Origin: Vermamoeba vermiformis
Taxonomy: Eukaryota
Assembly: GCA_045837725.1 (NCBI GenBank)
Contig: JBEWZL010000152.1
Coordinates: forward strand, 310,001-374,000
Direction: 5' to 3'
DNA length: 64,000 bases
Shown here: positions 1 to 64,000 of the stretch, one piece after another
Numbering within the stretch: the stretch's first letter is position 1
Layout of the letters: every line of letters begins with the position of its first letter
Notes under the pieces: generated by a model
The model's database searches: none
Seen by the model: only the letters and a program-made list of their open reading frames with translations
Told to the model about the DNA's origin: nothing
Program-made: the position numbers and the translations under genes

Positions 1-2261
1 TCGTTAGTCCAGACTGAGGCCGACAAGCCAAAGTTGGTGTCATTAGCGCGGTGCAACACTTCGTCAAAGTTCTTCCAGCGCATGATAGCAGCAACAGGAC
101 CAAAGATCTCGTTAGTGCAAATGGGACTGTCGTGAGGCACGTCAACCAACAAAACTGGTCGAACGAACAAGCCCTTGGCGAGCTTGGGATCAGTGGGCAA
201 TGCGCTGCAGTGAACGGCACGCACGCCAGGGGTCTTTTCACCGATGTGAATGTAGTTCTTAATCTTTTCGAGTTGAGCCTAAAAAAATTGTGAAAAATTA
301 GACCAAGATATTTTTTGGACTGCGCGTGAAAAAAATGAGCAGAGGAGACTTACAGCAGTGATAACAGTACCAATATCAGTCTCTTCGGATTGAGGATCGC
401 CCATCTTCATAGCATCGATCTTTTGTTTCATCTTGGCAACAAATTCTTCGAAAATGTCTTCGTGGACGTAGATGCGGCTAGCAGCGGTACAAGATTGACC
501 TTGGCGAGTGAAGCGCACTAATAAATCACTATATTAACATCTAGTAATATCTTATATAACGTTATAATACGTACTAGAAACGATAGCGCCATCAACGACC
601 TTGTCAATTGACGCGTCCTTGTTGACGATCATAGGTGACTTGCCACCGAGTTCTATACATTGTGTTAATTACTATACTAATGATTATAATATGTACGTAC
701 CAAGGGTGACGGGGATCAACTTATCAGCAACACTGGCGTAGATTCTCTTGCCTGTCTCGACTGAGCCAGTGAAGCTAACCTTGCCGACGTCACGGTGCTA
801 GTTTTGATGTTAGACAAAGTGTAATAATAATAATACAATGATATTATATACTATATAGGATTCTGCCCTCTACCGGGCACTGCCACTCATAAGAGCGGTC
901 AGAAGTACAACTTAACAGTGCATTCATGAACGGTGACACGTGTCATGTCAAAAGTACAAAACATACCTTCACCAAGGGCTCACCGCAGTCTTCACCGTAG
1001 CCAGGTACAACGTTCAAGAGACCGGGAGGCAAGACTTGGTTGATAATTTGAGCGAGTCTGAGGACTGACAAAGGAGCTTCTTCAGCGGGCTTTACGACGA
1101 CACTGTTACCAGTGGCAAAAGCTATTCAAGGGCTAACGTTAGCGCCTATTTAACGTAGCTGCCGGGCGCGATCTTGTACGTACCAGGAGCGATCTTCAAA
1201 GCGAGCAACAAGAGCGGGGCGTTCCAAGGAATGATGGCACCAACAACACCAATAGGTTCACGAAGCTATGGAGTGTTAGTATTATGCTCATATAGGGTTT
1301 TATGAGTACGTACAGTCATAGTGAGTGAATCAGGATTGAACGGCAAAGTCTCGCCTTTGACCTCAGGCGCGAGACCACCGAAGAAGGAGAACAGATCTGA
1401 CACGACAGAGGCTTCGACACGACTCTCAGTGCGGATAGCCTTGCCTGTCTCGAGGGTCACTAACTTGGCCAATTCTTCGCTGTGTTCTTTGATCAGCTGT
1501 AACGGCAGTAATTAGCTTAGAAGATCCACTCAAACAAAAAATAAGAAATTTGCTAAATTTCTCATACTTAGTATTTAAAGATATTCTCAATAATATTTGT
1601 AATTAATACTATAATAATAATAATGAATGATACTTACAGCACCGCATTGAGCGATGATTTGACCGCGTTGACGAGCGCCGACTTGAGCCCAAGCCTTTTG
1701 AGCTTTCTTGGCCGAAGCGACGGCATCATTAATATCATCCTTATTACCTATAATAAACATGTTAGCATTAGTAGTCAATTTGCGGATAATTAGATCGAGA
1801 TCCGGATTTCCACGTGTCGAATAGATCAACTCTCTTTTACCTCTAGCAACATTAGCTACAAGTTCGCCAGTGGCGGGATTATTAACTTGGAATAATTTTC
1901 CACTGCGAGAAGCTTTAAACTGTAATTTTAAATGTTAATCCAGATGTATTGCCGACGATAAACAAATAAATTTGATTTAATGCTTATTAATATTACCTGT
2001 GAATCGATAATGATTTTGTTCTCCAATTCTTTGGCCAATTTGGAGGGTTCCAAATTAACGGCGAATTTTGAAACATGCCTAGGCATCAGATGCAGCGTTA
2101 GAACGACGCAAAATATGAAACAAGCTACTAGATCTTATTGTATGATATATTTTAGTATTATTAACGTACTGGGAGTAAGATCTGAGAGCGGATCTAGAAC
2201 CGCAACGGCTAGCCGTTCGGGAGAGCTTTCCGAAAGCAACTTTAGTAACTCGCGCAAACAT
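1..2261 (-). CDS. NAD(P)-dependent aldehyde dehydrogenase with mitochondrial-like presequence; multi-exon, 3' end runs off the window
   Basis: Spliced translation gives [36 protein letters not shown] (catalytic Glu) and [13 protein letters not shown] (catalytic Cys). The N-terminus [19 protein letters not shown] from ATG 2261 is Arg/Ser-rich and lacks acidic residues. Confidence 0.93.
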
Positions 2262-2587
2262 GTCGTTGCTAGTGTAATGTAATATAGACAATAACTGAGC
2301 CAATTATCGGCTCGCAAAGTTATTTTTACGTCTAGAAAATTTGACGCAGAATTTTTCAAACGGTCAGATCTAAACCTCGATTGAACACCATAACATGATG
2401 CGCTTAATACTATTATGCATATATTGTAGAAAGATACTACGAGGGTATTGGGACAGAGTGGGAAGGAGCACAAATTATCTATCCCTTTTCTCCCTTTTCG
2501 TCAAATAACCAGTCCTGTCCTGGGGCAAAATCAATTAATTATACGTAGCACGCAATAATGGAGCACGACACTATTGTATTTAATTGG

Positions 2588-3961
2588 ATGGTGCACTTCC
2601 CGCCGGAGATCTTGCAAATAATTTTTTCCTTCATTTCTACGGGTGCATGGGCCAGGTAATTTGCTATTAAAAAATATTAATTTAATAAATATTACTTCGA
2701 ACAATATATAGACGATCGTGATTGGAGCTGCAATTAAAATACTCGTCTAGATCTGGCACTAATTTTTTTTAATTCAGCCTTTGTCAAGTATCAAAAGGAA
2801 TTAGAATGATAGCTCTTGCGCATATAGATGAACTTTGGCTCCCTAATGAATGGCACGCAATGAAAGCAGCGCATCTAATGCCGAACGTCAAAAAGTTTAA
2901 AGGCCATCTGAATGTACCCTCGCATTTAGGCTATTTAAAACAACTACCCGAGCTGTTCTCCGACTTAAGAGACTTAGATATTACAGTTGACGATAGCCTC
3001 GGTCATTATTTCAAGTTACCGGACTCACTCACTAAACTGACGAATCTAGAGCGTTTGAAACTGGGCTGCTACGGCAACGATAATATTATGGCAAATATAG
3101 CTCTTCACTGCACCAAGATTACGAGCTTAACAATGCATGGCGTCAAAGAACAATATCTTCTAGCGATGACGCAACTCAAAGAATTTTCGGGCCACACGGC
3201 TGGGCCTAACAACACCAATTATTCCAAATTAAGTAATTTGCAGAAGCTGAAAGGACCGTTGGCACAACTTGGCATTGAAAAATTACAAAATTTACGCGTG
3301 TTTTATGCTGACACGTATACTCCAAACCTCGGAACGTTTCCAAAAATTCTTCGACAGTTGCCTAATTTGGAAAGACTAGGCTGTAGCATCTCCGGAAACG
3401 ATGAAGAATTGGTCAATGGACTGAAAGATATGACACAACTGACGCATTTAAGCGTACAATTTGTCGGTGATTCAGGCCTAAGCAAAATTTTAACGGATCT
3501 GACGCAGTTAAGATCATTAAAAGTAAGTACTATGACTACTGATACAGTTATTAATAACAATTTCTGGTCAGATCTTGTCACAAGTTTCGGATGAGATAGT
3601 CTCCCAATTGACGTGGCTAACAAAATTAAAAGTTTACGGGAAGTCAGATCTGCTCGAAAAAATCTGCACAAAGCTAACTCGATTGAAGTATTTCAAATAT
3701 GGAACCACCAATGTCTATTACGGCATTCCTAAATTTAGCGATCACCTAACTCAACTTCAACAGTTAGAGACGCTAACATGCGACAATGTTACTATGACCT
3801 CGCCGGAGAATTTTCGGGGAATTTTGACTCAATTGCAGAAATTAAAGCGTGTCGAGATTACTTGCAACGAATTGGATTGGAGGTCTTTGAAGAAGCTTGA
3901 CTGGCGTCCCATTCAGCATGTAGTCGTTAACTATATGACCATATGGTCTGAATTCAAATAA
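2588..3961 (+). CDS. F-box + leucine-rich-repeat protein
   Basis: Exon 1 MVHFPPEILQIIFSF...SLCQVSK is F-box-like, with intron 2656-2777. Repeated LxxLxxLxL motifs follow (LTKLTNLERLKL, LPNLERLGC, LTQLRSLK). The two ORFs are joined by a GTAAGT...CAG intron at 3523-3571. Confidence 0.8.
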
Positions 3962-4066
3962 ATAATAGCTTTTTTTGACAGCACGTCATTTTTTGTGCCG
4001 ATCTAAATCCGATCCGAAAAGATTCAATTTTATTTTACAGTTTTCTCGTTTCTAATAGATATTCTT

Positions 4067-5101
4067 TTACTGGGCTTTAACGTGATCACCTTCGGTAGAT
4101 TTCATTTCCATTTCCTTTTGCTCTTGCATTTTTTTCAAATTCTTTTTATGGACGGCTTCGATGATCTGCGCTACGGCGGGTGATAACAAAGCAACGCCAA
4201 GTCCTACTACTAGATATCCTACTGGCCTAGGATAATGTATTATTAATAACTTGCCATTTTAACAAACGCCGGTTTAACAATTGCCTTAAAAGGAAATGTC
4301 ATAATTGATAACATAAATTAAGCGGCTAATTTAAGAATAAAAATAATTAATTAATACGGCGTGGATGTGTGCTTACCTCGTATAATAGTCCCAGCCCCAC
4401 ATCGCCGAGGCATTCAGAAATTGAAAGACGGAGTTGGCGTTAAGCACCAAAATAATAGCTCCTAATATTCTTCTATTGCCGGGAATATTAGGATCGTACC
4501 ACTTCCATGTCTTTTGTAATTTTTTGTCCTCTCGATTCATAAATCGAACGAAATTGAGGACCCGGCCAGGAAAAGACAAAAATTGCGTGATGGTGAATAA
4601 TGCAGTGACGATTTGCGAGTTAACTTCGATCCATAGCATATATTGATAAGGTGTAGTAGGTACCCATGTGGTTAGAACCTAAATTTAATTTAAATTAGCC
4701 GATAGAAAAATAACAGATCCGTTGGATCTCGTGCAAACGAGTCGTCATAATACTAAATTATAAGCGCATATATAGTTAACCATAAGTAAGGTCAAAATAA
4801 TACTACTGACTATTAGTACGATTAAGATTCAAATTCAAAAACAGCATTCAGAGTCACTTACCATAAATATAACGGCGCCAGTTGCAACGTTCAATAAAAG
4901 TGCTATTAATATTATATATGCTAGCGGCTTCCGTAATATTGCTTTTAGTTTCGCGATTTTTTCCTGCCGGATTTGCTTTTTTGTTTTCACTGGCTGTATA
5001 GACGGCGATGGTTCTGAAAATACTGGTGATATTACTGTCGTTTCTGTTTGTGCCAATATTTCCGTCTCTGTTGAATGGCGACCGCTTGATTCACTGGACA
5101 T
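4067..5101 (-). CDS. Multi-pass membrane protein, DUF2985-like
   Basis: Four hydrophobic segments. WIEVNSQIVTALFT...P.R and L.AN..FQ.....MWG.....RP resemble the DUF2985 pattern of plant and fungal proteins. Canonical introns; stop at 4067. Confidence 0.65.
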
Positions 5102-5377
5102 TTTAAATACGAGCAGATCTGGATCGCTACTTCGCAGGCTAATCAAGACAAAACTACAATTGATAATAGAAATATGGGTGCTATATATTACATTGATTAC
5201 ATTGTAATACTGTTAGAACGGTTGTCAATAATTTGCACGTACTAACTTTTACTCCGTTGAAGATATTTTAACAATTTTATTGCTGGATCAACAAACACAA
5301 GAGATTTTTAAGGAATAATATGTAGCTATATACATATAATTAATTATACTACATGAAGAATATTTACAAGCTTCAAA

Positions 5378-5953
5378 TTAAATTCTGTGGCCCCATTTAT
5401 CGTGCTTAGCGTAACAGTCTCGTGCCCAGTGACTATCTCGACCACATCTGAAGCAGCAATCCGATTTGCCGAGATATTCACCATCAATAGAGACCTTAGT
5501 ATAACAATCTGTCACACCATGACCGTCTCTACCACATCTGACGCAAAAGTCATCGTCATCTTGGTAGATTTGTTGCTGGACCGGCGCAGAATATTGCTTC
5601 ATAAATTTTAGTGGACATTGATTTGCCATATGCCCATTTTGGCCGCATCCATAGCACCGCTGCGTATTGGTACGAAGCAAATCTAGTGGTGGATTTTGCA
5701 GCTCGGTTTGAACCCACGGCCCACCTCTCACTTTATCAACACCATATCTAGCCATATATTCTAGAGTTTTAGCCGTCTCTACTGCTTCATTTCCATCGAC
5801 TACCAGTTCAATCTGTTCTACTGGATGTATCTGCGTCCATACAGCGCCATTTCCGGTCATATGCGCCATTATTCTGTCATCGAAATTACGCGTAAATCCC
5901 ACATAATAATTTCCACCCCTTAATTTCAGGACATAGACCAATCCGTTCGACAT
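5378..5953 (-). CDS. GIY-YIG nuclease-domain protein with three CCHC zinc knuckles (copy 1)
   Basis: VYVLKLRGGNYYVGFT...R...H...E...YGVDKVRGG, then CYGCGQNGHMANQC, CVRCGRDGHGVTDC and CFRCGRDSHWARDC (CX2CX4HX4C). Coding region is intronless. Confidence 0.85.
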   Translation of the reverse strand: MSNGLVYVLKLRGGNYYVGFTRNFDDRIMAHMTGNGAVWTQIHPVEQIELVVDGNEAVETAKTLEYMARYGVDKVRGGPWVQTELQNPPLDLLRTNTQRCYGCGQNGHMANQCPLKFMKQYSAPVQQQIYQDDDDFCVRCGRDGHGVTDCYTKVSIDGEYLGKSDCCFRCGRDSHWARDCYAKHDKWGHRI

Positions 5954-6411
5954 CTAGAAAAAAGAATTCTTTGTCATTAGTTTATTGACCAATTAACTCA
6001 TCAGGCGAGTCAGTAATTATATACTAACCTTGAATTGTGGTATCACCACCACGTTCAAACTTCAGGATCAAAAGGCTGCACGCCAGAAATGTAAAGGACA
6101 TTCCGAACGTAAGCACTGATACTTTATCATTAAGTCACTTAATAATATAAATGTTATAGCTCGATAGAAAAGCTAAAAAGCATCATTTGGCATCGATCTG
6201 AAGTGGGTCAAGATTAGATCAGACGCTGGGGATAGATCCGTGTAAACCTCACTAAAAGTAAGTTTATTTATTTAATATGGTTAATACAATAATAATGAAT
6301 TTCTGCAATAATTTAAATTGCCTTACAACAGAATGAGGGCACCCTTACAATCAATTTCGATTTACTTCCACTCAATAATGCATTTCTATTGTTCTATGTA
6401 CACTTTTATTA

Positions 6412-7005
6412 TTATAATCTATTGCCCCATCGATCAAAGTTCGCTACGCAATCCTGGGACCAGTGGTTGTTCCTACCACATCTGGAACAGCAGTCGTCAT
6501 TGCCGATGAACTGTCTATTCCAGGTAAATGATGCCCGACAATTATCATATGAATGGTTATTACGGCCGCATCGAACGCAGAACTCGTCGACGTATGATTC
6601 CGAATCTGAGCCAGGGGACTGGCAGGATTGCTCTTCTTCGCCTGAATTATAGCCATTTTGAGGATACGATGGGCATTCGTTCGAGTCGTGGCCATAGAAT
6701 CCACAGTAATGGCAGCTGAAGGAATAAGCACGAACCAAATCTCGAGGTAAGCGCTGGATGTCGACTTGAGACCAGGGGCCGCCTCGAACTCTATGAACAC
6801 CATATTTTGCCATATATTTTAGAGTTACTTGTTGTTCTACTTCTTCGTTTCCATGATATACACCGATGACTTCTTCCACGGGATGTAGTTGGGTCCAAAC
6901 TGCTCCTCTGCCTTCCCAATGCGCTTTAATTCTCTCCTGAAAATTACGAGAATAACCAATATAATAATATCCTCCACGTAAACGCAAGACGTAAACAGTG
7001 TCCAT
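6412..7005 (-). CDS. GIY-YIG nuclease-domain protein with three CCHC zinc knuckles (copy 2)
   Basis: VYVLRLRGGYYYIGYS...R...H...E...YGVHRVRGG plus CHYCGFYGHDSNEC, CVRCGRNNHSYDNC and CSRCGRNNHWSQDC. Collinear paralog of 5378-5953, with a shared DxWGxR end. Confidence 0.85.
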   Translation of the reverse strand: MDTVYVLRLRGGYYYIGYSRNFQERIKAHWEGRGAVWTQLHPVEEVIGVYHGNEEVEQQVTLKYMAKYGVHRVRGGPWSQVDIQRLPRDLVRAYSFSCHYCGFYGHDSNECPSYPQNGYNSGEEEQSCQSPGSDSESYVDEFCVRCGRNNHSYDNCRASFTWNRQFIGNDDCCSRCGRNNHWSQDCVANFDRWGNRL

Positions 7006-7319
7006 TCTCTCGAACAGTCCAAGAACTTTCTGCGGTAGATCGTGTTAAACTAAATCGCCATGTTGGACTCGGGTTGTGACTTACGGTGATGTGAGGTGTT
7101 GTGATTAGTATACAAACAATATCAAAAATGAAATTAATTTCACAGCAACAGGTTGAAATCCCAAAAAGCGAGGACAACTGAAAATTCTTTTCGGGACAAT
7201 ACCTTGCCCCAAAAGCCTTTAAGTTAAACGACCAAAATTTTAAATAATAAGTGTTTCAAGTCATATTTAGTCGTTCACATGTATTTAAATAATGAATTAA
7301 TAATTCTTATCTCTCGCAG

Positions 7320-8199
7320 GCTGGATCGCGTTAAAATCTTAACGGAACTACACGCTGGCTTCACATAATCAAAAATAGAATCTCGCTGGTTTGCTTGACA
7401 CTTAATTCGATGCGCCAGAAAGATCCAAGTTTTGGCGTTCGTAAGTCACGATGTTGGACGCTGGTTTCGACTACTTGACAGCTATGAAAGACGCTCTTGC
7501 CATTGGTCGCTTGCAACTCGTCTTGACTCTGTTGTCTAAGACTAAAGAAGACAGCGTCGTTCAAAAGGTCAGCGACAAGAAACAAAACTTGTTCCACGCT
7601 CTTGGCCAGTCCTGCTACTCTCAAAGACAACAGAGTGTTACCGTTATTATAATATATTCATATCGTCTAACTTGTCGTTTAGGTGTCATTCACAACTGTT
7701 GCCGAGAAGTTGTTGGCACGTGAAGTTGACATCAAATTGATTGACAACAAGGGCAGATCGTCGTTGCACTATGCTGCCAAGAGAGGCGACAAAGAGCTGT
7801 GCGAGTTCTTGCTTGAAAAGGGATTGGACCCCAACCTCGTCGATAAGAAGCAACAGACACCGTTCTCATTGGCCATTCAAAACTCCGGACGAAAACGGCA
7901 ACTTGGTCTAGTTGTTCATGAAGAAGAAGGCTAACGTCAACAGTATGTTCTTGCACGAACAACGCAAGATCACACCGTTGATTTACTACATCAAGCAACT
8001 CAACAAGAAATCGTTGAGACGTATTGCGGATTCGGATGCCGAAGAAAAGGAGGAAAAAGACGACGAGAAGAGCGAGAATGACGAAGATGCTGATCTTATT
8101 AACGCCAACTTGTACTACCTCCGCGAATTCAACGAGTAGATTGTGTACGACACTAGCCAGGTCAGAATGCGCTACTTGATCCAACTCAAGCGCAAATAA
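7320..8199 (+). pseudogene. Truncated, internally deleted ankyrin-repeat PARP remnant
   Basis: Ankyrin repeats (DNKGRSSLHYAAKRGDKELCEFLLEKGLDPN, QTPFSLAI) are followed by NE*IVYDTSQVRMRYLIQLK, the extreme C-terminal motif of the PARP catalytic domain, interrupted by TAG. A further stop and frameshift lie near 7890-7910, and no start exon is seen. Confidence 0.7.
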
Positions 8200-8368
8200 T
8201 TTTCTGAGATTGAGGTTAGTCTTTAAAGACTCGTTAATCATATTAATCATACATAGAACAATATTAAAATCCGATTTTCCTTTTATGGTGATCCGTAACG
8301 CTTTAAACGCGTTTTCGGCATAAAAACGGTTTTAGTTTCTATTCTATTTGTAAGAAACAACACGTAAA

Positions 8369-10132
8369 ATGGTTTCCTTTCACTTCGTGCTGGTCTTGTG
8401 CTCTTGCGTCGTACTCTCGACTGCATCAAATACTCCGATCTGGCTTTCTCCGTTGAACACCTCTGATACAAGTAAGTGTTGTTCATTGTAGATTTATTCT
8501 CGATTTCAGTTATGTGCTCAACCCAATTTTTTTGTTAATTTTTATTCGTTACAACGCATTGTAATGTTAGGGCAGTTTTTTGTTACATTAACTATTGTAG
8601 TAAAATTAACAAGATCTTTAGTAATTTAAATTTAAGCTGTGCGCTATAACTGAAATTGAGCATAAAGCAAAAACTTAAAATTTATTTAGGTGAATTTCAA
8701 TCGCCCAGATACGAGTGGACAGACATCAGCACTGGTGCTGGCGGCAGAGCTGGAGGTTTTTTGGTTGAAACAGATTCAAAAGGAACAATTTGGATTACTG
8801 GTGGCTACAGTTATACCAGAGATAATTCAAACGCTGTTTGGAACTACGACCCCAAGACTGATCTTTACCGTTGGGTCGCCGGCGCCGTCAATGACTCCAG
8901 CGTTGATCTGGTGGTTGTCACTGAGTATGGTGTGCCCAATGCTAACGGATTTCCTGGTAAAATGACTTTTACCGCTTCGGCGATCGACCATAACGACAAC
9001 ATCTGGATTTATGGAAGCGAAGATGGCATTACAAACATGTTCTGGCGGTTCAACACGACGTCATTTGAGTTTACTAACTTCATGATACAACGATACGCTC
9101 CTCCCCGTGTACGGCGAAGTTGGCGTCCCTGCATCTGGCAACACTCCTGGAGAACTTGAAGGCGCTAGTCTCACTGTTGACTCTCAAAACAATCTGTGGC
9201 TCTTAGGAGGCTATCGCTCAGGAACTGTCAACAGCGTATGGCATTTCAATACTACGTCACTGATGTGGACTTTTGTTGGAGGCGACGCTCTTAACCCCGT
9301 CAAAATCGACTTTGCGAACAAGACTTGGAATGGCCGTTGGATGGCTGCCTCTACAATTGATGAAGAAGATCGTATTTGGATATTCGGTGGATATGGAGAC
9401 GGTCCAGCTGGCGAGCAAAGAGTAGATTGGGGTGACATGTGGTCTTTTGACACGAAGACTTTGAAGTGGCGTGTCGAATGGGGAAACGAATCTTCACTCT
9501 TGATAAACAGTTCTTTAGCAGTGCCCGACGACTTCGACATTAACAACTATCCGCGGTCTAGAACAGGCGGTTTGATGGTTGACAGACGAGACGGCACATT
9601 GCTCGTTGGCGGTGGAAGTTTTTACGTTACTGACCAGGGCTTAAATGATTTTTGGCTATTCAACAAGACGAGCAAGATGTGGAAGCTCGTGTACGGCAGT
9701 ATTGGTTCTGATAAAGTCCCGAATAATTTCACAAATTACCGTGCCAAAGGAAGTGTTTTTGGATCTCGGATCTACCCGGGCAGATCAGGTGGCATTCATA
9801 ATCGTGGTAATCTCATTCTATATGGTGGTGAGGGTGGCAACTTAGCGTTCAGTGACATCTGGATCTTGCCTCAAGACCAGTGCGTGGGTGCCAATAACGA
9901 TTGTGACGTCAACGCTGACTGCGTCGCGTCCCCTACTGATTACTTCTCGCACACTTGTACCTGCAAAGAAGGCTATACTGGTAACGGCAAAACTTGCACC
10001 TTGCCTTCTCCATCCTCCGGATCGCCTTCTCCTGCGCCCTCCGGTTCGCCCTCTCCTTCTAAGACATCGGAAGCCGCTATCAAATTTGCCGTGCCTGTCT
10101 TTGCTATATTTTATGCCGTATTATCTGCGTAA
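8369..10132 (+). CDS. Secreted or surface Kelch-type beta-propeller + EGF protein with Ser/Pro stalk and probable GPI signal; one frameshift near 9083
   Basis: Signal-peptide exon MVSFHFVLVLCSCVVLSTAS, then intron 8472-8689. Kelch-like IWITGGY, LWLLGGY, IWIFGGY and LILYGG with downstream D.W motifs; EGF CDVNADC...CTCKEGYTGNGKTC; SPSP repeats; hydrophobic C-terminal tail. Confidence 0.8.
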
Positions 10133-10329
10133 TTAAATACTTTGAGATTTTACCGTAGAAAAAGTTTGATTTACTGGTTGCCTGGCTTAAGTCGAAGTAC
10201 CAATGTATTACATTCGATCCCCCGGTGTAGAAGAAGCTGACCTCAGAACCTCGCCACGTCTTGACATCAACATAGACACAAAGAGAAACGCACCAATTAT
10301 TATATGGCGTGGCCATTCCAGCCATCACA

Positions 10330-10580
10330 TCCGCTGTACCGGCAACGTCCCGAGACGCAACAGAAGCACTCAAGACGGCAATCCAGATTCAGCACGAGGC
10401 AACTACCCTCGTTGGTCTGCTAAGGGTGTCGGAGTCTACATTACTCGATCTCGGCAAGCCAGTCAAACTCTGCAGCATCGAAGTAGCTTGGTATCAAGGA
10501 GATACGGGTCAAATTTTTCGATTTGAGCACACCTTAGACAACGTTTCTTATTCTCAAGTTTACTCTGGCAACAACTGCTC
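10330..10580 (+). pseudogene. Fragment of an F5/8 type C (discoidin/CBM32-like) domain
   Basis: Across a frameshift near 10443 it reads QDGN...RWSAKGVGVYI(T/L)LDLGKPVKLCSIEVAWYQGD...DNVSYSQVYSG. No clear start codon or complete gene. Confidence 0.5.
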
Positions 10581-10861
10581 ACAACAAACCTCCAGACCTA
10601 CGAGATCACCACTGTCAGTGAATGGTGCAGTATCAACGAGATCGCAAGGCGTCGATTAGTTTAAGCAACTGAGTCACTTTATGAACAAATTAGCTATTGT
10701 TTGGTGACTAATTCCAAGCCAACGGTAAGTTTACCTACGTCTGAGACGGTTACGCAATTTTTTTCGGGTGCGAATCCAGTTGAGTGCTGTTGACGTTGAA
10801 ATAATTTATATAAATTTACATTTTACCTTACTATTATACATGTTTTATATTCGACCTAAAC

Positions 10862-13800
10862 TTAGAACGTTGGTCGTGCTCGCAATTGTTTCTCGAGATC
10901 TGCAATTCGTTCGCGCAGCAACTCATTTTCCAACTCCAACTTTCGTTTGTCGTCTTGATTGGCCGCGTTACTGCCACTCGTTGGTGCTGTTGAAGCTGCG
11001 GGTGTATTACCGCTTGTCATGCCAGCTGACACTTTGTCGCCGAGACCTTTCTTGATGCGCACAATCTTGCCCGTGTACAGAGCAATCAATGTCACCAAAG
11101 TACTGAACACCAACACTGCATCTGTCACGATGAACACGACAAGGGCGTTGGGAACAGCTGAATGAAACCACTCGTTAGCAAAACTTTCGTGGAGTATCGT
11201 GTTTGACAGGTGTCATAAGTAACACGTGGCACGAGTAGCAGTGACGAGTACGTATGTTTAGCATATGTTATTAACTTACTGAAGAGAATGGGAATGAGAA
11301 TCACTGCTGAGAAGCTGTAGATGTACACTGATAGCGAGACTGGTCTGGACTCGTTGTATGCTTCAGCCAAGTTGCGAGTCAAGAATGAAAGCACAATTCC
11401 GACCAACAAAAGAACGCATGACCAACCAAGAATGATGGCGAACAAGATGGTGCCAGTGCCTCCTGTTTGACACACCATCATGTATTGATCGGGTCCAAGA
11501 CTCTCGCGGTATGGTGCGGCAACAGGAGCATCGAGAACTGTCCACGTGATCAACACAGCAGTATAAACAGCTAAGATGCCGGCCAAGAATGGTGCCAGCT
11601 TCGCATCAGTGATCTTCTTGATGACGAGACTCTTTGTTGACAAGCGCCACAGACGATAAAGCTTCACAAAGATGCTTCCATAGATGAAACCAAAGCCCAA
11701 CTGTAGCAAGTTAGTTACCAACGTCATCTAAAAGAATGAAAAAGGTACTTACAGCGAACAGCCACATTGATGAAGTACACAGCGATGATGTCGTGGGAGG
11801 AATGGAGAACAAAAGAACTGACAGAAAGATGAGTGTTGCACCTCCGAGAGTGGTGTAGTGGAATGTTGGACTCGTGCCTCGAATGATCTGAGCAAAGGGA
11901 TTGAGTTAGAAACGATAGCAAGTAATAGTGCTAGGGAGCTCTCATCTTACCTTTTTGTTTCGGTGGATAATGACGAACACAACGAGACCCACGGCAATCG
12001 CAACACAGACCGCCGAGATAACTACAAATGCAATTCTGAGAGCATAAGGAAGTGTCACTTCGTAATCAAACACGGGTCGCTGAGCACCAATGAACAGAGC
12101 ATAAGCTGTTTGTTGTTCATGACGTCCGTACTTGTCGAGGAGTCCAGTTCCATGCATCAACTGTTGCGGACTGGAACTCGTCGAGTGACACTTCGTCGTT
12201 CAGGTACTGCGACAATCGAAAGCCCAGCGCATAATTGAACTCGCTGTACTGCTCCAGAGGCAAGTCAACAACCGCGTTGAGGCTGTTTTGAGCCGCCTTG
12301 CTTGAGGCAACCATCGTCGAAGCGGTCAAGTTGCTGAACCCGACATTGAGAAAGATGCTCGCGTTCATCAATGAGTCGCGCACTGGATCCCAGCCAAGAC
12401 CAAGAAGTACTGATTGAAGGTACTGCGAAGGCTGGCTGACAAAAGACAAAAAGTCGTAGGTAGCTTGAAGTCGCTCCGCAGGAATGAAGTTTGAGATTGC
12501 CATGGTCCATCCTAGCGTAGCTGCGTATGGTGCTCTGTTGAGTCCGAGACTGTCCATGTACGGACACAGCTCTTGAGTGCACTCTTCCATTTGTTTCGTG
12601 TTTCTGTTGTACACTGTACGAGAGCCAGGAGTGAGTGACATGCCTGTCACATTGGCCACGACGGAGGTGTTCAGTTGAGAGCGAACAGAAATGTCAGCCC
12701 AATCGAGGGCTAGAGCACAACGTCCCTCAGTCCAGGGATCTCGCATGTTTTCGGAATCCAACAGCGGACTGGTCCGAACAATCTCGCGCAAGATCTGTGC
12801 TGCTTCACGGAATGCTGGTGTGTTGACCATGATATCCATATTCGTGGGGTCGAAGAACATTCCTTGTTTTGTGCCAAGACTCTGAATCATGGGAGCAGCA
12901 ATTGTCCAAATCCAGTACGCGGTCGGGATCCATCCGGTTGTGTTCTTCGTGCCAACGCAAACGCCGTAGTCAGGAATACCGTCGTTGTTCAAGTCTTGAC
13001 CATCAAGCTTTTTCATGACGCTGATAAAGTCGTCCCTAAACAAAAGGAGGGTTAAAAGAAGGCTCGAGTGTGGCCACAAATGGCACCGCTTCTATTTTAA
13101 CTACGAATTAAGAAGAGAACCATGGAGATAATTATGTGCATAAGTTGCGTCGTAAATGGCTGCATATCAGCAGCGGACAATTATTAGGCACTTTGATGCA
13201 GCGCAAACACTAATTTCTTGATTTTGCTTGTGGTGCTCGCAGCCAAATCCGAAAAAAATTGAAATTTGTTCTTCGTTTTAGCTTGCCGAGCCAAGTTAGG
13301 AAAGGGACTCTATTTTTTTAAAATTTCGATCCCTTGTTTTAATCAATCTCCGAAATTTGCCGCCTTTTTAGGCAACTTCAGAACTTCTACTCACCATGTC
13401 TGAGGAACATCTAAACCAAACTTTTCGAGCACATCCTTACGATAGAACATGTAATGGAAGTCTAACAAATAAAATCAGCAATTAATGTTATTGTTCCAAA
13501 AGTCTACAACCGAATTTAGCATGTCAAATTTCTGACGCCTTCAAAAACGTGCGTGTAAGCTTACCTCCGTCAATAGGAACAGTATAAATTTCGCCATCGT
13601 ATGCACTATTCGTTGATCGTTGAAATACTGCAACATCGTTCCATTTCAGCGCTGCATCGTTGCGGATTAACTCCGTCAAAGGTGCAATCATTGGTCGTTG
13701 TTCAGGATCGCATTCAGAGCATAAAATAAGCTCGCTCTTGGTTTGGCCTGGGAACACAAATGCGTCATAGAATGGCGAACCCTTTCGTAAGTCTGCCAAC

Positions 13801-14041
13801 ATTTGATCCACCAAATCTCCTTTAGTACCGAACGACACGATGTTCACCTAACAAAAAATGGCGTTTAAATTATTATTGCAATAATAAAATAGTAGTATAC
13901 CTTGTTGCCGGTGGCAGCTTCGTATCCGGGAACATGAATTTCAACAAGTGGCACTTGTCTTTCAAACATCACAATGTTGATTGTCTCTGAGCAGGCAAGG
14001 CGCGCTGTGAGCAGCAAACCCACTAATAAATAGCGAAGCAT
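10862..14041 (-). CDS. Class C (GABA-B-like) GPCR with N-terminal extracellular solute-binding domain (copy 1; +1 frameshift near 12145 relative to copy 2)
   Basis: Signal peptide MLRYLLVGLLL; SBP-like YDGEIYTVPIDGDFHYMFYRKD and GRCALALDW; 7TM with GFGFIYGSIFVKLYR and LTRNLAEAYNES; C-terminal coiled coil. Confidence 0.8.
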
Positions 14042-14319
14042 GTTGTTGCTGTGCTTCCTCTCTGGTTGAAAAATAGTTCGTCACACCAACAGAATTATTA
14101 AATCACCAAAAAAAAAAAGCACGTGTCAGTTTGTGTCGGGCTAAATTCAATCTGGCATGAAGGATACTTTCTATATGAATTGCCATTCACGATAATTTAG
14201 TAATTAATTTCGGAAGTATTTGCCAAGCTTGATGAATGTGAATTCCATAAGCAGTAGATATCAAAAACAATAAATAATGAGATTACCTTATATAATATCC
14301 ATGTTATCTCCTTCTTAAC

Positions 14320-14663
14320 TTAGTACGTTGGTCGTGCTCGTAATTGTTTCTCAAGATCTGCAGAGGCGATTCTTTCTTGAAGCAACTCGTTTTCCAACTC
14401 CAGCTTTCGTTTCGCATCTGGATTGGCCATTGATGCAGTACGGCTACTGAAAAACGGTGCCGTTGATGTCGGCGGTGTCATACCAGTTGACATGCCGATT
14501 GACACTTAGTCGCCGATACCTTTCTTGATGCGAACAATCTTGCTCAAGTACAGAGCAATCAATGTCACCAAAGTACTGAATACTAACACTGCGTCTGTCA
14601 CGATGAAGAAGACGAGGGCGTTGGGACGGCTGTACAAACCACGGGTGAATGGAAATCGTTAGT
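14320..14663 (-). pseudogene. Duplicated terminal exon of the GPCR with a premature stop
   Basis: Homologous to the last exon of both GPCR copies (AVPNALVFFIVTDAVL...KRKLELENELLQERI...RARPTY). GAC-TAA replaces GAC-AAA near 14506. Branch point GACTAAC and TACAG acceptor are retained. Confidence 0.75.
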
Positions 14664-15071
14664 CAACCGTACGGAATTAAGTTTTGGGTTACGGGCTTTT
14701 TGGGAAACCGCTATGAATGTTATCCGCAGTCTGAGGTACCTCGCATCCATACTTATCGAGAATATCCTTACGGTAGAACATATATGGAAATCTAAATTTG
14801 GTCGATTAATTAACGTGGCAATCTTTAGTAATCGGGCAGTAAATTTGCACAATACCTCCGTCACGTGATTCAAAAAGTCAATCTCCCACGAGATTGCACC
14901 TTTGTTATAAGCTTATTTGTTTCTTGCCATTTGAAGTATATTTTGTCTTTTTGGTAAAAGGAATAATTCAAGCTTTATGCCAGGGTTAGGGAATCCAGTC
15001 GACTGCTGTTAACGTTGAAATAAATTTAAATTTTACCTTACTATAATACATGTTTTGTATTCGGCCCGAAC

Positions 15072-17917
15072 TTAGTACGTTGGTCGTGCTCGCAATTGCT
15101 TCTCGAGATCTGCAATTCGTTCGCGCAGCAAGTCGTTTTCGAGCTCCAATTTTCGTTTGGCGTCTGGATTAGCCATTGAAGTTGTGTAACTGGCCGGGGC
15201 TGTTGAAGTTGCGGGTGTATTTCCGCTTGTCATGCCAGCTGACACTTTGTCGCCAAGACCTTTCTTAATGCGAACAATCTTGCTCAAGTACAGAGCGATC
15301 AATGTCACCAATGTGCTGAACACCAACACTGCGTCTGTCACAATGAACACGACAAGGGCGTTGGGGACGGCTGTACGAAACCAGTCGTTAGCAAAACTTT
15401 CGTGGAGTATCACGTTTGACAGGTGTCATAAGTAACACTTGGCACGGGCATCAGTGCCGAGTACGTGTGTTTAGCACATGTTATCAACTTACTGAAGAGA
15501 ATGGGAATGAGAATCACTGCTGAGAAACTGTAGATGTACACTGATAGCGAGACTGGTTTTGATTCGTTGTATGCTTCAGCCAAGTTGCGAGTCAAGAACG
15601 AGAGCACGATTCCGACCAACAACAGAACACACGACCAGCCAAGAATGATGGCAAAGAGAATGATGCCAGTGCCTCCCGTTTGGCACACCATCATGTATTG
15701 ATCGGGTCCAAGACTCTCGCGGTATTGAGCGGCAGATGGTGGATCTAGAACGGTCCAGGCAACAAGAAGGGCGGTATACACAGCCAAGATACCGGCCAAG
15801 AATGGTGCCAGCTTCGCGTCAGTGATCTTCTTGATGATGAGACTCTTAGTTGAGAGTCGCCACAAGCGATACAGCTTCACAAAGATGCTTCCATAGATGA
15901 AACCGAAACCCAACTAGAACGAATGTCAGCCAAGAACAACCAATTTAAGGACGAAAATACTTACAGCGAACAGCCACATTGATGAAGTACACAACGGTGA
16001 TGTCGTGGGAGGAATGGAGAACAAAAGAACTGACAGAAAGATGAGTGTTGCACCTCCAAGAGTGGTGTAGTGGAATGTTGGACTCGTGCCTCGGATGATC
16101 TGAGCACATGGATTGAGTTAGAAACGATAGCAAGTAACAGTGCCCGAGAGGATCAATCTTACCTTTTTGTTTCGGTGAATAATGACGAACACAACGAGAC
16201 CCAAGGCAACGACAACACACACGGCAGAGATGGCAACGAAAGCTATTCTGAGCGCGTCAGGAAGTGTCACTTCGTAGTCGAATACTGGGCGTGGGGCACC
16301 AATGAAGAGAGCATAAGCTGTTTGTTGTTCACGACGTCCGTACTTGTCAAGGAGTGAGTTCCATGCATCAACTGTTGCGGCCTGGAATTCATCGAGTGAA
16401 ATCTCATCGTACAAGAACTGCGAGAGCTTGACACCAAGAGCCAAGGTGTATTCGTTGTACTTCTCCAAGGGCAAGTCAGCGACTGCGTTGAGACTGTTCT
16501 GAGAGCCTTTGTTCGAGGCTACCATGGTCGTGGCAGTGAGATTGCTGAAACCGACGTTGAGGAAGATCTGAGGGTCCATCTGTGAATCACGCACGAGATC
16601 CCAGCCAAGACCAAGGAGCACTGACTGGATACTATGAGCAGGCTGACTGACATATGACAAGAAGTCGTAGGTAGCTTGCAATCGACTTTGAGGAATGAAG
16701 CGAGAGATTGCCATGGTCCATCCAAGAGCTGCTGCGTATGGTGCTCTGTTGAGTCCGAGACTGTCCATGTACGGACACAGCTCTTGCGTGCACTCTTCCA
16801 TTTGTTTCGTGGCTCTGTTGAACACTGTACGAGACCCCGGAGTGAGTGACATGCCTGTCACATTGGCCACGACGGAGATGTTGAGCTGAGAGCGGACGGC
16901 AATGTCACCCCAATCGAGTGCAAGTGCACAACGGCCTTCAGTCCAGAGATCGCGAATATTTTCGATTGGGCTGTAGCGTGCGATCTCGCGCAAAATTTCT
17001 GCAGCGTCACGGAAAGCAGTAGTATTGGCCATAATGTCCATATTGTTAGGATCAAAGAAGAGGCCTTGCTTGGTACCCAGGCTTTGAAGCATTGGAGCGG
17101 CAATTGTCCAAATAAAATAAGAAGACGGGATCCATCCGGTTTGGTTCTTTGTCTCGACACAAGCGCCGTAGTCAGGAATGCCATCATTATTGAAGTCCTG
17201 GCCATGAACAGTCTTCATTACGTTAATAAAGTCAGCCCTAAATAAATAAAGTTATTTTTGGTCCCGGATTCAATTTCGAAACTGCCGAATCGGCAGTTAA
17301 ATGTGACTCACCATGTCTGAGGAACGTCTAAGCCGTACTTTTCCAATATGTCTTTGCGATAGAACATGTAATGAAAGTCTATAAAGAAAATATTAGCAAT
17401 GACAAGATCAAACATGTCAATCAACAAACCTCCGTCAATAGGAACAGTATAAATTTCGCCATCGTACGCACTATTAGTTGATCGTTGAAATACTGCCACA
17501 TCGTTCCATTGCAGCGCTGGATCGTTGCGAATATACTCCGTCAAAGGTGCAATGAGTGGTCGTTGCTCTGGATCGCATTCTGAGCATAGAATGAGCTCGC
17601 TCTTAGTCTGGCCTAAGAAAACGAACGCATCGTAGAACGGCGAGCCTTTTCTTAAGTCCGCTTCAATTTGATCTAAAAGGTCTCCAAAGGATTCGATGGA
17701 CACAATGTTCACCTAACAAAATTAGAGCTTAGCTAATCGCATATAAGCTTATTAAGTCTATATTTACCTTGTTGCCGGTGGCTGCTTCGTATCCAGGCAC
17801 ATGAATCTCAACTAGAGGCACTTGTACATCGTTCATAACGATGTTAATTGTCTCAGATCGAGCAATGGTTAAGAGACTTGCTATAAGCAGCAAAGCGACT
17901 AAACAATATCGCAACAT
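15072..17917 (-). CDS. Class C (GABA-B-like) GPCR with N-terminal extracellular solute-binding domain (copy 2, apparently intact)
   Basis: Same exon structure as copy 1, and the frame is open through the SBP/TM1 junction (ORF 16118-17218). 7tm_3-type TRN...NES motif and coiled-coil tail. Confidence 0.85.
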
Positions 17918-19187
17918 GTTAGTTCGCTCGCGTGGTGTTATTTACAACTTGAATTTAGAAACTATCACGAAAAAATATGAACTTGCCTTTTCTCGTTGAT
18001 TTGTGTTTCCATGAGCCATCAATCTTGACGCAATCTCGCTTAAAATAGCAGCAAAATTGGGTATATTCCCTCGATTTTAAGGCACAAAGAGCATCAATAG
18101 TCTTATACCTCTTCCTCCTAAGAAAAAACTCGTGTCAGATCTCGATTCATCTTTTCAATGTTTACACTAACATTTATAAGCATGGTTATGAATAAGAAAA
18201 TACCTCTTTATCTACGGTTACGCGAGGATATTGACGCCAGAATACAGTTCATTGACCACGAGCAAAAGAAGAAATTAGATCCCAAATCCAACCTAGGTTT
18301 ACGTTCTCGTCAGTGCATGAAGAGCAAAAATAGACTAAATCGAACAAACTTTATAAATCCTAGTTTACCATAGTAGGAATCGGCACGCTCGTCAAGAGTT
18401 GATGACGTATTGCCGAAAGCTTTGAGTAGTCAGTGCACGATCCAGCAGCAAATTTAGTACTTGATTAATGTTTGATGAGTATGGAGGATTAGTACATTAT
18501 TTATGAGGCCAAACATCAATGTAGTTGCAAGTTTTTTTTAGATTCGCTGTCACAAGCCGAAAAGGCTTTAAATTGAGGGAAACGTAGTAAATTACTGAAT
18601 TATTGTTGAATAACACGTGTATATAAAAGATATACCAATGTAAACCTGTATAATGAGGAAGAGAGAAAGTGAGACTAAGTACGGCCAAATTCTTACGTCT
18701 TTTATGCGAGATTTGGAATTTGAAATTAATTAAAGGTAGCTATTGTAACGTATTTTTCTTTAATAAGTACGTTCGCCTTTAAACAGCAATGTGGATTGAA
18801 TTGCCAAATGATAAAAGAGATTTGGATTAATTAATTTGGTATCAAATATCTTTTGCAATATAAGGAATAATTACTTTCACATAATTCACAATTTACGGCA
18901 AATATCGGTGCATACCTTGCAAATCCAAACCAAAATTTGCAATCCAACGACTGTAATTTACTTTTTTAATACAGCTCGCTCAGAAGACCTCTTAATCTCG
19001 TACTCGTACGATATAAGAAATAAATAAGCACTTGTTGTTATTATGCAAATGTTTTGGCTTGATAATTCCAAAAATAGGTTTGACATTTATCGAGAAGAAG
19101 ATTACTCGTAAAATCTACGCGGAGATATTGTTTTCGTTCTATTCATATTATTAAAGTAACGACAATAGGACGTGCTATAAGCCGTAA

Positions 19188-22100
19188 ATGGCGCACAGAG
19201 TGCGATCGGATGTGCACTTATTACAAGAAGTTGCTGAGGAGATAAAAGAGCTCGAGAAGGAAGTTACTTGCACGAAAGATAATACTAGAGAGTCTTATTC
19301 AGGAACAGCTGATACTGCTTCATCATCGGGCAGGACATCTGAGGTAATTGCAATTCCAAAAAGAAAATTAATCAAAATTATTGATTACAATTCGTCCCGA
19401 TAAAAAATTTGACGCCCGTTGATGTATTTCGTAATACTTCGATCCAATTGTATTAAAATAATTCAATAATGGATTGATTGATTAATTCACCAGATCCACA
19501 ATTAACAACGTTATAAATTGAATCGCATTATTTATTAATTAAAACATGTAGGCTGGCGAGGATAAATCTCCAAAGACCCCTCGAGGAGCAACAGATCCAA
19601 CTGTAGCACCTGTCGTCCTAATCTACACAGACGAGCAGAAAATAACAGTAGATCCGACCTACAATCTCGTAATCGATAATTTATTAGCCGATCTATCTGT
19701 AAATGTCAGCGATATGAAAGTACAGCATAATTCTGCACCAAAACCGTTAACCACATCCAAGGAGTACCATTCTAACCCAAATCCGTCATTAATTGGCACC
19801 AGACGTAAGTTTAAAGGCTATTAATGTTAATTTAATGAAATAACGAGGGCTAGCATTTATATTAATGGAACTCAATAAAGCGAAGCTGATTTTCTCTTTC
19901 AATATCAGATGCTGGATCTGGTCCACCACCGACAAGAGTACCTCCAATTCAAACCAATTCAAATAGCAATAGCGATGCTGAGTCACCTTCTCCTCGAAGC
20001 CAAGCAAATCCAGCACCTTCAAGTCCAAAAGGACACGTAAAACAAAATTCAGGTACTTAATTCGCGCGATTTAATTCAAATTGAGCTGTTTTAGCCTTAT
20101 TTAACTATAATACAGCAGACTTAATACTAAGGACTGCTTTCCTATTAAGACTATTTTTTGACCCAAACGAGATCTAACTTTCAACCTGCTTTATTTCGAT
20201 TCTTGATAAGCTTTACTTGACAATATAATTAATTGGACTATTATACGCGTAGCCCCGGCGCCAGTGAAGCTAGATCCGGTTCAGAAAGGCGCATCCCTTA
20301 GTTTGGCGAAAGGACCATTTCTTAGGCATTGCAGGCCGATACAGAGATTTATTGGAGCTGCTATTAGATAACTTAGAGTACGTACTTATGTACCTTCCTC
20401 GCGAGCCCAGATTATTCCGTTTGTTTTCTGAAGATTTTCAAGATCGAAATCCAGATCTGCAAGCTTTTTGAAACACAACTCGCATTATTATCGATTGAAA
20501 TGAGATCAGGGCATTAATTGATCGAATAGGTACACTGCTGCGTTATCGCAAGGAGTAGATCCAGCCGAAATGGATCAGTTCGCGCGTTTACTCGTCAATA
20601 TATTCTCGCATTATAACAGAACTTTGCCGTTGATCAGAGAATTGATTGAAGGTGAATTCAAACTGGTTAATGAAGCGAATAAGGGCGCTATTCTGCGAGG
20701 CAACAGTATGACGAGCAAGATCGAGTCTGCTTATTCTCGTATCCTTAATCAAACTGTTATAATATGCTATGCGTCTTACATTAGACCAAAATATACGCAG
20801 ATAATGCTAATACTCCGTTTCCTTATGAAATTTTATTTACGGATCAGATCTGCCCGTTACACGAGCAATCTAAGGCAGTTTTCTTAATTTCCTTAACGTA
20901 CATCTCTTCTTTAATACAGGAAAGATCGGGTTAGGCTATTTAAAGCTCTTATTCAACGACTTATTCCAACAAATCCTTGGCAACGATCAACTCGATCTCG
21001 AAATCGACCCTAAGAAGGTTTCAAATCGAGGGTTACTAGCGAAGCACGAAGAACAGTTGCGCAGCTATGTCAAATTGTTCTTAGATCGTATCACTAGCTA
21101 TGCTATGATCGAAAAAATGCCTCGCGAAATTAGGTACCGATTGGATCTGGACTTTGAAAGCATTACGACGCCTTAAAAAGCCGTGATAATGCTTAATGGT
21201 ATTATACAAACATATATTAATGCTTATTTATTGCAGGGCCATCGCTGGTTTTACAGCTGAATACGCTAAAGTTTACTCGCCGGATCAGATCAGTCCTTTA
21301 GTCGGTGGATTCGTCTTATTAAGGTATTTATATACACCAACACTATATTAAACCTTATTTATTAATAATTTGTATTTAGATACTTGACTCCTGCTATTGT
21401 AACCCCGGAAAGTTTTGACCTGGTGCCCGAAGGTGTTTCAGTGACGCCCAAAGGACGAAGAAATTTAATATTAATCGCCAAAGTACTTCAGGTAAGTAAT
21501 AGCATGCCTAAATTTACTTAAACTTAATCTCAAAGCGGATTTTCTTTATTATTAATTATTTTTTGATTAGTAATTTTGTTTTATTCTACGATTCAATCAG
21601 GTTACTCGATAAAACTGTATGTTTAATTATGTACCTTTCCAATAGAATATTTCCAATGCCCAAACATTCGATAAGAAAGAAGAGTACATGACAGTACTCA
21701 ACGATGTCGTCAATGAAAATGCTCCGCGCATGGTGACCTACTTGAATATGATATCTACCGATCCCTTAGTATCCAGTAATAAGGATGGTATGTTCAGAAA
21801 AAGTGCAATTCAAAGCTGACATCCGCCTTAAGCTAAACGCTGACATTTTTTTCAAATTTATAATCTTGTTACATTTAATCGTATAGTTACTCTATTTCAT
21901 TAAAGTATGTTCATATTGGTACTCGAGATTAATTTTTATGCTTTTAGCATTACCATGGGAAGATCTGACGTTCAATGTTTTGGATCGGTTCTTTGAGACT
22001 AAGAAAGTTGATTTGCACGACTTGTTCCATTTACACAGAGGCCTATTTAACAACATTAACAAGATCAAAGCCGTTTTATCAAAGAAGGTACGGTCAAATC

Positions 22101-24457
22101 ATTAATTCAGTAGTCTTGCTCACGTGCTAATATTTCCTTATTTGGCAATAGTACCCGAACGAATTTGCAGCTCCGTTAAGTCCCAAAGGCAACTCCTCGC
22201 CGCCCTTGAACAATTCAGGAGACTCCCCGCGTGGAGAACATCACTCCAATCAGTCCAGCAACAGCCCAACATTGATGCCTAACCCGCACATCCCTACTTT
22301 GGAAGACCCAAATTCTTCTTCTACAACACCCTCTGGGGCACCTGCAAAGCGAATCATGTTGTCGCGGTCGCGCACTAACTTCCCTGAGCCTAATGTGGCC
22401 GTTCCTAGTAACACGAGTCCGACAAACACGACCGCAACACAAGGCCGCGGCACGTTTTCAATCGGTCTGTCGCGCCGTTCATCCACGTCATTTGACAAGG
22501 ACATGGAGCAGTCTATGAAGTTGTTGAGGCTGTGGGAGGAAAAGAGAGGCAGCAGCGATAAACGATCGATCAGAGGTACGTTGTCCTAGTGTCTGAAAAT
22601 TGCCTCTGAAGAGCTGTTCCTAACGTGATATCTTTCCATATTTAGAGTTTTATATGAGCATCGCGAGGTTGTTGGGCGAAATGGGCCCGCCACCAGTCAA
22701 CAGCACACCTGCAAAGTCCACTCGTAAGTCACCCTTTGACACGTGTCAACCAAGTGACATCTTCGAAGTGTCACGTGATACTAATGCTTTCCAATTATAG
22801 TATCGAGTGGGGATACCTCAGGTGAGGAAGATTATTCGTCATTTTTCTATCCTGGTCCTGCGAGCAAGAACGGCAACATTGTGTTCTATCTCATTGTGTC
22901 AAGGTAGGACTCACTCACTTGCTTCAATCTCGTTCAGCAGCGAAGCAATCAATGCTGGATCTGACCACGCGTTCATGAAAAAGTGTCGGGTGGATCCTAA
23001 CGATTTATTTTTCACAGAATCACGGAGAGATCCATGACCGAGCCTCAAAAGCTGATGGAGCACGTGAAGTCAACGGTTGACAGCGCTACCAAAAATGGAA
23101 ATTATTCGTTTGTGCTTGACATGTCATGGTCGAACTTTGACACGGGCATGACACGAAAGTTCATGAACAATATTGGCACTTTGATCGATTTAGATTACAG
23201 GTACGAGTTTATACAACACTTGCCTAATATGGAAATATGATAATTTATACTTTTATAGCTATAAGAAGAGAATGAAAGATATTTGGGTGGTGCATCCGAC
23301 ACCTGCATTCCAAGCCGTATTTTTCTTCTTGAAGTCCTTCATTAAAAGCAAAACTGCAAAGAAGATCCGACAGTTCTATAATTGGCGCGAGTTGACAGAA
23401 GTAATCGCCTTGGATAACATTCTGTTGCCCGAACAATCGAAGAATTTCATCACAAAGGCCTATCGCGTCATTAAAATTAACGCAAAGAATAAGAAACAAG
23501 AGCGCGTGATCAAATTCACGCCCAATTCATTGCTCAATATCGATCCGTAAGTCTTTGCAATAATTTTTTCACGGGATGACAAAAGATTTTTTCTTTCAGT
23601 CGATAAAATTCTAACGTATTTTTTCCTTTTATAGTAAGTCCTCTATGATCCAAAACGAGAAAATGTTAGACGATATTGAAGAGATTAGTTGTCCCTCAGA
23701 AAAAGAAATTGTGTTGAAATTCTCAGAATTGTCCATGGAACGAGACAGGCGCAAGAAAAAGAGCTCAATTCCGTTGATTAATAATCTGACCAAGTCCAAG
23801 AAAGAAGATTTGGCTGTACGACGATACACGTGCCTGTCAAAAGCGGATCGGGACAGCATCATCGAGGACATTTTTGCAGCTGGATATTACTTGGAAAACT
23901 TCAAAGGTCAACAAGAGTTCCATATTGTTAAAGTCAACAACGTTGGCAAGCGACAAGAACGGACGTTTAAGTTCACGTGCGACTCGTTGCTGAATCTGGA
24001 CGACCAGAAGATCAAGACTGAGATCAGTTTTGCGGGCATAGATCAGATCAAGTCTGACGAAACTGACGATAAGAACATTATATTTAAGTCAAAGGTACGT
24101 CTTATTAATAGACATTTATTTTATATAAGCTTTTCTTAATCATCAAACCGAGTAAAAATTGTGACATCTCGGTTCATGAAAAATATTCAGTGAACCGTGC
24201 AAGTTGCTAACTTCTTTGATCTTTGCAGCTATCAGCAAGCAACCGAGTGCTCATTTGTCGCTCGCGGTCTGAACGAGACTCGCTCCTGTCACGGTTAACA
24301 GCAGCCGTTGCCGTTTACCAATCCGCTGCTCGTCGCCAACAAGACGAAATGCAGCACGGCGTCATTGGTACGTATTTGTATTTGAATAACTTATTATTAT
24401 CTAATTAGCTCTTTCTAATGTCATTTTTTAACAGACTACTTCGCCAACCAAATGTAA
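19188..24457 (+). CDS. Neurofibromin-like RasGAP with CRAL-TRIO/Sec14 and PH-like modules
   Basis: RasGAP motifs ILRGNSMTSKI, VGGFVLLRYLTPAIVTPE, RNLILIAKVLQNISN and KKEEYM. Sec14-like SFFYPGPASKNGNIVFYLI...KDIWVVHP follows, then two related repeats (YRVIKINAKNKKQERVIKFT, FHIVKVNNVGKRQERTFKFT). Many canonical introns; one indel near 20285. Confidence 0.85.
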
Positions 24458-24665
24458 TAATATGTCGAAAACGAACCAAAAATTTTTGTTGCTCGCTACG
24501 GCAACTCGATGGCTGAGCTATTTTTGTCATGTACAATAATAAAAATGAAAATAATCGAGGAACACAAGTGCGGATCCACCAAAGTCGATTTGAACCTTCG
24601 CTTTTTTATTTTTCATATCGCTTTTCTTTTTTGTTATCTACATATTTACACTTTCGTAATCGAAA

Positions 24666-27600
24666 TTAGTTCCTTTTCTCGTCAGTTGGTGGCCTCATCG
24701 ACTTCAAACCTTGTGTCTGCAACACTGGATGCAGCACGTGTTCTAATTGACCACGCTTCTTTTGATACTCAGCAAACATATCATTTAGCTCCTCTTGTTT
24801 AGCCTTAATCTTATCTTCCATATCTATTTCCAAATCAACTGTGTGAGTACACACGAGTGTCAAAAAGACGAGAGTCCGTCACTTACCCAAGAACCCCTTG
24901 AGCATATTAACAATGCCAGGGTTATTCAAATCAGCAGCACCCTCATCATTTGTATTCGGCACTTCAGCTTCAATCTCCGCATTTAACCGTTTTGCTGCCT
25001 CTTTCTCTTCGTCTTTGGGCTCAGTGATCAGTTGTGAGGGCGGCACGTCCATTTCCATCGACTGCATTTCAACGGGATCACTTGACTCCATGCTAGGCAA
25101 GGCAGGTGATGCGGCTTCAACTATTTCGTTGGCGCCAACGCAATACTCAGTGTTGTTGCCGAGTGATTTTTCATCGTCTTCTTCTTCCTCGTCTCTGCTG
25201 TTCAACAACAATGAGGCCTGTGCTTTTGTAACTTCAGGAACTAATCTGATCTTCTCTTTATGTTTGTTTTCATTATCTTCATTGACGACGGCCTCGTTGA
25301 CGTCCTCGTGAATTGACTCTAAAACTGCGTGACTCTTCTCTCTCTCCTCTGAACTGTTTACTTGTACCATATTACTTCGTTGCGAGTTAATTGTCAGATC
25401 GAGCAGTGTTGAGGCTGGCTCGTCAATAGACTCAGAATCAATAATCTTGCGTCGCTTGTACTCGCGGAAGTCATTCAGGTCTACTGACTCTTCACTCGAC
25501 TCGATGGCTGAATGTGTTCGTTTGTGGCCTCTGAATAGCTCCATTCGCGCCATCTTTGTGTTGCCCACAATAACCTCTCCATGCATCGCTTTCTTCTGAT
25601 AATAAGATGCCTTCAATGGACTCAGTGGACTGAGCGACACGCGCGATGTGGCGTGGAGGGGCCAATAACCTTCTGTCAGTGGCACAGAGTTCAATTCCTC
25701 CCAATCAATGCTGTCCAATGGTGTGTAATCGTCAGGACTGTCCGAGACTTGTGTAGGCATTACCGTCACCATTTTCTGCTCGGGTTCAAACCGTGAAATT
25801 GGAATAGGTGCAGTCGGTAAGCCAAGGTTTGCATCGCCAAATGCCAGCGGGAGCATCGAACTATTATTCCGCACGTCAATCGTCCTCATCTGTGTAGATA
25901 TGAGATCCGGTAAGACTGTGACTTTAGGGTTTAGTGAATCTTCGCGTGAATTATGACCCATTATAAACTGAGGACTTGGCAGAAATCTTTGGGGCAGATA
26001 AGAAGACGAAGGTTGGATTGCTTGGGGCAGAAAAGAAGACGAAGGTTGGATTGCTTGGGGCAGATAAGAAGATGAAGGTTGGATCGGATAGGTGAGTGAC
26101 GGTGTTGACATCACGTTGACATGGGGAGGTGTTGGATATGCAGGGACTGTGCGAGAGACAGGACTCGGAGGAACAGAACTACCGCGCACTGACCGTCGAG
26201 TCTCTGATGGCTCACTTGGCCTGTTGTTGTTATTGCGAGACACTGTGATTTTGATTGTTCTCGGCACTCGTGGTGGGGCGCTGGTGCCTCGTCAACCTGG
26301 TGCATGTCAGGGGAGGGCAGCGGCACATCATTGTCATCGTAGTTTCCGACGCTGTCCTCGACCTGTGGGATGATTGCCGCTGTCTGAGACACGTCTTTGA
26401 GCGAGTCAGGCCCGGTAATTGGTTTGCCGCCAATCGTGAACCTGAGTTTGGGCAGTTGTGTTGCCCGGCTAGCCTCCGATTCGCTTCTCGCGCTTCGCGA
26501 CGGAGGGTCACTGGGCGGCATGACAATCGCCTTTTCATTGGCACCGAGCGGCGGCACGTACCAATTAGGCTGTTGGTGTGGCTCTGGCATGAAGCTGGGT
26601 GTACCAGCACTTTGATTGTATGGGGCAGGATTCATGTGGCAGCGGTACTGTGCTGTGGAATCCATGGGCTTGGCGCCTTGAGCGAGAATAGTGGTCAATA
26701 ATTGATCGCCTTGAACGTGGATGTGGTTCAGGGGCGGTGCGTTGTTGAGGTGCTGGTTGGCCAAATACATATAGTACGGTGTAGGGGTGGGGGGGTGGAG
26801 GTGGAGGTGGGGGTGGGGGTTGGTGAGTAGCCAATGACGCGTTCTGATTCTTCCTTCGACCCCTGCCAGGCCCTTGTATACTAGGACTGGTCGTGGTCGG
26901 CGCGAGTAGAAAGGGATTTAAGACGTAGAGCCGCTGCATCATCCGTAATTTGCTCGCATCATCTGATTTGAGGACCACCTTCATGAAGTCATCAAGCGTG
27001 GCCATGCCTCCGTCAACTCTCACCATTTGGCGCCCTTTTAGCAGATCTGAGTTAGTTAATCTGGCCAGATTCTGGTACCGGTACAAAAATTGTTTGTCAA
27101 GTTCTTATTTTTCGAAACATATTATGCTATATATGTCTTAAACGTACCATTTTGATAGTTTTTTGAATTTGAATTCATCCGGGCCCTAAATTAAATAATT
27201 GGTCAGTACATAATAAATAATTATTTATTATTCTCGCACTCGCCTTATTTATTCTTCTATGATACTCCAGTAGTGTTAGAATATCCTAATAATAGCTACG
27301 GTTAGCACCTCATCGATAACCGAGAGCACGAGATCGCTACTCAAAACCGCGATCTGGTTAGTGGTCTTGAATAGCCAGAATTTTCTTCTAATTGTCGTTT
27401 GCCAAAATATATATATTATTATAGGACTATATAGCACGATTAGACAGAATTGCTCGTTACCTTATTCTGATGCACCGATCCAGCCAGGCGCGTACAACAA
27501 AAACATGCCTATCGATAAAAATAAGCTTGTTTGTTAATTGCAAGCTGTACAAATAAATAAACAGCGCGACCGCAAAACCGTTGTTATTAGAAACCGACCA

Positions 27601-27702
27601 AACCCATTTAAGGAAAAATGCGTAGCTTGTTATGTTTCTTGGATTCCATTACCATATATGAACTCTTGGATCGACTCTTGCCTTTCTTAGATCGATATCC
27701 AT
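24666..27702 (-). CDS. Hypothetical protein: small N-terminal globular region, long Pro/Ser-rich and acidic regions, C-terminal coiled coil
   Basis: Overlapping long ORFs (26565-27086, 26111-26770, 24879-26267) are joined by single-base shifts in G/C homopolymers. Short upstream exons have canonical splice sites and the terminal exon is ~24666-24870. Start codon is tentative. Confidence 0.55.
25989..26084. repeat. Coding 33-bp tandem repeat, about 3 copies (IQPSSS[Y/F]LPQA)
   Basis: TTGGGGCAGA[T/A]AAGAAGA[C/T]GAAGGTTGGAT(TGC) occurs three times in tandem. Confidence 0.9.
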
Positions 27703-27866
27703 ACATAAGAAATAGCCTGAATTGATATACGTCGAGATAGGCTTTCATTTACTTTGGTCGGAACGCTATGCGCGATTTTTTGTCAGATCTAGCAGAATTA
27801 ACAACAACTCACTTTGAAAGCAAACCATTCGTGTTCATATTCGCCGTTACTGCGAGGATATCGAAT

Positions 27867-30610
27867 ATGCTTTCCAATCTGACGCGGATTACCTTCAGGG
27901 CTGCGCGTGCCAATAAAAATAGACGGATAGCAGCCTTGCGTTCACCTAAAAATAATATAAATAGTATGTCAATAATTAGAATATTCCAGAATAATAATTA
28001 CTGACGCAATCTGAACCAGATGGCCGTCTTTACTCGTCCAAAATAACTGAATTCACTGAAAAAATCAAAACTGGACCTTCATTAGGAGATTTTCTGCGAG
28101 GCACAGAACATCACCATCATGACCACTCTTCACACGAAGGTAATTTTAATTCAAATGACAACGACTAGTTTTTAATTAAAATCAGATAAAATTCAGTCAC
28201 CTGCTTAATAGCTATAATTTATTAAATATGTATGCTGAATAAACTCATATAATTAATTAGATCAATTTAGCTTTTGGATCCACGATCTGTTCTTGATCGC
28301 AGGACCGGAACGTGGCTCAACCTCGCTCGTCATTTAATATGAGCGAATACATAATTAGTATGCGAACTAATATTTAAATAATAGTATCTACGCAAGTTGG
28401 AGAGCACCTGATCGCGCCATATTTAACTGTTGACCACAACACTCTGGGCAAAGAACGCACTGTACATATTGAATCTTTTGGCTGCCAGATGAACATGAAC
28501 GATACGGAGATTGTTTATTCAATTATGGAAAAGTCAGGCTACAAGAAAGTGGAGGACGCGAACAGGGTACGTTGCGCGCTTAGTGCTAGGGCCCAATATA
28601 ATCCTAATTTATCCTAATATAGGCCGATGTAGTATTTTTGAACACGTGTGCCATTAGAGACCACGCTGAAGCTAAGATTTGGAGCAGACTTGGTACATTG
28701 CGCGCAGAAAAGACACGACGAAAAGAAAAACCACTCGTTGTGGGAGTATTAGGATGCATGGCTGAACGATTAAAAGAACAGTTACTAGAGAAAGAGAAGG
28801 TTGTGGACCTTGTGGCCGGTCCTGATGCTTACAGAGACCTGCCACAACTGCTGTCAAAAGTACGTCCCGAGATCTACCAACCACGATATGAGTTGCTGGT
28901 GGATATTAATAACACCTCGCTTAGGTCGAGTCGGGTCAACAAGCTATGAATGTAATGCTGTCACTGGACGAAACTTATGCTGACATTACACCCGTGCGAA
29001 TGAGCGAGAATGGCGTCAGTGCCTATGTGTACGTAGTGAATGGCATACACAGCACGCCCGTGTACTAACTCTATCCTAGGTCTATTATGCGAGGATGCAA
29101 TAACATGTGCACTTATTGTATTGTGCCGTTCACACGCGGACGTGAAAGAAGTCGCAATGTGCAATCTATTTTAGACGAAATTAGACTTTTGTCAGATCAA
29201 GTATGATTACTGCTTGCATTTACGTATCATATCTAACACCTAATTTAGGGATTTAAAGAAGTGGTGTTGTTAGGACAAAATGTAAATAGTTATAATGACC
29301 GCTCATATGGTCGACGCAGATCCAAACAGCGAAGAAGTAAAAATTGTTCCTGGCTTTAGCACAGTGTATAAAAGGCCTAAGTAAGTATCCCATATGTCCT
29401 CGCCATTATGTACTAATGTCTACATAGGGCTGGAATATCATTCGCTGAGTTGATGGACAAAGCGAGCCAGATCAACCCTGAAATGAGGATCCGCTTTACA
29501 AGCCCGCACCCGAAAGACTTCCCTGATGAGTTGTTGCAAGTGATGAGAGAACGCCCTAACTTGTGCAAGTCAATTCATATTCCTGCGCAAAGTGGAAGCA
29601 CTACAGTCCTGGAACGAATGCGTCGCGGTTACTCGAGGTAAGTTAGTTATCCACAAATAATAATAGCAATAATTGAAAAATCGGAATTGCACCCACAATA
29701 ATTTGCGTTGGGATGAAATGTGGTTACATCAACCGCCAGACGACGCAATCAGATTTGTAGGCTTGCGTTGGGCAATAATAGCCTCCTCGTCTGTCACTTC
29801 GGTGATCTCAACTCAATTACAATGAATTAACCTTCAATTCGAGTGGATGTGCGTGTAACTCGCACCCGAGCCTACTACCTTTTTTTTTTGCCCAACGATT
29901 GTAGATCTTTTTTAACATCATCCGTTACAGGGAGGCTTACTTGTCTTTGATCGAAAATATTCGCACCATTCTGCCAGATGTCAGTCTTAGCAGCGATTTC
30001 ATTAGTGGATTCTGCGGTGAGACTGAGGCAGAGCACAGAGACACCATTACTTTGATGGAGCAAGTCAAGTACGATTCAGCTTTTATGTTCGCTTACTCGA
30101 TGCGCGAGAAGACTCCTGCCCACCGAAAGTTTAAGTAAGTGCCATTTGCTCGTGCGCTAGTAGGTCTAGCCGCTAACTGCTCGTAGGGATGACGTGCCAG
30201 AGGAGATCAAGAAGCGACGATTGCATGAGGTCATTGAGACGTTCCACTTGCATGCAAGACAAAAGAATAAGCTCGAAATTGGCAAGAAGCACTTGGTGCT
30301 CGTGGAGGGTACCAGCAAGAGGTCCGATCAAGAGCTGTTTGGCCGCACTGACTCTAACAAGAAGGCGATCTTCGCTGAGCGATCGTTGCCTAACTTCAGT
30401 GACTGGTTGAAGCATAGAGCACGACAGCAAATCGTTGAAAATAGTGAAGGTGAAAATACAGTGCCATTACCGACGAGTGAGGTGAAGCCAGGCGAGTACA
30501 TTGTGGTCAAGATCGAATCCTCGTCAGCTGTGTCACTGAAGGGCAAAGCTATTGCGAAAATATCTTTAACAGACTTTTATAAGAACCGTTCGATTATTGA
30601 TAGTTTGTAA
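27867..30610 (+). CDS. CDK5RAP1: Mitochondrial tRNA methylthiotransferase (MiaB/CDK5RAP1 family, radical SAM)
   Basis: [50 protein letters not shown] (CxxxCxxC), [31 protein letters not shown] and a C-terminal TRAM domain. Basic presequence. One indel near 29306. Confidence 0.93.
29703..29897 (+). other. Structured non-coding element inside a CDK5RAP1 intron (family unknown)
   Basis: Several stems, including CAGACGA/TCGTCTG, GTCAC-TTCG-GTGAT, GTGCG...CGCAC, GTAGGCTTG/CGAGCCTAC and CGTTGGGCAA/TTGCCCAACG. More GC-rich than the other introns. Confidence 0.45.
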
Positions 30611-30749
30611 AAATCCGAAGTAAACCAGTTTTCCGCGACGAGCCAGATCTAGCCGTTTTCCGCAGGATTGTTTCGGAAAACAAAAAAATTGACGGATAAC
30701 ACGTTTGGCAAGCAGACGCCATTTGTTTGTAGTAGAGGAAGCCGAAAAC

Positions 30750-33270
30750 ATGTTGTGCAGGAAGGGTTTGACTTGTTTGTTGCGAACTTCTCAAAAGAAG
30801 GGCAATCTGCGAAGTGGATCGGTTTCAATCCGCTGCTACGCCACTTCAAATGCTAAGAATGACCTCTCGTCACGAGCAAATGCAAACAGAACAAAGGTAA
30901 TTTGCGATATTATCCTAATTCAACAATGATTTCACTTTTCGATCGCGTCCAAATCCAATTTACGGAAAACGTAGTAATGCTAGAAAAATTATTTTGGATT
31001 AAGTTATGCATGATACTAACCGAATACATTTGATAGGGCCTATTTGCCACTCAAAATTCAAATAATGTTAATAAAAAAATCGACACATCCATCCTGAGTT
31101 CAAGCCGACCGCGGAAGTTCCACGCCACCTCTGTATTATTAAAACCCGAAGACTTAGAAAGCGAAATGGAGCTTGTTGCAGACGAAACCGAAATGCTGAG
31201 ACAGCTCGATGACAAGAGTAAGTGCATCGTGATCAAGATCGCGGTTAATTAATTTTGATTGATAACTTATCAATACGTCATAATTTGATAACGTGAATAC
31301 CAAATTATTTTGTGGCTCTATTCTGCGAATTAATACGAATCATATTACCTCACGAGCCTGATGATCAGATCGTGTGTCGTGGATACTTTTCAACTGTTGT
31401 GAATATTCGAAAGTTACCATTATTAATAATTACACCAAATATAGGCCCCGAAGTTTTATTAAGCAAAGATCCGACAAACGTTCAACAACTTGCCAGCACA
31501 GTTGCTAATCTGGACGAACCAGCTTACGAAACATTTTTAAGAGATTTTGAAGGACTAATTTTGAAACCAAGGTAAGTTGATGAATTTTAATTACGGAGTA
31601 AATACGAGACCTGCAGTATTTTAATGAAAAATCTCGTTCAATCTGCAGATCGAACCATCACTGCGTTTTTGCAGCTAATAATGCTAACGTTGTGGAACGG
31701 AACTAATCGCACTACTATTTTAGAATCACTAAGTCCTCAGTAGCTCAATTTACACGCAAGTTGGAAGCTGACCTCGAATTTTTCAAAGTCGACAAAAACG
31801 TCGTCAATACTATTATCAGATTATGCACAGACAATATCGACCTGATTAGGACAGGCGATATCGTCATCGATCACTTCAGAGCTGCTCGTAAGCGAGCCAT
31901 GTTGAGCGCTTTGTTGGGCACCAGCATGGATGTGTCCAGACAACCCACTCACCACGCCGACAGAATTTACAAACACGATGGAGAACTGTCGTTCGATAAA
32001 ACAGAAAGCAAGATTGATATTACAGATATTATGAAGGATTTTAACTTGAACAACGAAAGCATCCAACTCAGCGAGAAGAGCGAGAGCAAATCCGGATCTA
32101 TTTTTGACGTTGAAGAAGGCAGCGTCGTTCCCTCGAAGTTGCAAGAGATGTACCAACAAGCTGTTGAGAACTTTGTCGAGAAACAAGAGCAAGACTCCCT
32201 CTCTACCCTCCCCGACAGCCCCTTCAAAATCGTTATCTCCAACTTGGACCCGTTGGCTACTCAAGAAGACATCAAGAAGGCTTTCAAGGCTTTGATCCCC
32301 GAAAAGGAAATCGAAGTCATCAAGGCTGAGCGCTTCGTTGAGACCATCCACGGTCAAAAAGAATACATGGCTTTCGTTCACTTGCCTACTTACGAAGACG
32401 CCCAAATGTTGTTGAGCGACGATATCAAGGCCTTTGGCATTCATATTAACGTAAGTACTAATTATATGAATACCACCTGCAATCTACATCGTTCGAAGAG
32501 TTTTTTGGATCGAGTATTAACGTTAATTTATGCAGGGAGTTCGATGCCCTATTCTTTCAGTTAGCACCAAGAAAGTTCTTATCTTGTACACCAACATTAC
32601 CACCAAGGCCGTCTTGGAGAAGCTGTTGACTACATGGCACATTCCTGCCTACAAAATGCTCGGAGTTGACGAAGAGGACCACATCCGCAGCTCAGTTCGA
32701 TTGATGTTTGATAACCACGAGAAGGCCTATGAAGCCAAGAAGATCTTCAATGAGAAGTTGAAGAGTCCTATTGAGAACCTTCCCGTAAGTAGAGATACAG
32801 AGCTGTTGGTAAAGCACGCGTATTAATGATTTTCCATTGCAGCGACGTGCACGTATGGCAGTCCAATGGGGCAAGAACAACTCGAGTAGCAGCATGAAGG
32901 CTTTGCAAGAGACTCAAAAGGAGTTGAAAAAAGAAAACGAGAAGTTAAAGTGAGTATTAGTTGTCACGTGTCAAGATCGAGATCTGGTTACTAACGATGG
33001 CTTTTTACTCTTAACAGGAAAGTCATTTCCAAGTATTCTTTGGCCAGTGCTATTGCCAACACCACTGATGACCTCAAGTTTTCAGCGGTGCAATACAACC
33101 ACCTTATGAAGGTGTTGGAGATTGCTAACGGCGATGTTGAAGAAGGAGCTCGATTGCTTGGCATGAGCAAGGCTCAGTTGCGACGCACTGCTCGTCAATT
33201 GGCCAAGGAAGGCTTCGACACTTCACGTATCATTGGCAGCGAGGCTCCTCGTGCCACTTCTTCCATGTAA
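30750..33270 (+). CDS. Putative mitochondrial RRM protein with coiled coil and C-terminal Fis-like HTH
   Basis: Presequence-like MLCRKGLTCLLRTSQKKGNLRSGSVSIRCYATS; RRM-like FKIVISNLDPLATQEDIKKAF...YMAFVHLPTYEDAQ; tail KVLEIANGDVEEGARLLGMSKAQLRR. Canonical introns. Confidence 0.6.
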
Positions 33271-33635
33271 AAAGATCTCTTTGAACTTCTGGGCGACCGC
33301 ATCTGGATCTGTTTTTGTCGAGAAAGATTCATGTGCGTGAGCTGAGAAGATAGGACCGTGACGACTTATTATCATCAATGTACGATAAGAGTTTGTTATT
33401 TTGATTTGTTTCTCTTTCATTGCGCGTTTGTCCGAGTCAATAAAGAAAAACGAATTTGCGAAACTAATGAATTAATTCTAATAATGTCCTTGCGCGGACC
33501 TCCCAGCGTTAATCGGATGCGTTCATTCATGAACAAGAAAATAGTTATTCGGATCTATTAATTTCGTGCAACACCAGCACTTGTATATTTGTATTTATTT
33601 TTTATCGTTGACACACAACACGTATTGGTGCAATA

Positions 33636-35650
33636 ATGCAGGCTACAGCACCGCCACATCCACAGAAACAGTTGTCAACGAAGCGAAAGTTCAGCCAGGT
33701 CAACCCTGCGCATCTTCAACAGCAAGGAAAGAAGAAAAAACAAAAAGTTACGCATGAAGATAAAGGATTAGTAATACAGCATGGTACGGTAGTTTTAATC
33801 CAGATCTAGATCTTCGACATCTCTTCCCGTCATTCGACTTTTTCAATAATTAGCAACCACAAAATTCGATAAAATATGTCGTAATAATGCGCACGATGTT
33901 TTAGCCTATTTAATGATTGTTGATTTTGGATCCGCATCTGATCGTTCTCCACAGAAATTGAAGAATACAGAACAATGCACTTCTACCCACAATTTTTATC
34001 AATGGGAAGTTCAACACACAATGGACTCCAAAACTTCGTTAGTGGCAAGCACCCATTCGGCATCCAGCCTTGGGGCAATTATTACCTTCAACGCACGAGG
34101 AACGCCGAGGACGACGCAAGAATTAATGGACTTGGTTATTTCTCTTACTTAAGCGACGAGTTCGTCTTGGATCTCTTCGCTATGTTCTCATACACCGATT
34201 TGGGATTGTTGTCTCGTGTTAGCAAGGCAATGAATGCATTGTGCAACGAAGACGAGTTGTGGAGAGAAATTTGCTTCGATGAATTTGATGGCGATTTTGT
34301 ATTTCAAGGCTCTTGGAAGAAGACATTTAATGCTCGGTACGTGCATCCAAATCCACTGCGACTTACCCTGGCAACCTTCTAATAATCCGTGTACAGACTA
34401 AGGCCTTCGGAGCCAATTGTAGATATTAAGCCACTTCTTGTTTCAAGTTTCTTCTCCGACGTACTGTTCCACACGTGGCAATGCTCAAACATAGATCTAG
34501 CGCAATGGCGTGAGATTCTCAAGGGTGATAATATTCCACGATGCAGTGGATTAACACAAGAAGAGTTTGCCAACCAATACCTCAAGCCTAATTTACCTGT
34601 GCTTATTACTGATGTCGTGGAAAAGTGGCCCGCAGGTACGTGTCAAACATGACACTTTAACAAGAAATGGATTTATTCTAACATGGCGTTAGTGACTGAA
34701 TGGACTAAAGAGAGGCTGGTATCGAATTATGGAGACGTTAATTTTGTCGTGGGAGGTGTTGGCATTTCACTCAAGTTGAAAGATTTCTTCACGTACTGTG
34801 GTCAAGCACGCGAAGAGTCTCCGTTATATTTGTTTGATAGAGACTATCCTACCAAGGCACCTAATATGCTCAATGAATACACTATACCCGAATATTTTAA
34901 AGGTAAGCATAGTTATTTGCACATTTCATACAATGCCGGATCTGATCTCGTGTTCGCATCCAGAGGATTTCTTCGACTTATTGCCCGAGGCTGATAGGCC
35001 TACATATAGATGGATATTAATAGGGCCTCCTAAGTCCGGATCGACTTTTCATCAAGACCCTAATTCAACTAGTGCGTGGAATGCAGTCGTTAGTGGCGCG
35101 AAGAAGTGGATCTTGTACCCTCCTGAAGTCATTCCACCTGGCGTCTTCTTAAGTGAAGACGGAACTGTGCGTACTAATAGACACCTTCTATAATAATACT
35201 AACGTTATTAATTTAGCTTACCACTACTATGTCCGTAGTCGAGTGGTTTTTGAACTTCTACAAAGAGACTAAAAAGCCGAATTCAAAGGTAACAAGGCCT
35301 CTATTATTCGCCTATTAATTCATATACGTACGTAGGCAGTCGAATGCATCCAAGGACCTGGAGAAATGCTGTTTATCCCGCACGGCTGGTGGCATCTAGC
35401 GATGAATCTGGAAGAAACGATAGCAGTCACGCAAAACTTCGTTGACCGATATAATTTAATTAACGTAGTTAATTACTTGCAAAACAAGAAGAAGAAAGAG
35501 CTGTGGCAAGTATTTGAATCCAAAATGAAAGAACAACATCCGAATCTGCTTTCCTCGGTCTTGAAAGAGCTGCAGCAAAAAAATGAAGTCAAGCCTTCTG
35601 CGTGGGAGGAGTTGGTCGGTGAGAACCAACCGTTCCGATTATTGGCCTAA
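33636..35650 (+). CDS. F-box + JmjC 2-oxoglutarate/Fe(II) oxygenase (JMJD6-related)
   Basis: HPFGIQPWGNY; F-box LSDEFVLDLF...LSRVSK...LWREIC; PLYLFD; YRWILIGPPKSGSTFHQDPNSTSAWN (HxD); FIPHGWWHLAMNLEETIAVTQNFV. First exon from ATG 33636. Confidence 0.88.
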
Positions 35651-36117
35651 GGTCGGTAAATAAATTAATTTATTGTACCTACACGTTAATTAATTTCTAA
35701 TCCGAGTCTAATCTTGATAACAGCCGTAACCATACGTCCTTAAGAAGTTGCTTGTTTAATAAGATTATTTCGGATAACTAGAAGATGGTGAAAGGAAAAG
35801 TCACGACGGGTGCGTTGCCACATCCAGTGTTTTCAAGAGCGGGCATTTGGCAGCCATCGATAACGGTGCCAGAGTGTTCGATAGTAGTGTCGGGCATTGT
35901 GCTGTGCAGAAGTTGAAATTTGATTAAGAATAAGACGCAGCCAGAAACTTACAGGCCGAGTTTTTCTGGGCCAGCCAAAAAATAACCCGCGCAACATTTT
36001 AATCATACGACATATCAATCTACCACAGTCTGAATTACCAAGCGGCTGGCATAACCGAGAAAAGAACACGTTAATGTGTAAGCTGCGCACCTTTCTATAC
36101 CCTGCTAATAATACCAG

Positions 36118-38702
36118 CCTTCAGGAAAAGAAAGCTCGAAGGTGTTTCTGAGGAAGGACTCGTGAAGCGGCAGAGGACTGCTCCAAAACGTACGTTATTA
36201 ATCCGCTTATATACTTTAAAATTTTTCTATTGAATTGCAAAAGCGACAGGACGAATGGCGCAATTTAATATCACTGCGAATATTAAAATATATATACATT
36301 AATGAGCGTTGCTAACGGTTTCATTCTCTTAAAGGTTCAAATTCAAGCGAGAGCAAGCCGACGAGTCTGAAAAACACACCGACGAATCCTTCGACGACTC
36401 CTGAATTCCCTTACGATGATGACTTGAACACTAAAGAAGGCGTTTTGAATTGGTTGAACCGCGTAGTAGATTCACCTCCGAAGTCTTGCGAAGCATCGGA
36501 TGTAAGTAAACGATTTTATTTGCAGAAAGTTATCTTAACCCGACACAATTCAATAATAGATCTTGCGAACGATTGGTGCCAGTTTTCCGCACTGTGTATC
36601 AACTCAAACAAAGCAACGACTATACCGCGCTGCTTGGGATTCGCATGGAGCTTCCGAGTACAACAAAGACAGCCTGCAAATTCCATTCATAAACGGAGCT
36701 CCAGGGATTGGCAAAACACGCATGGCGCTAGAGACGCTCAATATGTTGAAGGTACATCTAAGTATTATATTGCAGCGCTTATAACGCTTAAAGGAATGCA
36801 CGCACCTCCAGATCTGACGATCCGACGGAATTGTCTCTGAAAGCAGTACTGCACACTGATAAATGTGTCATGCTGTACACGAGCTTTGGTGCGGGGTTTT
36901 CATTAAGTAAGAGCACTGTTAAGTATAAGAGCTAACAGTCATTGCTAGCGAATAACGATGACTTGTTCTGGGAATGCAGCGATTGCAGCGGAGTGGTCGC
37001 CCTCCGAGTACTATGGAAGAATTACTTGCAGCCAAGGCACAGTATAAGACTAGACCAAGTGCCTGTGACAAAAGCCATGGCTAAATATTTAACGGTAATG
37101 ATTGTTTTTGCTTGATTCCAAGTACGGATCTGACATTTAGCAGTTAGGTGCGTTGGTCGACCGACTACGCGAACTCGGCGTGCAGTACATTGTATTAGCC
37201 ATTGACGAAATGAATATGCTGCACGACACCAATTTTAACGGGTTTCGAAAGACGATCATGTCCCTAGGCAATGTTATGCTGCGCCATTTCAAAGACTTGT
37301 TTGTGGTGTTTGCGGGTAACTACTGCGATAGATACGGTCCATACTTGCTTATCAATGATAGGCACAATTCATACGCCGTTGAAAAAAGTGATTGCAACTT
37401 CATTGGGCATCCCTGTTAGTATCTCACCGTCGTTGTTTTCGTTGAATGACATCGCGCACATTCTTGACGGTAAGTCAGACAATAATAACCATGGACTAAT
37501 TAGGTACTAATGCCTCGTAGAATCTGTTGCTCGTTTTCCGTATCTTAAGGGGTGGCAGCGCGCTGGTAACTTTCGCCGGTGTGTCGCCGACTTGTCAAAT
37601 CCGCCGCGCCTGTTTGACTTCTTGATGACCGAGATTGACAAACAAATCAAGCAGAATCCTTCAAAAGATATCTTTACACTGCGGTATGACACATTCATGC
37701 GTACAGTGATCGAGAAAGCAGATGATAAAACTTCAAGTGACATCGATCCCATAGCAGCCAAGTTCCTCATCAACTGTTGCTTGACGAAGAAAGTGCTTCG
37801 ATTCAATTCTACATTGCCTAATAGTAATGGCAAGACTATCGAAGAGGTGACGAGAGAAGGCTACGCTTACGTTGAGAATTCTTCATCTTCGCTTGACATA
37901 CAACTTGCCGTGCCTTTCTTCAATCTTTATTCGTGGCTGAAACTCGATGCAAGCGTGTTTGGGTGTGCCGAACATCTCTTTAAGCTGGCGTGGAATGACC
38001 CAACTGCCATTGGACCCCATGCATGGGAGGAGTTTAACGTCAAATATACTTCGTTCAAACTGACTTTGTTGCGCGATGATGCCGTAGGAACGATTCCACT
38101 CCGTACGTACTTTGCTAATGACTCCAACGCACGACTAACTTTGACACGTAGAAACTTTTCACGCAGGAGCACTGTTCGGTGCTGACTGCGCCAAGTATTC
38201 TGTACGACCAAGATTCGCGGTGCCAGTGATGTACATGGATCAGTTCCCTGCATCGTTCAATGGGGCCATGGAGACTGAAGGATTAACAGCACTCGTACCA
38301 ACATCGAATCGACCGACTAATTTATTTGAAGCGGTGTGTCTGAACGGCGAGAACACCGCAGGAATTGACGCGTTCTACTGGCTGTCCGACACCGTGCTTG
38401 AATTACTGCATTTTAAGGCTAATGAAATCGATTCAAAAAATTCAACAAAATTGACGCAGACTGAACTTGACCAAAAATATTCAAAGGCGAAGAAGTTGTT
38501 CGACCAATATTTGGCAAAGTTCAATTACCAGTTTGTGTTTGGACTAGTGTCAAATAGAATCCCCGAAGATGGATTAACTCTCCAGCCAAACATGTACGTC
38601 GTGCACCAAGACAACATGGAACAGTACTACGGACCACTCGCTGGCGTTGCTCAGATCAAAGGTAGGGAACTGCCATTGACTACTCATTTTCTACCCAACT
38701 GA
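36118..38702 (+). CDS. Crinkler-type P-loop NTPase + restriction-endonuclease-fold protein (5' end uncertain)
   Basis: Walker A PFINGAPGIGKTR, Walker B VLAIDEMN, WEEFN, FHAGA, and a C-terminal N...AGIDAF...LHFK...NMEQYYGPLA resembling a PD-(D/E)xK-type domain. NLS-like RKRKL...KRQR exon. Confidence 0.65.
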
Positions 38703-38819
38703 ATCAGTATTTTATCACTTTCCTTCAGGTTTACCCCTTGTCTAAGCATGCAGGCTAAATGAAGTTCACTTGATTTAGCGCAGATCTGCTGAAAAAAAGG
38801 ACCAGAAATTCGTCTCGAA

Positions 38820-38854
38820 CCAATGCATGCAAATTTCCTAAAGTTCTGACCAAT
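38820..38854 (+). promoter_or_regulatory. Two CCAAT boxes upstream of histone H4
   Basis: CCAAT at 38820 and 38850 (ACCAATCAG), 140-175 bp upstream of the H4 ATG. CCAAT boxes are common in histone promoters. Confidence 0.4.
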
Positions 38855-38993
38855 CAGAGCACGCGGTTCACTTTTTTGAGATTTTGAAGATAATGAACAG
38901 GCGAACATCACTTTGAAAACAATAAATTACCAAATTTGGCGAGTGAATGTCAATTCGAACAACAACAACAAAGTAGCAACCACACATAATAAC

Positions 38994-39430
38994 ATGTCAG
39001 GAAGAGGTAAAGGCAAAGGTCTTGGCTTGAAAGGCATTGGAACTGGCGGTGTCAAGCGCACAAGAAGAGTACGTAACATTTCCATTGCAATTCCGTGGAT
39101 CTAATCTAAATTGAACAGCTAATCCGCGAATCAATCACTGGTGTCACTAAACCAGCTATTAGAAGACTTGCGCGTCGTGGAGGAGTGAAGAGAATCAGTG
39201 GCATGATCTACGAAGAGACACGTGGCGTGTTGAAAATGTTCTTGGAGAACGTTGTGCGCGACGCAGTGACTTATACTGAAGTATGTAATCCTTTGTCTAT
39301 TTCAAACCAGAAATTTCCAGTAATTAACGCAATATTTTTTCAGCACGCCAAACGCAAGACAGTGACGTCGATGGATGTCGTGTACTCGCTCAAGAGACAA
39401 GGCAGAACACTCTACGGATTTGGTGCTTGA
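38994..39430 (+). CDS. H4: Histone H4, divergent two-intron variant
   Basis: Exons 38994-39068, 39119-39280 and 39344-39430 give [107 protein letters not shown]. Confidence 0.96.
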
Positions 39431-40080
39431 GAAATTCGAGTTTAACCGATTCAAATCCTGCTGGGTTCGTTTGGAGCGATCGCAGCAAGTTTTTCTCGGA
39501 AATAAACCATTCATTATTCTTCTCGTCGTTATTCAATTTATTTTTCGATCGTGAAGTTCACATTTATACGCACTACATAGTTTAAGTGCGCCAGCTTTGT
39601 CGTTAAAATTCACTTCCCGAAACAATCTTCCGTCTTTGGTTGAGCAGATCTATCTCAAGAGCCAACAATAATATATTGGCCACGATAGATATCATATGAT
39701 CGCATGTAGTTGTATTCTCTGGTGCTAGGCTTAAGTGGATACCTATATCACATCCAATTGTATTGCTGTGTTTGAATCATCTTCGTACACAGTCGGCAAG
39801 ATGTGGTCCGACGAAGAGGACGGCTTAGACGTGGGAGTGGCTGGTTTGCCCAGCGTGGGTGCAGCTGTCAAGCGGGTATTCACGCCAGTAATCAGGTTGC
39901 TCAAGAGCTCGAGCTGCTGTTCCTCGTCACCATCAAGCGCTGGAATGCCAGCGAGCGACAAACGGCCAGTATGTGACAGTGTCATCGTCGAGTACGGACT
40001 TGACAACACTGACGGAATTGCAGTGTAGCGATTTAACGAATTGATCTGTCTCTGACTAGTCAAAGTCTTGTGAGTGATAT

Positions 40081-40206
40081 CGAGATATTCACCATCAATA
40101 GAGACCTTAGCATAACAATCTGTCGCAGAATGACCACTTCTACCACATCTGACGCAAAAGTCATCGTCATCTTGGCAGATTTGTTGCTGGACTGGCGCAG
40201 AATATT
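40081..40206 (-). repeat. Dispersed copy of the middle zinc-knuckle segment of the GIY-YIG gene (5470-5595)
   Basis: Ungapped 126-bp match with about 9 mismatches by manual alignment. Encodes YSAPVQQQICQDDDDFCVRCGRSGHSATDCYAKVSIDGEYL. Confidence 0.92.
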
Positions 40207-40250
40207 CTGGTGCTACATTGTCACGCTCCTTTTGTGCCTCGCCACGGCTG

Positions 40251-43200
40251 CTAGAGGGCGGTGAATAGCTTCCAGTCAAACTCAATGGCGAGGTCTCTGC
40301 ATCCTGAGTCCCTTTGTCTTGGGCTGGATGAGGTGCGCAGTTCATAGCCAGCAAACGAGGTGGTTCGTTTGGTCAGTTTGTGTAGCTTGGCAGCTCTTTG
40401 CCTGACCCCAGTCGGGATGCACTCGTCGTTCATCCGCGTGTAGTTACCATCGCAATAGGTCTAGAAAAACGATATGAATAGATGTAATTATTAGAAATAA
40501 TAATTAATTCGTAAATAAAATGCCCGATGAAAAATTTCGGCCGTGATGGGAATGCCGGTTACTTTAAACATTGCACGAATATCTACGTACTTGATATTGT
40601 TCAGAAAACGTGGCATAGCCTCCTTCAAGCAAGTAGAGCTCGGGGTAATGTAAGTTCACTCCTCCATTGCGTTCCCAATTGATTCTACGGTCCATGCTGC
40701 GAACCTTTTTGTAGCTAAGCAAAAAAGAAATTTTAGCAATGGGCTTATCTATAATATGTTCAGACTTACGTATCAGGGCCTCTCTTAGATGAAAATTCGC
40801 AATAAAAGATGACCACGATAGTTTTGTTGGGTACTGGCGGGGTGTCAAAAAAATAATTTTTCAGATTTGTCTCTTCGAAAATATTGACTGCTCCGCGAAT
40901 ATGACCGCCTTCAAACTCGTATTGGTAGCGGCAATCGACGATAATATACTCGTCAATAGAATGAAAATCTCCGTCGATCAACTTGCAGACCTATTTTTAG
41001 GACATTAGATCCGACCTCGAAAGAAATTTCCATTTTAGGCGATTTGATATAATAAAAGTACTTACTGTCTCACCGGAAATGGTATTGAATTCAGGGAACT
41101 TGCCCCGGATGCAAGGGAGGTGTAAATCTGTTTTAGTAACCGGAAGGTGGATCTTGCTTGGTGTGAGGAGAGTCTTCTCCAACTTAACGCCACGAGCAAG
41201 CATGTTTGGCTTGGGCTTCTTCTTTGTTTTTACTCCGGAGCTGCCTTCGCTGGTTCTGGGTGTCGATCGTACCCGTCCTGCGCGTAGAATAAACTCCCTC
41301 TTCTTACGTAGGGTGTCAGGAGCCGACAGCGTTGACAAATCATCGCCAGCACTTGACGGCGTCGAACTGATCGCAGCACTCTCCTCGTCAGGCACAACTA
41401 AATCTGGAATGTCCGGGTATAATCTGCCGAGTCTGATCTCGTCTACATCATCGTCATCACGGCAGAACGCATCGACTAAGCTCCTCTTGGCAGTCCTTCC
41501 AGTCACAGTCAGGGCATTAATTTGACTAGCAATAGTGGTGACGGGAGGATGTCACCGGAGCCGCGCGGAGGGGCCCGATAACTCTTGGCAGGTCTTTCAG
41601 TCCCATGAATTTGACGCACAGTAAAGTTGAAGTGCGGACGTGTGAGTCGATCATCCGAATAATCCTCGACGTCAGATGTGCTGTCCTCAGTAATGTCATC
41701 GAGATCGAAAGCTATTGAGCGTCGCAGATCAAGGTCAGTTATGCGGGGTCGTGGCAACGGCTTAAACGCGTCTAACGCATTGTTGTCACGTGCTTGTTCT
41801 GTATCATGGGTGCGCAATTCACTCGTCGAACTCGTGTCTGTGGCTAGACTCGGTACATCAACGCACTCCATCTCATCTGCGCCAGTGCTGTGCATATCAC
41901 TAGTCTCGCTTGCAGCACGCGTTTCAGGCGGCTTCACTATGACCTTATTATTTCCGACACAGTCCTTCGACACAACGGTATTGAGCATCTTGCACATAAG
42001 CGAGAACATCTGATTTGCAAATTGTTTGTTCCGCGCGTCCTTCTTCAGTGCCTGGTGGAGATATTTTGCGTCTACTTGTGTAATGTTCAATAACGTTAGT
42101 CCTCGTTTGGTGAGTTCTTCAGCGATCTTAGTTCGTTTCAAATTGATTAGCCACCAAAGTATGGGCGGACCAGAGATCACCAAGGCAATGCACCCATGGT
42201 AGTGTGCTTCTCCAGTGAAGATTGGTGACGGTACTTGCTGGTCGATGACGTCATAGATTTGGTCCGCAGTTTGGTCTATTGGTGCGTGGCTGTCGTCATT
42301 ATTATTGACCTTGATCTCGATGAATATGGGCCCTAGTTGCATGACAGGCTCAACGCCAAGGAGCCACCGTGAAATGTACTTGAGGAACAGCTGTTGCGAG
42401 TCCTCTCTCGCTGCGTTGCTGAGAACAGCGTGGCCATTGATGTTGGGCAGTTGAAAGAAATTTATCACGGCCTGTTGGTCGTCGTTCAAGGAGGCAAACG
42501 GCACGGTTACTTCAGCGCCAAATCGCATGTTCAATTTGACTTCTGACCCGTTGTGTTTGGTCACTTTCGACACGGGTCTGATGGTGTCACCTTCGTCGGG
42601 AATGAACAGCAAGTACTCGTTGAAGAGGTCGTGGCACTCGCGATACATCGTCAAAAAATCAACGGAGCACACCAAAATGTTGCAATTTTTGTTGGTGAGA
42701 AACCATTTCGCACTGTTAGAGCATTGGTAGCGCAGCTGTGTCAGCGCTTGAAACACGCAGTCGTGGTGGCGCTTGTCATCGGGCAATACGAACATGACAT
42801 TAGCTAGCATTCTGTGATCTTCTTGGTACTGGATGTCGTAATTGGCTGGCAGCAGTGCGTGAATTAGATTGGTAGTTCTTGTGGGGATCGGGATCTCTGG
42901 CACAGCTTTTATCCTGCATAAATAATACGAATTAACTACGGAAGTCTAATTCAGTACTAGTGTCATACTTAGGTATCTTAGACTTCTTCTCGCCAATAGC
43001 GGTGTCATCTTGAGCGTGCTTCAGACGGCTTCAATCCAAGTGGTTTGTGAGGGGTGCCCACCTTGAAACCAATTCAAGCAGTACCAGCCAGGCACATCGA
43101 AACGTAATTTATAGAGCACGTGAGTAGCGTTAGCTTGGTCTGGATAATAAAACGGTCCTCGTTCTTTTCTTTGCTTTTCTGACAACTGCGAATTCATAGC

Positions 43201-43653
43201 CGTCAAATGTGACAGGCTCGCCTTTTACATCTGTAACGCAAAGTGTGGAGTCCGTTATTGTATTCAGCACCCAAGTCTCTCTACTGCATTTGAACTCGGT
43301 GTTGTCTGCTAGGTCGCTGGCCTTGGTCACGATCTTTTTGGTATCCTTTTTTCCTAGGCCAGGTTCGCACCACTTAACAACTGCGTTGGTATTAGATTGG
43401 GGAAGATCGTCAGTGAGGGTATAGCAAGCGAGGGCTTGTTGCTGCATGTCGGGGTAACTTTCAGATGTCAGCACTGACGCACCTTCGTCAAGGGAGAAAC
43501 TCGATGGGAGGCCAATCGTATGCGGTCTTTTAGAAGAAGGTCTATAAAAAATTATTTAATCGTTTGTAAGCGAAAAAAAATAAGCTGATCTTACCCTCTT
43601 GCCTCCTCATCTAGGGGCCTAATTTGATCGAATTTTCTTTTGAATTGTGTCAT
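40251..43653 (-). CDS. cdc25: Cdc25-family (rhodanese-fold) phosphatase with a very long N-terminal extension
   Basis: IVDCRYQYEFEGGHIRGAVN, FYCEFSSKRGP (CX5R) and RSMDR...LHYPELYLLEGGY. Upstream ORFs link via introns and single-base shifts (~41543, ~43020, ~43165), so a single-gene model is inferred. Confidence 0.78.
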
Positions 43654-43968
43654 TGTTTAGGCACAGGAAGATAAAAGCATATTTTTTTTTACGGTTTGAT
43701 GGATTTTTGGCCAACGTTTTTAGTCTGTTTTAGTCTGTTCAGCAGATCAATGCAAGCTTGAAAGCAACATTGCTTGCTTTTAAACGATATGGGTTTAAAA
43801 ATGACTATTTGTACAACTTGCTTTAATTTGTTGTGGTCCACATGGCTTCTTTTAAAAAAGAAATAAAAAAACAAAGGTCTCGCTGCAGTAAAGCCAAAAT
43901 TAAGTTTCCTCGGTTGCCATAGCGGTTATATATATATGCGCCATTTTCGAGTTCTGGCAATGAATGCC

Positions 43969-46900
43969 CTATTTCCACATCTGGCACTGTTCGGCCAAAT
44001 TGCTCCAGCGGTAAACAACTTTAGGCACTTCAATATCATCGTTGTCTACAACCACGTCCATTAAGAAGTAGTCCACTTCGCAGTCAGTCTTATTGGCTTT
44101 GCACAGATAAAACTCTGATACTCTGAAAAATAGTTAGACCTTGAAGGGATGCGAAAACACGTTCTACATACTTTTGAGAAAGCCGTGCTTGGTGTGATGG
44201 GATATAGTTGCCATATAGTAGCATAGAACTAGCAGCTATAAGTTCGACAGTCAGGTTGTACTTATGTTTGAACAAGTTGAGCAGCTCTTGAAAGGTCAGA
44301 TCTCCTTCGTCGATCACAAACTTGTTCCACAGTGTGTACTTGATATGCATGAAGTACTTGTCGGGTACTGCTATTGGGTATGATTGTACGATGCTAGGAA
44401 CAAATGTGTTGATGGAAGAGTTGCTGAAAGTAGTACACTCGACACTGTTCCTAGTGCGCATCTGACAACATTGTTAACTTTGTTATAACTTCTTATGACT
44501 ACATACCTTAATAAACTCAATAGTGGCTAGTCCGGCTATTATGGACGAGGTGGTGATTATTTTTGGAACGCGTTGCTTGAGCAGCATTAACGTGTCAACT
44601 ACTGGTTGTACTTCGATACCAAATGCTCGGGCCCGCAGCAACGCACCTGAATGAATCACAATCAAGTGGTCTCTATTGCCATCGATATCGCATTCAATTG
44701 GTGTGATTTTGAGCTGCGCTGAAATTTCATCAGCTAGTTTCACGAGCTCATCTTCTGAGACATTCGAGGCTTGGATACCACCGCTAGTGCTGACATCAAA
44801 CTCTCTCAATACAGTCTCAATGGCATGCTTAGTAACTGGCGTGCCTATAAAGCGTCTGTTAGTCTTCGGATCCGATCGGTTTTAGATCTGCGTTGTGACA
44901 TACGTTGTTCGAAGCCCACGGCCTGTGCTATCAAAGTAGCTAATGTGGCTACATATGTCACGTGTAGGGGGTCTTCAACGTTGAATGAAAAGGGCTTTGG
45001 CAACTGTTGGTTCGGTGTTAGCCATTCAGGCACAGGGTTGGAAAGCAGTCTCATCAACTCGCTGTAGAATAGCGCGTTGAAATCTCGTATCGCAGATTTG
45101 ATGCACTCTTCGAAGCTCCGTGGCAATTTTGCCATAATCTCATACATATAGTTCGTAGTCATGAGTTGCGGCAACTGGTACTTGGTTGGTGGATCCAAGT
45201 ACTGTTTCACTGAATTGAGTTCAGAAAAGGGCAATCGACAAACACGCCCTTGTGCCCAGCGGAGGCAGTGATCGAATCGATAGGGCCATAAGAATGCCCG
45301 ATCAGACGGTGGGAAGTGACGAGCAGGACCGTTGGATAAGTTCACATTGGTCGTCAAGTGCGGATAAATGACTTGCACATGACCTCTTGTGCCCGACATG
45401 ACACAGTCGATAAGAGGCTTTCTATAATTTTAAATCAGCATGAGCAGCACAACATTTAAACTTCAGAAAAACCGATCACGTGATTTGCTGTGAAATTTCA
45501 AGGTGAAATCTGAAACAACGCTAGCTAGTTTGACATACTCTAAGAACACGCAAGCGTCATCTACGGAGTGTCTAACAGGTGTTGAGCCAAAAACGACATC
45601 GTGTTGGGCCCAGGACTTGTATTCATCGCGCGAAAGTTCATCTCTGAGATTCTTCACGCACGCAGTGATATTTGATGTGCCACTCGTCAGCTGCTTAATT
45701 CTTTCTGCAGCTACATCCGCTTTGTTTTTCTGTGCGTATAATTGGTAAATAACGCTGTTGTGGGTCGTGTGATGTTAGCCAAGACTTACCAAGAGATCAG
45801 CAGAACGATACAGCACTTGACTGCAAAGATGAGGCACTTTAACTCTGCCTTTATCAATGACGAGGATCTCCCCGTCAGTGTTCTCCGAAGCAACGCCGAG
45901 TGCCGCTAAATTCTTCAGTATTTCACAGCCAATGCTGCCCGCACCTGCCACGAGCACCTTCGACTGTTGAATCTGTTGCACTGAATCTCGACCGAATAGC
46001 GCTTCCAAACCTTCATAGCGCGAGGGCGCCTATAATCGTAGCACATTAGATACTGTTTAAGGTAAACCTACGAGTGCCTTACTTGTGCCGAGGGATCGTG
46101 TTGAGGTGGTACTTGAGGCAGCACGTGAGAGCACTCGTAGAACAGGATTTGCTCGATAGGATTGCCACGACGTGTCACTGCCTTGACAATCTCGTGGGTC
46201 ATCAAGCCACCAATCACACTCGTCACTGGCGAGAAATCTACCGATGACACTTGTGCTAGTGTCGATAACAAGTTCTCGTTCAAATTACTTCCAAACTGCT
46301 TCGCTTGTCCGACAATTGCTTGTGCCTCGTCCGTGCCCCAAGGTACTATATTCAATTCATTAATAATACTAACGGAAATGTTGCACTGGGGGTGTACTAA
46401 TACTTACGAGGACAACGACCGTGCTGCTCTCGGAAGTTGATCAATGAGCGCAGCAAAGGCACAAAGTTGTTTGCCTTGGCACTGTCTGCACAAATCAGCT
46501 TTTGCGCGTCCAAGTTGCTTGACACGAACTCGCTGAACGGTGTCTAAAGATCCGAACTTAAGTAACCTGCACGAGGGTTGTTTGTACATAGAGTACGTAC
46601 GAATGACACTGTCTTAGTGCCTTCATTAGCGTTGTGATTGTCTTGATATCGCGCGTACATATCTTGGTCAGTGCTGTTTGACACGACAAATTGATCGCCC
46701 AAGTCATTAAACACAAAGCCAAACACTCCAAATGTGTCGCCGATAATAAGCGGAGTTCTATTCGCACGACATGTAGTATTGATAGCATTAATATAGTCTT
46801 TTGATCTGGCTTCAGTTACGCACACCAGATCAAATCCGTCGTACGAGTTTGAAGAATGGATCTTGATTTGAGCGTCTTCGTTTAGTTCTAATAATCTCGT

Positions 46901-47373
46901 AGATAATACTTTTGCTATATTTTTACCAACATCTTCTTGTTTGAAAAGGATCTAGAAGAAAATAAGTAAAGGTATTTTTTTATGATTGACGTGCAAGGAC
47001 TTACACTCGATGACAGATCGGACCTCTGCATAGTCCTATCATCTTGGACATATATTTGAGATACTCCCATTAGAGCCAAGTTCTTAGCTGAACGAAGAGT
47101 AAAGTTATTTGAGGATCCGTCTTTTAAAATATTTTTAAATTCTATTGAAGCTTATTTTGCAAATTTAATAGCTAGTATATTATTCAATACTGACTTAAAT
47201 GCAGCCTATAATGAATTTTATTGCGTACCTATTTCGGCGCCAAGCCCTCCAGCCCCAATAATTAAGATTTTGCTCGCTTGAAGGGCTGTTACTCCATCGT
47301 GCTCTAATACGGCCAATAATCGACTATATTTCAGGTCATAGTCATAGCTATCTGTCGCTGTGGTTGTGGCCAT
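43969..47373 (-). CDS. UBA1-like E1 ubiquitin-activating enzyme paralog, predicted catalytically inactive
   Basis: Both adenylation-domain repeats are present (ILIIGAGGLGAEIAKNLAL, VLVAGAGSIGCEILKNLA), with GTRGHVQVIYPHLT, PKIITTSSIIAGL and a UFD-like YTLWNKF...EVPKV. The catalytic Cys position reads Asp (codon 45301-45303). Confidence 0.85.
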
Positions 47374-48122
47374 GATGGTGGATTTGTAATTTCTCTTACA
47401 ACAAAATCTCTCAACAACATGCCTAGAGCCATGAAACTTCTTTTATGACGTGGACATATTCAATAAGTACTTGTCTTGTGGTCTGTTGCGCTCAATGTCG
47501 CTCGAATTTTCCTGAAACACCGCTCAACAGAAAAATCTGGCTGAGAACTTTACACAGAATTCGTTCTGCGGCATAATCGCTGCATTACAATATCATTACT
47601 TTGTACAACTCCGAATCAGATAATAATGTTGGCCGTTCCATAGACCAGGTAGCACTGGAATCGAATCAGCGCCTTCCTACGGTCTTGCTTGAATCGATAG
47701 AATCCACTCAGGCCTCTTCGAGTATAAAGTAACAAGCGGTAATCTTCTAGGTATCACGATTTTAATCAGAATTAAGGACGAGATTCAGATCTGTTCAGAT
47801 CGCGTACTGGTTTTCGATAATAGTACCATGTGTGAGAAGCATTTACAGTATAATCTTCGTAATTCGGTATTGCAAGATTGCAAGATACGTATCTTTGTAA
47901 ACGCAACAGCTGAGGCATCAGTCATGTGACTGCGAGTAATAATTTTCTGGTGAATCTACGAAAATTTGCTTCGGGTTTTTTTACAGCGGCCCATAAAAGC
48001 TCCGTTATTTTGTTCCTCTTCTTAGCAACGTGTCCAGCAAGAGGAACATAAATCAAAGCGATCTTGTTTCGCCCGTGCAGATCTAGATCGCTTAAAATCA
48101 TTAATAATAGAATTTTTACAAG

Positions 48123-49716
48123 ATGCTGAAGCAGCGTTCAATCCACAATGTGTGGGGTCAAACTAAGAAGATTGACTGTATTGTGCCCGGCTTATATTTG
48201 GGCAATGAATTAGAGGCTGGCTCTGTCTGGTAAGTTATTTCAATTATTTTAACGAATCTGTCAAATATTAACGCGGAGTATTTAGAATTATTAAAATCCA
48301 ATAGTATTACGCACGTTTTGCCTGTTGGTCAAGGCTTAAGAAGAAATTTTACTAAGGTAAGAGAGAATAAGACTGCATCCGATTTTTTATGGATTTCCAA
48401 CGCTTTTCTCGAGTTTGATTGGACTCCATTCTCGCTCTATCACTAAATTTACTTAATTAATATATTATCACGCAAACAGCATTGCAATTATTTATTTTGG
48501 ACGCGAGGACTGACACATTCATTCTGCCACAGGACTTTGTCTATTATCCGGAGGTGATCCGTGTGCTGGACTCTGAATTTGAAGACCTCTTGTCCCACTT
48601 CGATAAGAGTAAGTCATTAAACAAAGTTATTGGCCCCAGATCTCGCATGATTTCACGCGAAACTAGATGCCGTTATTAAATAGACTCAGTTATTCGTTAG
48701 AAATCAAATCATTCATGAAAACATGTACTAATATGTTATTATAGCTTATGAGTTCATCGACAATGTGTTGCAAAGCGGTAAATCAGTTCTTGTGCATTGG
48801 TAAGTACTCGCGGCATCAGATGTACCTCGTTTGAAGCAAAATAAGCGTAGTTAATGCTGCCAACACTAAGGATATAATAACATAGTACGCGGTACAGATT
48901 CCCGTCGTAAATATAGCATAAATAACGTATTCTAAGCGAGATCAAGCTCCGCTACAAACAACACAGCTGACTTTTATTCTTTAACTCAGTTCTGCTGGCG
49001 TATCTCGCAGTGCTACCGTAGTATTAGCGTAAGTAGAGGCATAGTATACGTATATTACTCGTGATATTAGCGAAGATTTTCGGTTACTTTGACACCGTGC
49101 CCCGAAATTAACAAGAAATATCGATCAGTTGCTTTAGCGCTGAGTTCATCAGTTTAAATACGATATTTACGCTTCATATACGGTGCATATCATTATCCTT
49201 AGCAGAATCTTTCATGATTCGTTCGAATAATACTGATTTAGTTTGTGTACCGGATCCACTTTGCAAACTCGCTTAGAACTCGTGAAAAGATACTAATATG
49301 AGGTTCTTATTTAGGTATTTGATGCGTAAATACGATTGGAAGTACGAAGAGGCCTATAACTTCGCGAGATCCAAGCGCAGAGTTATCGCACCAAATCCAG
49401 GCTTTGTTCAACAACTGCAACTCTATTGGGCCATGAAGTATGCGGTTGATACTGACAATACTGAATATAAGAACTACTTAGAAGAGCTCAAAGAGTCGAA
49501 AGGTATTGGATCTTGCTCTAAAGTAATAACACTTGTTTTTGCTGTTATTATTGCTTAAACTGACTTTTAAATTATCTCTAATGTATCTAAATATACTAAT
49601 ATACGTTTATTAACTATAGTGAGGGCTTTAAAACTCAGCTTCTCGTTGAAACAACATCAGCCGATTCCGGTCAAGTAGATCCGCTCAAAGCTGAAGCTAG
49701 CAAACCAATTGCATAA
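48123..49716 (+). CDS. Atypical dual-specificity protein phosphatase
   Basis: IVPGLYLG, ITHVL, spliced VLVHC|SAGVSRSATVVLA|YLM (HCX5R) and IAPNPGFVQQL. Confidence 0.9.
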
Positions 49717-50201
49717 CACAGATGTTATACATGCCCCTGTTTAATGTGCCTGCAGCTTATTTTTGAGCGATTGTAAATAGTATTTATTTGTACATAGTCA
49801 AAAAAGAAGGCCATAGTGCCTAATAAACGATTATGACTTGAAATGCCTAATATCTATTTAAAATGGCTTAAATATGAGTAAATAGTGCTATAGTAACAAT
49901 TACGAATGGCATTGGAGAGAGGATCAACTCGTTACAAAGTAATCTTGTTATCAAATTCAATAGAAACAATAAAATGACTTATAATAGAGATAACTGTAGT
50001 CTTTAGTCATCATTAAGCCATCCTAGTAATAAATGCGTAATTTGAGTGATTTGAAGCAAGATCCAAGGTCGCATTACGCTAAAGCGTTAGCCGAGAAAAA
50101 GAAGCTAAAACGAGTATATAACGCCAGGATTAATACTAAACAAGTATTATAGTATTTATGTACAACTAGCTGAGTTTACAATTGATATTCAAGCTGTTTT
50201 T

Positions 50202-51690
50202 TTAAGCAAATGCGTCATCTTCATTTTGACGGCCGTAGAAGACGTGAATATAGAGCTAATAGGAAGAGATTAATATAGACATGAAGACACGGTGATATAT
50301 AGCTAACGCGAGCACACAGGCAGCGATGCCAAATAATTTAACCAAAAGTGGATTCGGACCTGAAAATTAGCGCTAATTTCAATTAATTCTTTTAAGTGCC
50401 AAATACGCGGTGCAATATCACCTTTTTCGAGTCATAAATGGTGATTGAATCGATTCGACACAAACGCGTTGAATTTTCTTTTAAAATCAGTTTTGAATCC
50501 GATCCAATTCATCGAATTAAAATCTCAGAATTAAATGCTAATTTCAACTATATCTGTCCTATAATATCATTTCTTATACTATGCCTATATCAAGACACGT
50601 ACCAGAATCGAGCCATACACGATTAAGCCACCGGCCAGGGCCATCAACAACGCACCTGTCGACATCTGAAAAAACAATCAGTGAATAAGGCCATATATAG
50701 GTATACACTATACTAATATAGTACTATATGTTGATGATATTAGCACTATTATTGCGCGTTATTTAGCTGAAATGACACGTGTCAAATGGTGCGCGTACTG
50801 GAAGTACAATTTAATCCAAAAAAATCATTTTAAGCGATAGCCAATGCTACTGTATCATATTAATAGTATAATTATACTATTATATTGGCATTATAATGAT
50901 AAAGCAGGAGTTGGTAATAATTTAAAGCGGATCCAAGTACTTACAATCTCCAAATGAGCCAGAACGGTCGGTAAAGCTAAATAATAAGCCATATTAATAT
51001 AAATAGTATAGTTATATATTTAATATGCTTATAATTACCAAATCCACTAATCACGAGAATTCCTGTCATAAAGTAACCTGCATCCATAAAGGCTCTAAGA
51101 GACAAATATTAAATTCGATGTAAATACTTGAAAATTGGTAGTCTATAGCTCTATAGTATTATAGGAACATTAACAAGAGGATCTCATCGCTAGTTACCTG
51201 GATTTGTTTTCGTCGTAACCCACACTGCATCTCATACAGAAAATGTTGGGCAATGGAGCCAAGAAATATGCAACCACTATAATATTCATGTTATTAATAC
51301 GAAAATCGCGGTATTATAAGCGTATTGGCGCATTATTATTTTTTTGCGTATTATTGAAAAAAAATTCGAAAATTACTTACCAACGAAAATAGGCCACCAT
51401 ACACCCCACAGCCAGCACGAGAATATATTTAAGAATAATCCTACTGCTATAGCAAGTGACAAGCCAAAAATACTGTAATTTAATCGTCAAGAAAAATAAA
51501 TTGCTAAAATTGAAAATAATTATTTTAAGTTGGACCTGCTGCTTTTAACGTGATTGTCGTATAATAGCTATATTTGGTGAATAAGGATACACTAGTGGCC
51601 AGAAAAGAAAATAAAAAGAACAAAGTTAGTATCAGATGCAACGAGCAAAAATAAAATTTTCAGTCACTTACTCTTAATGTCTTTCTTCAT
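50202..51690 (-). CDS. VPS55: Vps55/LEPROT-family small tetraspan membrane protein
   Basis: GLFLNILSCWLWGVWWPIFV, YFLAPLPN, DAGYFMTGILVISGFALPTVLAH and LMALAGG. Many small exons; one missing T near 51240. Confidence 0.85.
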
Positions 51691-51890
51691 CTGAATATGT
51701 CTTATATAACACTAATAGTGCTCTGTAGTACGAGATAAATTAATAAAATTAAAAAAATCAAACAAAAAAAGCTCGCAAATTTGACCGACCCGACTGGACA
51801 AAAAAATCACTTTCAGATCGCACTTTAACAAGCAGTTTAACGCAAAATTATGAATAATACACCACACGACTACTAAGAGTGTATTTATCA

Positions 51891-54747
51891 ATGAGTCGTG
51901 GCGATTGTCCCGATTGTGGCGGCACATCTTTCGATCAAGATCCAGATACCGCCGCTACTTTTTGCACGGACTGCGGTCGATTAATATCAGAGAGTACACT
52001 GAGGAGTGATAATATCGATTTAACGAGTACTAAGAACATTGTCACTCCTTATGGCGGTGGCAACAAAGTTCGACTCGGATCTGTCGTAAATTCAAATCAA
52101 AGCGTGCGAATATTGGATAGTTATCAAGATCTTGTTAAGGTATAGTAATATTGTATTATGGATATACGTGAAATATTATTTGGGCATTATTTGAATTTTT
52201 CTAAACTATTCGTTTGCGATCCAAGACCCAAATCCAAATTAACCAATTTAGATAGCCGTAAAAATACTACGAATAATTCTTATATAATATCTTAATATTT
52301 GTTATGGTATTGATGTCTTATTTACCGTTTTTCAGGAACGGATCTACGGTTATGTTTACCGAATCTTGCAACGGCTGCACATCCCAACGACGTACGCCAA
52401 TCAAATTAAATACTTGTTGGGCCAAGTCTTCGCTGCGAGGTCTAATTCACGCTGGGTCAGCGGTCGTCAAGGCGAACTTTTGGCCGCGGGATGCACTTAC
52501 ATCATTTGCAGACAACAAAACAAAGCTGTAACGTTATTAGACATAGCTGTAAGTATACTGTAATATTTATATACCCTATAATATTATATTCTAGCCTTTA
52601 AGTTTAATCTTATCTAAGTTTTGGATCGGATCTGAAAAATTGAATTTAAAATTTTTTTCTAGGAGACGTTCTAAATAAGGAAATAATATTAATATTTATT
52701 CATTTTACTTGTATAGGACGCGGTACAATGTAGCGTATTCAAATTGGGCGCTATTTACGTCAAACAAGTCTCGCTCCTTAAACTTCGAGCTTCATTGCCG
52801 GACATTGATCCCGCACTATTTATCGATCGGTACGTATATATTAAAGAGTATATTAACGTCAATACTATCACCAATTTTTCTCCAAAACCATCGGTTGAGG
52901 ATTAGCACATCCATCGAAAATTTTCAGATCAAAATTTATTTTGTTATTTTTCAATTTAGACTGAAAATAGTGCCAATAATTTGTATTAAAATGTATTTAT
53001 ATGTAATATATTATATTATTATTGTCCTATAAGACGGTCTATTGAATTTTTCACCACCGTCCAAAAAAGTCAAATTTGCAGACTCGTTCACTGAACTAAC
53101 ATCCCTAAAATAGCGCATTGTCGGAGATCATGAAGCAAAACGAAGCGAATGCAAAGGCCCTGGAAGACGAAACACCCGTGTCCGATGAAGCACCAGACGA
53201 TTTGTTCGACGAGGGATTTTATTACAACGAAGAAGAAGAAAAAAAGAAAAAAGAGCAAAGTAACAGCGCCAATAATAGCAATATAGACATTGCAGATATT
53301 TCGCGCAAGACTTTGAGACTGGTCAACGAGGCACAACGTGATTGGCTCACCACGGGACGAAGGTACGCTCATGAAAATAACCTCTACTTTCAATCTTTGC
53401 AACTATTTATAGATCTCCTTATTTGGACATCAATAGCCGCGGATCAATTATAACTTACGTGAAACTTAAATTTGACACTTTCGAGCCATTTTTTACAGCG
53501 GACATGATTCTTTCGACACATTATTTTTGACACGTGTCATTCACAGGCCTGTAGCAGTGACCGCTGCCGCACTGATGATCTGTCTCGAGGCCTGCAAGAA
53601 GAAATCACTGTGTAAATTACAAACCATTTGCAACATCTTGCATGTGTCATATTCCACGGCCAAAAAGAGGAAAAGGTACGCAATGATTAGTCTTTGCAAC
53701 TATTTAATGCCACGACCATGGTCTTAATTACAATCATTTCTTTGAAAAAAGACTATCGCCGTGCTGGATTCGGTCATTCTAATGATGTGGAACTTAGGGA
53801 ATTGAAGGCGCTATTGTTAGACATTGGTCGCGCGAAACTACCGTGGGGCAATGACATCACCGAACAAAATCTGGCCCTGCACTACACCGGCATATTGAAG
53901 TACTTGGACTTTATGCACAGCAAGGCTGAAGAAGAGAAAAAGAATTCGACGAAACCTGCCATAAATGGAAATACCACCAAGACACCTGCTGTCAACCAGG
54001 GCCTGCAATTGCCGACCGTCGGAACTAAACGAGCACGTGACGATGAAACAAATGCAATGACTGGATTGCCTATTATAGTATCATCTGCAAATAAGCGCGC
54101 TAAAATCGACAAACCAGCGGAACAACCTAAAAATAATACCAGCACGCCAAATAAGGCAATAATAGCCGAGACCTCGAATGACAGTAGCGACTTCCAAAAA
54201 AGGAAATGAATCGAAGTCACTGCGCGACAGTATCGGCAACAGAGCACTGCCGCCAGCATTCAAAGCGAGTCAAGCACAGCGCGAACAACGCGAGAAAAAG
54301 ATTGAACGCGCCAAGAAACGATTGGCCTATTTTATGCAGCACATCAAAGACGAGAATGGCAGTCCGAAAGGCGAGCCTGGATCTGACCAAATTATAGACT
54401 TGAATGCTGAGGACGGCACTGGCATCAATACTACCACTAGTCCTAGTAATAATAGTGCCTCTAATAATAACGTACCGTTTGAAGATGAGCCGCCAGACGA
54501 GGAAGAAATGTTGATTGCGCGGCTGTTGCTTGAAGGCGCAGACGAGCACTTGATACGCGAAGGATTTTATCAAAATGTGCACAAACCTGTCGATCAAGAG
54601 CAGCTGTATAATACTGAACTCACGGATGCGGATCTGAACGATGAAGAATTCAAGTCGATGATCCGTGATGACAAAGAAGTCGCGGCACTGAGTGTATTTT
54701 ATGCGCAGCAGGACAAAGAGAATGAAAAGGACGAGTTGAGCACGTGA
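51891..54747 (+). CDS. TFIIB-related Pol III factor (BRF family, BRF2-like)
   Basis: Zn ribbon CPDCG...CTDCG; cyclin folds GRQGELLAAGCTYIICRQ...TLLDIA and WLTTGRRPVAVTAAAL; LPPAF; acidic tail DLNDEEFKSMIRDDKEV. One indel near 54200. Confidence 0.82.
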
Positions 54748-54973
54748 TGAATATGAACGAGCTCAAAAGGGACTCTTAACTATGTAAATAAACTTCGGAA
54801 CTTAAAAAGATCTAGTTGCAAAACTTCCTAATAACTTACTGTAATAAATTGCTTATTGAGGCTGAAGGCCGACGAGTTGGATAGCATATGAAGAGGATGT
54901 TAAATCAAAAGGAAATTTTAAGGATCTCGTGCATTCTGTGAATTTGATCAGAATCCAAACCAAAAAAAGTATT

Positions 54974-55045
54974 CGCCGCGATCCGGAGTTGAACCGAAAC
55001 CTACAGAGCTTCAGTCTGTCGCTCTACCGCTTGAGCTATCACGGC
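54974..55045 (-). tRNA. tRNA-Phe (GAA)
   Basis: GCCGTGA-TA-GCTC AAGCGGTA GAGC-G-ACAGA CTGAAGC TCTGT...GGTTCAACTCC...TCGCGGC folds as a cloverleaf. T7 Pol III terminator at 54962-54968. Confidence 0.95.
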
Positions 55046-55047
55046 TT

Positions 55048-55558
55048 TGTTGAAGATGGAACGTCCGAATTGACGAAGTCGTCAAAAAGTCAAACGGGGT
55101 GCTTTGACAAATAAGGAGTTTCCTTGGATCGCGGGCTCGTCAAATGAAGAGGCGTTACGCGGGATCCTAAAGCCTCCCTTAACTCTCACAGCTCCACGCA
55201 GCACATAAGGGACGAACTGCAAATCAATAGGTAGTCTGCGGCACTGAGGAAGAGTTCTGTCGAGACTGCCATCCCGCGCTGTTAGATCCTCATGAGCTAA
55301 CTAAGGATGCCTCAAATGAATTGTAGGGTGAGAGCAGGTACACAGCCGAGCTGAGGAACACTCCTTTGTGAAGAGTCACGGCACTGGTTCGTTGTCTCAC
55401 AATATAGCCCTTGGTTTGCGCACAGCCAAGAAGGACATAAGATTTATTCTCCGCTATAGGCTGTCTAGCACATTCTTATGAGCAACTCGACCTCGCTGGA
55501 TCTCTAGCCAGATCGCACCCACTGGAGCAGTCAGATCGAACACTGGCCCCTTCAAACA
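55048..55558. other. GC-richer, non-coding, stem-rich element directly upstream of tRNA-Phe (candidate ncRNA or solo LTR)
   Basis: No substantial ORF. Stems CGCGGGAT/ATCCCGCG, ATCCT/AGGAT, CTTGGT/GCCAAG, CATAAGA/TCTTATG, GTCAAA/TTTGAC and TTGACG/CGTCAA; T5 on the minus strand at 55084-55088. Confidence 0.4.
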
Positions 55559-55669
55559 CTTAGATTGTGCTTTGCCACACGTGCCTGTAACCTACACATC
55601 TCGTTGTATATCATTTTCTTCCAAGCAGTTGGTCTTTAGTTGTTTTTTGTTCGTGCATTCGTGACCACC

Positions 55670-58600
55670 ATGGAGAATAACAACCAACCAAACACTGAAC
55701 CGCATGAGTATGTATTATTCATTGATATATATGCGCATTTAAGATAATGCGGGTTATAATACAAAATGGACGAGTTTAGACACCGTTAAAATAGAGAACT
55801 AATTTTCAAATTGCATATATAGCATTGAAACTCAATTAGAGGAGATTGGCAATCATCATAATAGACGAGTCAGTAAGTATAATAATTTAAAAAAATTCTA
55901 GAATAATTTGAGAGAAATAATTATCTCGATCAGTCCCAGAGGAGCTACTCAAGGTCAAAAATAATAAGGAGGAGGCAAAATGGGAAGATATAACATCTTT
56001 TATGAAAGAAGTCAGCGAAGGTACGTTATATAACGAGCATTAGCCTTTGAAAAATTATTTTTTTGGGATTGGGATCCCTTCTGTCAAAATTAATCAACTC
56101 CCAAAGACTCTTCTAAATATATACCATATGATATTGTACTTACGGATATTTTTTGCAAATGAAATAGAACTTGGCACTGACCATCTGGTGGCACGAGAGC
56201 CCTTCTCAGTCCACGAAGCCATGTCCTCGTTAGAAGTAAGTGCATTCTCGTTCATAAATATCTTTTTGTAATTTACAACTTTCGTTGAGCACGTGACGAA
56301 GCATGAGACTCATTAAACTTGTAAATCGAAACCTTTGTTGATTTGCAAGCTCAAATTTGATTTTAGCGTGACTTTAAATATTCTCATTAATCCAATTATG
56401 CTTAATTACTGTCCGTGCCAATACGCATATAAACAATAGAAATTTCCGATATTTAATCTTTAACTGATCCGGCAATAAATTATTGTGCACAGATTATGGA
56501 TCCAAAAATGGACTCTGGCATGAACGCAGAGAATATCAAGACTATAGAAGAAGCCATCGAGTTGAATAGCTTGCCCAAAGAGTTGACACCACAGCAAGTT
56601 ATCGGCGTTATGGATCGACTTTTGGTGCTTGAGGCAAGTAACCACAATACGACCGGATCATGTCTTGTCAAATACTGTCGGAAGGACCTCCGCCGGAAAG
56701 ACTACTCTGCGGCTAATCTCCTGATGCTATATATATAGGCGTGCAATTTATGAGAAATATTCCGTTCTTGTGCCATTGCACAGGAGCGAATTTACCGCAC
56801 TCCGAAATCTAATCTAATCTTTTCCTAACAATCAGAGCATATATTTAACTCTGCGACTAACATGATATGCTGCAGGTGATGTGGTACGAGGGATATCCGA
56901 TGGCACAGACGTTAAACACGTGTCTGTATCTTTACAATCCTGCTGTCGTGCCAGATCCGACACTGAAAGCATTCATTCGGGCCATGCTCCAAAGATGTTT
57001 TTTAGTCCGTGAAGTAGTATTGCGCGCCGATCTATACGAGGTATATAATTTATGATTTATCGTATTGTATTTAGCCCGGACTTTGATTGGTTGACACTTT
57101 CAGTTTTCCTTTATTTGTACAAATTCTGATTTATTGCCTAAAAATACTTATTTCCGCATTGCAATTAGGAAGAAGACTTTCACTCGAGTACCTTTGGCCT
57201 CAACTTGCTTGAAGATAATGTTGAAGAGCACGAGATCTACGAGTCGATTAAGAAGGTCGAAGAAGAGCTTGCAAAAAAAGAAAATGTCGATGCTCTATTA
57301 GCGCGCATTCGCTTTGCCAAGGTACATACATTCCGGTAGAATACTCTTGCTGCGAATCAGCTTAGAGTCATCCTTGACTAACAAGATCTGCATCCATTTT
57401 TAGGCCATGCTGGCGGTTCACAGAAACATGGAAAAACCAGCATGCAAAGGTCTAGACCTCGCCAAAGAAGACCTCGACCACGCCTTGCAGCAGCTGCCCA
57501 TCATTTCTTCAACAACGTCTCAAGGAGTTTTGCCTGAGGTAAGTGTTGGCAACAGTTATCGGCGGTCACAGTAACAGCTTGAAACGCAATATTTGTACAT
57601 GATATGAACGAATATGATATATCGAGTAGTATAGTAGAAAAGATAGTAACTTACCTCTCGTAGGCGGTGTTTGAGCCCGAGATCGCGCGACGCTTGCCTT
57701 CAAGCATTCCACCTCGCTTCCCTGCACCATTTGAGCTTGAACTGGTACGTTAATTAACCGCAAGTACATTAATTAGTGCTAGTAATAACCATCTCCGAGA
57801 TCATATCTTATTACTACAAAATTCGTACTGCTTTAGGTTACCAATTATAGAAGTGTTGAATAACTAAATTTATCCTCGTAAAGGCGGTACAAAAATGGAC
57901 GGCAGTAGCGCAGCAGCTCAAGATGGTTTGCAACTTGCCTAGCTACAACTCGCTCAAGTTACTCGAGTTGGGCTTCGAGGAGATCGGCAAGAAGGCTCCG
58001 AACATCGTAGTCCGATCCCGCATGCTAGTACGTCTTTAAATAGATTACAAGGTCGGTTCTAACCTATCTAATAGAAAGTTGGCATTACTCCGGACCTCAA
58101 GGCCTTTGGCCAAGTACCGCTCAAAGAGTGGATCCTTAAATCCGCCGCGGAAGATTTCCACGTACCCAAACACCTACTGGAACATACCGCCTTCAAGAAT
58201 TTCATCGACAAGATATCCAAGGTACGTACAGACTTATGTATTGATTTGATAGGCACTTACCTCGGATGCAGACCTACTTGCGGTACTTCAGATTTTTGGC
58301 CATGAACAAGTCCCGACAAAGAAGAAAGTTCTCGCGACATATCGAAGAGTGGTGCTTGAGAGTGAGCGAGGTAGGTCTTACTAACGAGTCTTATTTATTG
58401 TTTGCGCATCTTCAATAGCAGCCTGTTTTAGATTACTAAATTTAGTAACAAATCTTTACAGGGAGATTTGATCGAGGATAAGATTGGCGGCGGGCCTCAG
58501 TCGGTAAGTACAACGACCAGTTCATGTATAAGCTTGGAGTACCAAAGCTGCCAAATGTTCCATTGCTGATCCGCTGCGCTAGGGCGATTTTATCATCGGC

Positions 58601-59655
58601 TATTGGATGACAGACCGATTGCTGCGCATTATGGTCAAGTATTTGCAATTAGGATTCGAATTACAACTCTATGAACCTTACGAATATTTGATGATATTCT
58701 GGTAAGCAAACAATTCTTCTTTGTAGCGCGAGTAACTAATCCGGATTAGGTACTTGGACAATCTGTATTCGTACATGATAGACAACTACCGCCAATTGCT
58801 ACATAAGACTATTCTCAACACAAGTGGTCCTAAGCGCCGTAATAAGAAGGCAGACAAAAAGAAGCCAGTAAAGAAGGCGGATCCAAACGAGCCTTTGCCT
58901 GAGACTCCTTTTACACTCGAAATGGAGCTACAACATAATCTCATCCGAGGTTTGTTACGAGTAAGTATTGTACTGCAGCTTTTTCCTAAAAAGTCTGTAA
59001 CGCGCCGATCCGTTCTGAATTTTACGGTGCTAAATTTAACACCCTGCGCACTCCACGCGCAAAATTTTGAAATCCAATATTCAGTGAAACTAACACCTAG
59101 ACGCTAACTCTATTTCGTACAGGTAATAGCTGCATGCTCGCTAGAAAAGAAAGTCCCGCAGTTAGAATTGAAATTTGGTAGCGGTCTTAGTCGATTCAAT
59201 AGCCGCTTCTTACCATTTCTCCGACTCAACCATCCACCGCACTACTCGTATGCGCAGTTCTTGCAGACGACAGACTTGAGCAAGATCCCTGCCGACAAGA
59301 TCTTCCTCGGTGCGAACCAAGCCTTTAAAGCGAGCAAAACTTGTATTGAAAAGCTCATAGCCCAAGGAAAGGCTTTACCCGCCCAGCTCATTAACGAGTT
59401 GAAGACAGCGTACTACAAGGCAAGTCAATTTTAATTCTGCAGAGCTCGTTTAATATTTTGTTTTCCTTATTTGGAGCGATGTGAATCTTAACTTTACAAA
59501 ATAACGGCGACTAATCATGAACTTATCTAGGTTACTGTGACTAATAGTGTTAATTTGGCTCTTATGGAACGGGAGCAAAAACAGAAAAATCCGAACACGG
59601 TGGCTAAATTTGATTTTGGATCTAATCCTTATTTTCCGATTGTAAGTTTGCAATA
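55670..59655 (+). CDS. NAA35: NatC N-terminal acetyltransferase auxiliary subunit (Mak10/NAA35)
   Basis: WEDIT, FSVHEAMSSLEIMDPKMDSGM, WYEGYPMAQTLNTCLYL, LYEEEDF, MNKSRQRRK, GFELQLYEPYE, RFNSRFLPF and terminal PYFPIV. Confidence 0.93.
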
Positions 59656-59891
59656 AAAGCGAACGTAGAACATGTCAATAAAACGATGCGATAATCCAGA
59701 GCTCTGTATTGAAAATTAGAATCCTGAAAAAAGAACATTTTCCTAATATGGAAACAACTTAATTTGGCGTGATTGAAAAAATACTTTTGACTTCGCTGTT
59801 CCATAAATTCCAACTTTTCGTGTAAACAACAACACGAGCCATAGCTTTATTATTTCGATTTATCTTTCAATTTGAAGCCTGATCGAGCATT

Positions 59892-60449
59892 ATGTCTTGC
59901 AGTATGGAAACAAAACGAAGCACTTCACCTACAAAGAATAAATTGCAAACAGATGAGAGCTTTCAATTGGAACAGTTGCAAAGCCATTGGAAGATTGCCA
60001 AGCCTCGCCGCAAGTCTTCTTCGCCCACATCCAGTCGATCTCCGACTCCTCCAAAGAAGATGGTAGACTTCGTTTCTCATTGGAAGATTCCGAAGTCTTC
60101 GTCAAGACCTTCATCACCTCCTAGCATGGAGGAAGATACCACTCCCGTAATTAATGACAGTATCTCAAGGCCACAGCACGCATCTCTGGGAACTACTCAT
60201 CGGAACAATTTGCTTGCCTCTTCTGAATCGGACGGCTCCGTGATATCTAGTTTGCTAGCATTATCTGCTACACCTTCATACAGCACATACTTCTTTCCCA
60301 ATCACACAATTAACGCAGCACCGGTCGATCGGGTTGTGTCCTGCTCAGATAACCAACGAAAACGACCGATCGGAAATCCAAGCGAAGACGTGCAAGAACC
60401 TGCGTGGAAGAAGTCTTGCCATCGTCCAGCTAATGCCAGTAAGTACTAG
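59892..60449 (+). CDS. Hypothetical Ser/Pro-rich protein (3' end uncertain)
   Basis: 185-codon ORF with a duplicated SHWKI[A/P]K...SS.P motif. Possible donor GTAAGT at 60439. Confidence 0.45.
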   Translation: MSCSMETKRSTSPTKNKLQTDESFQLEQLQSHWKIAKPRRKSSSPTSSRSPTPPKKMVDFVSHWKIPKSSSRPSSPPSMEEDTTPVINDSISRPQHASLGTTHRNNLLASSESDGSVISSLLALSATPSYSTYFFPNHTINAAPVDRVVSCSDNQRKRPIGNPSEDVQEPAWKKSCHRPANASKY

Positions 60450-61394
60450 TGGCTGCTAATCTTGTTCGAACATTTTTTACTTAATTAGGAAATTTGTTGC
60501 AACTAGTGGTTGCAATTCGGAACGCTAAGCCCAGTAGGGCCCTTACACCCTATTCTCCAAATTTGTTGCTCTAGGATATATTTTCCGACCTCTATACCTT
60601 TGTTCTAATTTGTTTCTCGTTCAGATTTTGTTTATTCGGCATCCGAGGCCTATTACACAACGGATGTGCACCAACCTCTGAGCTGGACAGCTAGCAACAA
60701 CAATACGTCACTTGTGAACCATGAGGCACAACAAACCCGTCATAAAATGAGTATTACGCAGATTGTACAAAACTAAATTACGAGCTTCGTAAGCTTGACT
60801 CACTTTGTAAATTAGAATTTTGACCCCATGTATATAATAAACACTCGTGTTTAATTCGGTATCTCGCTGAATTTACTGATAGCAAATCACTAAAATATTG
60901 AGATTTCTCGGATCTGAGATTGCTCCAGTAACCGGTCAATATTGAACGTTTAAGACACGATTTGTTTACATCATTCGCTCTCATCGCCGCCTGCACGAAT
61001 TATCGGACCAGAACGAGTCATTATTTTGATTCATTGCGTTGCGGTTTCATTTCGCGTTCCCGCGTTGCCTTTGCAATTAGGTTCGAAGATTGGTTGCAGA
61101 CGGCTGTCAAAACTAAAAATGTAGCTAATCTAGTGATATTTAAGTGAAAGAAACCAATTCTAAACATTACAGATAGATGACACCTACCGAAATGACTAAA
61201 ACTACGGAAATAATTACCTTCCGCCATCTAAAAATATGATCTCGGACAAATAGAGAAATCAAAATGTAAATTCTTTCGGTTTACACCGTCTTTGAATCGA
61301 AATAATCTAAAAATGGGGTGGATCTTCTTGAACACAAAAACCGCTGTATTTTCCGTTCTTGTAACAAAAGTATTTATAGGCCAAGTCTACACTA

Positions 61395-63951
61395 TTACTT
61401 CTTCATAGCCGTCTCTTCTACCCAGAATCTAGCTCTATGGTCGTCGCTGTTCAATATACCAAATCAATATTTTGTGCGCTCCGAAGTTTTATTAATAAAA
61501 TATTTACCTGCACGTCATGATGAACGGATCGACTGGAGAAGCAGCAATCCACCGCACGACTTGCGCGTGACCGGTCAACTTCTGCACTTGTTCGGCGCCC
61601 TACACGAACAAAATTTCGATTAAAATCCATGTAAAATTAAAACGCGTGATCTGCCGCTTGAGCGAGTGATTCGTTGCAACACGATGAAAGCACGATGCAT
61701 ACCCTAGTGTCCCACACTGTCACGGTGCTCGAGTTTTCTTCAGCAGTAAAGATCCAGTCTTCGTTGAATGAGAAACAAGTTTGAAGCCTATTTTTACCAA
61801 TTCTTAGTTTAGCTTTAAGGCGGAGATGTTGCGCAAGTTAAAATAATTCCGCAGTAAAGTAGTACTACGCTTCTTTTATAGTATAACGTTGTGAATATGC
61901 TAAAATTACCTTATTTTTTGCACCTGATTGTGTTGTGCCGCAGATCCGGTCATTATTCGGGTCAGTTGCCGTGCTAGTCATGATGATATGTTAGCATGAT
62001 AAACTCCTTATATCACATTGAGCAACTTGACTATCAATTTACCTGTTGCTAAATCCCAAAGTTTCACTGAAGCATCTTTGCCGCAAGTCAGCAAGTATTT
62101 TCCATTTTTAGAAAATTGAACAGAATTGACCTAAATTTACGTTATTCTCTCCGTTGCAGATGCAAATGTGATTTTAACGATAAGAAAAGTAACGTACCTC
62201 TAATCCACCGTGAGCATTTGAAAAAGTCTGAACGCATCTGAAGCTGACGGTGTCCCAAAGCTTGATCTGCCCGTCCTTGCTGCACGAGGCAAATAATTTA
62301 CCATCGTGTCCATAGCGAATCTGCAATAAACGTAGACTATTAAATCATTGTTTCGAGTTTCAGTTTTTTTTGCCGTTCATGAACACTGTTTTGACAACTT
62401 AATGACGTTGACTTTTTTCTAAATATGGATATAATCCTAATACTTTTAATTACCGTATTACGTACTTGATTAATTGGGCCTAAGTGGTTACTTTCGCCAT
62501 TAGGAGAGACGTAGCATTGCAGCGTATTAATGTCGTACAATCGGATCAATGGATTGTCGGTGCCTGCAACAATGTAATCGCCTGATGGGTGAAATGAAAT
62601 CGACCGAATGTTGTTGGAATCCTTTAATCGAATATATTAGCTATTAAAAGTAAATTTTGATTGTGGCAAAAATAGATCCGTTTGTAATACGCGTGCTTGC
62701 GTAATTTGTCTAAATAAAGAAATGCCACGGGTTGTGATATCCAAGCGGATCTGCAACCGCAACGCAATTTCAGAAATATCTTAGTACTTAATTTGTCCGT
62801 AAAAACAATGGATTAAGCCCAGGGGTAAAATCTCCGTTCGCAGGAGATCTATCCGGTGATTGTTCTTACCTGTAAATATTTGAAAGATTTCTTCATGCTG
62901 GAGTGATAGTCGTAAAACTTGATCGTGTTGTCGCGCGAGGCAGAGGCCAAGAGCGGCAAGGTCGGATGAAAGTCGATGTCGTTGATGGCCTGCGTGTGGT
63001 CATATAACGTACGCAAGACTGGTCTCGCGCCTTGAAAGTCATCGCCGCCCTCGTTCTTAGATTGACTATAATTGACCATCTTTTGCACGTCTAGCAATTT
63101 AATTGAAGTATCAGCGGAACCCGTGGCAATAACTTTTCCATCAGGACTGAATTTAGCGCAACGGACTGAGTTCTTGTGTGTAGTGATAAATCGAGTTTGG
63201 TAGTTAGGATAGGGACGCTTAGATGCGGGCTCTATAATTTAATAAGACATGTCAGTTGGCAAAGAGTCGTATTAAAGTACATCAAATGTGTGTTGTCTTA
63301 ATTAGGATAACAACGAAATATTGCTTCATATTGACCATATTAATTACCTTGCAATTCCAAATCAAAGTCAACACCCTTGATCGCCTTCAAAGCTGACAGA
63401 TCGATCATGCCAGTTCCAAGATCTGAACTGTAGGCTATTAAATACAAGTATTAGAATGCTAGCCTTATTTAGAACCGTTCAAAATGTCAATCGCATACTT
63501 TCTAGTGATGAACCAGGCACGCGATCTTTTTCCAATGTAAGGCCGATCGCGACCAGAGTTTGTAATCTGTTTGTAGGTAATGCACTATTTGACGGTGCTA
63601 ATGTGGCATTTGATACAGCTGTAGCTGCGCCGTGATATCCATCGTCTTCCAATTGTCTGATAGAAAAAAATTAATTATCGATAGATCGGTTTCAATATGC
63701 TTGTAAATTATTTTAAAAATTACTGCCGATATAAAATATTACAGCATTAATAAAAATATGCGTAATCGGCCTAAACAAGTCCAACAAATCAAAATTAATA
63801 ATTTATTTTTCACGGTCTTGCAGATCCTCGAAATATACTCTAAATGCAATAAAATCATATATAGCATGTATTTTAATTTTTTTTGGCTTGTATTTTCATA
63901 CCTGACGATTAATTGGTAAAGTTGCCTTCGATCTTGTTCTTCGTTTTGCAT
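61395..63951 (-). CDS. CSTF1: Cleavage stimulation factor 50-kDa subunit (WD40)
   Basis: N-terminal RRQLYQLIVRQLEDDGY dimerisation motif, YQTRFITTHK...FSPDG...ATGSADTSIKLLDV, PVLRTLYDH and terminal DDHRARFW. Confidence 0.94.
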
Positions 63952-64000
63952 ATTCTCTATTTACTATAAATGTGGTTATTCGGGTATTAAGCACAGTAAA

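Follow-up and report, generated by a model that had tools for sequence, protein, structure and literature searches.

A likely pseudo-E1 in Vermamoeba vermiformis: a UBA1-type paralog with Asp at the thioester Cys position and a degenerate Mg-ATP site

The E1-like gene found in a 64,000-nucleotide stretch of Vermamoeba vermiformis DNA (hereafter the window; contig JBEWZL010000152.1, positions 310,001 to 374,000) is likely to encode a non-catalytic UBA1-type paralog maintained by selection, a pseudo-E1. A preliminary description made from the sequence alone had proposed such a pseudoenzyme, and we find this reading well supported: as judged from sequence, the thioester Cys is lost and the Mg-ATP site broken in a gene that appears spliced and under purifying selection. 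In tblastn with two canonical E1 queries a single locus matched, and no second E1 gene was found in the 64-kb window.

The coding region runs on the minus strand from an ATG at 47373-47371 to a stop at 43971-43969 (Table 1), and its exon structure and reading frame are intact, as had been described. Of its 10 introns, seven were seen as joints in contigs of run X6; one of these joints is off by 3 bases relative to the gene model, a shift that a single synonymous difference explains. For an eighth, 47088-47228, the support is an X6 contig whose loose end lies at 47089, and the other two, 46544-46600 and 46346-46407, are predictions of the gene model. The 51-base segment listed in Table 1 aligns to canonical-E1 coding sequence and is present in P0001; it reads AT...AG on the coding strand, so in this genome it does not have the ends of a canonical intron.

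Table 1. Coordinates of the E1-like gene and its features in the window, with the basis for each; residue numbers after '=' or with 'column' are those of yeast Uba1. IAD, inactive adenylation domain; AAD, active-type adenylation domain; UFD, ubiquitin-fold domain.
Feature	Position	Strand	Basis or remark
Whole coding region, E1-like gene	43969..47373	(-)	902 codons + stop, 11 exons, 10 GT-AG introns, no internal stop
Exon 1	47229..47373	(-)	Start codon, IAD N-terminus, 'YSR' arginine R18 (= R21), GxGxxG motif; ThiF match
Exon 2 (IAD)	47005..47087	(-)	X6 joint 46951>47005 and gene model
Exon 3 (IAD, then start of shortened FCCH region)	46601..46951	(-)	ThiF match; donor at 46600 predicted only
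Exon 4 (FCCH remnant and start of four-helix bundle)	46408..46543	(-)	GT-AG sites, frame, canonical-E1 alignment; both flanking introns predicted only
Exon 5 (four-helix bundle and IAD C-terminal part)	46083..46345	(-)	X6 contig 46082-46332, joint 46028>46082
Exon 6 (AAD, active-type: intact GAGSIGCE loop and degenerate ATP motif)	45790..46029	(-)	ThiF 55.4 bits; yeast Uba1 E=1e-16
Exon 7	45539..45729	(-)	K409 (= K494) kept; G454 (codon 45586-45588) at Mg-binding Asp D544 column
Exon 8 (AAD end and first SCCH half)	44904..45421	(-)	Asp510 (45301-45303) at thioester Cys; C476, S479, F519; C522 is the 'DHCL' Cys
Exon 9 (second SCCH half, back to AAD: VPKIITTSS)	44507..44844	(-)	X6 joints and alignment
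Exon 10 (linker and first UFD part)	44172..44461	(-)	Pfam E1_UFD E=1.4e-9; PDB E1 UFDs E=1.4e-5
Exon 11 (UFD remainder, short C-terminal tail, stop)	43969..44122	(-)	X6 joint 44122>44172 and alignment
51-base in-frame segment, residues 593-609	45004..45054	(-)	Missing from X6 contig
Shortened FCCH region, residues 166-215, one intron inside	46478..46684	(-)	Ubiquitin-contacting beta-barrel of canonical E1s missing
Degenerate ATP-binding motif LVIDKGRVKVPHLCSQVLYR	45805..45864	(-)	D385 (= D470) kept; G387 (D472), H393 (N478), S396 (R481)

Domain matches, PDB searches and full-length alignment all bore out the earlier assignment of the protein to the UBA1 type. ThiF matches fell in exons 1, 3, 6 and 7, only that of exon 6 being above the Pfam cut-off (55.4 vs 28.1 bits), and the full-length alignment agrees with two ThiF-type adenylation domains in a single chain. 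Pfam UBA_E1_SCCH (PF10585) scored 60.3 bits (cut-off 21) and E1_UFD (PF09358) 38.9 bits (cut-off 25); the UFD, which also matched E1 UFDs in the PDB, is thus kept, as first claimed. PDB sequence matches of exons 6, 8 and 10 were to UBA1/6/7-type E1s only, and exon 7 alone gave three chance hits (E at least 0.3), none of them an E1. An AF2 model of exon 8 only (mean pLDDT 74.4) had Uba1, UBA6 or UBA7 as all of its best 28 Foldseek hits (TMq 0.5-0.6), none with an E-value of 0.001 or better, and a protein atlas search returned generic SCCH clusters only. The best full-length score was 333 bits, to an amoebozoan UBA1, and the top identity to canonical E1s was 29% over 865 columns.

With canonical UBA1-type E1s (UBA1, UBA6, UBA7 and yeast Uba1) the window protein shares a single chain of IAD, four-helix bundle, AAD, SCCH and UFD, but it is shorter (902 aa, compared to about 1000-1060) and keeps 74 of 136 conserved canonical columns, compared to 120-135 in canonical comparators. 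As aligned, the losses cluster in the catalytic modules, the columns kept being 13/15 in IAD-N, 27/54 in AAD-N, 16/38 in SCCH, 1/6 in FCCH and 3/4 in UFD. Key sites were compared in an alignment of the window protein with 82 full-length E1s.

The exon 8 peptide aligns gap-free to human UBA1 591-670 (phmmer, 9mc4_A, E=1.8e-15), with Asp510 opposite residue 632. This thioester column, where the preliminary description had also placed Asp, is Cys in 74 of the 82 full-length E1s and in 130 of 132 canonical stretches, and the change from Cys to Asp takes two bases of the codon. A thioester on a nearby Cys, such as C522 in 'DHCL', had been named as grounds for doubting the proposal. Of 139 canonical E1s, 45 have a Cys at the position of C522 as well as the true catalytic one; C522 is hence a variant common among canonical enzymes and is ruled out, on sequence, as a relocated nucleophile. 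At the C476 column, Cys occurs in only 4 of 130 canonical E1s and is invariant in four lineages of the window protein's family.

The ATP-binding motif is indeed replaced, as had been noted. The stretch LVIDKGRVKVPHLCSQVLYR aligns to yeast Uba1 468-486 and keeps the equivalent of D470, with His at the N478 column (Asn in 78 of 82 E1s), Ser at the R481 column (Arg in 74 of 82) and Gly at D472; moreover, Gly454 occupies the D544 column, which is Asp in all 82. According to excerpts of a study of yeast Uba1, D544 coordinates Mg(1) and the D544A change almost abolishes ATPase activity, and a single R481A change causes only a marginal defect (PMC9378703). Because of the latter, the argument that adenylation is lost depends chiefly on Gly454, and the alignment of this residue leans on flanking anchors since exon 7 alone is unrecognisable. 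Nucleotide binding may persist, because the glycine loop (GxGxxG) and the equivalents of D470, K494 and R21 are retained.

The FCCH region is also reduced, residues 160-232 comprising 72 aa, compared with a canonical median of 141 aa (minimum 117). Exons 3 and 5 lie only 256 bases apart, which leaves no room for a hidden exon to supply FCCH. In canonical E1s the FCCH beta-barrel contacts ubiquitin and helps to hold it, and its loss argues against canonical-style ubiquitin binding. The shortened FCCH, Gly454 at D544 and Gly387 at D472 are three features absent from the preliminary description.

Relatives of the window protein, compared at depth over exon 8, were P0002 (48% identity), P0004 (45%) and P0003 (39%), which have open frames of 162-197 aa and share 30 invariant columns with it. 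By phmmer, the residue aligned with the thioester Cys is Asp in all three; in the MAFFT alignment A1, P0003 has Gly/Trp, not Asp, near the Cys column. C476, S479, D510 and F519 differ from E1s yet are invariant within the family, and active-site residues that changed relative to E1s and then became invariant point to new constraint, not decay. A search with exon 3 returned only P0176, a 93%-identical fragment; word-index searches scored 0 of 3 candidates for exon 6 and 0 of 215 for longer homologues by exon 8 ('longer' lengths), and a metagenome scan with alignment A1 gave eight loci at 24-35% identity, no nearer than canonical E1s.

Such conservation of changed residues would also fit an enzyme of altered chemistry, in which another nucleophile (C476 by the former adenylation pocket, or C522) and a remodelled nucleotide site activate a ubiquitin-like protein or other substrate. 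The invariance of C476, so rarely Cys in canonical E1s, and the retained glycine loop, D470, K494 and R21 agree with this scenario, but we consider it improbable given the deleted FCCH, the ordinary nature of C522 and a Gly in place of the Asp without which yeast Uba1 is nearly dead in the excerpts cited above.

Evidence on transcription comes from a 1532-nt X6 contig that spans five exon blocks and from which the introns have been cut out at GT-AG sites. It supports the gene being transcribed and spliced, to the extent that its putative RNA label holds: X6 derives from a relative diverged by ~3% (36 differences in 1302 bases) and its RNA nature is a guess. RNA raw-read runs with the window's species label (X21-X23) gave 5, 4 and 0 partial reads over a 7-kb stretch that includes neighbouring genes, too few to bear on expression, and there were no RNA runs among the sequencing runs listed as carrying the sequence. 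Small shares of the sequence were found in water, aquifer and canine metagenome runs, with no bearing on habitat.

Between the window and X6, the 35 listed coding differences were 19 synonymous and 16 non-synonymous, 11 further differences lying outside this count, compared to a neutral expectation of 10.5 synonymous. This corresponds to an omega of ~0.36 (P=0.0023), or 0.25 by a crude site count, and the E1-like gene thus appears to be under purifying selection, with only moderate constraint. The preliminary description had deduced selection from the intact exons and frames, and the omega values and the open-frame deep relatives agree with it; the contrary picture that it had raised, an unexpressed gene with dN/dS near 1, fits neither the spliced X6 contig (putative RNA) nor an omega well below 1.

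A functionless, recently inactivated duplicate drifting to a pseudogene would account for the very long branch (2.91 changes per column, compared to a median of 0.95), the retention of just 74 conserved columns, an omega that is not very low and the lack of coverage from species-labelled RNA reads, in which the neighbouring genes are near-empty too. Nevertheless, we regard this as improbable, as the 902-codon frame is intact over 10 canonical introns and three lineages at 39-48% identity have open frames with their invariant columns. With a spliced X6 contig, a synonymous excess and Asp-bearing exon fragments from three more lineages, the gene does not look like a decaying copy. A decoy trapping pathogen effectors aimed at host E1, as the preliminary description had suggested, would be one particular kind of pseudoenzyme; it would suit the general fast evolution and non-catalytic status but is the least credible, since the available differences are purifying and not diversifying, the family-specific residues are conserved, and the neighbouring genes that were scanned show neither an effector nor an immune context.

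Cys-less UBA1 paralogs, all uncharacterised, occur elsewhere: in Rhipicephalus microplus (XP_037276569.1), Acytostelium subglobosum (XP_012760074.1), Blepharisma stoltei (CAG9314284.1) and Paraphysoderma sedebokerense (KAI9137809.1), in a Protostelium nocturnum transcript and in the metagenomic P0015. Like the window protein, these six are of full UBA1 type with Asp, Ser or Gly replacing the catalytic Cys, and five of them lack R481 (Thr, Gly or Cys instead); the Paraphysoderma paralog also has a short FCCH region (51 aa). Unlike the window protein, all six keep D544, and at 94-116 of the 136 conserved columns they are far less degenerate. Their presence in tick, dictyostelid, ciliate, protosteloid and blastoclad fungal databases suggests that the phenomenon is wider than one genome, and the tick and ciliate copies nest among the UBA1s of their own lineages and therefore have separate origins. 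FastTree grouped the window protein with microsporidia-like long branches, and a quick site-heterogeneous IQ-TREE tree of 42 chosen rows of the 83 aligned (41 being left out) placed it with P0089 and Acytostelium P0120 (SH-aLRT 80 and 89). Kinship of the family with the Acytostelium copy is thus weakly suggested, long-branch attraction being a possible cause.

Altogether, we propose that the pseudo-E1 would descend from a UBA1-type enzyme and have kept its scaffold, namely the IAD/AAD pseudo-dimer, the four-helix bundle, most of SCCH and the UFD. Neither half-reaction is predicted to be possible: adenylation would be disabled because the Mg-holding Asp is Gly454, with D472, N478 and R481 also replaced, and thioester formation by the replacement of the catalytic Cys with Asp510. 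The protein would act by binding instead of catalysis, and probably serves the ubiquitin system as a binding partner without enzymatic activity. The specific roles named in the preliminary description, E2/ubiquitin scaffold, inhibitor and decoy, all stay hypothetical. Its likeliest route of binding would be through the retained UFD and SCCH surfaces, by which canonical E1s dock E2 enzymes. By analogy, we tentatively suggest an E2 regulator or adaptor, an E1-level counterpart of the UEV pseudo-E2s. Somewhat more doubtful is the broader idea that Cys-to-Asp pseudo-E1s are a recurrent, undescribed class of regulators atop the ubiquitin cascade, with a cleft that was remodelled and then conserved (C476, S479, D510 and F519). 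The tick paralog, Acytostelium and a metagenomic protein likewise carry Asp at or near the Cys position, a recurrence that would hint at selection for this very residue; its role could possibly be to lock an E2 or ubiquitin-like protein into a stable complex from which no transfer occurs.

E1 enzymes are the sole entry point to ubiquitin signalling. Pseudo-E2s (UEVs), pseudo-deubiquitinases and pseudo-ligases are established regulators; to our knowledge a pseudo-E1 is not, and a literature search, judged from record listings, found no description of one. If the present reading is true, whether E2 charging or the handling of ubiquitin-like proteins can be controlled by a non-catalytic E1 look-alike becomes a testable question. 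The UEV proteins (Mms2, UEV1A and TSG101) have lost the Cys and act by binding, a function that is experimentally established. They share with the window protein the concept of a Cys-less paralog of a thioester-forming enzyme of the ubiquitin cascade, but have another fold and belong to another tier, and the binding role of the window protein is inferred. Loss of catalysis in a ThiF-fold adenylation domain that serves as a structural partner is also seen in NAE1/APPBP1, in SAE1/AOS1 and in UBA1's own IAD; each of these pairs with an active domain, whereas in the window protein both adenylation domains appear inactive.

The E1-like gene occupies 43969-47373 on the minus strand, where stop-to-stop frames hold UBA1-type E1 pieces that, joined at GT..AG borders, give 11 exons separated by 10 introns of 45-141 bases and a frame unbroken over 902 codons, from an ATG at 47373 to a stop at 43969-43971. 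This model agrees exactly with the coordinates in the preliminary description and bears out its reading that exon structure and frame are preserved. Pfam recognised ThiF in four pieces, with a score above the curated cut-off for the AAD exon only (55.4 bits), as well as UBA_E1_SCCH (60.3 bits) and E1_UFD (38.9 bits), and gave no match for three of the nine pieces. Genes around it are dense and introns short, and tblastn with two canonical E1s as queries found no second E1 gene within the window.

Exon 8 aligned without gaps to human UBA1 591-670 (9mc4_A; phmmer, E=1.8e-15), its Asp facing residue 632, the thioester Cys. When 82 full-length E1s from the representative search were aligned with the protein by MAFFT, this column is Cys in 74, Asp in four, Ser in two, Gly in one and a gap in one, and the window's protein has Asp510; both alignments thus uphold the earlier claim of Asp at the thioester position. 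Altered ATP-binding residues, likewise claimed, were found in exon 6, which aligned to yeast Uba1 415-490 (5l6h_A numbering, E=1e-16): R481 (Arg in 74/82 E1s) is Ser396, N478 (Asn in 78/82) is His393 and the D472 equivalent is Gly387. Elsewhere among the key sites of the protein, the IAD arginine, the glycine loop, D470 and K494 are retained. D544, Asp in all 82 E1s, is Gly454. According to PMC9378703, Mg(1) is coordinated by D544, impairment is almost complete in D544A and severe in K494E, R21A or R481A singly is marginally impaired and the double mutant drastically so, and D472A is fully active. Since R481A alone is marginal and D472A active in that source, the case for dead adenylation is mainly Gly454. 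Exon 7 by itself matched no E1 structure, so the placement of this Gly leans on anchors in the exon that follows.

The FCCH region, whose state had escaped the preliminary description, is truncated: residues 160-232 comprise 72 residues, against a canonical E1 median of 141 and minimum of 117, and exons 3 and 5 are only 256 bases apart, so that FCCH cannot come from a missed exon. A predicted model of exon 8 (47-row alignment, mean pLDDT 74.4) has confident helices from residue 49 on, and each of the 28 best-ranked PDB matches that Foldseek listed is a chain of Uba1, UBA6 or UBA7 (TMq 0.48-0.62; best E-value 1.8e-3, none reaching 0.001). The model supports retention of the SCCH fold and nothing beyond that.

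A HMMER search of 1.84 billion representatives gave 362 matches at E<=0.001 and no full-length family member. Four open frames of exon size rank highest: P0001 (96% identity to exon 8, on an NCBI contig), P0002 (48%; its three cluster mates lie on contigs of up to 10.4 kb), P0004 (45%) and P0003 (39%); the next are canonical E1s at <=32% identity. These four share 30 invariant columns with exon 8, and in the phmmer alignment Asp stands at the Cys column in all four family lineages, P0003 being ambiguous there in the MAFFT alignment (Gly/Trp nearby). Invariant and family-specific are C476 (Ser in 116/130 canonical E1s, Cys in 4/130), S479 (canonically Leu), D510 and F519 (canonically Ile), and this pattern of residues changed and then conserved suggests that the former active-site cleft is under new constraint. 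C522, in the DHCL motif, is also invariant in the family. We rejected it as a relocated nucleophile: its column is Cys in 45/139 canonical stretches (Thr in 85), beside the true catalytic Cys, and it is therefore an ordinary variant.

Contigs without introns are a signature of mRNA. In X6, a public run with a different organism label whose RNA nature is guessed, a 1532-nt contig covers five exon blocks of the gene and lacks the sequence between them. The ends of six skips read CT..AC, or GT..AG on the coding strand; a seventh, reported with TG..CA ends, would be canonical if the relative has a single synonymous change, G>A at position 44843. Of 1302 aligned bases, 36 differ between contig and window (about 3%), and splicing is therefore shown in a close relative rather than in the window's own strain. 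Three RNA-seq runs with the species label of the best DNA holders gave 5, 4 and 0 reads, all partial, on 41400-48400 (7 kb, several genes), so that the organism so labelled may differ from the one that supplied the window's DNA. The X6 contig also lacks 51 in-frame bases (residues 593-609) that are coding in the window, in P0001 and, to judge from homology, in canonical E1s; P0004 lacks them too. Their coding strand reads ATGAGA...CAACAG, so that one A>G in the relative would make a GT-AG 'exitron', and the absence could equally be this or a 17-codon deletion.

Features of the E1-like gene and its surroundings in the window
Feature	Position	Strand	Remarks
Intron	44123-44171	minus	X6 skip, GT..AG
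Intron	44462-44506	minus	X6 skip, GT..AG
Intron	44845-44903	minus	GTATGT..TATAG; X6 skip reported as 44842-44900
Intron	45422-45538	minus	X6 skip, GT..AG
Intron	45730-45789	minus	X6 skip, GT..AG
Intron	46030-46082	minus	X6 skip, GT..AG
Intron	46346-46407	minus	predicted only
Intron	46544-46600	minus	predicted only
Intron	46952-47004	minus	X6 skip, GT..AG
Intron	47088-47228	minus	X6 loose end at 47089 fits
In-frame stretch	45004-45054	minus	absent from X6 contig
Intron of next gene	43542-43594	minus	53 bases, GT-AG, in X6 contig
Next gene, frame	43130-43555	minus	no Pfam match
GIY-YIG/CCHC frame	5378-5953	minus	adjacent to next
GIY-YIG/CCHC frame	6412-7044	minus
CCHC frame	39743-40372	minus
Kelch/EGF frame	9086-10132	plus	Ser/Pro-rich tail, hydrophobic end
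Gene of similar pair	11125-13091	minus	7tm_3, E=3e-26
Gene of similar pair	15410-17251	minus

Elsewhere in the window, the next minus-strand gene begins at most a few hundred bases downstream of the stop codon of the E1-like gene. Two adjacent, closely similar genes, each with a long extracellular-type region and one with a class C GPCR domain, look like a tandem duplication; the frames with GIY-YIG nuclease and CCHC zinc knuckles are possibly mobile-element remnants; and the layout of Kelch repeats, EGF domain and hydrophobic end suggests a surface protein.

The evidence speaks against decay of the E1-like gene. Among the 35 coding differences listed between the window and X6 contigs (26 transitions, 9 transversions; 11 more lie beyond the listing), 19 are synonymous and 16 non-synonymous, against a neutral expectation of 10.5 synonymous (P(19 or more)=0.0023), with omega about 0.36 (about 0.25 by a crude site count). 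With frame and splice sites intact, and with open-frame relatives that share its invariant columns, selection on the gene, as earlier suggested, is supported.

The gene thus encodes a UBA1-type scaffold, spliced and selected, without the catalytic Cys, the Mg-binding Asp or FCCH, and it would work through binding. Canonical E1s dock E2s through UFD together with SCCH. Since these two persist, and the ubiquitin-holding FCCH and adenylation chemistry are gone, an E2-directed regulator or adaptor would be the likeliest single mechanism, a tentative choice. Alternatively, a remodelled pocket may bind some ubiquitin-like protein or another kind of ligand, or some non-canonical chemistry may persist; nothing supports a decoy role. 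Our literature search found no paper on a pseudo-E1 or inactive E1, weak evidence that none is in print given that most subscription journals lay outside its coverage; PMC11354881, met in this search, concerns RBR ligases.

The E1 alignment reveals that public databases contain other UBA1-type proteins, also full-length, that lack the catalytic Cys: Rhipicephalus microplus XP_037276569.1 with its two cluster mates (P0088/P0156/P0157; Asp at the Cys column, Thr at R481), Acytostelium subglobosum XP_012760074.1 (probably Asp, a gap of one residue being close by; Thr), Blepharisma stoltei CAG9314284.1 (Asp or Thr according to how the gap is placed; Arg retained), a Protostelium nocturnum transcript (Ser; Gly), Paraphysoderma sedebokerense KAI9137809.1 (Gly; Cys) and metagenomic P0015 (Ser; Thr). 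The remaining handles are P0120, P0053, P0059 and P0064, and all are uncharacterised. Asp is the commonest replacement of Cys, and five lineages, all but that of Blepharisma, lack the R481 arginine. In the trees the tick copy falls with UBA1s of mites and crustaceans and the Blepharisma copy with those of ciliates, so these two have separate origins. The best-scoring canonical E1s against the window's protein come from the amoeboid protists Rhizamoeba, Willaertia and Clastostelium; its branch is the longest in the tree set (2.91 versus a median of 0.95), and its position shifts with method, long-branch attraction being flagged. Among 136 columns at least 85% conserved in canonical E1s, it loses most in AAD-N (27/54 retained), SCCH (16/38) and FCCH (1/6), and largely retains IAD-N (13/15), AAD-C (7/9) and UFD (3/4); six canonical comparators retain 120-135. 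The Paraphysoderma paralog resembles it in a short FCCH region (51 residues), but the Cys-less paralogs all retain D544 and 94-116 of the 136 columns, in contrast to Gly454 and 74 in the window's protein.
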